Origin: Candidatus Multivoradales bacterium | Lineage (GTDB): Bacteria > Acidobacteriota > Thermoanaerobaculia > Multivoradales > J023 | Length of the DNA: 64,000 nucleotides | Reading direction: 5' to 3' | NCBI GenBank assembly: GCA_965248925.1 | Contig: CBDFLE010000006.1 | Location: 1,152,001-1,216,000, forward strand | In this document: positions 1 to 64,000 of the stretch, piece by piece | Numbering within the stretch: the stretch's first letter is position 1 | Layout of the letters: every line of letters begins with the position of its first letter | Notes under the pieces: model-generated | Seen by the model: only the letters and a program-made list of their open reading frames with translations | Database searches by the model: none | Told to the model about the DNA's origin: nothing | Program-made: the position numbers and the translations under genes

Positions 1-255
1 TACGTCTTTGAGGACGACTACGATCTCCTGGTCCTCGAAGAAGTGAGGAGCTTCATCAATGAACATGGGCACCTGCCCAACGTACCCTCGGCCGAGGAGC
101 TTACCGGTCCGATCAACATGTCTGCGATGCAGATGACGCTGCTCGAGAAAGTTGAAGAACTCACCCTCTACACGCTGCAGCAGCAGGACACGATCACGGC
201 CCTCGAAGCACGCCTGGCGGCTTTGGAGCAGGCTGGCGAGGCCGGCGAGCGGTAG
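1..255 (+). CDS. C-terminal end of a secreted fibre-like protein (S74-chaperone-like/coiled-coil tail); 5' part lies outside the window
   Basis: Open frame from base 1: YVFEDDYDL..GHLPNVPSA..MQMTLLEKVEELTLYTLQQQ, closely matching the C-terminus of 6198..7763. Confidence 0.85.
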   Translation, partial: YVFEDDYDLLVLEEVRSFINEHGHLPNVPSAEELTGPINMSAMQMTLLEKVEELTLYTLQQQDTITALEARLAALEQAGEAGER

Positions 256-326
256 ACCCGCCGACGGTTCTTGATCAAGATGGGGTAGGCTCTGTTTGGG
301 GCCTACCCTTTCTTTGTTGAGTGCGC

Positions 327-1427
327 ATGGAAACACAAAATCGTTCCCGCCTCGCCCTGTTCTGCGCCTTGGCGACCTTGCTTTCCCTGGTCGCCGTAGG
401 CCTGGGTACCGAGCTGCTTACCCGCCTGCTGATTCCACGGGAGGTCTTTTGGCCGATCAGCAACATCTATCGCGCGGCCGATATCTCCGCGGTTGCCTAC
501 ACCTATATGCCGAGCTTCACGGGCACTGCTTTTGGCGTCGATCTGGAAACCAACAGCTTGGGGTTTCGCGGCCCGGAATGGCGGCGCGAAAAAAGCAGGG
601 GGACCTTGAGGGTGGCGCTGATCGGCGATTCGATCGCCTTCGGCTTCGGCGTGCCTTTCGATCAAACCGCCGGCGAGCTGCTTGCCGCTGCTCTACACCG
701 TCTGGGCGGCCCGCCGGTCGAGGTGCTGAACTTCGGCATCAACGGGCACAACAGCCGGCAGCAACTCGCCGTCTTGCAACACTATGGGCTGCGCTTCGAT
801 CCCGACTTGGTCATCCTGGTACCGGCGAATAACGACCACAAACCGGCGCTGCTCGTCGACCCGGAAGGGTGGTTGCATTGGGACGGCTCGGCCAAAGAAA
901 ACACCCGCGTGGTCGACAAGTCGATCGCAAAAATCAGCTCCCCGGAGCCACCAGGCTGGATCAAGCACAGTCGCGCCCTGCTCTATTTGAGGCTTTGGCT
1001 ACGCCAGCGAGCCGCTACCGCCGGCCCGCGATCCGATCAGCTGATGCCAGCCACCGATCAGAGCGCGGATTGGATGGCGCCAACGCCGCCTGGTCCAGTC
1101 TCTACCCGCCTCGCCAACACTGTCTTTGACCCCCTGCGAGAGAGCATCGAGATGGCGCAAGGTCGCGGCATTGCGGTCGTCCTCGCCCCTTTCTGCAGCT
1201 CGCGCGACTATCGCCAGATGTTCCAGATCCTTGCCACGGAGCGGGGCGTACCGGTCTTGGAGTTGCCGACTCTGTTCCCCGAGGCCAAGAGCTGGGCCGA
1301 GTTCACAGCCAAATTCAGCCTCGGCTGGGACAGTCATCCCAACGCCGAGGCGCAGCAGCGTTTTGCCGAGGGGTTGGCCGAACGGATCGCCAGTTTGCAC
1401 TTGGACCTGGAGCAGTCTGCCGAATGA
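327..1427 (+). CDS. SGNH/GDSL hydrolase family protein, membrane-anchored (candidate O-acyltransferase or esterase)
   Basis: N-terminal TM; IGDSIAFG, NFGING, PANND and DSHPN blocks. Confidence 0.85.
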   Translation: METQNRSRLALFCALATLLSLVAVGLGTELLTRLLIPREVFWPISNIYRAADISAVAYTYMPSFTGTAFGVDLETNSLGFRGPEWRREKSRGTLRVALIGDSIAFGFGVPFDQTAGELLAAALHRLGGPPVEVLNFGINGHNSRQQLAVLQHYGLRFDPDLVILVPANNDHKPALLVDPEGWLHWDGSAKENTRVVDKSIAKISSPEPPGWIKHSRALLYLRLWLRQRAATAGPRSDQLMPATDQSADWMAPTPPGPVSTRLANTVFDPLRESIEMAQGRGIAVVLAPFCSSRDYRQMFQILATERGVPVLELPTLFPEAKSWAEFTAKFSLGWDSHPNAEAQQRFAEGLAERIASLHLDLEQSAE

Positions 1428-2971
1428 CTGCCACGACAGACTCCCTCGCCCAGGCTAACCGCGCGGTCCTGGTCTTGTTGTTGGTCTGCTGCGCACTGCT
1501 CGCTACCGTCGTTTTCTTGCTCCTGCGACCCTCCCCCGCTGACGCTATTGCATCCGTCGATGCTTTGCGCGACTCGGCCATTCGCGCCCGGGTGGTCGCT
1601 CGCCTGGCGGGTCAGAATTCCGACATCTATGACTCGCACACTGACGCCGAAGTCGGCCGCATTCTGTTGCCCGGATTGGACCACAAGCGCTCTAGGGATA
1701 TCTTGGTCTCGACCAATGGCTTCGGCCTGCGCGAACGCGCTTACGCCCTACCCAAGCCTGCCGGAGTCGTCCGCGTCGTGCTCCTCGGAGATTCTTTCGT
1801 GTTCGGCTATGGAGTCGCCGCCGAGGAACGCTTTGGGGTCCATCTGGAGCGCTGGTTGAGCGAGCGTTCTGGCAACGACAAGCTGCGGGTCGAATGCCTG
1901 CACATCGGCGTGTCGAGCTGGAATTTCAAATCCGAGGCGGCCTACCTGCGCCGCCAACTCAGCAATCTCGCCCCGGATCTGGTGATTCACCTCTCATTGC
2001 CCAACGACCTGCATGAGACCGTCGGTGTTCGCGGGTTCGGCGGGTGGTCGAGTTTCTCGCCGCAGAAACGGTCGCACGCCGACAGCGTGATCTCTGCCGC
2101 CTTTGGCCGGCGCGAGCTGGGCTTCTCCAGACCGGGCTATCTGTTGCACGGACTCGACTACGAAAGCCAAAGTCGCTACGCCGAGGCGGTGAGCGATCTA
2201 AGCCGCTTGGCGGCGGCGCTCGAACAGGCCGGCGCGGGGTATCGCCTGCTTTTCCATCACCGCCACCTCTGGCCGGTGACCTGGAGGTACTTGGGCAGCC
2301 AGCTGAATCCCAGCCAGATATTGTTCATTAGCGAGGAGTTCGGCAACGACCGCCGCTACTGGAATTCAGCGCAGGACCTCCATTGGAACCCCGCTGGCCA
2401 TCGCCAGGCGGCACAGATGCTCTTTGGACTGATCGTCCGCGACCACTTGCTGCCGAAACTTGAGCTTGAACCTTGGGCCGCGGCAGAGCAGCTGGCGGCC
2501 CAACATCTGTGGACCGCCGAGCGGGTGACACCGGACCACGATCAGAGCCCGGCTGAGCTGCTGCATCGCTACGGCCGGCCACGGATCGCTGCCGCTATCG
2601 ATTTCGCTCAGCTCGACGAGTACACCGCCAGTCAGATCCACGGCGGCGTCGACCGTGACCGGCAGGTCTCACCCTACGCCTCGATCCTGCTGCGCAACGA
2701 GAACGGGCGACGGCTGCGCTTGTTGGGTCACAGCTTCCCACGGCCGGAACTCGATGGCGCCGTGGTCCGGGTCTTCGTCGATGCTCACCAAGTGGGGCAA
2801 ATCAAGCTGCGGACGGACACTCCGATCCGTGAGTCCTTCCAAATCCCAGCCAGCCTCAGAAATCGTGAGTTCTTGAGCGTCAGGCTGGAGTCCTCGGACT
2901 ACGTCTACGTAGGATTAGACCTCCAGCACTGTGTGGTGTTTTGGCTGCGCGAGCTGGCGATAGAGTCTTGA
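1424..2971 (+). CDS. SGNH/GDSL hydrolase family protein with C-terminal beta-rich domain
   Basis: LGDSFVFG, LPNDL, DLHWN motifs; ATGA overlap with the upstream gene. Confidence 0.85.
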   Translation: MTATTDSLAQANRAVLVLLLVCCALLATVVFLLLRPSPADAIASVDALRDSAIRARVVARLAGQNSDIYDSHTDAEVGRILLPGLDHKRSRDILVSTNGFGLRERAYALPKPAGVVRVVLLGDSFVFGYGVAAEERFGVHLERWLSERSGNDKLRVECLHIGVSSWNFKSEAAYLRRQLSNLAPDLVIHLSLPNDLHETVGVRGFGGWSSFSPQKRSHADSVISAAFGRRELGFSRPGYLLHGLDYESQSRYAEAVSDLSRLAAALEQAGAGYRLLFHHRHLWPVTWRYLGSQLNPSQILFISEEFGNDRRYWNSAQDLHWNPAGHRQAAQMLFGLIVRDHLLPKLELEPWAAAEQLAAQHLWTAERVTPDHDQSPAELLHRYGRPRIAAAIDFAQLDEYTASQIHGGVDRDRQVSPYASILLRNENGRRLRLLGHSFPRPELDGAVVRVFVDAHQVGQIKLRTDTPIRESFQIPASLRNREFLSVRLESSDYVYVGLDLQHCVVFWLRELAIES

Positions 2972-2988
2972 AAATAGGGAGATCGAGA

Positions 2989-4644
2989 ATGATGTCAATC
3001 ATAGATTCGGAACCGGCCGCGAGCCCCGAGCCAAGCTCCTCGACCGACCGGCGAGTCAATTATGGGAGCCATCGGCGGCCGGCTGAACGCTACGACCTCG
3101 ACGCCGCGGAGCAATTCAGCCTACTGGCCGCCCACGGACTCCGAGAGCACCACAAGGTGCTGGAGATCGGCTGCGGCGGACTCGGCCTGGGACGCCTGCT
3201 GATCGCTTTTCTGCGGCCCGGTCACTACGTCGCCTACGACAGCGACCGAGAGATCGTCGAAGATGCCATCGAGCGCCAATGTTCCCCGGGCTGGATCGAG
3301 TTCAAACAACCACGATTGGTTCTCGGCAGCGAGCCTCTGGGGGAAGTGCTCACCGGTCACTTCGACTTCATCATCGCGACCCAGGCCCTCGACGGCGAGG
3401 ATCGATCGCGCCAGGGCGAGCTGCTGCTACAGCTAGAAGCTCATTTGGGCGCTCACGGATTCTTACTCTTGGGCCCGCCGGACACCACTCCGGAGCGGCT
3501 AGCGGAAGCCGCCACCAGCTGCGGTCTGACGGTCGAGCCGGGGGTCGCCAGCAGACCCGGCTCAACTCCCTGGCCGGTGTTGGGCCGTAACCCCACGGCC
3601 AACGCCAACACCACCAGCCAAACGCCGGATTTCGAGGCCTCCAGGCAACGGCGGACGGAAGAGGAGATTGAACGCTACCGCAATTGCGAGAACGTCCACG
3701 ACCTACCGCGGATCTTCCACACCTGGAGCCACCACTACCTGCTGCCCAAGTTGCAAGCCTGCGGCTTCCAGAGCCTCGAGGAGATCTATATGCGCTACAT
3801 CCTCGACATCTGCCGAGCTGCCCCTGATCGGCAGCACACCATCGCCAGCGTCGGCGCCGGCAACTGCGATCAAGAGGTCGAACTGGCCGAGTTGGCGCGC
3901 CAAGCCGGGGTGGAGAACTTTCGCTTCCACTGCCTCGAACTCAACCCGCACATGGTGGAACGCGGCCGCCAGTTGGCCCGTCACAAGGGGCTGGAGAAGC
4001 ACTTCGAGTTCGCGGTGATCGATATCGACCAATGGCGGCCCGAGCGTCCTCTTTCGGTGTGCTTCGCCAACCACTCGCTGCACCACATCGTCGAGCTCGA
4101 ACTCCTATTCGGCAAGATCAGCGAGGCGCTCGACCCGCAGTGGGGCATCTTCCTCACCAACGACATGATCGGCCGCAACGGCCACATGCGCTGGCCCGAA
4201 GCGCAGGCGCCGCTGGAGGGGATCTGGCGGCAAATGCCCGGGCGCTACAAGTACAACCACCTATTGCGGCGGCATGAAACGGAGTACGACAACTGGGATT
4301 GCTCGCTGGAAGGCAACGAGGGCATCCGGGCACAGGACATCCTGCCCCTATTGATGGAGTACTTCCATTTCGACACCTTCCTCGCCTTCTCCAACATCAT
4401 CGACATCTTCATCGACCGGGCCTTCGGCCACAATTTCGATGCCGACGATGCTGGCGATACGGCCTTCATCCACCGGGTGGCAAAGCTTGACGAAGAGAAG
4501 ATCCTGGCTGGCGAGGTCAAGCCCACACATCTGATCGCGGCAATGCGCACCAGAGCGGTGGAGAAGCTCAACTGCTACCGCCATCTGACGCCAGAGTTCT
4601 GCGTCCGCATGCCGGACCAACCCTTCCGCAAGTTCCCAGGTTGA
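2989..4644 (+). CDS. Tandem class I SAM-dependent methyltransferase
   Basis: Two SAM motif-I sequences (VLEIGCGGL; IASVGAGNC) and SLHH motif; GGGAG RBS-like site. Confidence 0.8.
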   Translation: MMSIIDSEPAASPEPSSSTDRRVNYGSHRRPAERYDLDAAEQFSLLAAHGLREHHKVLEIGCGGLGLGRLLIAFLRPGHYVAYDSDREIVEDAIERQCSPGWIEFKQPRLVLGSEPLGEVLTGHFDFIIATQALDGEDRSRQGELLLQLEAHLGAHGFLLLGPPDTTPERLAEAATSCGLTVEPGVASRPGSTPWPVLGRNPTANANTTSQTPDFEASRQRRTEEEIERYRNCENVHDLPRIFHTWSHHYLLPKLQACGFQSLEEIYMRYILDICRAAPDRQHTIASVGAGNCDQEVELAELARQAGVENFRFHCLELNPHMVERGRQLARHKGLEKHFEFAVIDIDQWRPERPLSVCFANHSLHHIVELELLFGKISEALDPQWGIFLTNDMIGRNGHMRWPEAQAPLEGIWRQMPGRYKYNHLLRRHETEYDNWDCSLEGNEGIRAQDILPLLMEYFHFDTFLAFSNIIDIFIDRAFGHNFDADDAGDTAFIHRVAKLDEEKILAGEVKPTHLIAAMRTRAVEKLNCYRHLTPEFCVRMPDQPFRKFPG

Positions 4645-4671
4645 CCCGCGACCGCTGGACGCTGAGCAGCG

Positions 4672-6012
4672 CTACTCGAGATAGCCAAGCGCCTTGAGAC
4701 CGGCGAGAGTTTCCTCGCTCAGCCCGGCGGCGGGATCCACACCGCGGATCGCCGCCTGCACTACCTGGCAGGGATCACCTTCCAAGATAGCGCCCAGCTC
4801 TTGCAGCAACTGGCGGGCCCGGCGCGATTCGCTAGCGACCAGATCTTCTTTCTCGCCGGGATCCGCGGCCAGGTGGTAGAGCTGGAGCGCCAGCTCGGGG
4901 TGGCAGTTCAGAATCAGGCGCCAGCCGCCCTTGGTCAGACTGACTCCGCGGTATTTCGAATCGGTCATCGCGACGCTGACCACCGACCGCTCAGCACCAG
5001 ATTGGAGCCGTAGATCGATCCCGCCAGCCGCCGGCGGCGGCTCGACACCAACCAGCGAAGCCAACGTCGGCCACAAATCCAGGTTGCTGACCGGCAAGTT
5101 GGAACGGCCGCCAGCCAACGAGCGAGGCAGCTTGATCAGCAGCGGCACTCGCACCGCCTCGTCATGCAGGCTCCAATGCTGGAAACGGCCCCGCTCAGCG
5201 AACTCTTCACCGTGGTCGGCGGTCAACACGATCAGGGTGTCGCGCTCCAGATCCTGCTGCCGCAACACCTCCATCAACTCGGCGAACAACTGATCGGCGA
5301 AGTAGACCTCGCCGTCATAGAGCGAGCGTAAACGAGCCCGGTCAACCGCTTCTTCAGGAGCGAATTTTGCGCCAGTAGTGGTCACGAACGGCCCTTCGTA
5401 GTCGGCGTCGTAGAGGTGGGTCGAGCCCTGGCGCCAGTCGTAGGGGGAGTGCGGTGAGAGAAAATGTACCCAGGCGAAGAAACGCTGCTTTCGCGGCTCG
5501 GAGATCCAGGCCGTGGCGGCTTCCAGAACTTGGCGATCAGGGGCGGCGGAGAAAACCTCGAAATGCTCGAAGCCGCTGTCGAATCCCCGTTCGCGGGTCA
5601 GCTGGCTGTTGTTGAGAAAGGCCGCGGTGTCGTAGTCCGCACCGGTGAAGCTCTCGGCGAGGGTTGCCAAGGGCTCCAGCTGCCAACCGCGAAAGCTGCG
5701 CGATGGCAGCCGGCCAGTGAACATGGCAGCAAACGAAGTAGGGGTTACCGGCGCCGCCGAGTAAGCCCGCTCGAAGACCAGTGCTTGTTCGGCAAAGCGA
5801 TCGATATTGGGCGAGGTGGCGAGCGGATAGCCGTAGACCCCCAGCGCATCGGCCCGCAGAGCATCAAAGCTGACCACCAGTACGTTGAAGCCGGGGTGTG
5901 CTGGCAGCCATTCGGTGGCCGTGGGCCGCTCCGCGCCCGGTGGCGCGGAGCACGAGACCAGGACCAGCCCCAGGGCAACCAGCGGCCAGTGAACATGAGC
6001 ATCTGTTTTCAT
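4672..6012 (-). CDS. Sulfatase-like (alkaline phosphatase superfamily) lipoprotein
   Basis: Lipobox LVSC; DALRAD, PHSPY, YDGEV, TADHGEEF, C-terminal LKALGYL; the nucleophile position is Thr. Confidence 0.85.
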   Translation of the reverse strand: MKTDAHVHWPLVALGLVLVSCSAPPGAERPTATEWLPAHPGFNVLVVSFDALRADALGVYGYPLATSPNIDRFAEQALVFERAYSAAPVTPTSFAAMFTGRLPSRSFRGWQLEPLATLAESFTGADYDTAAFLNNSQLTRERGFDSGFEHFEVFSAAPDRQVLEAATAWISEPRKQRFFAWVHFLSPHSPYDWRQGSTHLYDADYEGPFVTTTGAKFAPEEAVDRARLRSLYDGEVYFADQLFAELMEVLRQQDLERDTLIVLTADHGEEFAERGRFQHWSLHDEAVRVPLLIKLPRSLAGGRSNLPVSNLDLWPTLASLVGVEPPPAAGGIDLRLQSGAERSVVSVAMTDSKYRGVSLTKGGWRLILNCHPELALQLYHLAADPGEKEDLVASESRRARQLLQELGAILEGDPCQVVQAAIRGVDPAAGLSEETLAGLKALGYLE

Positions 6013-6197
6013 CAGATTTCCTCTTGTGATGACGGAACTCTAACCGGGCTCGGAAGCAATCGGAACACCACAGAAAAAAATTCACGGCGATGATTCACTC
6101 TTGCCACTTCTGGCGCATGGAAGGGTCAAGAAGACAACGAGCCAATTCACGGGGCTCAAGACAAACTCAGTCAACCCAGACTTTCGGAGAGACGATC

Positions 6198-7763
6198 ATG
6201 ATTCGCACCACCCTCTTACGCCGCCTCTACTTCTCGACCCTGACCTGCGCCATGATCGGCGCCCTCACCCTGACTCCGGCAGCCATCGCCGAGACCGCCG
6301 GTGACGGTCTCATCTTCACCTCCCGCGCCGACTTGGGCGGTTCAAAACTGACCGTCACCGGTCCCGAGGGCGCGGTCTACGAGATGAGCTTCGCCGCTGA
6401 CGAGGCGCCCTCCTTCAGCCTCTTCGACGTCGACGGCAACGCCTTGGTGGACGGCGGCTACACCTACGAGCTGCGCTTCTCGCAACGCCAGCTCGACAAC
6501 CGCCCCGAGGGTAGTGACTCGGTCGTGGCGAGCGGCGGCAAGGCCAACTTCGCCAACACCGTCGAGTCCGGCTACTTCACCGTCGCCGGTGGCTCGATGG
6601 TGGTGCCGGGAGTGGAGCAGGACGCGGGCGGCAAGGCTGACGGCGAACTCGCCACCGCCAAGGCCCAGGTGTTCGCCACCGACTTGATCGTCCAGGGTTC
6701 CGGCTGCATCGGCTTCGACTGCTCGAGCAGCGAGAGCTTCGGCTTCGACACGCTGCGCTTGAAAGAAAACAACCTGCGGATCCATTTCAACGACACCTCG
6801 AGTTCGGCCAGCTTCCCCGGCAACGACTGGCGGCTGACCGCCAACGACTCCAGCAACGGTGGCGCCAACAAGTTCTCCATCGACGACGTCACCGGCGGCA
6901 AAACCCCCTTCACCATCCTCGCCGGCGCGCCGAGCAACTCCCTCTTCATCAAAGCCGACGGCAAGGTCGGCTTCGGCACCGCCTCGCCGGTGGTCGACAA
7001 CCACATCGTCAGCGGCAATTCCCCGACCCTGCGCTTGGAGCAGGACGGCTCGGACGGCTTCACCCCCCAGACTTGGGACCTGGCCGGCAATGAGACCAAC
7101 TTCTTCGTCCGCGACGTCACCAACGGCTCCAATTTGCCCCTGCGCATCAAGCCCGGCGCGCCGGACAACTCAATCTACATCAACGCGAACGGTGATCTCG
7201 GCATCGGCACCGCCTCGCCAGACTCCGAACTCAACGTACTCTACGCCGATTCCGGAGATGGCATCCACGTCAAGACCACCGCCACTGGCACCGTCAAGCT
7301 GCTCAGCCTGGAAGCCGCCGAGCGCCCCCGGTTGGAGATGATCAACAACTCAGTCGCCGGCGGAACCTGGAACTTAGACGTGCTCAACGGCACTGGCAAC
7401 TTCGCCTTCATCAACTTCAGCGGCCCGGCATTCACCTTCGAGACCGATGGTGACCTGAGCATCGAAGGCAACTTCATCTCCAACGGCATGACCCTGACGG
7501 TTCCCGACTACGTCTTCGAGGACGACTACCAGCTGATGCCCTTGGACAAACTCGAGGCCTACATCGCCGAAGAAAGCCACCTCCCCAATGTGCCTTCCGC
7601 CAAAGAGATCAACGCCGGCTCGCTGAACATGACCCAGATGCAGCTCACCTTGCTCGAAAAGGTCGAGGAACTCACCCTCTACACCCTGCAACAGCAGCAG
7701 CTGATCAGCCAACAGCAGCAGGCCATCACCGCCCTCGAGCAGAAAGTCGACGCCCTCGACTGA
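6198..7763 (+). CDS. Secreted tail-fibre-like protein with S74-chaperone-like/coiled-coil C-terminus
   Basis: Signal peptide; DLIVQGSGCIGFDC..LKENNLRI block; repeated G(F/I)GTASP units; PDYVF..HLPNVPSA..LLEKVEELTLY tail; GGAGA RBS. Confidence 0.8.
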   Translation: MIRTTLLRRLYFSTLTCAMIGALTLTPAAIAETAGDGLIFTSRADLGGSKLTVTGPEGAVYEMSFAADEAPSFSLFDVDGNALVDGGYTYELRFSQRQLDNRPEGSDSVVASGGKANFANTVESGYFTVAGGSMVVPGVEQDAGGKADGELATAKAQVFATDLIVQGSGCIGFDCSSSESFGFDTLRLKENNLRIHFNDTSSSASFPGNDWRLTANDSSNGGANKFSIDDVTGGKTPFTILAGAPSNSLFIKADGKVGFGTASPVVDNHIVSGNSPTLRLEQDGSDGFTPQTWDLAGNETNFFVRDVTNGSNLPLRIKPGAPDNSIYINANGDLGIGTASPDSELNVLYADSGDGIHVKTTATGTVKLLSLEAAERPRLEMINNSVAGGTWNLDVLNGTGNFAFINFSGPAFTFETDGDLSIEGNFISNGMTLTVPDYVFEDDYQLMPLDKLEAYIAEESHLPNVPSAKEINAGSLNMTQMQLTLLEKVEELTLYTLQQQQLISQQQQAITALEQKVDALD

Positions 7764-7800
7764 CACCGGCCCTGAGATCCGACCCCGGCATCCCGCCGCG

Positions 7801-7828
7801 AAAACCCCGGCTCTATGCCGGGGTTTTT
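7801..7828 (+). terminator. Rho-independent terminator
   Basis: aaaaccccggc-tctat-gccggggttttt, shortly after the fibre gene stop. Confidence 0.85.
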
Positions 7829-8121
7829 CCAATTGAGTGGTTGGTAGGAATCCCACGACGTGACCGCGACCACTCCGCCGGCAAGGGCCCGCAGGGATTC
7901 ACCAACGGCGCCCTGCGGCTGGTCTAGGAGAGCAACGAACCAGATGGCAGCGCAGCTGAACCTTGGGCAATTCCCAAAACCCAACTTGCATGATTGACTT
8001 TCTGCATGTCGAAGAGCCATACTCAGCCCACCGAGGGGCTTTGCTAGATTAGGCTAACTTGGTATGAACATTAAGCTTTGGCGCGGTTTTCCAGTTCGCT
8101 AGAGACCTTCCCTAACTCATC

Positions 8122-11100
8122 ATGTTTGATCTCGAATTCACCGGTGAGCGTGTCGTCCCAGGAAAGGTCGACCCCGAGCTACAGCTCGAGCACTCCACCC
8201 GCTATCAACTCGCCAGCCGCTGGGTGCGCGGCAAGAAGGTACTCGACTTTGGTTGTGGCACCGGCTACGGTGCCGCCATTCTGAAACGGGCTGGCGCTAG
8301 CCGGGTGATCGGCTCGGATAACTCGCCAGCAGCAGTGCTCTACGCCAAGAGCCACTTCGGGGTCCCCGGGGTTCATTTCTGTGTCAGCGATTGTGAGCGT
8401 GCCGCGTTCGCCGACGGCAGCTTCGACATTGTCGTTTCCTTCGAGCTGATCGAGCACCTGGACTCCTATCCAAGCTACCTAAAAGAGGTACGCCGGCTAC
8501 TACCTGAAACCGGGCTGTTCGTGGTTTCGACACCCAATAAGTCCACCTACAACGACCCCCGACACAGTACGCCGAACCCCTTCCACACCCACGAATTCGC
8601 CCTCGACGACTTTCGCAATGCTCTGTCGAGTTTCTTCGGTACCGTCACCATTCTCGGCCAGTCTCGCACCGAAGGGGTCCTCTTCCAGGGCGATTCTGCC
8701 GCTGTCAGCAGCGACCCATCGATCGACTTGCAGAGCAGCGGCGGTCTACAGAACCAGCCTCACCGAGCACTTACCGAAGCCGAATACTTCGTCGCAATTT
8801 GTAGCGTCGGCAGCGGCGACGAGCTGATCGCCAGCGACTCGTTTCACATCGCTGAATCCAATGCGGTTCGCGACCGCGACCTACGAATCCGTGAGCTGCA
8901 GAATGAACTAGAAGAGCGCGCACAGTGGGCGCGGGGCCTGGAAAACGAGTCCTCGCGGCGCGGTCAGCGAGTGGTAGAACTGCAAGGGGAACTTGAGGAA
9001 CACACCCGCTGGGCCAAGCGGCTAGAGAGCGAGTCCACCGAACATGGTCACCGGGTGCTGGAACTACAAGCCGAACTCCAGGAACGGCTGCGCTGGGCCA
9101 CTGAGCTTGAGACTCAGAACGAAGCTAAGAAAAAGCGCATTCGCGAACTACGCCATCAGCTCGCGCTGCTCGGCCAGTCCATGGAACGGCTGCCCGAACT
9201 GGAATCACAGCTCGATAAGAAACTCGGCATGGCCAGCGCTCAGCTCGAGAACGATCTGCGGGTTGGCCTTGAGACCCTTTCGCGTCAACTCGATGAGACC
9301 TTCGATCAGCGACGGCAAGGACTTGAGCAACTCCGCCAGAGCCTCGAGCAGCGACAACGGCAAACCGGGGTCAAAACCGAACAGCTAGAACGTCTCCAAG
9401 CCGCCCTGCGCGGCCAGCAAGCCTGGCAGCGAGACAGCCTGATCCGCCATCAAGGGAGCCTCGAGCAGCAGCAGGCCAAATTCAGCGAATCTCGGGCAAG
9501 ACTCGGCGATTTGACGCTGCTGCTCGAACAGCAGCAGCAGCAGCAGCAGCAGCAACGCCACCTCGTCGCCAGTCAAACAGCGCGCATCGACACCGCTGCA
9601 CAGCACCAGGACACCACCAGTCAGTTGCTGCGAGAGAAGCTGGATCAACAATCTGCGGCCCTCGACCACCAGTGGCGACGCCTGGAAGAGCAGCACGGCG
9701 CCCTCGAAGCTCAAGGTCAGTTACTCGGCGCTACCGAGCAGTCGGTGATCCACACTCGGCACCTTGCGGAGCTACTGTGGAACAGCTTACCTTGGCGGCT
9801 CTACTGCAGACTCGGCCAAGGACTCCAGCACGTCCGGCGACAGCTGCCGAGTGGTCGCCGGGAACGCCTGCGCCAGCAAGCCACCCAGGCCACCCAAGTG
9901 GCCCACCGCATCGCTGAGTTGAAACTCGCCATCACAGTTTCCAGCGAGCCCAAGGTGGCGATCGTGATCCCCTTTGCCGAGCCTCTTGAGCTGCTCGACT
10001 GCCTTGCTTCAATCACCACCGCCGGAGACTCGACAGCGGTCGAAATCTTCGCCATTCACCTCGATCCGCCGGGGCCGGTTCACGCGGCGCTGGAGAGCCT
10101 CGAGGACCTGCGCCTGTGGCGCGCGCGAAAGCCTGGAAGAGCGGCTGCATTGCAGCTCGCCGCCAGAAAGATGCGAGCACCACACCTGCTCTTGCTGGCC
10201 AGCAACGGTCGGCCCGAGAAGGGCTGGTTGGACAGCCTGTGCCGCACTTTCGAGCACTACCCCGACGCCGGTCTGGTAGGCGGCCGCCTGCTACTTCCTG
10301 AAGGCAAGCTGCTAGCCGCCGGCGGCATCCTTTGGCAGGACGCCACGGTGACCGCCTACGGCAACGGCGAAGACCCCGAACTCCGCAGCTTCAGCTTCGC
10401 CCGTGAAGTGGAGTTCTGCGACGACGCCTGCTGGTTGATTCACCAGCGGCTGATCGACTCCCTGAATTTGATCGACAGCGAGTTGCTGGATAGCTCGCAA
10501 AGGGCCGCTGATTTCTCCCTTCGGGCCCGCCAGCTAGGCGCTCGCACCTACTACCAACCCAGCTGCCGAGTACGGATGTTCGGCGGACTGAGCGAGACTG
10601 ATCCACAGGCGCTAGAGAAAGGCCGGCGGAGACTGCGCCGGCACTGGCCAGCCGAGCTGGCGGCAATGCCGGCGGCAGCGCCGCCGCACTCGGCCGTCGC
10701 CAGCCGGTTTGCCCGCCGCGCACTGGTCCTCGACCACCGCTTGCCAACCCCTGATCAAGATTCAGGCTCGGTTAGGATGGACAGTCTGCTGGATATTTTG
10801 CAGCAGATAGGCTTCCAGGTCACCTTTCTGCCCGAAAACCTCTACGCCATGCCACCCTATTGCGAGCCCTTGCAAGAGCGTGGCATCGAGGTCGTAATCA
10901 CCCCCGAGGAAACCTCCCTGAGAGGCTATCTAGCACGGCATGGTGAGGGCTTCGAGCTGGCTATCGTTTCGCGCTTCCACATCGCTACCAGCACCCTCGA
11001 CATGGTGCGCGAGTTGTGCCCCTCGGCTCTTTTGGTGTTCGACACGGTTGATCTACAGTTTTTGCGTTTGCAGCGGCAAGCAGAACTCGAGAACGATCCC

Positions 11101-11811
11101 GAACTCGCCGCCGAAGCCGAACGCATGCGCAAGGCCGAAATCGAACTGTCACGACGAGCCGACGCGGTCCTGGTGGTCAGCGAAGTCGAGCGCGAGCTGC
11201 TGCGACACCACGCTCCCGACCTCGATGTTCATCTGGTCTCAAATATCCACCATACCGCCGCGCCGGTCAGCGACTACGACCAACGCCAAGACTTCTATTT
11301 TATCGGCGGCTTCGAACATCCCCCGAACCAGGATGCGATGTTCTGGTTCTGCGAAGAGATTTGGCCCAAAATCCGGCAGGAGTTGCCCGCTGCGAAGTTA
11401 CACCTAATCGGCAGCAAGGTGACCAAGGAGCTGCGCGCACTTGCCGGTGAGGGAGTCGAGGTGGTCGGTTTCGTCGCCGATTTGATGCCCTATCTGAAGG
11501 GTTGTCGCTTGTCGGTCGCACCATTGCGCTACGGTGCTGGGGTCAAAGGGAAAGTGACCCAAAGCCTCGCCTACGGCCTGCCCACGGTGGTCACTACCAT
11601 CGCCGCCGAGGGTATCGGCCTGGAACACGGAGTCAGCGCGATGATCGCTGACGATCCGGAGAGCTTCGCCCAGGCGGTGGTCCAAGTCTATCGCGATCAG
11701 CGGCTCTGGCAGCGGCTTTCGAAGCACGGTCAGCAAGCGTTCGAGGCTCGCTTCTCACCCGCCAACGCGCAGCGAGCGATCGCTGACTTGCTGCGACAGC
11801 ACGGACGCTGA
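8122..11811 (+). CDS. Methyltransferase - coiled coil - GT2-like - GT4 multidomain glycosyltransferase
   Basis: FTGER..VLDFGCGTGYG..SFELIEH MT; about 330 aa Q/E/L-rich coil; GT2-like region; PDQDSGS..FIGGFEHPPN..RYGAGVKGK GT4. Confidence 0.9.
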   Translation: MFDLEFTGERVVPGKVDPELQLEHSTRYQLASRWVRGKKVLDFGCGTGYGAAILKRAGASRVIGSDNSPAAVLYAKSHFGVPGVHFCVSDCERAAFADGSFDIVVSFELIEHLDSYPSYLKEVRRLLPETGLFVVSTPNKSTYNDPRHSTPNPFHTHEFALDDFRNALSSFFGTVTILGQSRTEGVLFQGDSAAVSSDPSIDLQSSGGLQNQPHRALTEAEYFVAICSVGSGDELIASDSFHIAESNAVRDRDLRIRELQNELEERAQWARGLENESSRRGQRVVELQGELEEHTRWAKRLESESTEHGHRVLELQAELQERLRWATELETQNEAKKKRIRELRHQLALLGQSMERLPELESQLDKKLGMASAQLENDLRVGLETLSRQLDETFDQRRQGLEQLRQSLEQRQRQTGVKTEQLERLQAALRGQQAWQRDSLIRHQGSLEQQQAKFSESRARLGDLTLLLEQQQQQQQQQRHLVASQTARIDTAAQHQDTTSQLLREKLDQQSAALDHQWRRLEEQHGALEAQGQLLGATEQSVIHTRHLAELLWNSLPWRLYCRLGQGLQHVRRQLPSGRRERLRQQATQATQVAHRIAELKLAITVSSEPKVAIVIPFAEPLELLDCLASITTAGDSTAVEIFAIHLDPPGPVHAALESLEDLRLWRARKPGRAAALQLAARKMRAPHLLLLASNGRPEKGWLDSLCRTFEHYPDAGLVGGRLLLPEGKLLAAGGILWQDATVTAYGNGEDPELRSFSFAREVEFCDDACWLIHQRLIDSLNLIDSELLDSSQRAADFSLRARQLGARTYYQPSCRVRMFGGLSETDPQALEKGRRRLRRHWPAELAAMPAAAPPHSAVASRFARRALVLDHRLPTPDQDSGSVRMDSLLDILQQIGFQVTFLPENLYAMPPYCEPLQERGIEVVITPEETSLRGYLARHGEGFELAIVSRFHIATSTLDMVRELCPSALLVFDTVDLQFLRLQRQAELENDPELAAEAERMRKAEIELSRRADAVLVVSEVERELLRHHAPDLDVHLVSNIHHTAAPVSDYDQRQDFYFIGGFEHPPNQDAMFWFCEEIWPKIRQELPAAKLHLIGSKVTKELRALAGEGVEVVGFVADLMPYLKGCRLSVAPLRYGAGVKGKVTQSLAYGLPTVVTTIAAEGIGLEHGVSAMIADDPESFAQAVVQVYRDQRLWQRLSKHGQQAFEARFSPANAQRAIADLLRQHGR
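9529..9555 (+). repeat. (CAG)8CAA poly-Gln microsatellite within the coiled coil
   Basis: Read directly; encodes Q9. Confidence 0.9.
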
Positions 11812-11824
11812 GCAGCCAACCACC

Positions 11825-13240
11825 ATGCCGCTGGACAGCGAGAGATCACCGCACAAGGCCCGCTTGGCGGTGATCTTTGTCCAGCATGAACGGCACAAAT
11901 ACCCGCGGGCCTTACCCCGTCTGATCGAGGCCATCTCGGCTCTGCATGAGGTCGAGGCCCTCTACGTGGTGGTCGACAACGCTAAGCCCGGCGACTGGTC
12001 GCACCAGGTCAGCGCCGCGCTGTTCCATATTGGCGGCGACAACCGCTCGTGGGAATTCTCGGCCTTTGATCGGGGCGCCCGCTGGCTCGAGTCCCAAAGC
12101 TGGTCGGCGGACCTGCTGCTCTTCGCCACCGACGCCCTGCTGGCCTATGGCGACGAGTTTCTGCAGTGGGTCGATGAGCGAGTGATCGACGCTTGTTTGA
12201 GTCTGTCAGCCTGTGTCGGCTGGATCGACAGCTTCATGGAGAGTTCGAAGATCCTCGACCTCGACTACGACAGTTGGATTCGCACCAGCCTGATGTTCAT
12301 GCCGGTGGCGGTAGAACAGCAGCTTGGCTCGCTGGCCTGGCCCCTCGACGATGGGGTGCTGTTCGGCCACGGTCCCGAGCAGCCCTTTCACCCCGATGCG
12401 CCAATCAGCGCCAACCTGCAAGCCAATCTTCTGTCTTGGCTGACCAGCGAGGCCGACGACGGACAGCTGGACGACGTCTGGCACTCGCAATTCCCTCTCA
12501 ACCAAGAGACCTTCCCGCGCTTCAAGGACAAAGCCAAAGCGATCCTTCGCGAACATCTACTGTCAGCCCGCCTACTAAGCCTCGAGATTCCCTGTTTCGA
12601 CCTGCGGGCAATCCGCCAAGCTCACTCCCACGGCCTCGATCTCGGGGACTTGCGGGGCGCTACCGGCCGCCAACGGCAGTGGCTTGGCTGGCGTTCTATG
12701 AGCCCTGCGGCCGTCCTGGACAACACAGCGGTTACGTCAGTTAAGGGCGAGACGGACGCAGGACCCATGGACCCGGTCTTGGTCCTCGACTGCGGCCAGA
12801 ACCCCGCCAGCCGAGAGTTCATCGAACAGATTGCAAGCGAAGTGATGCCACTGCTGTGGCAGCGCTTTCACCGTGCTCGGCTGGTCTTGGTCGACGATCC
12901 TGGCAGCCGCCAGATGCGTCAACTGCAAGACAGCGGCAAGATACGGGTCGTAGCAACCGACGACTCGGCGGCGGATGTTCTCGCCGAAGCGACCGTGGTG
13001 CTCGTGCCCCGTCCACTCAACGACCGCGCCGCCAAGGCCTTGCGCCGGGCCGCGATCCGCGGTATCCCAGCGATCGGCCAGGAATACCCTAGCGCCGGTC
13101 GCTCTGAAGGCAATGTGCGGCACTACCTGCACGCCGAGCAGCCCTGGGAAATCGCCGCCGCCTGCTGTCGCCTGATCGAAGACCCGGCGAGCCGGGAACG
13201 GCTCGGTCAGGCGGCTCGCGAGTTCGCCACGAACTCTTGA
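11825..13240 (+). CDS. Glycan-biosynthesis protein with divergent C-terminal GT-B (GT4-like) half-domain
   Basis: YVVVDN..GGDNRSWEFSAFD N-domain; C-terminal GIPAIG..IAAACCRLIEDPASRERLGQAAR resembles GT4 tails. Confidence 0.6.
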   Translation: MPLDSERSPHKARLAVIFVQHERHKYPRALPRLIEAISALHEVEALYVVVDNAKPGDWSHQVSAALFHIGGDNRSWEFSAFDRGARWLESQSWSADLLLFATDALLAYGDEFLQWVDERVIDACLSLSACVGWIDSFMESSKILDLDYDSWIRTSLMFMPVAVEQQLGSLAWPLDDGVLFGHGPEQPFHPDAPISANLQANLLSWLTSEADDGQLDDVWHSQFPLNQETFPRFKDKAKAILREHLLSARLLSLEIPCFDLRAIRQAHSHGLDLGDLRGATGRQRQWLGWRSMSPAAVLDNTAVTSVKGETDAGPMDPVLVLDCGQNPASREFIEQIASEVMPLLWQRFHRARLVLVDDPGSRQMRQLQDSGKIRVVATDDSAADVLAEATVVLVPRPLNDRAAKALRRAAIRGIPAIGQEYPSAGRSEGNVRHYLHAEQPWEIAAACCRLIEDPASRERLGQAAREFATNS

Positions 13241-13417
13241 GCGCCACTCATTTCCAGCCGACCTGACTCACGATAGGTTGTAGGGCACCAACTGGGCAGA
13301 AAACTGGAAATAAAACCACCACCCCGACTCACCCTCATACCAGTCCAGATCAGCGGGAGGTGGCACGCAGTTGCCAGCTCCGACAGCGATATAGCATTCG
13401 CCCAGCGAGCGCACTTC

Positions 13418-13451
13418 GACCAGCGAACATCAGGGACCAGTGAACATCAGG
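13418..13451. repeat. 17-bp tandem direct repeat (2 copies) in intergenic DNA
   Basis: gaccagcgaacatcagg / gaccagtgaacatcagg. Confidence 0.75.
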
Positions 13452-13565
13452 TAAAGGTCGGTCGGCTACAGGTATCAAAACCTATCGGTTAGACTTGTCC
13501 TGTCGCGAAATCCACTCCATCCACCGGCACCAGCTCGACGCCACGATCTCGGAGAATCTGCACAG

Positions 13566-14498
13566 ATGGCACATGTCACCTTCATTCATGGAATCGCCAA
13601 CAAGCCTCCCCAAGACCTCCTGCTGGACATCTGGATCGACGCCTTGGCCAGCGATGGCGGCCTCGATCTCGACAGCGAGGGGGTGAGTTCGACCATGGTC
13701 TATTGGGCCGACGTGATGTACGCCAGCCCGGCCGGATCCGAGTCAGCCCAAGAGAGCCTGAGCCAAGAAGATACCGATCCGGTCATCGATGGCGGCGACT
13801 GGCAGCAACAATTGACCGCTGACCAACGCCAATGGCTGGACACCTTGGTCACCAAGCTCGGCATCGAAGCAGCACCGCCGGGGGGCGACGACAGCTTCAC
13901 CGCCGACCCCAGTTCGGCGAGCCACGAATTCGAAGCCATACCCCTTCCCTGGTGGCTCAAACGACGGCTGATGCGCACCTTGCTACGCGATGTCCATCAC
14001 TATCTCTTCGCCGCCGAAACCAATCCACGTCCCGGCGAGACCTATCAGGTACAGCCGGAGCTGCGCAGTCGCTTCACCAGCGCCCTCGAAGAAGGGGCCG
14101 CCCAGAGCGGTCCCCATGTGGTGGTCTCCCACAGCATGGGCACGGTAATCGCCTACGACTGCCTCAAGCAGGTCGAGGGCTGCCCCGGTGTCGACGCCTT
14201 GCTGACCCTGGGTTCACCCCTGGGTCTGGAAGAGATGCAGACGCCGATGAAGCCTGGCTATTCGCGCCAGGACGGCTTCCCCTCAGAGCGGGTTTCCGGC
14301 CGTTGGGTCAACATCTACGACCGCCTCGATCCGGTGGCCGGCCTCGATCCCAAACTGGCCAACGACTATCGCCGCGCCGGCGACTTCATTGTCGAGGACA
14401 TCAATCAGCAGAGTTCGGGCAGTTGGCGCCACTCCATCACCAAATACCTGGCCGGCAGCAAGCTGCGCCCTGCGCTGGCCGAGCTGCTCGAATTGTGA
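13566..14498 (+). CDS. Alpha/beta-hydrolase (lipase/PGAP1-like)
   Basis: FIHGI, nucleophile elbow SHSMG, TLGSPLG, DRLDPV, C-terminal HSITKYL. Confidence 0.8.
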   Translation: MAHVTFIHGIANKPPQDLLLDIWIDALASDGGLDLDSEGVSSTMVYWADVMYASPAGSESAQESLSQEDTDPVIDGGDWQQQLTADQRQWLDTLVTKLGIEAAPPGGDDSFTADPSSASHEFEAIPLPWWLKRRLMRTLLRDVHHYLFAAETNPRPGETYQVQPELRSRFTSALEEGAAQSGPHVVVSHSMGTVIAYDCLKQVEGCPGVDALLTLGSPLGLEEMQTPMKPGYSRQDGFPSERVSGRWVNIYDRLDPVAGLDPKLANDYRRAGDFIVEDINQQSSGSWRHSITKYLAGSKLRPALAELLEL

Positions 14499-14508
14499 GC
14501 CACAAGCG

Positions 14509-16209
14509 ATGAGTTCTAAACTATTGTCACAGCTGGAAGATTTCGTCGATCAGCTCGCCGAAGCGCTCGCCGGAGGAGATCTTGCGGCCGTCGAGACGCT
14601 GATCGGCAACTTGCTCGATCAGCTGCGCTCGCTCGACGCGACCCTACCCGCCGCGGAGCTCGAGCCGGTCCTCGAGGCCCTCGAACTGCTGTGCAACGCC
14701 CGTCGCCCAGCCTTGGTCGAGCAGCTCGCCGACTGCCTGCTGCAGAGCGGCCACACCGCGGCCAAGATACGGCGGCTCTACGCCCAGGCACTGATCGACG
14801 ACAGCCTGCTCGATGCCGGTCGCAACCAGCTGCGTAAGCTGATGCAGCGCAAGCGGTTTGCTCAACGCGAAGCGGGCGAGCATCGCGAGGTCCGCGGCCT
14901 GCTGGGACGGATCGAGAAACAGATCTACCTCAATGCCAAGCATCCTGCCGGCGGCCGCATCCGTGGGGCTTTGCAACGTTCGATCAACAACTATCGGCAG
15001 GTCTACGACCGCGACCCGGGGCAACTCTGGCACGGCATCAACGCCGTTGCTTTGCTGATTCTCGCCGACCGCCGAGGGGTACAGATCCAGGGTGACAAGG
15101 ATCCCAAGAACACTGCTCGAGAATTCGCTCTAGACATCCGCCGTCGGGTCGAACGGCTGCACCGCAGCGGTCGGGTCACGGTTTGGGACTACGCCACCGC
15201 CACCGAGGCCAGCCTGGCCCGTGGCGAGATCGCCGAAGCCTGGCGCTGGATCGAGCGCTTCACCGACCATCCTTCAGTCACCGCCTTCCACCTGGCCAGC
15301 ACCGAACGCCAGCTGCGAGAAGTGTGGAAGCTCAGTTGCGGCACCTCGGCCGAAGGTCGACTGTTGCAAGCCCTACGCGCCGCCACTCTCGACAGCGCCG
15401 ACGGCCGGGTCGACCTCGAACCCCAGGACCTCGATCTCGGCGCTCTCGCTGGCAAATCCAACGATGAACTAGAGAAAGTCTTCGGCCGCGACCGCTTCTC
15501 CACTGTCAGTTGGTGGCTGGATGGACTTGCAGCCAGTAAGGCGGTGGCCCGCATCGGCCGACGGGCCGACGAAGGGCTCGGCACCGGTTTCCTGATCGCC
15601 GGCAGCGACCTGCACCCGTCGTTCGGCGAAGAATCCCTGCTGCTGACCAACGCCCATGTGATCAGTGACGATCCCGGAGTCGACGCCTTGCGGACCGACG
15701 AAGTGGTGGTGACTTTCGCTTCGCAAAACCACGGGCGCCGCGAATTCCACGTCGCCGAACAACTTTGGACCTCCCCGCCGGGGCGCTTCGACGCCACCTT
15801 GTTGCGCCTCGATCCGCCGGTCGACGGAATCACCCCGATGAGCCTGGCGAAGAACCTGCCGAGCTTGCGGCGGCCCTACCGGCTTTACGTCATCGGCCAC
15901 CCCGGCGGTCGCGGCCTATCGTTTTCTATCCAAGACAATCTGCTGTTAGATCACGGCCCGATGAATCCAGCGGATGTCGACCATGGTGTCGTCCGCATCC
16001 ACTACCGCACCCCCACCGAACCCGGCAGCTCAGGCAGCCCGGTGTTCAACCGCGAGTGGAGGCTGATCGGCCTGCACCACAAAGGCAGCCAGCAAATGGG
16101 CAAGCTCAAACAACTCCAGCCGCCGCAAGATGACGAGACCTATGCCGCCAACGAAGGCATCGGAATCCAGTCGATCCACGCCGCCCTGGCTCGCGATTTA
16201 GCGGGTTGA
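14509..16209 (+). CDS. TPR-S (MAP3K TRAFs-binding/DUF4071-like) domain fused to trypsin-like serine protease
   Basis: GLLGRIEKQ..WHGINAVALL..WDYATATEA..ASTERQL helical domain; triad TNAHV / FDATLL / GSSGSP. Confidence 0.8.
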   Translation: MSSKLLSQLEDFVDQLAEALAGGDLAAVETLIGNLLDQLRSLDATLPAAELEPVLEALELLCNARRPALVEQLADCLLQSGHTAAKIRRLYAQALIDDSLLDAGRNQLRKLMQRKRFAQREAGEHREVRGLLGRIEKQIYLNAKHPAGGRIRGALQRSINNYRQVYDRDPGQLWHGINAVALLILADRRGVQIQGDKDPKNTAREFALDIRRRVERLHRSGRVTVWDYATATEASLARGEIAEAWRWIERFTDHPSVTAFHLASTERQLREVWKLSCGTSAEGRLLQALRAATLDSADGRVDLEPQDLDLGALAGKSNDELEKVFGRDRFSTVSWWLDGLAASKAVARIGRRADEGLGTGFLIAGSDLHPSFGEESLLLTNAHVISDDPGVDALRTDEVVVTFASQNHGRREFHVAEQLWTSPPGRFDATLLRLDPPVDGITPMSLAKNLPSLRRPYRLYVIGHPGGRGLSFSIQDNLLLDHGPMNPADVDHGVVRIHYRTPTEPGSSGSPVFNREWRLIGLHHKGSQQMGKLKQLQPPQDDETYAANEGIGIQSIHAALARDLAG

Positions 16210-16215
16210 GCATTC

Positions 16216-16262
16216 TCTTACCTTGAAAATCCCTCAACTGTTGGTGGATTTTCAAGGTAAGA
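16216..16262. promoter_or_regulatory. Perfect 17-bp inverted repeat upstream of AAA_14 gene (operator or hairpin)
   Basis: tcttaccttgaaaatcc-N13-ggattttcaaggtaaga, ending 7 nt before the ATG; function inferred. Confidence 0.7.
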
Positions 16263-16269
16263 TGCTCCA

Positions 16270-17433
16270 ATGATCCCCCGTACCCGGCATCTGGAACACC
16301 TCCGTTGGCTCTTCAAGACCTTCCCGATAGTCGCCATTCTCGGTGCCCGGCAGGTCGGCAAGACCACCTTGGCCAGGGAGTTTGCAAAACGAGTTGCCGG
16401 ACCGGTCAGCCACTTCGATCTCGAACATCCCGCCGACCTGGCACGTCTAGCCGCCCCGCTGATCACTCTCGAAAACCTCGAAGGTTGGGTCATCCTGGAC
16501 GAAATCCAACGTGTACCAGAGCTGTTCCCACTGCTCCGGGTGTTGGTTGATCGCCCCGATTCCAAAACTCGCTTTCTGGTCTTGGGTAGCGCCTCTCCCG
16601 AACTTCTGCGCCAGAGTTCCGAGACCTTGGCGGGGCGCATCGCTTATCATCGGCTGCGCGGTTTCGCCCTCGACGAAGTGGGTGGCGAGCGTTTCGACAG
16701 CCGCTGGCTTCGCGGCGGTTTCCCCCGCTCCCTGCTAGCCCATGGAGACGCCGAGAGTAGCATCTGGCGGCATCAGTTCGTACAGTCATTCCTCGAGCGC
16801 GACCTGCCCCAACTGGGTATTCGCACCCCGGCCGAAACCCTGCACCGCTTCTGGTCAATGATCGCCCACTACCACGCACAGAATTGGAATGGTGCCGAGC
16901 TAGCTCGGGCCTTCGGCGTCTCGCAAAGCAGCGTGCGCCGTTATCTCGATCTGCTCACCGACAGCCTGGTGCTGCGCCAACTACAACCGTGGCACGAGAA
17001 CCTCTCCAAGCGGCAGGTTCGCTCGCCCAAAGTCTATATCGACGATTGCGGCCTGCTCCACTCCCTGCTCGGTATCGAAACTCGCCACGACTTGCTCCGC
17101 CACCCAAAGGTCGGAGCATCCTGGGAAGGATTCCTGATCGGTCAGCTACTTGAACACCTCCGCGCCCGCCGCCAGGAAAGCTACTTCTGGGGCACCCACG
17201 GCGGCGCCGAGTTGGATCTGCTGATTATCCACGGCGGACGCCGCTTAGGCTTCGAGATCAAACGCACCGCCGCGCCGCGCATCACCCCGTCGATGCGCTC
17301 CGCCCTGGCCGACCTCAAGCTCGACCGGCTGGATGTCATCCACGCCGGCAAAGAGACCTTCCCGATGGCCGAGAAAATCCGCGCGGTCGCTGCCGAGCAG
17401 CTGCTAGAAGAGATCGAGCCGCTGCGGGCTTGA
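16270..17433 (+). CDS. AAA_14 ATPase with wHTH and DUF4143 PD-(D/E)xK-like C-terminus
   Basis: GARQVGKT, ILDEIQ, ETLAGR, RGGFP, PKVY, ELDLL..FEIK. Confidence 0.92.
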   Translation: MIPRTRHLEHLRWLFKTFPIVAILGARQVGKTTLAREFAKRVAGPVSHFDLEHPADLARLAAPLITLENLEGWVILDEIQRVPELFPLLRVLVDRPDSKTRFLVLGSASPELLRQSSETLAGRIAYHRLRGFALDEVGGERFDSRWLRGGFPRSLLAHGDAESSIWRHQFVQSFLERDLPQLGIRTPAETLHRFWSMIAHYHAQNWNGAELARAFGVSQSSVRRYLDLLTDSLVLRQLQPWHENLSKRQVRSPKVYIDDCGLLHSLLGIETRHDLLRHPKVGASWEGFLIGQLLEHLRARRQESYFWGTHGGAELDLLIIHGGRRLGFEIKRTAAPRITPSMRSALADLKLDRLDVIHAGKETFPMAEKIRAVAAEQLLEEIEPLRA

Positions 17434-19059
17434 CTAGCTGACCAGGTCCTTGACCTGCCCGCCGCGCTGCGCCCGTCGATCGATCGCTGAAGCCAGCTTC
17501 TCGAAAGTCACGCCCATGCGCTGGGCCATTGCCGCGGCCAAGGAGGTGGCGGCGACGCCGGGGATGAACTGGTAGGTCGAGGCTTCGCTGTCGCCCACTT
17601 CGACCTGCAAAAAGCGCAGTGAAGCCAGCGGTGGCTGCTCGCTGAGGCCACGGGCGTAGTCGAGGAAGTGGGTGGAGATGAAGCCTAGCGATCCCAGCCG
17701 ATCGAGCAGGCGCAGAACCAAGGTGAAGACTTCGATGCCCTCGGACGGGTTGGTGCCGGAGCACAGCTCGTCGAGGATCACCATGCCGCCTGAGTCCATA
17801 TTGTCGAAGATAGTTCGGATGCGCAGCAGCTCGCGGCCCAGCCGCCCCTCGGCCTGGTCCGCCACCTCGCGCTCGATCAGCGACACGAACAGGCCGTCTT
17901 TGGCCATCAGGTTGGCGCCGCGGGCCGGTGCGTAGAGCCCTGCTTGGCCGAGCACCTGCACCAGTCCCAGGGCCTGAAGCAAGCGGGTTTTACCTCCTGA
18001 GTTGGGGCCGGTGATCAGGTTGATGGCATCGTCGCCAGGGCTCTCGATATCGCAGGCCACGGTGGGCTCGGGTAAGCCCAACAACAGCGGGTTGAACAGC
18101 TTGTCCATGCTCATCGGGCGCTGGCTGTCGAAGCTCGGCAAGCAGACCGCGAGACCCCGCTTGCTGGCATAGGCGCGGAAACCGCGGTTGGCGAGATAGA
18201 CCTCGAGATGGCTTTGCAGTTGCAGTAGCTGGACTACGGTGGGCGAGATCTTGGTGAAAACGTCGCACAGTAGCCGACCGACGACATCGTCGCGGCTCAT
18301 GTTGTAGCCCCGCCAGAGGAAGCTCAGGCGATCGCGCCAGCGGGATAGCGGCTGCTTGTAGAACCGATTGTTGACGTTCTCCTCGATTCCTCGCACCTGC
18401 AAACGGTTGACTTTGCCATCGGCGCCGATATCGAGGTTCAGGGTGACGGTCGACATCCGGGTCTGCCAATCGAGCAAGGCGTCGAGCAGATCGTACTGAT
18501 CTGAAGCGCGAATCGCTTCGCCCGCGGTGCCCAGGCGCCGCAGGCCAGAGCGGGTGCGGCAGAAATGCTCGGTGAGGTAATCCACCGCCCACCGCACTTT
18601 GCGCATTACATCGAGGCGGTAGGCATTGATGTCCAAGCGCGCAGCATGGCCGGGCAGTTTCAGGCTGGCGAGCAGAGCGTAGAGCCCGCAATAGAGTTCC
18701 TCGGCATGCCCAACGAGGGCTGGCGAAGAATCGAGTTCAGCGGCGATCTGCTGGCGAAAGTCGATCTCCCGCGGATCGGTCGGTGGCTGGGTCAACACCC
18801 GCCAGAAGAACTGCTCGTTGAGGGTGTAGCGACGCTCGGCACAGACGATCGAATAACTGTCAGCGATGAACTCGCGAACAAAAAGGTCGGCGGCGAAGAA
18901 CTGTGGATCCCAGGACGACTCGGCGAGCTGCGCCTCGGCGATCAGCTGGTCATAGCGCAGACCCGCGTCCTTACCCATGAACGAGAGGTCGAGCAGGTCG
19001 GAGACCAGCTCGACGTCGAGGGCTTGGCGAGGTTCGAGGTGCAAAAGGTCTGGAATCAT
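17434..19059 (-). CDS. MutS-family ATPase (domain V type, lacking mismatch-recognition domain)
   Basis: FNPLL, TGPNSGGKT, GRLGREL, ILDELCSGTNP, STHF; start codon uncertain. Confidence 0.85.
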   Translation of the reverse strand: MIPDLLHLEPRQALDVELVSDLLDLSFMGKDAGLRYDQLIAEAQLAESSWDPQFFAADLFVREFIADSYSIVCAERRYTLNEQFFWRVLTQPPTDPREIDFRQQIAAELDSSPALVGHAEELYCGLYALLASLKLPGHAARLDINAYRLDVMRKVRWAVDYLTEHFCRTRSGLRRLGTAGEAIRASDQYDLLDALLDWQTRMSTVTLNLDIGADGKVNRLQVRGIEENVNNRFYKQPLSRWRDRLSFLWRGYNMSRDDVVGRLLCDVFTKISPTVVQLLQLQSHLEVYLANRGFRAYASKRGLAVCLPSFDSQRPMSMDKLFNPLLLGLPEPTVACDIESPGDDAINLITGPNSGGKTRLLQALGLVQVLGQAGLYAPARGANLMAKDGLFVSLIEREVADQAEGRLGRELLRIRTIFDNMDSGGMVILDELCSGTNPSEGIEVFTLVLRLLDRLGSLGFISTHFLDYARGLSEQPPLASLRFLQVEVGDSEASTYQFIPGVAATSLAAAMAQRMGVTFEKLASAIDRRAQRGGQVKDLVS

Positions 19060-19310
19060 GGGTGGAAAGTGTCGCGGTGCGTCGATGGATGATTGACAGC
19101 CTGGAGACTCAGCCGCCGAAGCCCGGCGGTCAGCGGCTAGGGGGCTGAATTTCGCAGCGGCGGTCGCTGTCCGGACTAGAGTCTGAGTCATTATTGTACG
19201 CCGTCTTGGTAGAGGAGTTTGCGAGCTGGCCGAATGCCGGCTCACAACCTTGGACTCGGCCGAGCCCCGCCGAGTTCCACAATTCACTACCGGCAGACGG
19301 TCATGAATGC

Positions 19311-20201
19311 TCAGCCGCTGGCGAACCAACGGGCGAGGCGCTCGCGGGCGGCGCTGGGAGTCGCCGCCAACAATCCGTCCGGACCCTGGCCGGCGAGGGC
19401 GAAACTGGCTGCCACCACCCCCTGCTGCAAGGCTCGCCGAGTCGGCATCTGACGCAGGCGAGCGGCCAAGAACCCGGCGGCAAAAGCGTCACCAGCACCG
19501 GTGGGATCGACCTCTTCGGCAGCTCGTGGCAACCATTCTTGGCGCTGTCCCTGGCGCAGCCAAACACCCCCTCGCCGACCGCGCTTGAACACCACCTGGG
19601 CATCTCGCCCGACGGCCAAACGGCCCGCGGCCGCCACCCCATCGCCATCGAGCAGCATCTCGTCTTCGCTGAGGAAGAGCACATCGACCCGCTTGAGCAA
19701 AGCCCGCCACCGCGGCAGCAGCTCTTCGTCGAGCAGATCGTAGGGATCGATCGACAGCAGTGCTTGGCGCCTGTCGCCAAGGGAGTTGACCAGATCACTC
19801 TGCACTGACCGAGGCATCGGCGCCAGGTGAAAAGCAGCGGCGTGGCGCCAAGCGGTGGGCAACTCGGCAAAGCGCGGCGACACTTCATCGTGGGTGGGGC
19901 CGCTGAGCCGATGCACAACGCGGCGTTGTCGCCCTTCGTAGAGCAACCAAGTCCGCACCCCAGCAGCGCCGGTAGGACGCACCCCACCGAGATCGATACC
20001 GCGCTCTTCGAGAGCCGCCAAGATAGCGGCGGGATAGTCGTCGCCACGGCGGCTGACCACCCCCACCGAGACACCGAACAACCGCGCCGCCAGCGCCAGG
20101 TAGAGCACCGCGCCACCGGGCTGCCCCATCCGCGTCCGGCCGTCGGCATAGACCACGTCGTCGACCAGCAGATTGCCGAAGACAACCAGCTCAGGACTCA
20201 T
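19311..20201 (-). CDS. PfkB-family carbohydrate kinase
   Basis: PGGAVLY, VVFKRG, DPTGAGDAFAAG. Confidence 0.9.
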   Translation of the reverse strand: MSPELVVFGNLLVDDVVYADGRTRMGQPGGAVLYLALAARLFGVSVGVVSRRGDDYPAAILAALEERGIDLGGVRPTGAAGVRTWLLYEGRQRRVVHRLSGPTHDEVSPRFAELPTAWRHAAAFHLAPMPRSVQSDLVNSLGDRRQALLSIDPYDLLDEELLPRWRALLKRVDVLFLSEDEMLLDGDGVAAAGRLAVGRDAQVVFKRGRRGGVWLRQGQRQEWLPRAAEEVDPTGAGDAFAAGFLAARLRQMPTRRALQQGVVAASFALAGQGPDGLLAATPSAARERLARWFASG

Positions 20202-20208
20202 CTCAAGA

Positions 20209-21027
20209 TCATTCCGCTGCCGCCTCGGCAAAAGCCTGCACCAGAGCCACGGCCCGAGTGAGGTCAACACCCTCCTGCCAACGGCCGTTAAATTTCACCG
20301 CAGAGCCGACGATCAGGCCGGCAGCTGCGCGGTAGTCGGCAACGTTCTGCGGGTCGACGCCAGAGCCCACCAAGGTGGGTATGGCGACCGCCTCGGCCAC
20401 CGCTGTCACCTCGGCGGCGTCGGCCGGGCGGCCAGTGGAGCTACCCGTGATGATCACCCCATCGGCACAGCAGAATTCGGCGCCCTGCGCCGCTTCCACC
20501 AAGTCCAGATCAGCGGTCACCGCGTGCGCCGAGTGCTTCTTCTTGACGTCGGCCCAGACCTGCACTTGCTCGGCGCCGATACTTCGACGATAGCGCAGCA
20601 GATCGCCAGCATCGGCCTCGATCCAACCCTCGTCGGCGACATGGGCGAAGGCAAAACCCTCGACCCGCACAAACACCGCGCCAGAGGCCAACGCCACCGC
20701 CAACGCTTGACGATCAGCGCCGGCCAACACCTGCACCCCGAGGGGCAGATCGACCGCGGCGCGGACCTCGAGCGCCACCACGGTCATGGCGGCAACGATC
20801 TCCGGGCCGACGATGCGCTTCAGATACGGCCGGTCGTGCATGTTCTCGATCATCAGGCCATCGAAGCCAGCCTCCTGGTAGAGCTTGGCCTCGGCCACCG
20901 CGGCGGCGGCGATCTGTCGCACTTGCCGCTGCGCCAACGGCGTCCCCGGCAGCGCTTCGAGATGCAGCATGCCGATCAATGCCCGGCGGAGGCCGAACAG
21001 CTGCTCGATGGATCGCGCTTGGCTCAT
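20209..21027 (-). CDS. BtpA/SgcQ family protein
   Basis: IGMLHL..LPGTP, IENMHDRPY, ADVKKKH, ADGVIITG, LVGSGV. Confidence 0.92.
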   Translation of the reverse strand: MSQARSIEQLFGLRRALIGMLHLEALPGTPLAQRQVRQIAAAAVAEAKLYQEAGFDGLMIENMHDRPYLKRIVGPEIVAAMTVVALEVRAAVDLPLGVQVLAGADRQALAVALASGAVFVRVEGFAFAHVADEGWIEADAGDLLRYRRSIGAEQVQVWADVKKKHSAHAVTADLDLVEAAQGAEFCCADGVIITGSSTGRPADAAEVTAVAEAVAIPTLVGSGVDPQNVADYRAAAGLIVGSAVKFNGRWQEGVDLTRAVALVQAFAEAAAE

Positions 21028-21050
21028 CCTCAAAACGCTCCGCCAAGAAC

Positions 21051-22070
21051 TCAGCTGATCGGGTAGTAAATGTGGGTGAGCAGCTCTTCTTCCGGCGTCG
21101 AGCCCGGATCGGAGAGGAACTCTTCCCACGACCGATCACTGGCCTCGAGACCGCGGGCCGCCAGATAGGCTCCGATCTTGCCGTGGGTCGCTTCGAGATC
21201 AGAGTAGGGCCCTCGGTGGACGATTTTCACCACTGGCCCGGCATAGGTGCGGGTGATCTGCACGGGCGAATCCTCCGCCAATGGCCGTGATGGCTCGCTA
21301 GCGATCGGTATCGCCGCGTCGAAGCCGTAGCCTTGCTCTTCGTTCCAATGGTCGTTGATCGCCCGCGGCGCACCGGCCATTTCAAGACCCCGCTGGGCGA
21401 CGAAGCCCATTACCTGGCCATAGGCCGCGTGCAACGCCGCGCCCACTTCCGCCGAGTCCTGACCACTGGTGCCGCTGACGTAGGCCACCAAGACCTCTTC
21501 CGCCTCGATTTCTTCGACCTCCAAAGCACACCAATCGTCAGCCGGTAACGCCTCGGCCACCTCTTTGAGGGAAGCCAGACCTTCTTCGTAGACGGGGCCG
21601 AGCATGCCACCGATGAGGGGTCCAAAGTAGCGGTCGATGAAGCTGTCAAAGGTGGTGTCAAAACCCCAGATGATGCGGGTTCCGGCGTCGATTTCCTCGA
21701 GCTTGAAGAAAGAATCCGCCACCCCTTGCGGGCCAAAGTCGAGCTTGGCCCGAACCATCCCCGAACTCGACTCGACAATCTCCTGACTGCCGTTGCCAAC
21801 CTTCTTGTGGTCGCTCTTCCAACTCATTTTGGCGCCGACACCATAGGCCGGACCGGCGAAGCTGTACTCGGTGTTGGGATCGATCTTGGCCCAGGGTGAC
21901 CATTGGTTGAAGCGCTCGAAGCCGTCTACTTGGGCCTGAACGGTACACAGCGGCGCCGCGATCTCGACACTGCGATCGAGGTAAACAGACTTTGGCAGGA
22001 AGAACCCCGCCACGATCACTAGCGCCCCCAGTGCCAGGAGAAAGAAAAAAACCTTCTTCAGGATGCCCAT
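21051..22070 (-). CDS. SRPBCC domain + GyrI-like small-molecule-binding protein
   Basis: N-terminal TM; WSPW..GVGAKMSW..GNGSQ; HRGPYSDL..WEEFLSDP..THIYYP. Confidence 0.88.
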   Translation of the reverse strand: MGILKKVFFFLLALGALVIVAGFFLPKSVYLDRSVEIAAPLCTVQAQVDGFERFNQWSPWAKIDPNTEYSFAGPAYGVGAKMSWKSDHKKVGNGSQEIVESSSGMVRAKLDFGPQGVADSFFKLEEIDAGTRIIWGFDTTFDSFIDRYFGPLIGGMLGPVYEEGLASLKEVAEALPADDWCALEVEEIEAEEVLVAYVSGTSGQDSAEVGAALHAAYGQVMGFVAQRGLEMAGAPRAINDHWNEEQGYGFDAAIPIASEPSRPLAEDSPVQITRTYAGPVVKIVHRGPYSDLEATHGKIGAYLAARGLEASDRSWEEFLSDPGSTPEEELLTHIYYPIS

Positions 22071-22255
22071 GGATCCTCCGTCGAAAGACAGACGTTGCAG
22101 ATGTAGTTGCGAGAAGTTGCTGAATGCTAGCACCGCCAGGGGTGCCGCTGATCGCGGCTTGCAGGCTGGATCCGGTAACCCGTCCCTGTGGTACCTTGCG
22201 ACGACCGAGCTTGGCCACCGCTTCACCTCAATGCCAGCAACCGTGAGGATCTAGT

Positions 22256-22723
22256 TTGCTGCACATCTACGTCGATGCCGATGCCTGCCCGGTCAAGCGA
22301 GAGATTTATCGCGTCGCCAGCCGGCACGGCCTGCAAGTGACCCTGGTTAGTAACTCCTGGATACAAGTCCCCTACGAGCCCTGGATCACCTTGGAAGTCG
22401 TGGCTTCCGGGCTCGATGCCGCCGACGATTGGATCGTCGAGCAGCTGCGGCCGCTCGACATCGTGATCAGCGCCGACATCCCTTTGGCGGACCGTTGCCT
22501 GAAGGCCGGCGCCCGGGTTCTCGGTACCACCGGCAGGCTTTTCACCGAAGACAGCATCGGCCAGGCACTCGCCACCCGTGACCTGCTCGCCGAGCTGCGC
22601 GACGCTGGCGAGAGGATCGGCGGGCCGGCACCGCAAGGAAAGAACGACCGATCCCGTTTTCTGCAGCAGCTCGATGAGATGATCCACGCCATCCGCCGGC
22701 AACAACCACCCGGTCCCGGTTGA
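22256..22723 (+). CDS. YaiI/YqxD (DUF188) family protein
   Basis: IYVDADACPVK, DAADDWI, DIPLA. Confidence 0.92.
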   Translation: MLHIYVDADACPVKREIYRVASRHGLQVTLVSNSWIQVPYEPWITLEVVASGLDAADDWIVEQLRPLDIVISADIPLADRCLKAGARVLGTTGRLFTEDSIGQALATRDLLAELRDAGERIGGPAPQGKNDRSRFLQQLDEMIHAIRRQQPPGPG

Positions 22724-22791
22724 CCCGCGCCCAACGTCGCTGACCCACGAATCGGCAGCAGCATCCTCAGCGGCGGGCTATCATAGGTTGG

Positions 22792-23166
22792 ATGCCAAGC
22801 CGCACCCAACAGCGCGACGCTATTCGCAACGCCTTCGAGACCACCGACCGGCCGCTCGGCCCGCAGGAAGTGCATAACCTCGCCCAACGCCAGCTGCCCC
22901 GGCTCGGCCTGGCGACGGTCTACCGCAACATCCGCAAGCTGGTCGAGAACGGCTGGCTGCGGGCGGTCGGACTGCCCGGCGAGCCCGATCGCTACGAGGT
23001 GGCCGGAAAGTCACACCACCATCACTTTCATTGCCGGCAATGCGACGCGGTGTTCGATGTCGAAGGTTGCCCCGGCGACCTGGGAGATCTATCGCCGAGC
23101 GGCTTCGTGCTCGAATCGCACGAGATCATCCTCTACGGCCTGTGCGCCACCTGCTCCGCTCCCTGA
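22792..23166 (+). CDS. Fur-family metalloregulator
   Basis: RTQQR, LATVYRNI, HHHHFHCRQC, GLCATC. Confidence 0.92.
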   Translation: MPSRTQQRDAIRNAFETTDRPLGPQEVHNLAQRQLPRLGLATVYRNIRKLVENGWLRAVGLPGEPDRYEVAGKSHHHHFHCRQCDAVFDVEGCPGDLGDLSPSGFVLESHEIILYGLCATCSAP

Positions 23167-23240
23167 GTTCGAGCGGGTTTTTCCGGGTCTCGGGGCCGGT
23201 GGCCTCGATCGTGTCGACGGCGGGCTACTCCCCCCCCAAG

Positions 23241-23465
23241 CTACCTTCTCGCGTCCCCGCCATCGCCAGGTCCCGCGATCAACGCCCACAAGTAGCGGCC
23301 GCCGCCCGCCGCCACCAGCAAGCCGCCGACACCGATGAACACCAGGAAGGCCGTCGGGTGTGACCAGAAGAGCGTCACCGCTTGGACCAACAAACCGACG
23401 CTGATCAACAAGCCCGCTTGAGCCAGCTGCCGCCGCCGGCTTTGATCAGATTCAGCCATCGCCAT
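23241..23465 (-). CDS. Small two-TM membrane protein
   Basis: Two hydrophobic segments; overlaps the stop of the cytochrome fragment. Confidence 0.7.
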   Translation of the reverse strand: MAMAESDQSRRRQLAQAGLLISVGLLVQAVTLFWSHPTAFLVFIGVGGLLVAAGGGRYLWALIAGPGDGGDARR

Positions 23466-23724
23466 TCCCCTCCCAAACCTCGAACTCGCCGAGATTCCCG
23501 ACGTCGTGAATCGGCTCGTGACACTCCAGGCAAGAGGTCTCGCCGCTCGCTATCTCGGCGCGCTCCTCGCGGTGGAGCTCGTCGGCCTCGAATCGGCGAC
23601 CGCCGCCCTGACAGTTTAGACACTCGCGATTGTTGTAGGGCTGGTAGAGCTCGATCGTCTCCGGCAGAGTTCCCAGGTAATACACCCAGAAGTGCTTGAG
23701 ACCCCGCAGCTTGGCGCGCAGGTC
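23452..23724 (-). pseudogene. 3' fragment of a NapC/NirT-like multiheme cytochrome c gene
   Basis: DLRAKLRGLKHFWVYY..ECLNCQ (CxxCH degraded)..SCLECH; similarity stops near 23724 with no N-terminal half. Confidence 0.7.
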
Positions 23725-23805
23725 TAATTGTCGCTGTGGGCACCGCGCCCCTCGTCGAGTCCGAGCAAGGCGCCGTCAGTGGCCAGCCGAGGCCGAATTG
23801 TCCGC

Positions 23806-24531
23806 CTAATAAGCATTGCGCCGCGCCAGCGAAACCCAACTTCCACATTCGCCGAGAATTAGGTGATCGACCAAGGGTATTGCCAGCAGCTTGCCCGCCT
23901 CGGCCAACTGGCGAGTGAACAACAGATCGTTGGCGCTTGGCGAAGGGTCGCCTCTAGGGTGGTTGTGAAATGCGATCAATGAGCTAGCGCTGTGCCGTAT
24001 CGCGGCACGAAGAATCGGTGCTGGCGTGGCCGGTGATCGGTGCGCTGTGCCGCGAAATATCTCACACTTGGCGATTAGTCTGAGTTTCCCATCGAGCAGT
24101 AGCACACCGAGGACCTCCTGATCGTAGTTGCCATCCAGGGCCAGGAACTCGGCAACCACCGAGGGCTCATCGAGCAGCCGACGATGGCTGATCTTGGCCT
24201 TAGCCAGCCGCCGCATCAGCTCTCCCGCCGCCATCAGAACAGCCGCTCGCCCCTCGCTGGCGCCACTGCGCACCAACGCCACACGCTGGGCGCGAAACAG
24301 CTCCCTGAGCCCGCCAACGGATGGCAGCAGGCCCTCTGCCACTTCCTCGGCCGAGCGGTAGCGCAGCAAGACTGCTAGCAGTTCAGTATCCGTCAACCCA
24401 GCCGCTCCGTGCCGCAGCAAGCGGTCCTTTGGCTTCAGCTCGGCCGTCGACCACTGAGCGGAGCGGTCGGTGGTGGCGGCCGCCATCTCGCTCTTGCTCA
24501 GAGCACAAGGAAATATTGCCAAGTCGTTCAA
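23806..24531 (-). CDS. radC: RadC-family JAB domain protein
   Basis: PKDRLL..LTDTELLAVLL, QEVL, HNHPRGDPSPSAND, LVDHLI. Confidence 0.9.
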   Translation of the reverse strand: MNDLAIFPCALSKSEMAAATTDRSAQWSTAELKPKDRLLRHGAAGLTDTELLAVLLRYRSAEEVAEGLLPSVGGLRELFRAQRVALVRSGASEGRAAVLMAAGELMRRLAKAKISHRRLLDEPSVVAEFLALDGNYDQEVLGVLLLDGKLRLIAKCEIFRGTAHRSPATPAPILRAAIRHSASSLIAFHNHPRGDPSPSANDLLFTRQLAEAGKLLAIPLVDHLILGECGSWVSLARRNAY

Positions 24532-25520
24532 GGCGTCTCCTCGGACCGCGTGCCCTGGTCGGACAAGGCGACCAGGCTTTCGACCCCGCGCGCCAGCAAC
24601 AGATGGCCTTCCCTGAGCTTCTCGCGGGTTGCCAGCAGAATCAGTGTGAGACTGAGGCCGCGCAGGTTAACATCGAGTTCGACGCTCAAGTTCCGCGCCA
24701 TCTTCAGCATTGTCTTCAAGAAATCCTGCGCCGCCTGCGGATCGTCAAATTGCAGAGAGCAAACAAACGTTGCTGAGTCGCCCTCCTGCCGCCAATGAGA
24801 AAGGTCTTTCATGCCGAGTTGAATGCGCTCCGGTTTCATTGTTGAGTCCTGCCTACAAGCGGTTGAAAAAGGACCCGGTTCGGAGGCCATGGTAGCAACC
24901 CCCGAACCGGGTTTGAAGGGCGAAGCGCCGCGGGGTGCGGCGCTATCGCCAAGGCTCGCAACGCCTGTGCAGTCGCTCAGGGCGCTGGTTGAAATGGGTT
25001 CTTGAGGTGCGCGGGCAAAGAGCAGCATCTCGGTAATCAGATCCCGCACGCTGACCAGTAGTTCGGCGGGCGCTGAGCCGTCGCAAGCACTCAGCATCAG
25101 CCGCCAGGTTTTGATCAGCTGGGCGACGGAACCGAGGGAAGTTTGCCGCCGCAGGTCGTGCTCACGGGTCGCCAACCACACTTCTGCTCCGGTCTTACGG
25201 TGCCAGTTGGGCAGACACTGGCTGTCGGCGGCGTGGGCATCCCACTGCTCCCACAAATCCGCATCCGACGCGGCCATGTAGCCCAGCAAGGCATCGCTGT
25301 CTTGGCGTAGGTCGGCGATCCGGTTGCCCCATCTGCCCAGTGGGTAGAGCTGCGGCGCCGGGTCTTCGTCGCCTTGCCAGCGAGCACCGGGGGGGATCGG
25401 CGCCAGCAGGGCGCTGGGCCAGGGTTCCATCAATGCCCGTTCGGCGAGGATTTGGTGCTCGGCGGCCAGCAGGCCGGCACGGCGCAGATCCGCCAGTTGG
25501 ATTGGGGACTGGTGGCTCAC
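24528..25520 (-). CDS. Hypothetical protein
   Basis: 330-codon ORF with 4-nt overlaps to both neighbours. Confidence 0.6.
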   Translation of the reverse strand: MSHQSPIQLADLRRAGLLAAEHQILAERALMEPWPSALLAPIPPGARWQGDEDPAPQLYPLGRWGNRIADLRQDSDALLGYMAASDADLWEQWDAHAADSQCLPNWHRKTGAEVWLATREHDLRRQTSLGSVAQLIKTWRLMLSACDGSAPAELLVSVRDLITEMLLFARAPQEPISTSALSDCTGVASLGDSAAPRGASPFKPGSGVATMASEPGPFSTACRQDSTMKPERIQLGMKDLSHWRQEGDSATFVCSLQFDDPQAAQDFLKTMLKMARNLSVELDVNLRGLSLTLILLATREKLREGHLLLARGVESLVALSDQGTRSEETP

Positions 25521-25906
25521 GGCGAGTCTCCGTCGCTGGACGGAGCGGCTGCTGCCGCTTGGTTAGCAGGTCCTTGGCCGGCCGTGGTTTTCTTTCCGCT
25601 CTTCCGCGCCGAGCCGCGCAGAGCCTCGCCGACGAACTCGAGCAAGTACATGGAAAACCCCAACACCTGGCAGGGGGCTGAGGCTAAGGGAATTCCATTC
25701 GCGCTCACCGTCTCGCCATCCCGCAGCTGACTGTTGAACTTGAGAGCGGAACCGAGCAATCTGGCAAGTCGCCGGTGCTCTCTTTTAATTCTGAAACTGG
25801 CCTCCAACATGTCGCGCCAAAGGGTGTCTTCAAAAGTTGCAAAATCGATCTCGCTTTCTTCCCTTGCTGGGTCGGATGATGCTGTGGTTTTCCCTTCACC
25901 TGACAT
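25517..25906 (-). CDS. Hypothetical protein
   Basis: 129-codon ORF, GGGAG RBS, heads the radC operon. Confidence 0.6.
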   Translation of the reverse strand: MSGEGKTTASSDPAREESEIDFATFEDTLWRDMLEASFRIKREHRRLARLLGSALKFNSQLRDGETVSANGIPLASAPCQVLGFSMYLLEFVGEALRGSARKSGKKTTAGQGPANQAAAAAPSSDGDSP

Positions 25907-26003
25907 GACGATGCTCCCTGGGTGGACTGAGCTCTGGTTCGTGCGCTAGGCTACGGTCCAGAAGGAAAGCGCAGAAGAACAAGCTCCGATCCGCCCCTTT
26001 TCG

Positions 26004-27479
26004 ATGGATTCACGATCTACAGCCAACAGTGAACGCCGCCCCTTGGCCGCCCTACGTGCGCGCCAAGAGATCGCCCGCCTGGCCGAGTTGCACCATGGCT
26101 GTTTGGCGGCGATCGAATCTGAGATGCTGCGGCGGGCGCCCGGCTACGTCGGCAAGGTGGTGCGGGGCGATGTTGATTTGAAGCTCGATCAAGAGCAGGC
26201 AATCATCGAAGCCTTGGGCGAGAACTGGCGCGACTACCTGGCGCGACTGGCGGCACCGATCGACGTGCTCGCCACCCTGGAAAGCCTCTACGACGACACC
26301 GAAGAGCCGAGAGCCTCTGCCGAGCTACGCTGGGCGGCGCAGAGAGTCATCCATCAAAAGCCGCTTCTCGACTCCAAAGAACCGCCCCCCAGCCGGTCCC
26401 TGCTGCGAGCGTTCAGACTCGGCACCGAAGAACAACGCCTCGGAGTCCTGACCCGGCCCAAAGCGAAGAATCTAGCCTTCGTCAGGGCAGCGGCAGAAAT
26501 ACTCGATGAGCATCGCTACACCAAACCGGGCGAAGCAGCGAAGCTGTCCCACATCCTGGCCGTAGAAATCGTCCCTGAAATCTCGGCACCGCGGACGCTG
26601 GAGACATTCGTCCAGGCGGCAGGAGTCTTCGCTTCAGCGCATCGCGTAGCGAGCAATCTTGACCTCGCGGCACGGGTACTGCGCACCGTGGTGCTGATCA
26701 GCCCACGCGCTGGCACGCCAGCGTATGTCAGAGCCTTGCAACGGGCCGTCTGCGTGCTGCAAGATCAGACCCGATACGATGAGGCGATCGAGGTCTGCAA
26801 GGTCATGGCGGGGCTCCTTGCCAGTTTGGGCGACCATGCCAGCCTAGGGCAAGTCCTTGTCGATACTGCAAACAGCCTCCTGTGGCTGGGCAAGATTAGG
26901 CCCTGCATCGAATCCTACAGACTTGCTCTGAAACTACTACCTCAGCGAATGAGGCGATACCGGCTGGCTGCGTTCCACGGCCTCGCTATCGGATATAGAA
27001 GAGATGACAAGGATGATCGGGCCGACCAATCTGTGGCCCGAGCAGAAAGGCTAAAACGGCGCTCAAACATCTACGATCACGCGCTTATCCTGTATGACAG
27101 AGGGGAGATTGCCGAGAGGGAAGAGAGCTACCGCTCAGCTGCTCAGCTATTCAGGAAATCTAGAGATCTACTACGCCCCATCAATCCATTAGACAGCTCA
27201 TCTGCTGGCCTTAAGCTGGTTGCCATGCTTTTATTGCAGGGCAAGGTTATACAGGCCTATACCGAGGCAAAGTCGATGTCAGCATTCCTGAAACCGCTCG
27301 CCAAGAATCCGGTCGCCGAAGCAGCAATCACTGATTTTGGGCGTCTGGTGATCTGCGGTAAATTGAGCGTGGCGATTGTCCGAGTAGCTCTGGCACAGCT
27401 GGAGAATGTGCGCGCCCTAGCAAGCGATAGTTCGACGCTAGGGCGCACTACCGGGCATCTTATCCGCCCGGCTGGATAA
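26004..27479 (+). CDS. Degenerate XRE-like HTH + TPR protein
   Basis: GYVGKVVRGDVDLKLD..IIEALG HTH-like segment followed by TPR-like helical repeats; divergent from the radC operon. Confidence 0.65.
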   Translation: MDSRSTANSERRPLAALRARQEIARLAELHHGCLAAIESEMLRRAPGYVGKVVRGDVDLKLDQEQAIIEALGENWRDYLARLAAPIDVLATLESLYDDTEEPRASAELRWAAQRVIHQKPLLDSKEPPPSRSLLRAFRLGTEEQRLGVLTRPKAKNLAFVRAAAEILDEHRYTKPGEAAKLSHILAVEIVPEISAPRTLETFVQAAGVFASAHRVASNLDLAARVLRTVVLISPRAGTPAYVRALQRAVCVLQDQTRYDEAIEVCKVMAGLLASLGDHASLGQVLVDTANSLLWLGKIRPCIESYRLALKLLPQRMRRYRLAAFHGLAIGYRRDDKDDRADQSVARAERLKRRSNIYDHALILYDRGEIAEREESYRSAAQLFRKSRDLLRPINPLDSSSAGLKLVAMLLLQGKVIQAYTEAKSMSAFLKPLAKNPVAEAAITDFGRLVICGKLSVAIVRVALAQLENVRALASDSSTLGRTTGHLIRPAG

Positions 27480-28094
27480 GTGGAGCGTGTTCCATCCCTC
27501 CGGACGGATCAAGTCGTCCATTCCCCGGTTGACGGACAGCAACAAACTCCTCGCTCCTGCGCATCTCGCCTCCTCGCCGCGAATCCCCGATGAGCGGCGT
27601 TGCCCACCGCTTCGCGCGGTACAGGAGGAACCTAGCAAGCCTCACATCAAAGCCGAGCCCAATCTCTGTTTTTAGTGCAATTTGCGTATTACCGGCGGCC
27701 CTGAGAAATTCGCAGGCAGAAACCGCTGCGCTGCTATCCTGCTTGTTATCAGAGGCTTAGAAATGTCCTCAGTCAGACTGGCCGCTGTGCTCGGTAGTGT
27801 TTTATCCCATTGCAACCTTGCTCGCAGAAGCTCCAGAATCCGGAGTCTTTCCGAACTCCGAGCAGTGCCGAGCAAGCTGGCCCTGAAGAGCTTTACCAAG
27901 CGGCGCCAGTTGCTGTGACTCCGCTCTCCGAGTTCGGCCCTGCTTCGTACCACGGCCGCAGGTCCTCGCCCAAATAGCCTTCTTGCCATTCGGCCAGCGT
28001 GAACGGAAGCACCCACCTGTTATTGACTTCTCCTACACAGAGGATTACTCTACATACCGTTCCGCACAGAGAATCTCTGCTAGGGAGGTGTTTC

Positions 28095-28469
28095 ATGCGT
28101 AAAGTCCTACTCGGTTTTCTTTTCACGATCGCGCTCGCCTCGTTCATCTGCTCGCCCGCGGCGGCGCAACTCAACGACTACGGCGGGTCCGATGGTTGCA
28201 ATGGTGGAGGCGGCCCGGTCATTCCTCCGCCCCCACCCCCCGATCCACCGCCGGATCCAGACGAGTCTTGCGAGTATTGCAACGGAGAATACTTCAGCAA
28301 CCTGATCGATGATTCTGGAGTCTTCTACCAATGCCAGGAAGTTGAAGATCCTGGCCCAGACGACCCTGGCCATAAGAACTGCACTACCAGCGGAAGATCG
28401 ATTATTGATTTCGAGGGTCAGCAGTGGTGGATAAGCTGCTCGGTAAACACGGAATGTACCTGGGCCTGA
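28095..28469 (+). CDS. Small secreted Cys-rich, Pro-rich protein
   Basis: GGGAGG RBS; signal peptide ending AAA-Q; poly-Pro linker; 7 Cys in the mature part. Confidence 0.8.
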   Translation: MRKVLLGFLFTIALASFICSPAAAQLNDYGGSDGCNGGGGPVIPPPPPPDPPPDPDESCEYCNGEYFSNLIDDSGVFYQCQEVEDPGPDDPGHKNCTTSGRSIIDFEGQQWWISCSVNTECTWA

Positions 28470-30682
28470 TTGGCTTCAGCTGCTGGCTCGCAAGTGGTCT
28501 GACGGTAGGCTCCGAAGTTGCGTTGCCGCTGATCGAAGTCAGAGTTGTGATCTCTAGTACACTGGACTTGGAGAGCCCAGTGCCCGCTGTCCTGAGAGTG
28601 GAAGTTCCGACTTCCGCTATTGACGAGCAGCACACTATCGAGATTCCAGGAACGACCGCGCTGCGGCTTCCCGCTACCCAGATCGCTACTCTTGCAGTGA
28701 TATCAGAAGGACTCTGGGCTGCCCCCAAGATCCTCCTGCCGGGCAAGGCCGACGACGGAACACGCATTGAGGTTTTCGCCGCCAGTTCAGTGAGTGGCTC
28801 AATCCGGCTGGACCAAGACAGCCTGCCTGACCAGATAGAACTTAAACTTGAGCAAGTGCCAGCTTGGCTCAGGCAAGGCGAGGATGCAGGGCCTGCGGGG
28901 ACTAGCCTCACCTGCCCTGTCGATGCCGACGGGAAGTGGGATTGTGAAGTCCCGGCGGGTATCTTCGATCTTCGACTCAGTGCCGATGGCAAGGTACCGC
29001 GATATTTCTGGAAACACCGGTTCCCAGGCGGGGGACGGCTGGCCCTCGGCCCAATCTCTCTGCGCGGCGGGGCGTCCGTCTCTGGCTGGGTGGAAACCGA
29101 GGACCACGATACAATCCGTGGTTCAGTGATCATTCGACCGGCCGATCTAACTTACAGTACCGATCCACCACCTCCGGCTACCCTACGGCAACGGCCAGCC
29201 GTCTCGCCGATCAATGAGCGCGGATTCTTCCAGCTGTCCGGGATCCCACCAGGTGGTTACGAAGTTGAGGCGCAGCAAAAAGGCTATGCGAGCATGCAAG
29301 CGGTGCCCATCACCATTATCGCAGACCGTGAAGCCGTATTGCTGTCGCCACTGATTCTTCGACGACCGGTGGTGCTTGAAATTATCACTGAACCGGCTAC
29401 CGATCCCTGGCAAAGAGTTTGGCGTGCAAAGCTGCAAGGGCAGGACTTTCCCGAGATTCGCGAGGGCACACTGGCTGCTGATGGGCGCTGGCGAGTGGAG
29501 GATCTGCCAGCGGGCTCTTACCGCCTTTTGATAGAGAACTATCGCGGCGATCGTCTCCAAGACATTGATGTTGAAGTCCAGCCCGATATGGGAGAGTTCT
29601 TGGTTCAACTGCCATTGTTGCGGGTCCATGGTAAGATCAAGTTGGGCGACGAGTCGGTGGCCGGGCAACTATGGCTGAGCAACGGGCACAAAAAGATCCA
29701 CTTCTTTGTCGACCAAGAAAAGGGTTTCGACGCCTACCTACCGATGGTCGAGCCACCGCTATGGTCTCCGGAAGTGCGCCTAGAGGGGGAGGGAGACTCC
29801 AAGTTACAACTCAAGTCAGTAGAGATCGAAGTAGCACCGGGCCTAGATCATGCCCACCTCGATCTGGAGCTACCGGACACGGAGATTCGCGGCAGAGTCG
29901 TCGATGCTGACGACCAGCCGGTAAGCCGAAGCTATGTCACGGCCATCCAACAGGGTTCCCTTGGTGCATTGCAGGCAACTCGGACGGACTCGGAAGGAAG
30001 ATTTCGCCTCCGTGGCGTGGCGCCAGGGTCGGTAACCGTCAAGGCCAATGAGGGCTCGGCCAACAGCCAAGCGGTAGTCCTTAATATGCAACCATCACAG
30101 CCCGCCACGCAACTCTTGCTCGTGTTGCAGCGCATGATCACGATCAGCGGCCAAGTGCTAACCCCAGGCGGTCAGCCGCAGCCGGGAGTTCAAGTATCGG
30201 TCTTGCCAATATCTCCACCCGGCTCGGGTCCACGATTCTATAGCCACACCAACCGCAAGACTGATTTGGCTGGAGTCTTCGAAAGTCAGATCCCTGAAGA
30301 TATCAAAGAGGTCCACCTGGCGATCTTCTCGCCTGGTTTTGCAGTGCGCTTGCTGCGCCGATCAGTGAGTCCTGAGCAGGTCTTGATAATACAATTGGAT
30401 CAATCCGCAGGTCGGTTGGAGTTGCTTTTTTCGGAGGATAAGAAAGCTATTCGACAGCAAGCACGCGGACTATTACACCGCGATGGTTCCCACTTTCCAT
30501 TGATGATTTTTGAGAGTTGGGCCAGATTTCACGACACCTGGTCACTAGCACAAATGGTGCTGCCGATGATGGAGCCAGGCTTGTACGAAGTCTGCGAGCC
30601 GAAGCCGCGAGATGGAAGCACGCGCCGCTGCGCAGATGGCTTTCTCGCTCCCGGCGGTGAACTCAGCTTGAGCTTGCGCTGA
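28454..30682 (+). CDS. Carboxypeptidase-regulatory-like (prealbumin-fold beta-sandwich) repeat protein
   Basis: Repeated GxVxD..P..TDxxGxFxLxGxxPGxY units; hydrophobic N-terminus. Confidence 0.75.
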   Translation: MYLGLIGFSCWLASGLTVGSEVALPLIEVRVVISSTLDLESPVPAVLRVEVPTSAIDEQHTIEIPGTTALRLPATQIATLAVISEGLWAAPKILLPGKADDGTRIEVFAASSVSGSIRLDQDSLPDQIELKLEQVPAWLRQGEDAGPAGTSLTCPVDADGKWDCEVPAGIFDLRLSADGKVPRYFWKHRFPGGGRLALGPISLRGGASVSGWVETEDHDTIRGSVIIRPADLTYSTDPPPPATLRQRPAVSPINERGFFQLSGIPPGGYEVEAQQKGYASMQAVPITIIADREAVLLSPLILRRPVVLEIITEPATDPWQRVWRAKLQGQDFPEIREGTLAADGRWRVEDLPAGSYRLLIENYRGDRLQDIDVEVQPDMGEFLVQLPLLRVHGKIKLGDESVAGQLWLSNGHKKIHFFVDQEKGFDAYLPMVEPPLWSPEVRLEGEGDSKLQLKSVEIEVAPGLDHAHLDLELPDTEIRGRVVDADDQPVSRSYVTAIQQGSLGALQATRTDSEGRFRLRGVAPGSVTVKANEGSANSQAVVLNMQPSQPATQLLLVLQRMITISGQVLTPGGQPQPGVQVSVLPISPPGSGPRFYSHTNRKTDLAGVFESQIPEDIKEVHLAIFSPGFAVRLLRRSVSPEQVLIIQLDQSAGRLELLFSEDKKAIRQQARGLLHRDGSHFPLMIFESWARFHDTWSLAQMVLPMMEPGLYEVCEPKPRDGSTRRCADGFLAPGGELSLSLR

Positions 30683-30794
30683 AGCTGGCCACGCCTGGTA
30701 TTGGAGAAGTGGCAGGCACACTCATCGGCGACTGCCTGGCTCGGGCTGTAGCTACCGGAAGACTGAGTGGAGCGGGTGAAGATCTGAGGACAGC

Positions 30795-30833
30795 AAAAAG
30801 CGCGTCCACCCCTAGTGGGAGAGACACGCTTTT
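30795..30833 (-). terminator. Rho-independent terminator of the r-protein operon (possibly bidirectional)
   Basis: Minus strand aaaagcgtgtc..gacgcgcttttt hairpin downstream of rpmE2. Confidence 0.7.
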
Positions 30834-30869
30834 GACGAACCACCGAATCGCTGAGCTTGATGCCTTGGC

Positions 30870-31121
30870 TCAGCCCTTTTTGCGTTCGCCGTACTTGAGG
30901 CGGAACTTCTCGATCCGACCCGCGGTGTCGACGAAGCGCTGCTTGCCGGTAAAGAAAGGGTGCGAGGCGGAGGAGATCTCAAGACGGATCACGTAGTGCT
31001 CGATCCCATCGATCTCGCGCACCTCTTCGCTGGTCAGGGTAGAGCGGGATATCCACTCCTTATCGACACCAGCATCGACATAGACCACCGGATTGTAGGT
31101 CGGATGAATTTCTTTCTTCAT
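30870..31121 (-). CDS. rpmE2: 50S ribosomal protein L31 type B
   Basis: [33 protein letters not shown]; no Cys. Confidence 0.97.
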
Positions 31122-31132
31122 CGTCCACTCCT

Positions 31133-31438
31133 CTACCAGCTGGCTTTGATCACGCCGGGCAGCTCGCCGCGCAAAGCGAGGTCGCGCAAGGCGATCCGCG
31201 ATAGAGCGAACTTGCGATAGTAGCCGCGCGGACGACCGGTCAACAGACAGCGATTGCGCACCCGCACCGGGCTCGAATTACGCGGCAGCTTCTGCAAGTT
31301 GATGAATGCGAGGTCGCGCTCCTCGTCCGGAGTCTTGGGATCTTTGATAATCGCCTTCAGATCGGCGCGCTTCGTCCGGTATTGGGCGACCAAACGCTTG
31401 CGGCGCTCATTCTTGGCGATCGAACTCTTCTTAGCCAT
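31133..31438 (-). CDS. rpsN: 30S ribosomal protein S14 (long, Zn-free form)
   Basis: [35 protein letters not shown]. Confidence 0.97.
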
Positions 31439-31474
31439 CTCGACTTCCTCATGAATCTGGTTGGCGGGCGGTGC

Positions 31475-31717
31475 TCAGCCGGTGACCTGCTTGAGAGTCA
31501 GCCCCTCGTCGCGAAGGAAACTCAGCAGGCCCTTCTTATTGATCGTCCGCAACGCCCGAGTCGAAACCTTCAGCCGCACCCAACGCCCGAGTTCAGGCAC
31601 GAAGATACGCTTCTTCTGGATATTCGGCCGCTGCAAACGCGGTGTGACGTTGTGAGCATGGGAGATGTTGTGGCCGGCGAGCGGCTTCACACCGGTAATC
31701 TGGCAAATTCTGGGCAT
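31475..31717 (-). CDS. rpmB: 50S ribosomal protein L28
   Basis: MPRICQITG..GHNISHAHN..PNIQKKR..LKVSTRALRTI; GAGGA RBS. Confidence 0.97.
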   Translation of the reverse strand: MPRICQITGVKPLAGHNISHAHNVTPRLQRPNIQKKRIFVPELGRWVRLKVSTRALRTINKKGLLSFLRDEGLTLKQVTG

Positions 31718-32115
31718 CGTCTCGATCCTCTTTGAGCGGCCACTGTTTTGAGGGACCGCTGCCATGGAAGACCCCACTGTGATGGGGGACCACTCTGCAG
31801 GGATCACCGCGCGGGGGCGAAAAAGCCCCCACCAAGCACAGGACCGGCTTGGAGCCGCCGATGGTAACCGCTGCATTGGCATTTGCCAAGTGCCCAACGC
31901 ACATTTTTTCGCCGATCGACCCAACAACCACAGCAAAACACCGCGCCCATTCCCCGTGCCACTTGCCCTACCCGGACCCGTCGAAGAGGATACCATTTGC
32001 TGGTTCGCCCAACTCGGCTTGCAAAAGCCAGCAATCCGACATTTTCCGGCGCCGCTTGTTTCGCACACCCGGCCGCGAGAAGTCGGCGATCAGACTCTCC
32101 GAGGAGCTTCCTAAG

Positions 32116-34548
32116 ATGTCTCAGCGCGACCCAATACCAGCCCGTAGCGACCACCCCAAAGACCGGGCCAAGCAATCGACGGAGTTAGATCGCCGCAGCT
32201 TCCTCAAATTCGTCGGCGCGGGAGCCACGGCGATGTTCGGGGCAGCCCACCTGGGCACTCTCGGCGGCTGCTCGACGGCAAATCCGAGAACCGCCGGCAC
32301 GCCTTGGGTAGGCGCCGACGGCCAGCCCAAGTGGCTGCCCCCGGCTTATCCGACGCCCCTACCCGGCGACCCAGGCGGCGATGACGCCCGCCGCTTGGCG
32401 CGCTATGTGGTGCGCGACGAGCTCTTATTGCCCGAGAGTTTCCGCTACGACGTCTTGGCCAGCTGGGGTGATGTCTTGGGTCCCGCCGACCAGCCGCAGC
32501 AGCAGATCATCTTCGGCAGCAACAACGACTACACCGGCCTGGTGGCGATCCCCGACCGACCACGGGAGTTCTGGATGATCGTGAACCACGAGTACGTCTC
32601 GCCGCGGCCCTGGCTCCAAGGCTATCGTCAGATTCGCGGTGGCGACTTACCACGGTTGTCAGTCCATGCTGATCCCAACCCGGCCTATGCTCGTTGGGGC
32701 CGGCTGCGGATTGGCGACTGGCTGGCCGATGGCGCCTCGGTGCGCCTGGCATCCGGAGCCTCGCAAGTCGAGATCCCGCAACGAGTCAGGCAGCAGATAG
32801 AGCAGATCAGCGAAGCTGGCCTGGCCGACATGGGGATCTCGATCTTGCACGTAAGAAGGCTCGCCGATGGCAGGTTCGAGGTGGTCCGCGACGCTCCCGA
32901 CCACCGCCGCATTACCGGCAATGGCCGCTCCAACATCGATCTAGCCGACCCCTTCGGACTTACCGGCCCCGCCGCCGCGCTGCTCGATGGACCGCCACCA
33001 GGAACCATCTCCAACTGCTCCGGCGGCACCACCCCCTGGGGCACCTTCCTGACCTGTGAAGAGAATATCCAGTACTACGTCGACGCCGAAGTCACCGCCG
33101 ACGGCCAGCTTCTGCCAGAGCGGCGCATGACCTTCGCTGGCTATGGTGAGTCGAGCAAGGGTCTGCTGGTGACCGAAGTCGCCGAACCGGTCAGTCTCAA
33201 CGGCTTCGGCCATGGCTGCAAGGAACCCCTCGACGGCCGCCTCTATGGCTGGGTGTGCGAGATCGACCCCGCCACTGGGGGAATGAACAAGCACACCGCT
33301 CTGGGCCGGGTGCGGCACGAGAACGTCGCCCTGCGTTGCCAACCAGGCGAACGGCTGGCGGCCTACATGGGTGACGACCGCCGGGGCGGTCACATCTGGA
33401 AATTCGTCTCCGACCAGGTGGTGGTCGACCCCACCGACCCGGCCAACAGTCAGTTGCTCGAGCACGGCACCCTTTATGTGGCACGCTTCGAGGCCGACTA
33501 CTCCGGGCGCTGGATCGCCCTTGAAGCCACCACCCCCTTGGCCGTCCCGCAACCCGAGCAGTGCGCGACAGGATTCATGAAGCTACCCGCGCGCCCCGGC
33601 GGTGGCTACGTGACGGTGGGCGACACTGCCCGCGAACGCACCACCCTGGAGGTAGCCGATTGGCTGGAGACGATCGAGCAGTTCACCAGCAAGCCCTACG
33701 CCGCGTGCACTTTGGGCGACTTGGTCAAGCCACAGGCTAACCACAGCGAGGAAAGTTCGCGACTTGAGCAGGGCATTCTCCTCTTGGACGCTTTCGCCAT
33801 GGCCAACGCCATCGGCGGCACGCCAACCGCGCGACCGGAGGACCTTGAAGTTCACCCCAACGACTCTAGCGTTTTCATTGCCTTCACCGACGCCACCGAT
33901 GGCGGCGACGGTTCGCCTGATGGCCGCGTCTTCCCCGATTCAGCGGGCCAGAACTCGCGCCAGTACGGAGCAATTTTCCGCCTCGAAGAAGAGGGCTCAG
34001 ATCCGCTGGCCGAGCGCTTCGCCTGGGGCCGCTTCATCGCCTCGGGTGAGGTCGCCGAGCAAGGAGGCGGCTTCGCCAACGCTGACAACCTGGTCTTTGA
34101 CCGAGCCGGCAACCTGTGGATGGTGACCGACATCTCGACCACCGCGCTGAACATTCCCACCAGTCGCGAGGACGACGACCGCACCCTCCCTGGCGCCAAA
34201 CTCTTCCCTGGCGTATTCGGCAACAACGCCATGTTCATGCTGCCCACCGCCGGCCCGGCCACCGGTATGCCCCACTGTTTCGCCATCGGACCGATGGACT
34301 GCGAACTCTGCGGCCCGACCTTCACTGAAGACGGCGAGGCCCTGATCCTGTCGGTCCAACACCCCGGCGAACAAAAAGGCATCCGTACCGCCGACCGGGC
34401 CGACCAAGAACACCAACACACCATCCACGACCGCGCCGACCAACCCTTCAAGCAACAGCGCAGGGTGCCGATCGGCAGCAACTTCCCCAGTGGAAAAATT
34501 GGCCGGCCGGCACGCTCCTCGGTGGTCTGCATCACCCGCCGTGGGTAG
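32116..34548 (+). CDS. phoX: PhoX-family alkaline phosphatase (Tat lipoprotein)
   Basis: DRRSFLK twin-Arg, LGGC lipobox; VNHEY, NCSGGTTPWGTFLTCEEN, GRVRHE, RPED, SVQHPG. Confidence 0.92.
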   Translation: MSQRDPIPARSDHPKDRAKQSTELDRRSFLKFVGAGATAMFGAAHLGTLGGCSTANPRTAGTPWVGADGQPKWLPPAYPTPLPGDPGGDDARRLARYVVRDELLLPESFRYDVLASWGDVLGPADQPQQQIIFGSNNDYTGLVAIPDRPREFWMIVNHEYVSPRPWLQGYRQIRGGDLPRLSVHADPNPAYARWGRLRIGDWLADGASVRLASGASQVEIPQRVRQQIEQISEAGLADMGISILHVRRLADGRFEVVRDAPDHRRITGNGRSNIDLADPFGLTGPAAALLDGPPPGTISNCSGGTTPWGTFLTCEENIQYYVDAEVTADGQLLPERRMTFAGYGESSKGLLVTEVAEPVSLNGFGHGCKEPLDGRLYGWVCEIDPATGGMNKHTALGRVRHENVALRCQPGERLAAYMGDDRRGGHIWKFVSDQVVVDPTDPANSQLLEHGTLYVARFEADYSGRWIALEATTPLAVPQPEQCATGFMKLPARPGGGYVTVGDTARERTTLEVADWLETIEQFTSKPYAACTLGDLVKPQANHSEESSRLEQGILLLDAFAMANAIGGTPTARPEDLEVHPNDSSVFIAFTDATDGGDGSPDGRVFPDSAGQNSRQYGAIFRLEEEGSDPLAERFAWGRFIASGEVAEQGGGFANADNLVFDRAGNLWMVTDISTTALNIPTSREDDDRTLPGAKLFPGVFGNNAMFMLPTAGPATGMPHCFAIGPMDCELCGPTFTEDGEALILSVQHPGEQKGIRTADRADQEHQHTIHDRADQPFKQQRRVPIGSNFPSGKIGRPARSSVVCITRRG

Positions 34549-34556
34549 TCCCGCGA

Positions 34557-34913
34557 TCAGTCAAACTCCTCCCCCGACCAGCGGTAGCGCCGCAAATCGA
34601 CCCGGCCACGGCTATCGAATTCCAACCCCTCGTCACGCAGCATCATCTCTTGCAGGGGTTCAGGGCCGGGCTCTGAGCGGGCCGAGACCTCGCCCCGAGC
34701 ATTGATCACCCGATGCCACGGCACCGACGGGTCTTTCAAAGCGTGCAAGGCATAGCCAACTTGCCGCGCGTGCCCCGGCAGTCCGGCCAGCGCCGCCACC
34801 TGGCCATAGGTCGCTACCTGGCCAGAGGGCACCTGCCGAACCACGGCATAGATCCGCTGCCAGCGGGAGACACGCTCGCCCTTGTCGCGGGCAGAAGAGC
34901 TGGGGCTGGTCAA
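34557..34913 (-). CDS. Alkyltransferase-like protein (ATL/YbaZ, MGMT family)
   Basis: ATYGQVA, ARQVGYAL, PWHRV (Trp replaces the catalytic Cys). Confidence 0.9.
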   Translation of the reverse strand: MTSPSSSARDKGERVSRWQRIYAVVRQVPSGQVATYGQVAALAGLPGHARQVGYALHALKDPSVPWHRVINARGEVSARSEPGPEPLQEMMLRDEGLEFDSRGRVDLRRYRWSGEEFD

Positions 34914-35028
34914 GACTTTCCTCCTTCAAGCTGGAAATATCGTCCGATTCTAGTCCGTGATCGCGGGGGGCTTCTCAGCTTCTCGGTGGCCTGCAACAAT
35001 CGGCTCTCCACCAACTCCCGAGGTGCCC

Positions 35029-35868
35029 TTGTCCAAAGTCTTCGCGATCAGCGATCTTCATATCGGCAATCGAGCCAACTACGAGGCTGTCGCCGAACTG
35101 CCAAGATTTGCGGACGACTGGCTGATCATCGCTGGAGATGTCGGCGAAACCCCCTCCCACCTGCGGCGTGCATTGGATCTGCTCGGCGAGCGCTTCGCCC
35201 GGCTGATCTGGGTTCCGGGTAACCACGATCTGTGGACTCTGCCACGGGATCCTAGCCAGAGCCGCGGTGAACAGCGCTATCTCGAGCTGGTGGAGATCTG
35301 CCGGCGGCGCGGCGTGCTGACGCCGGAAGACGAGTTTCCAGTGTGGCGCGGCGAGGACAGCCAAGAGGTGTTGATCGCTCCTCTCTTCGTACTCTACGAC
35401 TACAGCTTCCGACCCAACGATATCGCCGCCGACCGGGTCTTAGAATGGTCGATGGAACACGACATTCTGTGCGCCGACGAAGCCCTGCTGCACCCCGACC
35501 CCTACCCCAGCCGGCAGGCCTGGTGCGACGCCCGAGTGGCATTGAGCGAACAGCGACTGGCCAGTCAGCTGCGTGGCCGCCCGGTGGTGCTGGTCAACCA
35601 CTTCCCGCTGCGCCACGATTTGGTGCGGCTACGCTTAATCCCCCGCTTCTCGCCGTGGTGTGGAACCCGCCAGACCGAGGACTGGCACCGCCGATTCGGG
35701 GCTGTCTCCGTGGTCTACGGGCACCTGCATGTGCGCAGCTCACGACTGATTGACGGGGTGCGCTTCGATGAAGTCTCGTTGGGCTATCCCCGCGACTGGC
35801 GGCGCGAACGCGGGCTGGCCAGCTACCTACGGCAGATCCTGCCACTCTCAGTGGCAGAACTGCCGTGA
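35029..35868 (+). CDS. Calcineurin-like metallophosphoesterase
   Basis: SDLH, AGD, PGNHDLW, YGHLH. Confidence 0.92.
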   Translation: MSKVFAISDLHIGNRANYEAVAELPRFADDWLIIAGDVGETPSHLRRALDLLGERFARLIWVPGNHDLWTLPRDPSQSRGEQRYLELVEICRRRGVLTPEDEFPVWRGEDSQEVLIAPLFVLYDYSFRPNDIAADRVLEWSMEHDILCADEALLHPDPYPSRQAWCDARVALSEQRLASQLRGRPVVLVNHFPLRHDLVRLRLIPRFSPWCGTRQTEDWHRRFGAVSVVYGHLHVRSSRLIDGVRFDEVSLGYPRDWRRERGLASYLRQILPLSVAELP

Positions 35869-36003
35869 ACCGCGATCTTCGCCGATTGACCACCGCCCCC
35901 CACAGCCCATGCCCTTTGCGGTACTCTGCCGCCGTCAAATGCTACGCCCCACCGGCCACCTCCTTCGGGGTGTGCCCCAAGCCAGCCAAGAGGAGTCCTG
36001 ACG

Positions 36004-37686
<1,683 letters not shown>

Positions 37687-37789
37687 GGGTTGGTCGGCCG
37701 CGCAGCTTTTGCTCTGGCCTGTTAGGCTGCCCTCGTCTGCCCCTCACTGCTTCGCGTAAGCAAAGCTGGCGATCTCGCCGCAAGGCGGT

Positions 37790-39934
37790 GTGCCGCCAAA
37801 GACCCTGGTGAACTCTAGCGCTGCACAAACCCCCACCTTGGACGCCCCGATGGGCGCCACGGTGGGCGCCAGGTTCGCCGAGCCTGGCGTCCGGTGGCGG
37901 CTGGCCTGGCAGCGAATTCCCGACCTGCTGTGCTGGCCATTCGCCGGCTGGACGATTCTCTGCCACCTGACCGTACTCACCGGTGGCGGCTTGCGGTCTC
38001 TGCTGTGGAACACCGCGGTAGTGGTCGTCGGTCTGGTTCTTCTCGGAGCCGTCAGAGCGCGGCAGGGACGCTCGCTGGGACTGGGTAAGCCGCTCTTGGA
38101 TTTGCCCTTCGAGCCGCCTGTAAATCGCTCCGCCAGCAGCTCCCGATCGCCCTGGTTGGGACGCAGCGCCCTTGCCGCTCTGGCCAGCGCCGCGATCGTC
38201 GCTCTAAGTCCTCTCTCCTGGCTGTGGTGTTGGTGGCTGGTGGTGCTTTTCCTCGCCTTGGCACTGGTGCGCGAGGAGCTTGGCGCCACCGAGCTTGCCA
38301 GCCAACCACCCAGCGCGAGGCATCCCACAGCGCGGCACGACGCCATCGTCTGGTTGCTGGTGGTACTCGCCATCGCCACCGCCTTGGGTCTGCAACGGCC
38401 CGACCTGGACGACACTTTCTATCTCAATCTGTCGGTCGCCGCCGCCCAGCAACCCGATCAACCGCTGCTGTGCTGCGACTCGCTGCACGGTGAGCCCGGG
38501 GTAGAGATCAACTTCCCTAGCCAGCGGCTGCGCACTCTCGAGCTGCTCGGCGGCGCCCTCGCCTGGCTGACCGGCGTGGCGCCGATCTACTGGAGCCATT
38601 TTCTTTTCCCGGTGATTGGCGCGCTGCTGCTGGTGACCGCCTACGGCCGACTCTTGCTGCGCCTGGTCGGTGATCGCTGGTTGGCTTGCCTGGTCACCGT
38701 GCTGGTCATCTTGGCGACTACCGGCGGGCCTTACGCCTGGTACGGCAACATGGCCTTCGTCCGCCTGCATCAGGGCAAGGCGATCTTCGCCACTGCCTTG
38801 GTGCCGCTGCTCCTGGTTTACGCCATTGAGCTCGCCCGCTGCCCATCGCGGCGGCGCTGGTGGAGTCTGGGGATGGCCAATGTCACCGCCATTGGCCTGA
38901 CCCCATCCGCATTGTGGATCGCGCCAGCGGTTTCGGCGCTGGCCTTGGTCGCCGCCGCTCCCCGCAGCCGGCGCGGCCTGGCGGGAATTGGTTGGGGTCT
39001 GCTGGCCACCGCCTATGCCTGGGGAGTGGCGCTAGTCCTTCGCCAGCAGATGCACCAAGTTCTCGACGCCAGTGTCGTCGGGGTGGACTCGATGGGCCTG
39101 CTGCAACGATCGGCGGACTACGTGCTGGGGCAGGGCGACATGCGCTCGATCGGCCTGGCAGCGGTGCTGTTCAGCGGCTGGTTGTGCCGGCCAGGGCCCT
39201 TGCGCCGCTTCTGCCTGAGCATCGCGCTCGGTTTCACCGTGGTGCTCTTCAACCCCTATCTGGCGCGCTGGTTGGCCGGCACCGGCACCAGTGCCTTCAC
39301 CTATTGGCGAGTCTTCTGGGTCTTGCCCCTGCCTTTGCTGCTAGCCCTCTGTTTGACCGCCCCCCTGGGCTGGTGGGGGGAAGGGTGGCCGGCGCGGAGA
39401 CGCTGGCAAACCAGCCTATGGATTGGCGCCGCGTTCTTGCTGTTGGTACCCCGGTGGACCTGGCAGCAGCAGCGCACTCGGTTCACCCTGCCCGGGCTGC
39501 GAGTGCCCCCGGTCTACGCTCTTGCCAAGGAGATGGCGGCGGTTAGCCCCCCTGGGAGCCATGTGCTGGCCCCTTTCGAAATCTCTGCTTGGCTACCGAC
39601 ATTTCTCGACCACCCCTACCCGTTGGTCACTCGCCCAAGCTATCTCTCGGCGGTTTTTGCAGCCAAGGAACGGCGCCAGCGGAACTGGCTCACGGCGCTG
39701 GTCACCAGGCCACCAGGCGACAACCGTCTACGGCTGCGATTGTTCGAGGAGGCCATCGAACACTATGACTTGCAAGCGATCGCAGTCCGCACCAACCTGC
39801 CCCACTTGAAGAGCCTTGAAGCCATCATGCGGCAGCGGGGGTTCGTGATTTTCAGCCGTTGGGAATCTACCGATCTGTGGCTGCCTCGTCTGCATGCGCA
39901 CGAGATTCGCGTCGCGCGCCAGCACGGCCGCTAG
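37790..39934 (+). CDS. Polytopic membrane protein (DUF6077 / GT-C-like)
   Basis: Many TM segments; PDLDDTFYL and RLHQGKA motifs; start codon uncertain. Confidence 0.65.
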   Translation: MPPKTLVNSSAAQTPTLDAPMGATVGARFAEPGVRWRLAWQRIPDLLCWPFAGWTILCHLTVLTGGGLRSLLWNTAVVVVGLVLLGAVRARQGRSLGLGKPLLDLPFEPPVNRSASSSRSPWLGRSALAALASAAIVALSPLSWLWCWWLVVLFLALALVREELGATELASQPPSARHPTARHDAIVWLLVVLAIATALGLQRPDLDDTFYLNLSVAAAQQPDQPLLCCDSLHGEPGVEINFPSQRLRTLELLGGALAWLTGVAPIYWSHFLFPVIGALLLVTAYGRLLLRLVGDRWLACLVTVLVILATTGGPYAWYGNMAFVRLHQGKAIFATALVPLLLVYAIELARCPSRRRWWSLGMANVTAIGLTPSALWIAPAVSALALVAAAPRSRRGLAGIGWGLLATAYAWGVALVLRQQMHQVLDASVVGVDSMGLLQRSADYVLGQGDMRSIGLAAVLFSGWLCRPGPLRRFCLSIALGFTVVLFNPYLARWLAGTGTSAFTYWRVFWVLPLPLLLALCLTAPLGWWGEGWPARRRWQTSLWIGAAFLLLVPRWTWQQQRTRFTLPGLRVPPVYALAKEMAAVSPPGSHVLAPFEISAWLPTFLDHPYPLVTRPSYLSAVFAAKERRQRNWLTALVTRPPGDNRLRLRLFEEAIEHYDLQAIAVRTNLPHLKSLEAIMRQRGFVIFSRWESTDLWLPRLHAHEIRVARQHGR

Positions 39935-39966
39935 CTGCCGGACTCGGCCACGCCGCGGACTCTCGA

Positions 39967-41112
39967 TCAGACCAGTTCGGAGATGTATTTCTCGCGCGCC
40001 AAACGCCAAACACTGACGAAGAACGCGGTCAGCGGAATCGCCAGCACCATTCCCAGAATGCCCGACAGCGCCGAGCCCCAAAAGAAGATAGCGATGATGA
40101 TCACCATCGGATGTAGACCGGTCTGTTCGCCCATGATCTTTGGCGTTAGCAAGTAGCCCTCGATCATCTGCACGATGGTGAAGACCACCATCACCCAAAG
40201 CACGGTCTTCAAACCGCCGCCTTCCTGGAATAGGGCCAAAGGCAACGCCACTCCGAGACCGACCAGGCTACCCAGATAAGGAATGATGTTGAGAAAGCCC
40301 AGCACCAAGCCGAGGATCAGGCCCCAGCGCAAGCCGACAATGCTGAAGCCGATGGCAAAAAGTACTCCCTGAACGAGCGCGATCAGCAGCTGGCCGCGAA
40401 AAAAGGCGACCACGATCTCGACAAACTCATGCACCAGATAATGCACATCCCGACGGGTCTCGGGCTTGAAGAAAGGCAGCGCCCAATCCGACCAGCCTTC
40501 GACCCGCCGCGGCTCGATCAACAGAAAGAAGGCGACGTAGACCGGCAGCACAACCCAGCCCACCAGCGCTCCCACCACCCCGCCTACCGCGCCGAACAGC
40601 CGAGCGAGAGCCGACAATCCCACATCTCCAATCTGCCGCAAGCCCCCCAACAAGCGGTCGGCACCATCCTTCACTGCCCCTTCGACCTCCAGCTTATGCT
40701 TCGACCACCACGCCTCGATGGTCGGTAGATGTTCCTCGACCAGCTCCGAGACATCCTCCTCGATACCGGCCCAGATGCCCGGCAGGCTGGCCGCTAGATC
40801 GGAAACTTGATCGACAATCCGATCACCGAGAAACCACATCAAGCCGGCGAGCGGTAGGAGCAGGGCGACAAAGAGCGCCAGCAGCGCCAGCGGCGGATGC
40901 CGCAAATAGCGCAAGATCCAGGAAAAATAGGGCTTCAAGATCAACGCCACTACTCCCGCCACGGCCAGGGGCAGGAAGACGTTCGAGAAACGGCCGAGGA
41001 AGTTCCCCACCCCCCACAGCAGCAGGGCCACGGCAGCGAGCAGAATAGTCGCCGCCAGCACGGTTGCCGCAGCGGCGATGGTGGTCTTTTGGCGTTTGCT
41101 AAGGTCGATCAT
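39967..41112 (-). CDS. AI-2E family transporter
   Basis: FFRGQ, NIIPYLG, QMIEGYLLTPKIMG..LHP..G.LAIP. Confidence 0.92.
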   Translation of the reverse strand: MIDLSKRQKTTIAAAATVLAATILLAAVALLLWGVGNFLGRFSNVFLPLAVAGVVALILKPYFSWILRYLRHPPLALLALFVALLLPLAGLMWFLGDRIVDQVSDLAASLPGIWAGIEEDVSELVEEHLPTIEAWWSKHKLEVEGAVKDGADRLLGGLRQIGDVGLSALARLFGAVGGVVGALVGWVVLPVYVAFFLLIEPRRVEGWSDWALPFFKPETRRDVHYLVHEFVEIVVAFFRGQLLIALVQGVLFAIGFSIVGLRWGLILGLVLGFLNIIPYLGSLVGLGVALPLALFQEGGGLKTVLWVMVVFTIVQMIEGYLLTPKIMGEQTGLHPMVIIIAIFFWGSALSGILGMVLAIPLTAFFVSVWRLAREKYISELV

Positions 41113-41344
41113 GGCGCGGTGGACCACCTGTTCTTAGAATTCAGTAGCAAACCGTTCTCAGTACTAGCCGTAACTCCTTGGAGAGGACCGGCAGTGCTTC
41201 CGCGGAGACATCTTCACGGCGATGTCTTCATTACGGCCCTGGCATAGAATCTGTTCGGTCGATCAAATTCTAACATGCACCAGATCAAGAGCTGCCCATC
41301 GTCAACCCCTCGTCCAGCTCGATCTATTGAGGAACTCATAGCCC

Positions 41345-44221
41345 ATGAAGCAGCGCTTCTCATTTTTGATTCTCCTAGCCATCGCCATCTTGCTGATCGT
41401 CGGCTGCTCGGTAGCAGCAAACGCTCCCCGGACAACCCCGGCCGCCCCGGCACAGCTCGATCTCGATGCGCCCCTGCCCATCGACACTTCGCTGACCCGC
41501 GGCCGGCTGGCCAATGGCCTGACTTACTATTTGCGCGCTAGTGCCGAGCCCCGCGACCGGGCACAGATCTGGCTAGCGATCAAGGCCGGGTCAGCGTTAG
41601 AAGACGACGACCAGCGGGGCCTGGCGCACTTCCTTGAGCACCTAGCCTTCAACGGCACCGGCCGCTTCGCCAAGCAGGAGCTGGTGTCCTACCTCGAAGA
41701 TCTCGGCATGCGCTTCGGCCCAGACCTCAACGCCTACACGGCGATGGACGAGACCGTCTTCACCTTGACCTTGCCCACCGACCGCCCCGAGGTGCTGGAG
41801 ACGGCCTTCGACATCCTCGAAGATTGGGCTACGGCGATCACTTTCGATAGCGCGGAGATCGACAAAGAACGCGGCGTGGTGGTCGAAGAATGGCGCCTCG
41901 GCCGCGGCGCTGACGCCCGCCTGCGCGATCAACAGCTACCCCTGCTGCTGCACGGTTCGCGCTATGCCGAGCGGCTGCCGATCGGCCTTAAAGAGATCAT
42001 CGAGAACGCCCCAAAAGAGGCTATTGAGCGCTTCTATGCCGACTGGTACCGGCCCGATCTGATGGCGGTGATTGCGGTTGGCGACTTTGATGTTGAACGC
42101 ATCGAAGGGCTGTTGCGGCAACGCTTCGGCTCGATCAGGGGCCCGGCCGAGCCGCGCCCGCGACCCACTTTCTCGGTGCCCGAGCACCAGGAATCGCTGG
42201 TCTCCGTGCTGACCGACCCGGAACTCACCAGCACCAGCTTCAGCGTCTACTACAAGCATCCGCAAGCTGAACAGAACACCGCCCGAGCCTACCGTCAGTC
42301 GATCGTCGAGGGGATTTACCACAGCATGCTCAACGCCCGCTTGGCCGAGATAGGTCAGGGCGCAGACCCGCCGTTCCTTTTTGCCGGCTCCTCAGACAGC
42401 TCATTGGTGCGTACCGCCGACGCCTACGTGCAAAGTGCTGGGGTAGAAACCGGTGGCATCCTCGAAGGACTTGAGGCCTTACTTCTCGAAGCCCGCAGAG
42501 TGCGCCGCCACGGCTTTACCGCTGGCGAGCTGGAGCGCACCCGCAAGAACATTCTGCGCGGTTACGAACGCGCCTGGGAGGAGCGCGAGACCCGCAAGTC
42601 GAGATCCTTCGCTAGTGAGTACTTGCGCAACTTCCTGGTCGACGAATCGATCCCCGGCATCGCCCTAGAACTCGAGCTGGCGCAGCGCTTCTTGCCCGAG
42701 ATCTCGCTCGAGGAGATCAACGCGCTGGCCGGCCGCTGGATCAGCGAGCACAACCGGGTCATCCTGGTCAAAGCACCCGAGAAGGACGCCGCCAGCCTGC
42801 CCTCCGAAGCTCAGCTGCTGGCCACCTTTGACCGCGTCGCTGCCCTCGACGACCCACAGCCCTGGGTCGATCACGTGCTCGACGCACCGCTACTGGCCAG
42901 CGCACCCACGCCGGGAAAGGTGATCGCCGAAACCACCATCGAAGAACTCGGCCTCACCGAATGGCGGCTGGCCAATGGCGTCCGAGTAGTGCTCAAGCCC
43001 ACCGATTTCAAAAAAGACCAGGTGTTGCTAGCGGGCTGGAGTCCCGGCGGCCATTCCTTGGTCGAGGACTCGCGCCATGTTTCAGCGGTGTTTGCCGACT
43101 CTCTGGTCGGCGAAGGCGGGCTCGGCGAGTTTGGGCCGGTCGAGCTGCAGAAAGCCATGGCGGGCAAGGCGGTGGGGGTATCGGCCTTCATTAGCGAACT
43201 CGAAGAAGGGGTTCAGGGCGGCGCCTCGCCCCAAGATCTTGAGACCCTGATGCAGCTGGTTTATCTACACTTCACCGCCCCGCGCACCGACGACGACGCC
43301 TATGCCGCTTACCGCGCTCGGCTCGACACCTTCGTCGCCAACCGGCTAGCCAATCCAGCGGCGGTATTCCAGGACGAGATGCGCCGCGTACTCTCCAAAG
43401 GGCATCCGCGGCGGCGCCCTCTGAGCACCGAGATGCTGAGCGAACTCGACCTGCAAACTTCCCTTGAGATCTACCGTGAGCGCTTCGCCGACGCCGCCGA
43501 CTTTACCTTCGCCATCGTCGGCACTTTCGACCCCGCCACGATACGCCCGCTGGTCGAGACCTACCTCGGTGGCCTACCCTCCCAGGGGCGGCAAGAGAAC
43601 TGGCGAGATATCGGTGTAAAGCGCCCAGACGGCCGCGAAAAGATAGTCGTCGAACGCGGCCTAGAGCCTCAGAGCCAGGTGCGGATCAACTGGTTCGGCG
43701 ACGCCCCCTGGAGTCGCCAGGAGCATCACCTGCTGATCACCTTCAGCAGCGCCCTGGGCAATCGCTTGCGCGAGGTGCTGCGCGAAGATCTTGGCGGCAC
43801 TTACGGCGTCTCCGTCGGCGGTCAATTGAGCCGGCGACCTCGCTCGACCTACGGTTTTCAGATTGGTTTTGGCTGTTCTCCGGAAAACGTCGACGAACTC
43901 ACCGAGGCGGTTTTCGCCGAGATTCGCCGAGTCCGCGCCGAAGGTCTCGACCCGAAGTACCTGGAAAAAGCCAAAGAAGCCCAACGCCGCCGCCGCGAAA
44001 CCCAGCTGCGGGAAAACGGCTTTTGGCTAGCGGCCCTCAGAACCTACCTGACCTTCGACACCGACCCGCGGCTGCTGCTGCGCTACGACGAACTGGTCGA
44101 TGGCGTCACCAACCAAGACCTGCAGCAAGCCGCTGAGCGCTATCTGTCGCTCGATCACTACGTGCTGGGAGTCCTGCTGCCCGAGGCCAGCGCAGAAAAA
44201 AGCACCGAGCCTGCTTCTTGA
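41345..44221 (+). CDS. pqqL: M16B zinc protease (PqqL-like) lipoprotein
   Basis: Lipobox IVGC; HFLEHLAFNG, NAYT, ERGVVVEE, WYRPD, LRE..YGV. Confidence 0.92.
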   Translation: MKQRFSFLILLAIAILLIVGCSVAANAPRTTPAAPAQLDLDAPLPIDTSLTRGRLANGLTYYLRASAEPRDRAQIWLAIKAGSALEDDDQRGLAHFLEHLAFNGTGRFAKQELVSYLEDLGMRFGPDLNAYTAMDETVFTLTLPTDRPEVLETAFDILEDWATAITFDSAEIDKERGVVVEEWRLGRGADARLRDQQLPLLLHGSRYAERLPIGLKEIIENAPKEAIERFYADWYRPDLMAVIAVGDFDVERIEGLLRQRFGSIRGPAEPRPRPTFSVPEHQESLVSVLTDPELTSTSFSVYYKHPQAEQNTARAYRQSIVEGIYHSMLNARLAEIGQGADPPFLFAGSSDSSLVRTADAYVQSAGVETGGILEGLEALLLEARRVRRHGFTAGELERTRKNILRGYERAWEERETRKSRSFASEYLRNFLVDESIPGIALELELAQRFLPEISLEEINALAGRWISEHNRVILVKAPEKDAASLPSEAQLLATFDRVAALDDPQPWVDHVLDAPLLASAPTPGKVIAETTIEELGLTEWRLANGVRVVLKPTDFKKDQVLLAGWSPGGHSLVEDSRHVSAVFADSLVGEGGLGEFGPVELQKAMAGKAVGVSAFISELEEGVQGGASPQDLETLMQLVYLHFTAPRTDDDAYAAYRARLDTFVANRLANPAAVFQDEMRRVLSKGHPRRRPLSTEMLSELDLQTSLEIYRERFADAADFTFAIVGTFDPATIRPLVETYLGGLPSQGRQENWRDIGVKRPDGREKIVVERGLEPQSQVRINWFGDAPWSRQEHHLLITFSSALGNRLREVLREDLGGTYGVSVGGQLSRRPRSTYGFQIGFGCSPENVDELTEAVFAEIRRVRAEGLDPKYLEKAKEAQRRRRETQLRENGFWLAALRTYLTFDTDPRLLLRYDELVDGVTNQDLQQAAERYLSLDHYVLGVLLPEASAEKSTEPAS

Positions 44222-44272
44222 GCTACCGTTCGCTGGCTCCCTTGCCGTAACGTGGTCCAGCGTAGTAGATTG

Positions 44273-44303
44273 AGGCGTACGCTTTCTGACTGGGCGTACG
44301 CCT
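44273..44303. promoter_or_regulatory. Paired GCGTACGC palindromes, likely TA operator
   Basis: GCGTACGC at 44275 and 44294, just upstream of the Phd-like gene. Confidence 0.6.
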
Positions 44304-44321
44304 GCGATCGAAGGGGAACTC

Positions 44322-44558
44322 ATGAAGCACCCCGTCAACGCCACTCAGCTACGCAAGGATGTTTATCGCATCCTCGATCAGGTGCTCGAAACCGGAGAGC
44401 CCTGCGAAGTGATCCGCCGAGGCCGCAGGTTACAGATTGTCTCCCTGGATCCACCGAGACGAAAGCTGGACAGCTTGCCGCGGCGCGAGATCCTGAACGG
44501 CAGCTTTGACGAGTTGGTGAACAATTCCTGGGCCGATGCTTGGGACAAGGCCCAGTGA
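44322..44558 (+). CDS. Phd/YefM-family antitoxin
   Basis: NATQLRKDVYRILDQVLETGEP..IRRG. Confidence 0.85.
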   Translation: MKHPVNATQLRKDVYRILDQVLETGEPCEVIRRGRRLQIVSLDPPRRKLDSLPRREILNGSFDELVNNSWADAWDKAQ

Positions 44559-44587
44559 AAGCCTTCCTCGACACCCACGCCGCTGCG
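44555..44587 (+). pseudogene. Truncated VapC/PIN toxin (first ~10 codons only)
   Basis: GTGA overlap with the antitoxin stop; MKAFLDTHAA PIN start, then cut by a repeat copy. Confidence 0.7.
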
Positions 44588-44589
44588 GA

Positions 44590-45062
44590 AATAGGTGCCA
44601 GGCACATTATGAAGCCGGCCCGCTAGAGTTACCAAGCAGTATTCATGCCAAACAGAATCCTCTGGTTTCAAACCACGAGATCCTCGTGTAAGGTGAGTCT
44701 CCAGGCGCAAATGACCGTGCTCATAGATCGGTACTCGCTCCCCACCAAGCCGATCTGATGCTCAAACACTGAGCACCAGATGCGCAGACCCTGAGCATGC
44801 CGCTGTTGTTCGCCAGAAATAGGTGCCAGGCACATTATGCTGGCCGTCGCAGGTCGACCGGCCGGTCATCGATTGGCTGCAGAAATAGGTGCCAGGCACA
44901 TTATGTGGGAGAAATAGGGGCCAGGCACATTATGTGGGCGCTACGCTGCGGGCAATAGGTGCCAGGCACATTATGCTGCGGTAAGGCAACCCCTCCCCGG
45001 CGCTGAAAATAGGTGCCAGGCACATTATATGGGCACTGAAAATAGGTGCCAGGCACATTATA
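44590..45062 (+). repeat. Cluster of 7 co-oriented 22-bp REP-like repeats AATAGGTGCCAGGCACATTATG
   Basis: Copies at 44590, 44818, 44884, 44913, 44954, 45008, 45041; irregular spacing; GTGCC-A-GGCAC core palindrome. Confidence 0.9.
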
Positions 45063-45130
45063 TGGCAGCGGCCGATGCCCGTCGCAGGTCGACCGGCCGG
45101 TCATCGATTGGCCGGCCGGGAGTTCAACAC

Positions 45131-45511
45131 CTATCGACGCGCCAGGCGCAGCGGGCGCCAGACTAGGAAAGCCAGCCCCGTCGACCAGGCCAGGCAGGCG
45201 GCGGCGGCGAGCAGGAACACCGGCAGGGAGCTGGCTGAGGAGGGCCACGGCGCGGCTACGAGGATCCAGATCGAAGCGACGATCACCAGCAACCCATAGG
45301 TCAGTAGCAGGCCGATCAGTCGCCGCTGGCGAGCCTTGGCGCACTGCCGGTCTCGCTGCGCTCGCAGACCGGCTTGCAAGCGGCGGTCGAAGGTCGGCAA
45401 CAGCTCGGGAGAGCGGGCGGGATCGAAGAGCGCCCGCAGCTGGGTGTCGACGCGAGCCTCGGGAGTTGCGGCGCTGGCTTGCCGGGAGCGTTTCTCAAGT
45501 GTGGCGGTCAT
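45131..45511 (-). CDS. Putative anti-sigma membrane protein
   Basis: Overlaps the ECF stop; soluble N-terminus plus 2 TM segments. Confidence 0.65.
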   Translation of the reverse strand: MTATLEKRSRQASAATPEARVDTQLRALFDPARSPELLPTFDRRLQAGLRAQRDRQCAKARQRRLIGLLLTYGLLVIVASIWILVAAPWPSSASSLPVFLLAAAACLAWSTGLAFLVWRPLRLARR

Positions 45512-46119
45512 AGCGTTCCCTCGTCGAACATCTCGCCACCCAGCAGCCGGCCGAGCTTGCGCCGCGCCCGGTGGAGCAGGGACTTGACGGTGCCCGGCCG
45601 GCGGTCGAGGAGGATCGCGATATCGTCGACCGTCTCGCCGAGCCAGTAGTGAAGGTAGATCGCCGAGCGCTGGGCTTCGCCGAGGGCCTCGACGGCGGCG
45701 TAAAGTCGGATCCGCTGCTCGATCGGCAGGTTGCCGGCGCCTTCGTCGGTCGGCAGCACAGCCAGCACCTCGTCGTTGGTGTGGGGGTAGCGGAAGCGGG
45801 CGCGGCGGCGAAAGTCGATCGCTTTGCGGTACGCGATGCGATATAGTCAGGTGGAGAACCGGCTCTCCGAACGGAAGATGTCGAGGCGCTGAAAGACTTT
45901 CAGAAAAACCTCCTGGGCGACGTCTTCGGCTTCTACCGAGCAAGCCGGCCCGAGGATCGACAGGGCCAGCCGAAAAACCCGGCCACGGTATCTTTCGACC
46001 AGTGTCGCGAAGGCCTCTTGATAGGCCGAGGCGTCGGCCCGGGGGCCGCGCAGAGTCCGCAACAGGTCACGGCTGGCGGCGTTCTCGCCAGCGGCAGGCC
46101 AGCGGCCGGGCCTGGTCAT
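45508..46119 (-). pseudogene. ECF sigma-70 factor with in-frame TGA at a conserved Trp
   Basis: AEDVAQEVFLKV..FST*LYRIAYRKAID..GTVKSLLHRAR; TGA at 45847-45849. Confidence 0.85.
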
Positions 46120-46136
46120 GCTATCGACACCGGTCA

Positions 46137-46583
46137 CTAGGTGTCGGTCGCCGTGGGGCGCTTGGCATGGATAGGCCGCGGCTGCCAATAGGCGCTCAAC
46201 ACGACGTAGAGCAACAGGCCGACGCCGATCAGGATGGGGATCAGTCCAAGAGACCAGACGGAGTTCAGGCTCTCCCTGGGTGAGATGATCAGGCCGGCCA
46301 GGATGCCGGCCCCTCCGAACAGAAAAACCAGACCGGTCACCAGGCTGAAGCTCCTCATTCGCAGTAGTTGGTGGTCGGGCGAGTCAGCCGTCGATAAGGT
46401 GGGTGCTTGCATGGTTCTCAGAACCTCCTGGACTAGCTCAGGGTGTTTGTGGAGTGCCGCGAGGCGTTCTTCGTGCGCCATCTGGCGAAGCTTGAATCGA
46501 AGGTGTGACCGGTGGGCCAACCAGGCGATCAACACCGCCCCGAGGCCGAAGACGCCGAGGATCAAGGTTTGCCAAGGAATCAT
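46137..46583 (-). CDS. DUF6249-like membrane protein
   Basis: AHEERLAAL, GLIPILIGVGLL; typical position upstream of an ECF gene. Confidence 0.7.
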   Translation of the reverse strand: MIPWQTLILGVFGLGAVLIAWLAHRSHLRFKLRQMAHEERLAALHKHPELVQEVLRTMQAPTLSTADSPDHQLLRMRSFSLVTGLVFLFGGAGILAGLIISPRESLNSVWSLGLIPILIGVGLLLYVVLSAYWQPRPIHAKRPTATDT

Positions 46584-46619
46584 GATCGCTGTGCTCCGTT
46601 GCCGTTCATTCACCCTTTC

Positions 46620-46646
46620 GACGGCGAGTAGCCGAATTCGGTTGCA
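46620..46646 (-). promoter_or_regulatory. Putative ECF-dependent promoter
   Basis: TGCAAC-N17-CGTC upstream of the DUF6249-ECF-anti-sigma operon. Confidence 0.55.
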
Positions 46647-46881
46647 TGCCTGCTCGACCCGGCAGCAATCCGCGGGCCGTGGCAAGAGAGGCGGGACAGA
46701 AGACCGCTGAGCTCACTTGGTGTCGAAACGACCTCGGCCGACGCGAAGCTCCGCCGAGGTCAGTGGGCGGTCGACGTAGGCTAGCGAGTCGCTGGCGGCG
46801 TCGAGCAGCCAGACTCCGAGGGTGGTTCCCTAGACCTCTCGCGGTACGGCGGTCAGCAGGTGGGGTTCGGAGGTATCCGGA

Positions 46882-46930
46882 AATAGGTGCCAGGTACATT
46901 ATGGCGGAAATAGGTGCCAGGTACATTATG
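46882..46930 (+). repeat. Two variant copies of the REP-like repeat (AATAGGTGCCAGGTACATTATG)
   Basis: Copies at 46882 and 46909. Confidence 0.9.
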
Positions 46931-46937
46931 GCGGAAG

Positions 46938-47200
46938 GGGCAGGAACGTCGCGAGTGGGCCTCGGCGGCCTTCCCTGAAAATCAGCCGGGGCGGCTCTCG
47001 CATTACCCTTTTCGAGGCCTGCTCAGCGTGCACTCACGTTTCGGCCTGCATGCTCGCCAAGTCGCCCGAGGCGACCCTCTGCACCAGAGGCTTCGACGGA
47101 TTCGTTACCGCCTCCGCCGCTCCGATTGCTACCGGCTGGAGCGACCAGCTGCCGGGTGGGATTCGCACCCACTGAGAATCACCGCCTTGGCACGGCGCAC
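46938..47200 (-). mobile_element. Group II intron 5' fragment (domain I only, no RT ORF)
   Basis: Minus strand starts GTGCGCCGTG..GTGGGTGCGAATCCCACCCGGC..GCTCCAGCCGGTAGCAATCGGAGC..GGTAACGA; truncation point approximate. Confidence 0.8.
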
Positions 47201-47213
47201 TGATCCTTGCGGG

Positions 47214-48341
47214 CTAGGACTCTCCGACCACCGAAGACCAAGCCGAGGTGTCTCCGGTCTCGAAATCATCGGCGAATACGTCCGGTATTACCTCAGGGGG
47301 TAGGACGGAATCGAGAAACAGCTTGTTGGTCGGATGAGAGAGCCGACTGTGCACGAAGAACTCACCCCAGGAGCCGCTGACGGTCGAATCAACATCGCTG
47401 GTGGTCGAGCCGGGCGGGTCGGCCGGCGGCTCGGTGAGGATAATGCCGAAGTCGTCTACCAAGCGTGTACCATAAGAGGCCACGCCGGCGATCTCAAAGC
47501 TGCCTCCTACCTCGTCGAAAAGAAAACCCGGCCCGCCGGAATCGCCAACACCCCCACAAACTTCGTCCGAGCCCAGGCCGAGCGGATCGTCATAAATGGG
47601 ATCGCCGCCCAGGGGGCTGGTGCCCACGGTGCCGAAAAAGACGCCAAAGGCATCGTTCAAGACAGACCCGTTATCGAAATCGACGGTCAGCTGGGCCTCG
47701 TTGTTAGTGATCAGCGGCGCTCCCAGAGCGCCCAAGCCTACGGCCTCCCAGCGGTTTAGGCCGAAGCGTTTGGTGCCGTCGGTTCCCGGCATGGCGCCGG
47801 TGCTGCCGTGGCCAGTCAATCCGTAGCCGACGATGACGATGAACGGGCTCGCGAGCTCCCCGGAACCCTCGTAGAGACCATAGCGTGGCACCTCAGGCGC
47901 GACAGCTTCCGAGAACTCGAGGATCGCCACGTCGTTGCCTTTCAAGACGTCGAGGTCATTGGCCAGGTAAACCGGATGGATATGGATCTGGCCGGCCGCT
48001 ACCGAGGCGACCGCAGAGACCGTCCCCCCGGCAAGCTCCCAGGTCACCTCGACAAAGGTGACGGAGAAACCGATGCCGTCACCGACGCAATGCCCGGCCA
48101 AGATGGCGAATCGTCCTTCGCCCCTTCGTAGCAGTGTCGCGGTGCAGGTGCCGACGAAGCCGTCGTCAAAATGGACACTGGCCTTACCGACGCCATCGTG
48201 ATCGAGGTCGAATACCGGAACACCAGGGGCCGTTTCATGGAGGGCGGGGACGTCCGAGACCACGACCGCAAGTAGCGGCAAGGGACTCACCGCCAATCCG
48301 ACAAACACCATCGACAGCCCGATCATCTGGAGTTTTTTCAT
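47214..48341 (-). CDS. Secreted trypsin-like (S1) serine protease with C-terminal FADDFETGDTSAWS motif
   Basis: Signal peptide; CTATLL..AGHC, NDVAIL, GDSGGP. Confidence 0.85.
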   Translation of the reverse strand: MKKLQMIGLSMVFVGLAVSPLPLLAVVVSDVPALHETAPGVPVFDLDHDGVGKASVHFDDGFVGTCTATLLRRGEGRFAILAGHCVGDGIGFSVTFVEVTWELAGGTVSAVASVAAGQIHIHPVYLANDLDVLKGNDVAILEFSEAVAPEVPRYGLYEGSGELASPFIVIVGYGLTGHGSTGAMPGTDGTKRFGLNRWEAVGLGALGAPLITNNEAQLTVDFDNGSVLNDAFGVFFGTVGTSPLGGDPIYDDPLGLGSDEVCGGVGDSGGPGFLFDEVGGSFEIAGVASYGTRLVDDFGIILTEPPADPPGSTTSDVDSTVSGSWGEFFVHSRLSHPTNKLFLDSVLPPEVIPDVFADDFETGDTSAWSSVVGES

Positions 48342-48571
48342 TACCTCAGCTCCTCGCTTCCTTCAAGGTCGTTCCCCGTCGATACCTACAGGCGGGATGA
48401 CAGGAAATCCTCGCCTACTGGGTATGTCTGATAGCCTCGATCCGTTACACCACCTTGGCGGTTGGCCTCCGTTTAGCTGGCGACTGGGGCCCTTGACAGG
48501 GCGTGGGTGAGAGCGCTCCTGCCAACCGCCGACCGGATGTCCGGAACACCTGGGGGACAACCGACGAGACC

Positions 48572-51500
48572 ATGAACCGACTCACTGAAGAGGTTCCCGA
48601 AGAAGCGTCTACGACCTGGGTCAGGGCCCGGGCTGTGGCGATCAGGATCCTCGGCCGAATCCGCCAACGGGGCCCAGTTCCGAGCCCTCTCGCCTCCGAG
48701 ATCAACTTGCTGAACGACGGCGAGATCGTCGCCGAGCGCTATCGCGTGCTGCGCCTGATCGAGCGCGGTGGTGTCGGTCAGGTATACCTGGTCGAAGATC
48801 TCGAGCTAGGTGAGAAGGTCGCCCTTAAGACCCTACGCCCGAGGTTCGCCGAGGCGCCTGAGGCGATCGAGAATTTCAGCGCGAGATTTCGTTCGCCCGG
48901 CGGGTGACTCATGAGAACGTCTGTCGGCTCTTCGATCTCGGTCGCCATCAGGCAGAGGACCCCGGTCACGAGAGCCTCTACTTCGTCACCATGGAGTTTC
49001 TCGCCGGCGAGACTCTGCGCGATCGGATTCGGCGCCGTGGCCGGCTCGAACTAGAGGAAAGTCTCGAGATTGCCAGCCAAGTCGCCCGCGGCATCCGTGC
49101 TGCCCACCGCCAAGGAGTGATCCACCGGGACATCAAGGGCAGCAATGTCCTGCTGGTCGAGCAGCCGGATGGCTCGACCCGTGCGGTGGTAACGGACTTC
49201 GGCCTGGCGCTTCAGGTTCCCAGCACCGTGGCGGGGGACACCGCGCCTCTACCCTCATGCCTCGAAGGCACTCCCCTGTTCATGGCTCCAGAGCAGGTGG
49301 TCGGAGAGGTCGTTAGCCAAGCCGCCGACATCTACTCCTTTGGGATTCTGCTCTATCACATGGTGACCGGGGGCTGGCCGTTCGAAGGCGCCACAGCGAT
49401 ATCGATGGCTCTAGCTCGTATCGAGCAGGAGCCGACGCCGCCGAGGCGTCACCTCGCGGATCTCGACCCAGGCCTCGAAGCGGTCATCCTGCGCTGTTTG
49501 GAGCGCCAGCCGAGCGCTCGCTTTCCATCGATGGAACATCTGTTAGGAGCGATCGAGCAGATCCTGCGCCCGCCAGAGGGGCAGCCGAAGGCGCGCCCGC
49601 GCGGGTGGCAGCGCTGGCCGGTTTGGGCGGCTTTCGGGATCCTGGTGCCGGCGGTGCTGGTATTGGGTTGGCTGGCATCGGGCCAGCAAGCAGAGTCGAA
49701 TGCCGTCACGGTCGAACCAGTAACAGTGCTGCCCACTGCCGAGGTGCGCCCGTCGTTGGCGATCGTCCCGTTCCGCGCTAAGGAGGAAGATCCATATCCC
49801 GAGGGGTTGGGCATTGCCCTCAGCGAGGGAATAGCCTCGTTGTTGGCCGCCGGTGAAGGTCTCCGGGTGATCAACGTCGACGACCGAGAGGAGCTGCGTA
49901 CCGAGCTGCCGCCCGTTTCTGGCTCGATCCAGGAGCTCGCCGAGATCGAGCAGATCGATGCGGCCTGGACGCTGCAGGGCAGCTTTCAGCTCCGTGGTTC
50001 TCAACTCCGCGGTACTGAATTCGGCAGTGCCGATCAGAATCTGATCTTGGCCCTCGATCTTCGTCTCGAAAGCCGTCAAGGGCAGCCAGTGGTGCACTCC
50101 TTTGCCTTGGCCGGCTCACTGGACCGCTTAGGCGAGATCATCGCTCAGGCGGGCGCTCGGGTCTGCCAAAAGTTGCGGCTGGCCTCTCCCACGGCGCTCC
50201 AGATAGAAAGTGCAAGTGTCGAGCTGCCCCATCAGACAGCGACAGCGCTGCTTTACGCTCAGGGCTTGGCGGCGCTCCGCGAGTTCGATGCGATAGCAGC
50301 CCGCGGCAAGCTCGAAGCTGCGCTCGAACAGGAGCCCGAACACCCGCTGATCCTGAACGCCTTGTCGGAAGTTCTGTCTCGCCTCGGCTACAGCCAGCAA
50401 TCAGCCCAGGTCGCCGAGCAGGCGTTTCGCCACGCCGGAGGTCTGTCGCGAGAGCAGCAGCTGGCGGTCGAAGCACGGTACCGCCTGAGGTTTGACGACT
50501 GGGGAAGAGCCGAAGAGCTCTTTCGTGCCCTGCACGAGTTCTTCCCCGACGATCTCGACTATGGCTTGAATCTCACGTCCGCCCAGGCCCGCGGTGCTCG
50601 CCTCGAGGCAGCCTTTGCCACCCTCGACAGGCTGCGGCACCTGCCGCAGCCCTGGGGGGCCGATCCGCGGCTGGATCTGGCCGAGGCCAAGATCGCGTAT
50701 TACAGCGGTGACTATCACCGCAGCCAACGATCCTCCGGGCGGGCTGTGACGGCTGCTCGCGGTTCCGGCCTGCGCCTGCTACTGGCCCGCGCTCTCGATC
50801 AGGAGGCCCTGACCAGGGTCTACACCGACAGTCCCGCGGGTCAGGTCGAGGCCCTACTCGAAGAGGCTCTCGCCCTTTATCGGCAGGTCGACCACAAGCT
50901 CGGCCAGACCGAGGCTTTGCTGACCCTGGGCGAACGTGCCAGGCAGCGGGGTGAGCTCGACCTAGCCTCGGCCTACATCCGTCAAGGGCTCGCGCTGGCC
51001 GAGGAGACCGGCAATCTGCCCTCGCAAGCGCGCGGCAAGTCCATACTCAGTATCCTCCACGACCTTCACGGGCAGCTAGCAGAAGGCCTCGCCCTCAAGA
51101 AACAGCTGCTCGAGAACTACCGCCAACGCAACGTCAGGCAAGGAGCGGCGGTCACGCTGGAGAATATCGGCATCTCGTTGTTCAAGATGGGGCGACCCGA
51201 GCAGGCTTTGGAGTACTTCCTGCAAGCGGCCGAGCAGTTCGATCAGATCGGCGACCAAATCGGAATGGCATGGGCGCCATACCATGCTGGACGGGTTTGG
51301 CTCGACCTGGGCGATCTCGAATCAGCCAGCAACCGTCTTGAGCAAGCACGCCAGGCTGCTGTCGAGCATTCTGAAGGGGGGCTCGTAGATGCCACCGAGT
51401 TGGAGCTGATCCGCATCGCCGCAGCGCGGAAAGATGAGGCGGCGGCCGAGCGCCGACCTCGGGCGCTGATCGAGGTGTTCAAGAGCCACGATCAGGCCTT

Positions 51501-52062
51501 GCTGGTCGCCGAGGCTCGCCTTCTCCTCGCCCAGATCTTGGCCAGCCGTGCCAAGTATTCTCAAGCCAGCAAGCTGGCCAGCGAAGTGCTGACTTTCTCC
51601 GATCTGGAAGGCATCGAGCACACCGCCGTGGAGGCACTGACGGTCGTAACCCAGGCGGGGCTCGCGGACCACAATGGTAGCCTGGGCGACTTGCCTACCC
51701 TGCTGAAAAAGTGCCACGCTCTAGAGGCGCGCCTCTCCGGCCTCGAGCACCGAAAGATCGTCTTGCTCGCCCAGGTCGTGGTGGCGCGATGCTCCCTGTC
51801 CGGCGGCAGCCCACCGGCCCAAGTAACTGCCGAAGCTCGCCGTATTGCCACCGAAGCCGGAACCCTGGGGCTTGCCGAACCGCGCCTCGAAGCGGCCTGT
51901 CTCGAAGCGGAAGTCCTCGCCTCCATGGACGCCTCCAGGGTCGGAACGGTGTCACCCTGCCCGGGTCTCGAGGCCAGCCCAGGAGTCGGTGCAGGGGTCG
52001 GTGGAGCAGCGGCTAGTGCGGCGAGCGATTCCTCGGATCGATTGGACGATGTCAAGAGATAG
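48572..52062 (+). pseudogene. Ser/Thr kinase - TM - TPR protein, split by a 1-nt deletion near 48878 (pseudogene or sequence error)
   Basis: GGVGQVY..VALK in frame 1; THENV..HRDIKGSN..DFG..FMAPE in the next frame; adding one base restores F-x-REISFARRVTHEN. Confidence 0.8.
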
Positions 52063-52675
52063 CGATGAGGGCCACTGGACTCTGAGCCCAGAGGCGCTCG
52101 GACGGTTCCTCATCCTGCTCGACGCCGATATCGTTCGAGCGGGGCACAAATACGAAAACCTGCGACAGAAGCTGATCCGCTTGTTCGAGTGGCGTGGCTG
52201 CGTTTTCGCCGAAGATCTGGCGGACGAGACCATCAATCGTGTTGTACGAAGGATCGATCATAGGGTCGAGGTGGGTACCAACGACGTCTTCCGTTATGCA
52301 GCGGCGGTTGCCCAGCGAGTCTTCTTGGAGCACCTGCGAGAGGTCAAGCGAGCGCGGCCGGACCCCAGGGAGGCGCATGGACCTCCCTGGCTCCCCGGCC
52401 GACACGAAACCACCGACCTGCGACTCGTTGGCCTCGAGACCAGCCTGAAGCGGCTGACCACCGATGAGCGCAGCTTGATCGTTCGGTACTATGCCGGCGA
52501 CCACGGCGTTCGGATCCGCAACCGGCGACAGCTGGCAGCAGATCTTGGGCTGTCACCGAGCAACCTACGCATCCGAGCTTATCGCTTGCGAGCGCGGCTC
52601 GAGTCGTTGATCAAGGACGAGATGTGCAAGTTCGGCAGCCCAGTCGAGGAGGTCAAGAATGAATCACTCACCTGA
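52049..52675 (+). CDS. ECF-like sigma-70 factor
   Basis: LRQKLIRLFEWRGC..EDLADETI..; LAADLGLSPSNLRIRAYRLR region 4. Confidence 0.8.
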   Translation: MSRDSDEGHWTLSPEALGRFLILLDADIVRAGHKYENLRQKLIRLFEWRGCVFAEDLADETINRVVRRIDHRVEVGTNDVFRYAAAVAQRVFLEHLREVKRARPDPREAHGPPWLPGRHETTDLRLVGLETSLKRLTTDERSLIVRYYAGDHGVRIRNRRQLAADLGLSPSNLRIRAYRLRARLESLIKDEMCKFGSPVEEVKNESLT

Positions 52676-53228
52676 CTTGCCGGAGAGATTCCTCTGCCTT
52701 CTGACCGGTGAGACCAGCGAAGCCGAGCGCTTGGACTTCGAGCGCGCGATCCTCGAAGACGACGAGCTCTTCCAACAGCTTGCAGTGCTCGAGAATGAGC
52801 TCGTGGATGCCTTCGTAAACCGCGAGCTGGACGCCGAATCCTCCCGGCAGATCGGGAAGAGGATAGCGGTTTCACCCCGATTACAAGCGATGGCCGAAAC
52901 CACACTGGCCCTCACAACCTGGTATGGCGCGCGATCAACGGGTTACAGCCCAGAGGGCGAAGAGGTGAAGACAGGGCCGCCCACGATCTCGCCCCGCTGG
53001 CGCCGTCGGCTCGCCATCGGGATGGCGTTGGTCGCCCTGGTCGGAAGTGCCTGCGCGGCCACCATGTACGTCGCCACCTTGAATCGCTCCGTCCGCGACA
53101 TCGAAAGAGAGCTCGCCGAGCTGAAACGAGAAACCCGAGCGATCGAGGAGACAGTCGCCGGCCTGCGGGACCTGAACCAAACCCTGGTCCTCCGAGTAGC
53201 TCGCATGGAGGCAGCGGCAAAGCATTGA
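52659..53228 (+). CDS. Putative anti-sigma factor (zf-HC2-like, Cys-less) with TM and coiled coil
   Basis: LLTGETSEAERLDFE..ENELVDAFV; overlaps the ECF stop. Confidence 0.7.
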   Translation: MNHSPDLPERFLCLLTGETSEAERLDFERAILEDDELFQQLAVLENELVDAFVNRELDAESSRQIGKRIAVSPRLQAMAETTLALTTWYGARSTGYSPEGEEVKTGPPTISPRWRRRLAIGMALVALVGSACAATMYVATLNRSVRDIERELAELKRETRAIEETVAGLRDLNQTLVLRVARMEAAAKH

Positions 53229-53365
53229 CCCTGCCCCGATTCTGCAGCGCTCCCCGACAGGGAACATCGGCCTCGACAATCGAGCCGGCAAGTAGGTGTT
53301 CACCAAGGTCTTCAAGGATGGTGTTCATCGACAGCTGATGACCGCACTGCCAATGATCTCGAGTT

Positions 53366-54380
53366 CTACGCAAACGGTGCTTTCTGGTGACCGCTGAGAT
53401 CCTGAGCCGCGCCAGGCCACCGGCTCAGCCGGTCATTCCGCGGCCAGCTCTCGGCACTGGCTGAGAAACGCTCCAGCCAGCGATCGGCATCGGCCCGGTA
53501 GGCCAGCGTTGCGGACCGTGCTAGCTGATCGCTCCAGCGCACTACCCTCAGGGCCGCGACCAAGCCGGCCGGCGCCGCCGGGTCGCCCAGCGACCGCTCG
53601 ACCGCCTGATCGATCGCCGAAGGATCAGCCGCGGCATGGAAATCCGCCTCGGCACCTAGTATCTCGAGCACGTCCTCAGCCAGCCAGTTGCCGAATACCT
53701 CTCGCACCGACACCGCCGAGTCGAGGGCTGCCCGCTGGCCGGGCATCGCAAACTGCGCCTGGGCCGCGCTGTGCTCCAATCGAGCCCGCACCAGGGGGTT
53801 GCCCGCCCCGGCCTCCTTCTCAGCCTCGATCTCAGACCAGAACTCGGTCGGTGCGATACTCGCCAGTAGCTCCATGCGCTGCCAACGGCAGAGGCCATGC
53901 TCGGGATGGGCGACCAGGTGATCTTCGAGCTGCCGCCGGAACTCAGCAGCACCGATCTGTCCGCTGCGAGCGGTAAAGAATAACAGGTCGACAAATTCGG
54001 CCTGAGGATCGTCGAGCTGCCGCAAACGCCGAGCGAGGTCGAGGATCTGCTGCCGGTCGCGCAGCATGTCGAGCTGCTGGAGGCGTAGCAATCCCGGCGT
54101 CATTGCAGTGTTCTGCACCAGGTATTGATCGAGCAGCTCGGCGAATCGCCGCGGCTCGAACCACATCCCGGCATGGGCCCACTCAGCATCCGGCGACTCG
54201 CCAGCGAGCAACCTGGCGCTCACCTGGCGGCGCATCTCGTCCAGGTGGCCGGCACGGTCACAAGCCGCTACCAGGCGCTTGGCGAAGGCCTCCTGAACCT
54301 CGAATCCCAACACCCGCGGAACCAGCTCGCCAAGATCTTCGGCAGCAGCCGACCGCAGCTGGTAGACCAAGCAGCCGGGC
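53366..54380 (-). pseudogene. 5'-truncated hypothetical helical protein
   Basis: About 335-codon open frame that runs upstream directly into the repeat cluster without a native start. Confidence 0.55.
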
Positions 54381-54684
54381 AATAGGTACCCGGGCAATAG
54401 GGGCAATAGGTGCCAGGCACATTATGCGGCGGGCACATTATGCGGCGGTAGACCAAGCCGGGCAATAGGTGCCGGGCAATAGGTGCCAGGCACATTATGC
54501 GGCTCGCCAAGATCTTCGGCAGCAGCCGACCGCAGCTGGTAGACCAAGCAGCCGGGCAATAGGTACCCGGGCAATAGGTGCCAGGCACATTATGCGGCGG
54601 TAGACCAAGCCGGGCAATAGGTGCCGGGCAATAGGTGCCAGGCACATTATGCGGGTGCCAGGCACATTATGCGGGCACATTATG
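54381..54684 (+). repeat. Third cluster of the REP-like repeat (4 full plus several half copies, nested duplications)
   Basis: Full copies at 54405, 54478, 54573, 54630. Confidence 0.9.
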
Positions 54685-54687
54685 CGG

Positions 54688-55342
54688 CGGTGGCCTGCCC
54701 TCCCAGGGGCGGCAAGAGACCTGGCGAGATGTCGGTGTAGAGCGCCCTGACGGCCTCGAAAAGGTGGTCGTCGAACGCGGCTTAGAGCCCAAGAGCCAGG
54801 TGCGGATCAACTGGTTTGGTGACGCCCCCTGGAGTCGCCAGGAGCATCACGTGCTGATCACCTTCAGCAGCGCCCTGGGGAATCGCTTGCGCGAGGTGCT
54901 GCGCGAAGATCTCGGCGGCACTTACGGCGTCTCCGTCGGCGGTCAATTGAGCCGGCGACCTCGCTCGACCTACGGTTTTCAGATTGGTTTTGGCTGTTCT
55001 CCGGAAAACGTCGACGAACTCACCGAGGCGGTTTTCGCCGAGATTCGCCGAGTCCGCACCGCAGGTCTCGACCCGAAGTACCTGGAAAAAGCCAAAGAAG
55101 CCCAACGCCGCCGCCGCGAAACTCAGCTGCGGGAAAACGGCTCTTGGCTAGCGGCCCGCAGAACCTACCTGACCTTCGACACCGACCCGCGGCTGCTGCT
55201 GCGCTACGACGAACTGGTCGATGGCGTCACCAACCAAGACCTGCAAGAAGCCACTGAGCGCTATCTGTCGCTCGATCACTATGTGCTGGGAGTCCTGCTG
55301 CCCGAGGCCAGCGCAGAAAAAAGCACCGAGCCTGTTTCTTGA
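54688..55342 (+). pseudogene. Diverged duplicate of the pqqL 3' end
   Basis: Collinear with 43567..44221 (offset 11121), scattered substitutions; no start codon or catalytic domain. Confidence 0.92.
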
Positions 55343-55398
55343 GCTACACCTCGCTGGCTCCTTTGCCGTAGCGTGGTCCAGCCGAGCCTGCTGCTCAC

Positions 55399-56235
55399 TC
55401 ACTCGTGAGCGAGCAGTATCTCGAGCACGATCGGCTCGCCCGCAGGATTGACGGCATAGACTCCGATCTCAGCAGCCACTTGAGTTTCGGTCTCAAGCAC
55501 CAGACCTTTGGCACCGGCGGCGCGTTGCGCCAGCTGAACCCCAGCAACCAGCCGGGGAGGCCCGCCGTGAGTCTCAGGCACGGGCGCTCTGCTGCTCGGC
55601 ATGCTCTGCTCAAGGCTCTCGACATCCGGCGCCAAGATCACCACCAGACGCTCGGTCCCGCGACGGTGATCGAAGCGAAACCACGCATCGGGCCCTGGCA
55701 AGATGCGATCGATGCCGGCTCGCATGGTGCGATCAACAAGCCCCTTGTGCGGGGCCGGGAAGAGCACCGACGCGGCGCCTGCCGATAGTTGCAGCAACGA
55801 AATCACCCCATCGCGATTGCTTTCGCAGTGCAGCCGAATGCGCTCACCACTGCGAAACGTCCGCGATGGACTGACCTCTATAACCTCGGTCACCCCGTCC
55901 TCGACCAACTCCACCCAACATCTCAAGCCAAGGTTTCGGGGCCGGTGGACGACGGGCTGAGCGCTCAGCTCGCTGCCTGCCGGTGGCTCGGTGCGAGGGT
56001 GCGCGACTCTCTCCCCTTTCACATCGCTGGCCGGAGCCAGCGAAACCAGCTCCCCCACGCCGCCATCGGGAGCAAAGAACAGCTCTTTGGCACCAGCAGC
56101 GGAGGCCGGGGCCGGCTGGGACTCAGCAGCGGTCAACCCGGCCGGCACCCAGCCGGCGAGCAACAGCCCAAAGACCCACGCTTGAATGACGAGAGCGCCC
56201 ATCCCCACCTTCTGAATTGATGTCTTGGGTCCCAC
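55399..56235 (-). CDS. Exported DUF4384-domain protein
   Basis: Signal peptide; AKELF, FRSGERIRL..SNRDG..LFP..WFRFD..GTERL. Confidence 0.8.
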   Translation of the reverse strand: MGPKTSIQKVGMGALVIQAWVFGLLLAGWVPAGLTAAESQPAPASAAGAKELFFAPDGGVGELVSLAPASDVKGERVAHPRTEPPAGSELSAQPVVHRPRNLGLRCWVELVEDGVTEVIEVSPSRTFRSGERIRLHCESNRDGVISLLQLSAGAASVLFPAPHKGLVDRTMRAGIDRILPGPDAWFRFDHRRGTERLVVILAPDVESLEQSMPSSRAPVPETHGGPPRLVAGVQLAQRAAGAKGLVLETETQVAAEIGVYAVNPAGEPIVLEILLAHE

Positions 56236-56246
56236 AATTACCTCCC

Positions 56247-57566
56247 TTAGCGCCGCTTAGCGTCAAAGTTCTGAATGCCCTCGATAATCCCTGAGCTGAC
56301 CTCGGCACGGGCCAGTTCGACCAAACCCATGGGCGAAGTGTCCAATGCCACCTGATCAGCCGATTTGATGGCCGACAAGATGATCTCGTCCGACAGCCCA
56401 GCCCTGCTCATCTCGATCACCGCCGCATTGGTCAGAGCCGGCTCGGCCTTCGAGCCCAGACCTTTGGCACCACTCAGGCGGCCACCCAGCGGTCGAGTGC
56501 TGGCCACGGCATTCGCACTCGCCGCGTCGGCATCGCTAAATTCAATCACCCGCTGAAACTGCTCCAGGGCCGAGCGCGCTCGATCGATCGGCGCCATCGC
56601 CTGTTTGCGCTCGGCGTCAAGACTCATCAATCCCTTGGCCATGGCCACCAACCCGTTGCCCTTGAATCCCACGGAAAAGAGCTTCTCTCCCGGGTTGAAC
56701 TGAATCGCCCGTTGATAGTGAGCGGTGGATTCTTCGAGATAGCGGATCGAGATCGCGGCCTCCTCTGCCAAGTAGCCAAGAGCCTCGTAGGCCACGCCCA
56801 GGGAGTACTCGCGATAGGACTCTTCTTTCGGCTTCGACCGCGGAGGCTGTGCCTCGAGGGCCTCCAAATAGGGATTCCAAAGTCCTCCACGGGCCAGATT
56901 GCGCAGCTCCTTGAGGCTACCCCCGGGCAGCAAAACACCGATGCTCTCGCGAGTCGGTGTCAAACCGCGGGCAATTTCTGCGACGGTGGAGTCGATCGAT
57001 CGGCGCTCTAGCTCAGCGCGGTTGGGAGCACCGCGCCCTTCTTCGAAGTCTTCGCTCCACTGCCGGCTGATGGTCTCCGCCGCCAACACTGACGCACTGC
57101 GCTTGTCAGTGACTTTGTAGGTCACGGCGAAAACATGGGAGAGCACCTTGAATTTGATCCGTTTGTCGACCAGGACGTACTGTTGCCGCCCTTTCGAGTC
57201 CTTGCCCGCCGGCACACTCTTCTTGACCGTTCGAGTCTCCCACCCCTCGCTGTAATCGTTGTCCACTAGCGCCACCTCGACCACCGTATCGGGACCTCGC
57301 TCATCGAGGATTAGACGGGAATCATTGCCCAACAACTCGCTCTCGAGCAAGGTCACCAGCTGCTTCTGCAGCGGGTCGCCAGCGTGCGACGAATCCGCTC
57401 TCACGTCGACGCGGGTCCCCGCAATATAGACATCCGCTGGCCTGACACGGTCGAGCTGTACGGTCGCCTTCTTCATCCCGAAACCCTCTTTGGAGGCCAG
57501 TTCCGCTACGCCGAGGAGCGGTAGCAAACAGAAAATAGATAGGGTTCGAATAACCGTTTTCATCAA
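56247..57566 (-). CDS. Exported TPR-like hypothetical protein
   Basis: Signal peptide; YSLGVAYEALG..YQRAIQFNP; C-terminal LTNAAVIEMSRAGLSDEII repeat; GAGGA RBS. Confidence 0.7.
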   Translation of the reverse strand: MMKTVIRTLSIFCLLPLLGVAELASKEGFGMKKATVQLDRVRPADVYIAGTRVDVRADSSHAGDPLQKQLVTLLESELLGNDSRLILDERGPDTVVEVALVDNDYSEGWETRTVKKSVPAGKDSKGRQQYVLVDKRIKFKVLSHVFAVTYKVTDKRSASVLAAETISRQWSEDFEEGRGAPNRAELERRSIDSTVAEIARGLTPTRESIGVLLPGGSLKELRNLARGGLWNPYLEALEAQPPRSKPKEESYREYSLGVAYEALGYLAEEAAISIRYLEESTAHYQRAIQFNPGEKLFSVGFKGNGLVAMAKGLMSLDAERKQAMAPIDRARSALEQFQRVIEFSDADAASANAVASTRPLGGRLSGAKGLGSKAEPALTNAAVIEMSRAGLSDEIILSAIKSADQVALDTSPMGLVELARAEVSSGIIEGIQNFDAKRR

Positions 57567-57604
57567 GCATCCTCCATCTAGGAATGAGTTGGTTTGGAAA
57601 CTGC

Positions 57605-58840
57605 TCAGGGAGCCTGAAACAGGGGCACGACACCGAGGCGCAGGTCGGCTACGCCGCCACTCGGCTGTATTTCTGGGCGCTGAGTGAAGCCGCGATCGCG
57701 AACCACTGCCTGGTTGACCCGGTCGGCAAGCCGAGCAAAGGCTTCCCCCAAGGTCGGCGGCACCGAGCCCTGCAAACTATCGATCAAGTAGTGGGTAAAG
57801 TAGCTATTGCCGAGTTCTTCACTCTCCCACGAGCGCTCGTCGGCGCGGCTTGAGGTGACCACGTAAGTTCCTTCACCCGAAAGGAAACGCTCGGCCGTGC
57901 GCTGGTCGATGCCCGCCCCTTCCACCACCAGCTGCTTCGCCCCACGGGCCAATGCCTGGCCGCTGAAGCAGCTGTCGAGGAAAGTCACCACCCGGCGAGC
58001 CTGCAGCAAAGCCACCTTCGCCGCCAATGCCTGATACTCGATAGCATCCACCCATATGCTGTCGAGAAAGGTGTCGTGGGTTACCAAGTAGCCAACCCCT
58101 TTAAGGCCCTGGGACTTCTGATACGGCGAGCCATGACTGCTCAAATAGAGGACCACCAGATCGTCCTCCGCAGCGACCAGGATCAGTTGCTGCAGAGCAC
58201 TCAGGATCTTCGCTCGGGTCGCATCTTGGTCGGTCAGCAGAGTGACTGAGCCGGCCGGGAAATGGGCTTGCTGCACCAGGAAGTTGGCAAAGTCGGTAGC
58301 ATCCTTGGCGGTGAATCGCAGCTGTGGAATCGCGCTGTCGAGAAAACTGCCGATGCCGACCACCAAGGCAAACTTGCGCCGCACCGGCCCCAGCACCGGT
58401 GCGGGCGGCTCGGCTCCGGGACAGATCATCTGCTCGACCCCACTAAAGGCGGCCCGCTTTTTGAAGCTCTCTGCCTTGCGCCCATCGCCAAGGGCCAGAG
58501 CGCTGCAGTGGGACAGCAGCCACAGCTGGCCCAGGCTTGGGCACAATTCCCGAGCTGTTCCCAGCCGAACCAGAATCTGCCGGTGATCGGTATCCGACTG
58601 GCGTGGCATCGCCGCTACTTCTTCGACCATCTGCCGCGCACGGTTGCAGGCAGCGTTAACTGCCATCAAGGGCTGGCTCACCATTCCTAGCGCGCAGCCC
58701 AGCGCCAGCAACAACAATGACACCCGCCGCTGGCTGGCAGGTCCACGAGAGCCACGACCCACCCGGCCGCTGGCCAGCTCAGGTGCGTTTGCTGAGGGCA
58801 CGGAAGCAGGACGCCTTGCGTATGGGATTGAAGTCATCAT
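57605..58840 (-). CDS. Caspase-family (C14) protease with signal-peptide-like N-terminus
   Basis: KFALVVGI, LTDQDAT, YLSSHG (His), FLDSCFSG (Cys), FTHYL, QRP; start codon uncertain. Confidence 0.9.
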   Translation of the reverse strand: MMTSIPYARRPASVPSANAPELASGRVGRGSRGPASQRRVSLLLLALGCALGMVSQPLMAVNAACNRARQMVEEVAAMPRQSDTDHRQILVRLGTARELCPSLGQLWLLSHCSALALGDGRKAESFKKRAAFSGVEQMICPGAEPPAPVLGPVRRKFALVVGIGSFLDSAIPQLRFTAKDATDFANFLVQQAHFPAGSVTLLTDQDATRAKILSALQQLILVAAEDDLVVLYLSSHGSPYQKSQGLKGVGYLVTHDTFLDSIWVDAIEYQALAAKVALLQARRVVTFLDSCFSGQALARGAKQLVVEGAGIDQRTAERFLSGEGTYVVTSSRADERSWESEELGNSYFTHYLIDSLQGSVPPTLGEAFARLADRVNQAVVRDRGFTQRPEIQPSGGVADLRLGVVPLFQAP

Positions 58841-59477
58841 TGCTCTCGAGATCCTTGAGTACCTGGGATAAGTAAGGGGACTGCTCACGGCGCAACGCCG
58901 CCAGGCCACGGCCGAGGTGTTCGCACACGCGGTCGACCCGCCCCTCGCGAGCGAGCAACAAAGCTAGGTTGTAATGCGCCAGCCACAGATCGGGGTCGTG
59001 GGTAAGAGCCTTCTCGTAGGCCAGGTGCGCTTCTCGGGCGCGACCCAAGGCACCCTCGGCGGCAGCCAATTCGGACCACGAAAGGGCGTCGTCAGGGGCC
59101 AGGCGCGCCGCCTGAGCGAAGGAATCGCGGGCCCGCTGATGGCGCCCCTCTTGCGCCGCCTGACGACCGCGGCGGCGCCAGGAGTCAACCTCGCGGACTG
59201 CGGTGAATGAGTCGTCTTCAGACTCTTGCTCGATCTTGGTGCCCTCGCCCGGTGGGGTCACTCCCTCCTGCCCGCTCCAGAAAGCCACCAAACTCGCAAC
59301 GCCCACCACCGCCAGCACCACCGCAAATAACAGCCCGCGGCGAAAGCCACTCGTCGGCCGCTGCCAATCGTTCTCGCCACAGTTCGGACAACCTTCCAGG
59401 GGTGGTGGCGATGGCGCCCCCTGGCCACAGCAACGACAGTTCAGCCCGAAGGTAGGAATCTGAGTTACATCAACCAA
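58779..59477 (-). CDS. Zn-ribbon - TM - TPR protein
   Basis: CRCC..CPNC, TM GLLFAVVLAVVGVASLVAFW, TPRs (AHYNLA), TPR-end DDFNPIR. Confidence 0.8.
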   Translation of the reverse strand: MVDVTQIPTFGLNCRCCGQGAPSPPPLEGCPNCGENDWQRPTSGFRRGLLFAVVLAVVGVASLVAFWSGQEGVTPPGEGTKIEQESEDDSFTAVREVDSWRRRGRQAAQEGRHQRARDSFAQAARLAPDDALSWSELAAAEGALGRAREAHLAYEKALTHDPDLWLAHYNLALLLAREGRVDRVCEHLGRGLAALRREQSPYLSQVLKDLESNDDFNPIRKASCFRALSKRT

Positions 59478-61842
59478 GGTTCTCTCCCGCCGACGGCAAC
59501 GAGCGCGAGCCACGCCTGCCACGGCCTAGCTTCTTGCGGCGGCTGGGATCGACTCCGTAGTCCGCCAGATTCAAAGTGGTATTGCTGCAGCGATCAAGAT
59601 GGTCGAGGGGATCGTGACGGCGCTCTATCTCGGAGGACGGCAGCTGCTGGCGAATCGCTTCGATGCGCTCCTGGACCGCCCGCAGCTCATCATCGTCGTC
59701 GTCTGGATCGATCCCGTCCGCCAGCAGTTTGGCTTTGCGCTGGCGCAGCAGGTCGAGTTCCTCGGTGAGGTCCCTGGCCAAATCGCGCTCGGCATCGACC
59801 TGCGCCTGCAACTGCTTGAGGCGAGCATCTCGGCGAATCTGGCCGGCGCCGATCTGCAGCTGAGTTTCCTGCTCTACCTCCGCAGTCAGGACCCGCACGC
59901 TCTGCGACTCACTGAGGGTTTGTGCACGCTTGAAACCGGTAAAAGCGATCGACAAGCCAAAGCTCGCGGCGATGGTCTCGCAGGTGGTGTCAAGAACCTC
60001 CTGCAAGGTCATGTGATCGCCCCGGTCGACATATTGCAGAAACTCACTCGGCATGGTGGCTAAGGTCGACTCGATCTCTTCACCCAACACCCGCTTGATC
60101 TCAGCGATCTCCTCTTCCGGTGAATCAAAGCGTCGCGATCTGAAAACATGCCAGCCTTGGCGATGAACCCCTAGAACTTCCACATTAGTAGTCAGCCGCA
60201 CCGTGTCCCGCTGGCCCTGGCTGCGCAGCGGATAGACCTCGACACTGAGCGGATGGAGCCGCGACATCAACGCCTCGACCCGCTGGGTGAGTTCACTCTC
60301 AAGGGGTTTGATGACGACCCGAACACCCTCCATCGCGAAATCCTTGCTGAGTAACTCGATGATCTCTTGCCGCAAAAGGTCAGCCACCGGCTTCTCAGTC
60401 GACCGATCCGAGCGGAAAAGACGCATGTAGACCCGTTCCGGACTCATTCCGTGCAAATGCCTGGCGACCTCGGCACTGACCTTTTTTTCGATGTCTTCAC
60501 TGAGCCGAGAGGCAGCCTCGGGATCGAGGTAGGCACTCAGTACGGGAGCGAAGATGTCGTTGATCTGACCGTTGACAACAATTCCTAACCGCGCTTCGAC
60601 CCGGGGATCCAAGGTGGCGAAGGTCTCTTCTATTTCGAGCGCGATCCCTTCCTTCCAACGCAGGGGTTCGAGTTGTGGAATTGTCGTCAACTGCTGCACT
60701 GAGTAACCTACCTGGGCCACTTGTTCCTCCATGGCCAACTTGAGGCGCTCAGCACCGATGGTTTGGCCGGGGGCGAACTCGACCAGCAGATCGCGATAGG
60801 TCATCTCGAACATCTGGCTGCGAGTCACCGCTTGGATACGCTCAGAAAACCAGGTGTTGATATCATCAATACCGGCGATACGCAGCTTGCCTAGATCCCG
60901 CAGTTCGAGCTGCACGACGTGGCTGACTTCCACCTTATGCACCGTGCCGCGGATGTCGCAGGTCACCGGATAGTGCTCACGCAGATGCTGGGGCGGCACC
61001 TCGGTGGCGGTCTGCGCCTCCAGCCGCAAGAATCCCAAGCGCCGGCCGGCGGGCACCAGCAGGTGCTGATCAAGATGTTGCTGCAGCCGCTCCCGCAAGC
61101 GGGTTCGCAAGTGGAAGATCAACTCGTGCAGACTCACATCCTTGGCCACGAACAGCCGGACCGCTTCGCTCACCAGCCGCTGCCACTCCTCACCTTCAGC
61201 ACCATGGCGCGCCACGGCGGCCGAATCTTCGACTTCGAGCTGAACTTCCACGTTGATCTCGATCACCTCGTCGGCGTCGCGAGCGTGAACCCGGAGGCGA
61301 TCTATGTTGAGATCGATGCGCTGTGGACGCACTTCGCCGCGAGCGCGGATCTGTACTTGTAGGATCAGCCCGAGTTCGCTGTCGGCAAGTTGCCCGAGAT
61401 GCTGCTCCAGCCGGCTGATCAACTGCGGGAAACGCTGGAAGACCTCAGACGGCGAGCCTTGCTTTTGCACGAAACTCTCGAGCTGCCTTTGCAACCAGCG
61501 ATCCAGCGCCACGCCGGGCCCCTCTCGACCCTGGCACAAGTTCGCCACCAGCCGAGCCTCCCCACCCGCTGGACAGCGGGCCCGGTAGACCATCTCCAGC
61601 TCCAGGCGCTCGGCAAAGCTGGCACCTTGGATTTCGCAGCGGGGACCCGGAGCCTCCGCTGCCAGCGAGCGGCTGAACACTCGGAAGTATCGCAGGTTCT
61701 TGCCCAACGTGAACCGAGGTTTGCGGTCGTAAGTGCGCCCGGTCTGGTTATCGATAACCACCAAGCGGCCACCGTCACATGGCGCGGCGGCTTTACTGGC
61801 ATCGATCTCGTATAGCACCTGGGCGAGAGCGTTTCTAGTCAT
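59470..61842 (-). CDS. Hypothetical protein with about five tandem SPFH/Band-7-like units and C-terminal coiled coil
   Basis: 790 aa; recurring beta-beta-alpha-alpha-Gxxh pattern; stop/start overlaps on both sides; fold assignment is inferred. Confidence 0.65.
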   Translation of the reverse strand: MTRNALAQVLYEIDASKAAAPCDGGRLVVIDNQTGRTYDRKPRFTLGKNLRYFRVFSRSLAAEAPGPRCEIQGASFAERLELEMVYRARCPAGGEARLVANLCQGREGPGVALDRWLQRQLESFVQKQGSPSEVFQRFPQLISRLEQHLGQLADSELGLILQVQIRARGEVRPQRIDLNIDRLRVHARDADEVIEINVEVQLEVEDSAAVARHGAEGEEWQRLVSEAVRLFVAKDVSLHELIFHLRTRLRERLQQHLDQHLLVPAGRRLGFLRLEAQTATEVPPQHLREHYPVTCDIRGTVHKVEVSHVVQLELRDLGKLRIAGIDDINTWFSERIQAVTRSQMFEMTYRDLLVEFAPGQTIGAERLKLAMEEQVAQVGYSVQQLTTIPQLEPLRWKEGIALEIEETFATLDPRVEARLGIVVNGQINDIFAPVLSAYLDPEAASRLSEDIEKKVSAEVARHLHGMSPERVYMRLFRSDRSTEKPVADLLRQEIIELLSKDFAMEGVRVVIKPLESELTQRVEALMSRLHPLSVEVYPLRSQGQRDTVRLTTNVEVLGVHRQGWHVFRSRRFDSPEEEIAEIKRVLGEEIESTLATMPSEFLQYVDRGDHMTLQEVLDTTCETIAASFGLSIAFTGFKRAQTLSESQSVRVLTAEVEQETQLQIGAGQIRRDARLKQLQAQVDAERDLARDLTEELDLLRQRKAKLLADGIDPDDDDDELRAVQERIEAIRQQLPSSEIERRHDPLDHLDRCSNTTLNLADYGVDPSRRKKLGRGRRGSRSLPSAGENLG

Positions 61843-64000
61843 GGCGAGGTCCCTTTCTCCTGATCGCTTGGCGGCAGGCAGCGTCGAGCCGGCCCAATGA
61901 GGTCTTGCGCGCCGAGAGCCGATCGATGGTCTCGTTGAGAGCGAGCGAGCTATCACCGCGGTGGCGACGCTGACGGCGGATTTCGATGCGAATGCGGCGT
62001 TGGCTCCGGCGGAGAAAACTCCAGTGGCGCCGCGCGGCGCCGAGCTGGGGACCGGTCATTGAGTCTGCTAGAGCGGCGGGCAGCCGGCGCAGCAGGCGGC
62101 CCGCAGCCGCGGCCAATGGCGAGTCTTTGGCGACTACGGCTTCGAGACGGATCCACCAATCGGCCACCACCACCGCCTGGCGCAGCTCGAAGCTGCCGAA
62201 ACGCTCTCCTTGCCCCCAGTCCTCGAGCCATTGCTGGCCAAGATCTGCCTTGAGTCCACGGTGGCCAGGGCCGATCAACCACTCCTGGGTAGCAGATCGA
62301 ATCCAAGCCCGGTGCAGCTCTACCTCCAGGCCACGGCGCACCGCCTGGTGGAGTTCCCGATGTCCGGCTTGGTCGATCGCCGGTCCACCAACCAGGGCGC
62401 GGTCGAGGGCATCCGCAGTGAGTCGATCGAGAGTTGCTTGCCAGACAGCCGCAACCTGCGACTGAAACATGGCGCCGAGCAAGCGCCGAAGAGCCACCGG
62501 TTCGTCACCCTCCTCGCGGGCCAACAGAATCGCCAACAGCGAATCAAGACCCTCCCCTCGCTCAACCTGGTTTGGACCCGGTTCGGTTACAACGCTCTTT
62601 CCCTCGAGGACCGACTCGAAGGCCAACTGCACCAAAACCTGAGTGGCACCGGCCACCAGACGAGCCGACCGCTGAGTCGCGGAACTCGCGTCTTGCAGCC
62701 AATCGAGCAACTCGTAAGTCACTTGCTCGAGGTCGCCCTGCGGATGACGGCAATAGGCCAAGACATCGCCGAAGGCAGCCAGTGTGCTGCGATCCTCGAC
62801 CGACAGCCCCCCTACTGCGTGCTGCGGCACCAACAGCAACCGCCCTCCGGCAAACGCCTTGCGCCAGCCCTCTAGAGCGTCGAAGCCTTTGGTGAAACGC
62901 AGACGGCGAGTGAGGTCGCGGTGGATCGCTGGCTGATTCTGCTGTAGCTCGCTGAGAAAGGGACCGACCGTGCGTCGCGCTCGCCGCCGCTTGAGTAGCG
63001 CACCGACCAGCAGCTCGAGAGCCCCTATCCGCCGCCAGCCGCCAGCGACATCCGGCGTAGTGCTGAGAATCAGATGCACCTTGGCCAACCAGGCCTGGCC
63101 AAAATGTTCCGGGTATGCGTCGGCAGTAGCGGCCACCAATTCCGACAAGGACTCGCGAATCTCGTGGCTTGGATCTGCCAGCAAATAAGCCGGTATATGT
63201 TCGAGCTGCTCAAGGAAGAAGACATGTCCTTGGGTCCAGAAAAACTCTCGCAACTCCACTCGCAGGCGCGGATCTCGGTAGTCCAATGCTGGGGATTTGC
63301 GCCGTCCCTGACCCGGACGGCCAGCCGCAGTTCCGGGCGGCAGGACAATCAGTCCGCAAGCCTGCGAAATCCGCTGACGCTCTTTCACCCACACATCAAG
63401 CAACGAGCGCCGCTCCTCGCTCCACGCCACACCAGCCTCGAACTTGACCTCGCGTTCCTCTTGCCTACTCTCGAGCAGGCTCTTGAGCAGGCGATCCGAA
63501 TCCTTGACCGACAGGCCGGGAAAGAAGGTGACGACGAAATGTACCGCCGCCTCGAGGTAACGTTCGGGATCCAAGAGTCCTTCGAGACCGATATCCGCCT
63601 GACGAGATCGCTTCAGCTCAGCGATGTCACACTTGGCCTGCTTCTCGACCTCCTCAGCGAAACGCTCTTGACGCAGCAAGCTGTCGCAGATTTCGAAGAA
63701 TTGCTGGTCCTCGGCCGGCCAGCGCCCTTGGCGGCGTTGCTCGACCACCTGCTCCTGCAGCTGGCGCCAGTGGTGCGGATGGGCGCGCTGTAGTCGCGGG
63801 GGTAAGAAGTCAATCCATGCAAGGTCAGCACTCGATCGCGTTTCACCGACCCTTCCGGGGGTCGTGGCGACAATCCACAACCACTTTTTCTTGCGCAGGG
63901 CACCAGCGATCTGCGCCCGACTCTGCTCGCTGGCGCCAACCAAGGAGGTGAGAAAGGGCTCCGCGGCGGCGCTTCGGGCATCGACAACGATCAGCTTGCG
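61835..64000 (-). CDS. Large STAND-like/helical-repeat hypothetical protein; 5' end outside the window
   Basis: Frame open to the window edge (RKLIVVDA, Walker-B-like); long all-alpha C-terminal region. Confidence 0.6.
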   Translation of the reverse strand, partial: RKLIVVDARSAAAEPFLTSLVGASEQSRAQIAGALRKKKWLWIVATTPGRVGETRSSADLAWIDFLPPRLQRAHPHHWRQLQEQVVEQRRQGRWPAEDQQFFEICDSLLRQERFAEEVEKQAKCDIAELKRSRQADIGLEGLLDPERYLEAAVHFVVTFFPGLSVKDSDRLLKSLLESRQEEREVKFEAGVAWSEERRSLLDVWVKERQRISQACGLIVLPPGTAAGRPGQGRRKSPALDYRDPRLRVELREFFWTQGHVFFLEQLEHIPAYLLADPSHEIRESLSELVAATADAYPEHFGQAWLAKVHLILSTTPDVAGGWRRIGALELLVGALLKRRRARRTVGPFLSELQQNQPAIHRDLTRRLRFTKGFDALEGWRKAFAGGRLLLVPQHAVGGLSVEDRSTLAAFGDVLAYCRHPQGDLEQVTYELLDWLQDASSATQRSARLVAGATQVLVQLAFESVLEGKSVVTEPGPNQVERGEGLDSLLAILLAREEGDEPVALRRLLGAMFQSQVAAVWQATLDRLTADALDRALVGGPAIDQAGHRELHQAVRRGLEVELHRAWIRSATQEWLIGPGHRGLKADLGQQWLEDWGQGERFGSFELRQAVVVADWWIRLEAVVAKDSPLAAAAGRLLRRLPAALADSMTGPQLGAARRHWSFLRRSQRRIRIEIRRQRRHRGDSSLALNETIDRLSARKTSLGRLDAACRQAIRRKGPRHD

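Follow-up and report, generated by a model that had tools for sequence, protein, structure and literature searches.

The six packed genes at the end of this DNA are the tail of a longer operon, and comparison of sequences across loci shows that the conserved unit is not these six genes but a widespread trio without a family name, comprising a stand-alone protease and two proteins referred to here as g2 and g3. It has the look of a device for cell defence or damage signalling that is coupled to the membrane. With about even confidence, we read the locus as a composite envelope-coupled protease-signalling system in which the trio would act as the engine, a short motif would dock the protease, and an SPFH protein would link the engine to a membrane module. 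The preliminary description of the locus had not recognised its combination of genes as a named system, and indeed no Pfam, NCBIfam or PADLOC model matches g2 or g3; no description of the trio or of the g2 and g3 families was found in the literature searched.

The locus lies in Candidatus Multivoradales bacterium (GCA_965248925.1, contig CBDFLE010000006.1, 1,152,001-1,216,000, forward strand), in a 64,000-nucleotide stretch that we call the window. Six co-oriented minus-strand ORFs are tightly packed at 55399-64000, with gaps of 11 nt and 38 nt and overlaps otherwise, confirming the earlier account of genes that overlap or stand less than 40 nt apart. As that account had proposed, the contig was followed upstream; the operon continues past the window edge, where g1 precedes the complete g2. 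Topology calls for g1-g7 come from a hydropathy scan of 19-residue segments, which reproduces the arrangement first proposed, with no hydrophobic segment in g2 or g3, one in g4, and N-terminal segments in g5, g6 and g7. The broader picture of a single packed gene string that runs across cytoplasm, membrane and periplasm and carries conflict-type parts is likewise supported.

Table 1. Features of the locus; window-equivalent coordinates, used beyond the window edge, are L002 coordinates plus 60999.
Feature	Position	Strand	Basis
g7, exported DUF4384 protein, 278 aa	55399..56235	-	Pfam
g6, exported protein, 439 aa, family without Pfam model	56247..57566	-	profile search, Atlas
g5, C14 caspase, ORF 434 aa	57605..58909	-	Pfam
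g4, zinc ribbon + 1 TM + TPR, ORF 247 aa	58779..59522	-	Pfam, hydropathy
g3, cytoplasmic five-SPFH-repeat protein, 790 aa	59470..61842 (ORF to 61956)	-	AF2, Foldseek
g2, STAND-shaped scaffold, 988 aa	61835..64000 in window, to 64801 window-equivalent	-	genome ORF, AF2
g1, C14 caspase, 324 aa	64810-65784 window-equivalent, beyond window	-	Pfam
Terminator-like hairpin + conserved promoter-like block	65872-65955 window-equivalent	-	
TPR-CHAT protease	66209-68905 window-equivalent, beyond window	-	
Anti-sigma	68902-69663 window-equivalent, beyond window	-	
ECF sigma	69660-70238 window-equivalent, beyond window	-	

The full g2 ORF was read from the genome, the window holding its C-terminal 721 codons only. 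Its AF2 model, of moderate quality (pLDDT 67.5 overall, higher across residues 190-650), begins with a disordered, acidic region at 1-174, inside which an adaptor motif lies at 148-157, and continues with an alpha/beta domain (180-330), helices (333-443), a small beta unit (447-508) and helical repeats (512-982). The predicted succession of helical/winged-helix modules and a repeat arm is that of STAND-type proteins. The top Foldseek matches are SAMD9 (1.8e-5), Apaf-1, Avs and CED-4 (E 1.8e-5 to 1e-3), and VIA comparison of residues 174-390 with AAA+ and NB-ARC/CED-4/SAMD9 domains gives Z scores of 8-9.2, a range that the tool calls common. No NACHT, NB-ARC or other STAND profile of Pfam, NCBIfam or PADLOC matches g2 (E<=0.1 or 0.01), and none of the 20 family members aligned has a Walker A motif (G-x4-G-K-S/T) after the first strand; the pattern turns up three times in the family, always elsewhere in the protein. 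The label 'STAND-like' is thus moderately upheld for the fold and falls for the profile support and the nucleotide-binding loop, and the model moderately favours a STAND/AAA+-like fold without an ATP-binding loop. Since the alpha/beta domain is absent altogether from trypsin-type g2 proteins, a STAND-like switch cannot be a universal mechanism.

Translation of g3, the next gene, most likely begins at codon 39 of the ORF (61842), giving the 790-aa form in the protein database. Its AF2 model (pLDDT 88.4) contains SPFH-like alpha/beta repeats at about 45-170, 172-280, 282-393, 396-516 and 526-642. Beyond them come a long, coiled-coil-like helix (643-708) and a tail without order, the modelled helix being of the kind expected C-terminally in ring- or cage-type SPFH proteins. 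Foldseek matched g3 to prohibitin, stomatin, HflK/C, flotillin, erlin and vault protein (probability 1.00), and VIA aligned about 104 residues of the 280-393 repeat with prohibitin, stomatin and HflK/C at Z scores of about 11.7-15 and rmsd 1.9-2.8; the FliL entry 7sgn is also among the matches. The other four repeats are tied to the one at 280-393 by a recurring secondary-structure pattern and by hhalign, in which R1-R2 (E 1.4e-7) and R2-R3, R2-R4, R2-R5 and R3-R4 (E 4e-5 to 1e-4) are linked, with weak links for R1-R3, R1-R4, R1-R5 and R3-R5. Pfam returned nothing for g3 at E<=0.1, Band_7 (PF01145) included, and the nearest Atlas cluster (score 0.93) carries Band_7 on 14% of its members. The earlier 'multi-SPFH' assignment is therefore sound, without Pfam support but backed by the AF2 model, the fold matches and the internal profile comparisons.

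Among the best structural matches of g3 are entries of HflK/C-FtsH (7wi3, 9cz2 and 9paw), in which the SPFH fold cages a protease. These matches favour a rather unlikely alternative, in which the locus would serve housekeeping envelope quality control or stress signalling, with g3 as an SPFH scaffold that tethers and restrains a protease at the membrane, as HflK/C does FtsH, and no conflict with phages or other cells. Against it, g3 has no membrane anchor, as the hydropathy scan finds no hydrophobic 19-residue segment anywhere in the protein, unlike HflK/C-type scaffolds.

Directly preceding g2, g1 is a cytoplasmic C14 caspase (Peptidase_C14 E 4e-17, 63.1 bits, cutoff 21.4) with both H-G and D-S-C present in its sequence. 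The preliminary description had missed this caspase. A short motif is common to the C-terminal tail of g1 (64819-64836), where it apparently forms two half-repeats, and the N-terminal region of g2 (64331-64360), where it is a single copy; its coding pattern has just two occurrences in the 7.98-Mb genome, those in g1 and g2, and a reversed control has none. Protease tail and g2 N-terminal motifs differ from locus to locus and change together. In 10 of 19 pairs the cognate match is the best of the 19 possible partners, where chance would give about one, and it exceeds four same-locus control segments at 12 of 17 loci; it does not stand out in the other 9 of the 19 pairs, and in L008, the closest relative of the window tested, it ranks 16 of 19. 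In trypsin variants the common segment is a 45-70-residue helical-looking stretch rather than a short beta motif. By sequence, effector and NLR-like partner match more closely within than between pairs, as in BASS. The likely output of g2-g3 is g1.

To place these proteins in a wider context, we compared loci that encode g3 relatives. A phmmer search of 1.84 billion representative proteins yields 465 representatives at E<=1e-3, of which 172 reach E<=1e-30; plasmids and viral contigs were both searched, and g3 was found on neither. In all 22 metagenome loci with at least 862 nt of upstream DNA, g3 is directly preceded by a g2-family gene, a count that leaves out 10 loci that are too short or uncalled, and the two genes overlap or are separated by at most 42 nt in 19 of these. 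The same holds for g2 upstream of g3 in 7/7 genome loci, window included. A protease directly precedes g2 in 14 of 16 metagenome loci with a full upstream gene (CHAT in 7, Trypsin_2 in 7, with Trypco1 also in 6 of the trypsin loci) and in all seven genome loci (C14 in 3, CHAT in 4). The six-gene combination fares differently as a unit, its whole order recurring in only 2 of 38 other g3 loci retrieved (L008 and L009), both close relatives with g3 55% identical. In the other 36, g2-g3 occurs without the exported block, and the trio is joined to another module than that of the window.

The gene after g3 usually encodes a membrane protein. Its product has at least one hydrophobic segment in 19 of 25 metagenome loci, which argues that the occupant of the slot is a working partner, and 13 of the 19 show a TM pattern like that of MotA, with three to five segments whose positions are conserved and a single-TM protein next wherever the contig continues. 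Four sister loci (L006 and L010-L012) carry MotA_ExbB and OmpA genes downstream of g3, with weak matches to ZorA (E 1e-5 to 6e-8, 14-30 bits) and matches to ZorB down to 5e-14; those to ZorA may reflect general MotA similarity only. Trypco1, CHAT-SAVED, DO-GTPase and AAA_35 genes neighbour metagenome g3 loci. From these comparisons the family appears to have a conflict flavour, being patchy, with proteases and envelope modules swapped between loci. A housekeeping role sits poorly with a g2-g3 family found in 2 of 401 genomes of the phylum, and with conflict hallmarks such as the swapping of three unrelated protease families, a co-varying motif, Pepco, CHAT-SAVED and ZorAB-like stators. The envelope module of the window accompanies g2-g3 in two close relatives only, which counts against the favoured composite reading, as does the absence of g3 from the plasmids and viral contigs searched.

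In the window, this slot is filled by g4, followed by three proteins with N-terminal hydrophobic segments that are kept in the examined orthologues except that of g7 in L009, where the segment falls under the hydropathy threshold. The ORF start of g4 is uncertain; its single TM segment at 63-81 is preceded by a CxxC...CxxC pair, kept in the L008 and L009 orthologues, and its TPR part (TPR_2 4.5e-12, TPR_1 1.4e-9, both above the Pfam cutoff) is predicted from topology to be periplasmic, all of which agrees with the Zn-TM-TPR reading in the preliminary description. The exported caspase it reported is also borne out, as g5 scores well above the Pfam cutoff (Peptidase_C14 E 2.6e-21, 76.8 bits vs 21.4) and the H-G and D-S-C of an intact dyad are visible in its sequence. 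The g5 ORF probably begins too far upstream, with an internal true start; a signal-like segment at ORF positions 66-84 precedes a Cys-containing helical region and a caspase domain at 178-415, and orthologues are 71-72% identical from residue 83-88 on. The assignment of g7 to DUF4384 (PF14326) holds at E 8.3e-7 and 29.4 bits against a gathering cutoff of 27, with a hydrophobic segment at 10-28 and orthologues in L008 and L009 that are 46-47% identical. For g6, called a TPR protein, the evidence is weaker: a PDB profile search gives TPR-like matches for residues 193-333 only, and no Pfam family exceeds its cutoff (TPR_11 E 0.061). The protein consists of an N-terminal domain without a recognised fold, this TPR-like centre and a double short repeat at the C-terminus. 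It belongs to a 1379-member Atlas cluster, mostly from Acidobacteriota (score 0.97); a CsgG+TPR cluster scores 0.93 against it, which is a lead only.

Of 401 genomes of the phylum, 16 carry the g6 family, and in 4 of 6 g6 loci examined an exported caspase like g5 accompanies g6 without g2-g3. Together with the 36 g3 loci that lack the g4-g7 block, this fits two separate modules on one transcript, protease-g2-g3 and g4-g5-g6-g7. We consider such a division very improbable, as g3 ends inside the g4 ORF, L008 and L009 preserve the entire gene order at 55% protein identity, and a membrane protein fills the slot after g3 in most metagenome loci.

Just upstream of g1 lie genes for an ECF sigma factor, an anti-sigma factor and a TPR-CHAT protease, in an order kept in L008 and L009. 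This set probably either controls expression of the operon or is itself an operon output. Ordinary envelope-stress signalling would also account for the ECF sigma pair, which counts against the favoured reading. If the locus were a housekeeping system, the ECF sigma/anti-sigma pair would switch the operon on under envelope stress, and the processing or clearance of envelope proteins would fall to g5, g6 and g7. Consistent with this, an ECF sigma and a ZAS-type anti-sigma adjoin the locus in three genomes, a conserved promoter-like block stands before g1, the exported caspase-g6 pair is fairly common and also found on its own, and g2 and g3 have no PADLOC match. The chromosomal context is ordinary as well, with neighbours (kinase, dipeptidase, RlmL, hydrolases) in a block syntenic with relatives and no obvious defence island around the locus.

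We favour a composite system whose function would be envelope-triggered protease activation. Its engine would be a stand-alone protease (g1 here, CHAT or trypsin elsewhere) with g2 and g3, and the tail motif would act as a putative homotypic adaptor that docks the protease onto g2 through beta-strand or amyloid-like templating. Like other SPFH proteins, g3 may oligomerise beneath the membrane into a large ring or cage and so link g2, itself presumed to bind g1, to the membrane proteins. The membrane module would be a MotA/MotB-like, ZorAB-like stator in most relatives; here its place would be taken by g4 together with g5 (the periplasmic caspase), g6 and g7 (the DUF4384 protein). An envelope disturbance, such as phage entry or wall damage, would be relayed by the membrane component to g3-g2, whereupon g2 would cluster the protease, allowing proximity activation and target cleavage. 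In trypsin variants the obvious target would be the Pepco pore toxin encoded next door, which would make cell death the outcome in those loci. By analogy with the stator-coupled variants, the signal more likely travels from envelope to cytoplasm.

The preliminary description inferred a cytoplasm-to-periplasm proteolytic relay. In such a scheme g2-g3 would sense a cytoplasmic cue and g4 would pass it to periplasmic g5, which would destroy envelope proteins. The gene order does follow cytoplasmic, membrane and periplasmic products, g5 appears to be an intact periplasmic protease, the cytoplasmic zinc ribbon of g4 could receive a signal, and STAND-like proteins, including the g2 fold matches Avs, Apaf-1 and SAMD9, are usually cytoplasmic sensors. 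Such an outward relay is nonetheless distinctly doubtful, as it assigns no role to cytoplasmic g1, whose tail matches g2, and depends on a g2 that has no nucleotide switch. Most relatives, moreover, carry a MotA/MotB-like pair and no periplasmic enzyme in the g4-g7 slot, so the relay cannot be the general mechanism of the family.

To relate the inward, envelope-coupled scheme to known systems, we compared the locus with several conflict systems. In the NLR/effector amyloid pairs (fungal HET-s type, bacterial BASS, Bab/Agp), adjacent genes likewise share a motif between the effector C-terminus and the partner N-terminus, and the motif likewise differs between pairs; BASS-linked effectors already include CHAT (preprint 10.1101/2020.01.06.895854; 10.1101/2024.11.07.622273). 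In contrast to those pairs, g2 has no NACHT/NB-ARC match or Walker A motif, carries its motif about 150 residues in, within a long acidic disordered region, and has a third obligatory partner, g3. The portion of Kaur et al. 2020 (PMC7159879) available to us describes iSTAND ternary systems and EAD coupling, in which an inactive STAND-like core is similarly combined with caspase/trypsin peptidases, Trypco partners and peptidoglycan-binding or TM modules, and effector and core share an adaptor that is most similar between neighbouring genes. At g2-g3 loci, however, the adaptor is a short linear motif and not a folded EAD, g2 matches no Pfam family, and the multi-SPFH partner has no counterpart in that portion of the paper. 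MoxR and vWA families are absent among the scanned neighbours of the window locus and 83 neighbour proteins of metagenome loci, and membership in the iSTAND ternary systems was rejected on this ground.

The protease-effector modules of preprint 10.1101/2025.11.14.688446, whose available text reports Pepco/Trypco as a protease-activated pore toxin, are alike in their logic, in which a sensor activates a protease that cuts a latent toxin. Trypco1-trypsin pairs stand directly before g2-g3 in the six metagenome loci noted above, and g5 scores on the NCBIfam EACC1-type model (caspase_w_EACC1), below its cutoff (97.6 vs 140 bits). In that text proteases are described as fused to their sensors, whereas here a separate protease gene is tied to g2 by a motif, and the window has no Trypco or EACC1 gene; the '20 uncharacterized' sensor types mentioned there might include g2. 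An EACC1-caspase two-gene system was rejected, given the g5 score and the genes 5' of the two caspases, Zn-ribbon-TM-TPR for g5 and TPR-CHAT for g1. ZorAB is described in PMC11890865 as a motor-like complex of 5:2 stoichiometry with a long cytoplasmic tail, and most sister loci resemble Zorya in that soluble cytoplasmic partners stand beside an OmpA/MotB-like protein and a MotA-like one whose cytoplasmic extension is long. These partners are a protease, g2 and g3, none with a PADLOC model, in place of ZorC, D, E, F and G, and MotA and OmpA genes are absent from the window itself. Identity with Zorya was rejected, as PADLOC matched no Zor model to the six window proteins, g1 or TPR-CHAT, and the sister loci show only weak ZorA/ZorB matches and no other Zor protein.

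The closest structural parallels of g3 are SPFH scaffolds such as HflK/C-FtsH, prohibitin, stomatin, flotillin and major vault protein, in which the SPFH fold is likewise followed by a long helix. It differs from these in holding five tandem repeats in one chain with no Band_7 Pfam match, in lacking a membrane anchor or signal sequence, and in being always paired with g2. FliL reportedly surrounds flagellar stators as a partner of MotAB, and g3 of the sister loci is similarly partnered with a stator-type channel; as in HflK/C-FtsH, g3 is also partnered with a protease.

The preliminary description took the stretch 55399-64000 for a six-gene operon, and it is indeed filled by six tightly packed minus-strand ORFs that are separated by gaps of 11 and 38 nt and otherwise overlap, but the operon is longer, extending upstream past the end of the window to take in the rest of g2 and a further gene, g1. 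In transcription order, these genes encode a cytoplasmic C14 caspase with intact H-G and D-S-C motifs and no hydrophobic segments (g1), a STAND-shaped scaffold (g2), a protein with five SPFH repeats (g3), a Zn-ribbon-TM-TPR protein (g4), an exported C14 caspase (g5), an exported protein of a family without a Pfam model (g6), and an exported DUF4384 protein (g7). The topology first proposed for the gene products agrees with our hydropathy scan, in which g2 and g3 have no hydrophobic segments, g4 has one transmembrane segment after a conserved double Cys pair, and g5, g6, and g7 each carry an N-terminal hydrophobic segment that is kept in orthologues except for g7 of L009, a related locus, where it falls below the scan threshold. 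Pfam matches comprise TPR for g4, Peptidase_C14 for g5 (E 2.6e-21), DUF4384 for g7 (29.4 bits against a cutoff of 27), and only a sub-threshold TPR match for g6, while g2 and g3 match none of the models in Pfam, NCBIfam, or PADLOC. PADLOC and NCBIfam returned generic caspase matches and nothing further for the window proteins, and the EACC1-type caspase model gives g5 97.6 bits, under its 140-bit cutoff.

Two plus-strand ORFs lie at lower window coordinates. One shows similarity to the inactive C-terminal domain of M16 peptidases alone, lacks the catalytic half, and may be a gene fragment or have a miscalled start. The other encodes a kinase whose profile match begins only at position 56, so that the gene may in fact start upstream of the ORF as listed.

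Features of the window, its upstream extension (window-equivalent coordinates, equal to positions in extension locus L002 plus 60999) and other fetched loci
Feature	Position	Strand	Content
Kinase ORF	48904-52062	+	Large Ser/Thr protein kinase with TPR repeats
M16-type ORF	54635-55342	+	235 aa
g7	55399-56235	-	278 aa
g6	56247-57566	-	439 aa
g6 C-terminal part	56247-56450		~65 residues
g5	57605-58909	-	ORF of 434 aa
g4	58779-59522	-	247 aa
g3	59470-61956	-	ORF of 828 aa; database form 790 aa, start 61842
g2	61835 to window end, continuing beyond	-	988 aa in full; reading frame ends at 64801
g1	64810-65784 (window-equivalent)	-	324-aa C14 caspase, E 4e-17; 8 nt from g2
TPR-CHAT protease	66209-68905 (window-equivalent)	-	898 aa, CHAT E 8.7e-56; past a 424-nt spacer from g1
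Anti-sigma-type membrane protein	68902-69663 (window-equivalent)	-	253 aa, HxxxCxxC motif
ECF-type sigma factor	69660-70238 (window-equivalent)	-	
Sigma/anti-sigma/TPR-CHAT set	66209-70238; L002 5210-9239	-	
Slot after g3	L030, L038		ARC6-IMS plus VanY
Slot after g3	L020 2628-4466		TM Ser/Thr protein kinase
Slot after g3	L036 3148-5031		CHAT-SAVED
Slot after g3	L025, L040, L041		Small proteins without a Pfam family
Slot after g3	L022 1-6259		g3-CHAT fusion, 1300 aa, CHAT C-terminal
Pentapeptide-repeat CHAT gene	L029 14402-16609		After g3 or stator pair
Pentapeptide-repeat CHAT gene	L032 14267-16516		After g3 or stator pair
Tandem g6 paralogues	L061 3406-9721		Two copies; neighboring NACHT-domain protein (975 aa) on the other strand
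Caspase-g6 cluster	L064 2632-11333		Caspase-DUF4384 fusion (802 aa), g6-like protein, exported caspase, TPR-CHAT (1037 aa)

The assignment of g3 as a multi-SPFH protein proved right by structural model, fold matches, and repeat comparison, with one repeat alone fold-searched directly. The AlphaFold2 model (83-row alignment; pLDDT 88.4, pTM 0.66) consists of five successive strand-plus-helix units followed by a helix at residues 643-708. Foldseek against the PDB retrieved prohibitin, stomatin, HflK/C, flotillin, erlin, and vault, at a probability of ~1.0 for most and 0.75 for vault, and residues 280-393 superpose on SPFH domains with Z 13-15 and rmsd 1.9-2.8 over ~104 residues (VIA-align). Profile-profile comparison relates R1 to R2 (E 1.4e-7) and joins R2-R3, R2-R4, R2-R5, and R3-R4 at E 4e-5 to 1e-4; the pairs R1-R3, R1-R4, R1-R5, and R3-R5 are weak. 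Independently, the ESM Atlas places g3 with a 751-aa, mostly Acidobacteriota cluster (score 0.93) in which 14% of members carry Band_7, and further links it to SPFH and vault-shoulder clusters. A HMMER search of 1.84 billion representatives yielded 465 relatives at E<=1e-3, of which 383 also pass E<=1e-10 and 172 pass E<=1e-30; they are mostly 730-800 aa long. Within the window's phylum, the g3 profile matched 2 of 401 sampled genomes (371 of them at least 90% complete), namely the window's own and G176, and a single-sequence search added one marginal match; no relatives were found among 72,556 plasmids or by a scan of viral contigs.

Relatives of g2 were identified solely as neighbors of g3 relatives, as word-index homologue searches with either the single sequence or a 7-row alignment returned g2 itself only, the low-complexity N-terminus having probably consumed the search words. 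The g2 model built from a 20-row alignment is of moderate quality (pLDDT 67.5) and comprises a disordered region (residues 1-174), a five-strand alpha/beta domain (180-330), helices (333-443), a small beta unit (447-508), and helical repeats to residue 982. Foldseek matched it best to SAMD9 (1.8e-5), Apaf-1, Avs3/4/5, CED-4, plant NLRs, and ORC/Cdc6, and residues 174-390 align with AAA+ and NB-ARC domains at a Z of only 8-9.2 (VIA-align). None of 20 family members has a Walker A loop where one would be expected. The earlier label of STAND-like for g2 holds for its shape but not for family membership or chemistry. In trypsin-type loci, g2 is shorter and the alpha/beta domain is wholly absent.

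To the G176 locus (L006), found by one genome search and belonging to the same order as the window's genome, contig scans added five confirmed g3 loci among 37 pattern matches in genomes (6-row g3 alignment as query) and 32 among 42 in metagenomes. As the 21 alignment rows of the metagenome query were chosen for one common conserved octapeptide, the fetched loci are biased toward relatives retaining this stretch, and the neighborhoods cover 38 loci against 465 g3 representatives, with L016, L025, and L045 apparent near-duplicate contigs of L012, L024, and L044, respectively. Upstream of g3 there is a g2-family gene in 7/7 genome loci and in all 22 metagenome loci with at least 862 nt upstream, 19 of which have a g2-g3 gap of at most 42 nt or an overlap; this count leaves out nine loci with at most 272 nt upstream and one without a called ORF. 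The trio of protease, g2, and g3 is constant, while the type of protease varies: the window, L008, and L009 have a C14 caspase, L006, L010-L012, and seven metagenome loci have CHAT, and seven further metagenome loci have Trypsin_2, preceded by Trypco1 in six of them. The gene upstream of g2 is complete in 16 metagenome loci and encodes a protease in 14 of these; L019 has no identifiable protease there, and L029 instead has a pentapeptide-CHAT gene downstream.

The most common occupant of the slot after g3 is a membrane protein of ~470-540 aa, whose three to five hydrophobic segments are placed as in MotA-like proteins; on contigs that extend further, a single-TM protein of 190-276 aa comes next. 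Of 25 metagenome loci in which a co-oriented gene follows g3, 13 are arranged in this way, as are all four stator-type genome loci; in 19 of the 25, the product of the first downstream gene has a hydrophobic segment. Pfam matched MotA_ExbB in seven of the 13 MotA-like cases and OmpA in three of the following proteins, and PADLOC gave weak matches of the stator-pair proteins to ZorA (E 1e-5 to 6e-8) and ZorB (down to 5e-14). The CHAT-SAVED, kinase, and pentapeptide-CHAT genes behind g3 or the stator pair suggest additional input or output modules, and the ARC6-IMS and VanY neighbors, seen in trypsin-type loci, hint at cyanobacterial hosts. In L022, g2 and g3 are separated by an inserted UPF0175/DUF3368 pair of toxin-antitoxin appearance and another small gene.

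All ten genes, beginning with the sigma factor and ending with the DUF4384 protein, are kept in order only in L008 and L009 (titled Thermoanaerobaculia MAG and uncultured bacterium), whose g3 proteins are 55% identical to that of the window. The g2-g3 pair and the caspase-g6-DUF4384 block, treated as one unit in the preliminary description, recur together in these two loci but in no further fetched g3 locus. The g6 family, present in 16 of 401 phylum genomes, is commoner than g3, and we read six of its better-scoring loci out of 15 other genomes. A g5-like exported caspase adjoins the g6-like gene in four of them (L060, L062, L063, and L064), and g2 and g3 are absent from all six. Because it is present without g2 or g3 in other genomes, the block of exported caspase and g6, with or without DUF4384 and TPR-CHAT proteins, is a separate module that has been joined to the trio in the window's lineage; the L064 cluster is this periplasmic module standing alone. 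The C-terminal part of g6 contains two copies of a ~25-residue motif that are conserved in the family alignment, and some genomes match g6 through this double-motif part alone. That g6 may be CsgG-like is a lead from the ESM Atlas, for which a PDB profile search, giving TPR-like matches only, provided no support.

Directly upstream of the operon lies the sigma/anti-sigma/TPR-CHAT set, in an order kept in L008 and L009. The intervening spacer contains a terminator-like hairpin and, ~90 nt before g1, a two-block element that both closest relatives conserve, unlike the remaining spacer, and that presumably resembles the promoter type used by ECF sigma factors. A sigma-70 promoter scan of the spacer found none, and no clear copy of the element precedes the sigma gene. 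The set may drive the operon or be its target; anti-sigma factors under protease control occur in CRISPR-associated systems.

The protease and g2 are further related by a short motif, as the C-terminal end of g1 and residues 148-157 of g2 share a nearly identical ten-residue string, and the relation is present in other loci with differing sequences, so that the two partners co-vary. We scored the last 70 residues of each protease against the first 230 of each g2 by their best segment without gaps (BLOSUM62). For 10 of 19 pairs, the cognate partner came out top among the 19, and the mean score was 45 for cognate against 28.5 (sd 6.8) for non-cognate combinations. In 12 of 17 loci, the cognate match also exceeded all four control segments taken from the same locus, of which g2 and g3 supplied two each. 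The relation is absent or weak in the other nine pairs, L008 included, where inspection by eye shows only a loosely similar pattern. In trypsin-type loci, the common stretch is longer, spanning 16-70 residues, and helical-looking; g2 of L024, L030, L038, L040, and L041 starts with a long charged helical-looking region that it shares with the trypsin C-terminal tail. Across the 7.98-Mb genome, the coding pattern of the window's six-residue core is matched once in g1, once in g2, and nowhere else, against zero matches for the reversed control, and the g1 tail seems to hold a second, degenerate half-copy. Such a signature is described for amyloid signaling motif pairs of NLRs and their effectors, CHAT among those listed (10.1101/2020.01.06.895854), and for the 'EAD coupling' of adjacent genes (PMC7159879); the g1/g2 motif is alike in signature and may form either an amyloid or just a contact between strands.

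We propose, with about even confidence, that the locus is an envelope-coupled protease system in which the motif would dock the protease onto g2, while g3 would assemble at the membrane into a large ring or cage, as do other SPFH proteins that end in a long helix, and would tie g2 to the membrane module. An envelope event relayed inward would then cluster the protease and thereby activate it. In the trypsin variants, the protease would cut the adjacent Pepco protein, which is reported (10.1101/2025.11.14.688446) to be a pore toxin released by proteolysis. The main rival reading, which we consider unlikely, is that the locus encodes an ordinary envelope-stress or quality-control machine with an SPFH-caged protease at its center. 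We also put forward, tentatively, that the trio may be the core of a large unnamed membrane-coupled immune or cell-death family, in which a sub-membrane g3 cage would pass an envelope signal, originating from a ZorAB-like stator or here from the Zn-ribbon-TM-TPR protein and periplasmic caspase set, to the nucleotide-free STAND-shaped scaffold g2, which would activate the protease, whether caspase, CHAT, or trypsin, through prion-like templating of the matched tail motif. If true, bacteria would have an ATP-independent counterpart of apoptosome or inflammasome activation.

The matched tail motif offers a directly testable handle on the recruitment and activation of stand-alone caspases in bacteria and, if it templates like an amyloid, would extend this mode of signaling to Acidobacteriota and to caspase and trypsin effectors, with the Pepco-toxin and ZorAB-like-stator variants as ready experimental entry points. 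Two sizeable unannotated protein families would also receive names, g3 (at least 465 clusters at 50% identity) and its constant partner g2, and a new modular system would be defined that unites SPFH scaffolds, STAND-like hubs, and stator-type envelope sensors, hitherto studied separately. Full-text searches of the literature outside subscription journals and bioRxiv supplements returned no description of a system combining a protease with STAND-like and multi-SPFH proteins, and the g2-g3 core pair appears to be undescribed. The kind of locus is already known, being that of modular protease-based conflict or signaling systems with adaptor-coupled effectors. The locus does not pass the tests that define Zorya, EACC1-caspase pairs, and iSTAND ternary systems, nor does g2 pass those for a true STAND NTPase; as we read it, the locus works like a blend of Zorya, EACC1-caspase, iSTAND, and STAND systems.
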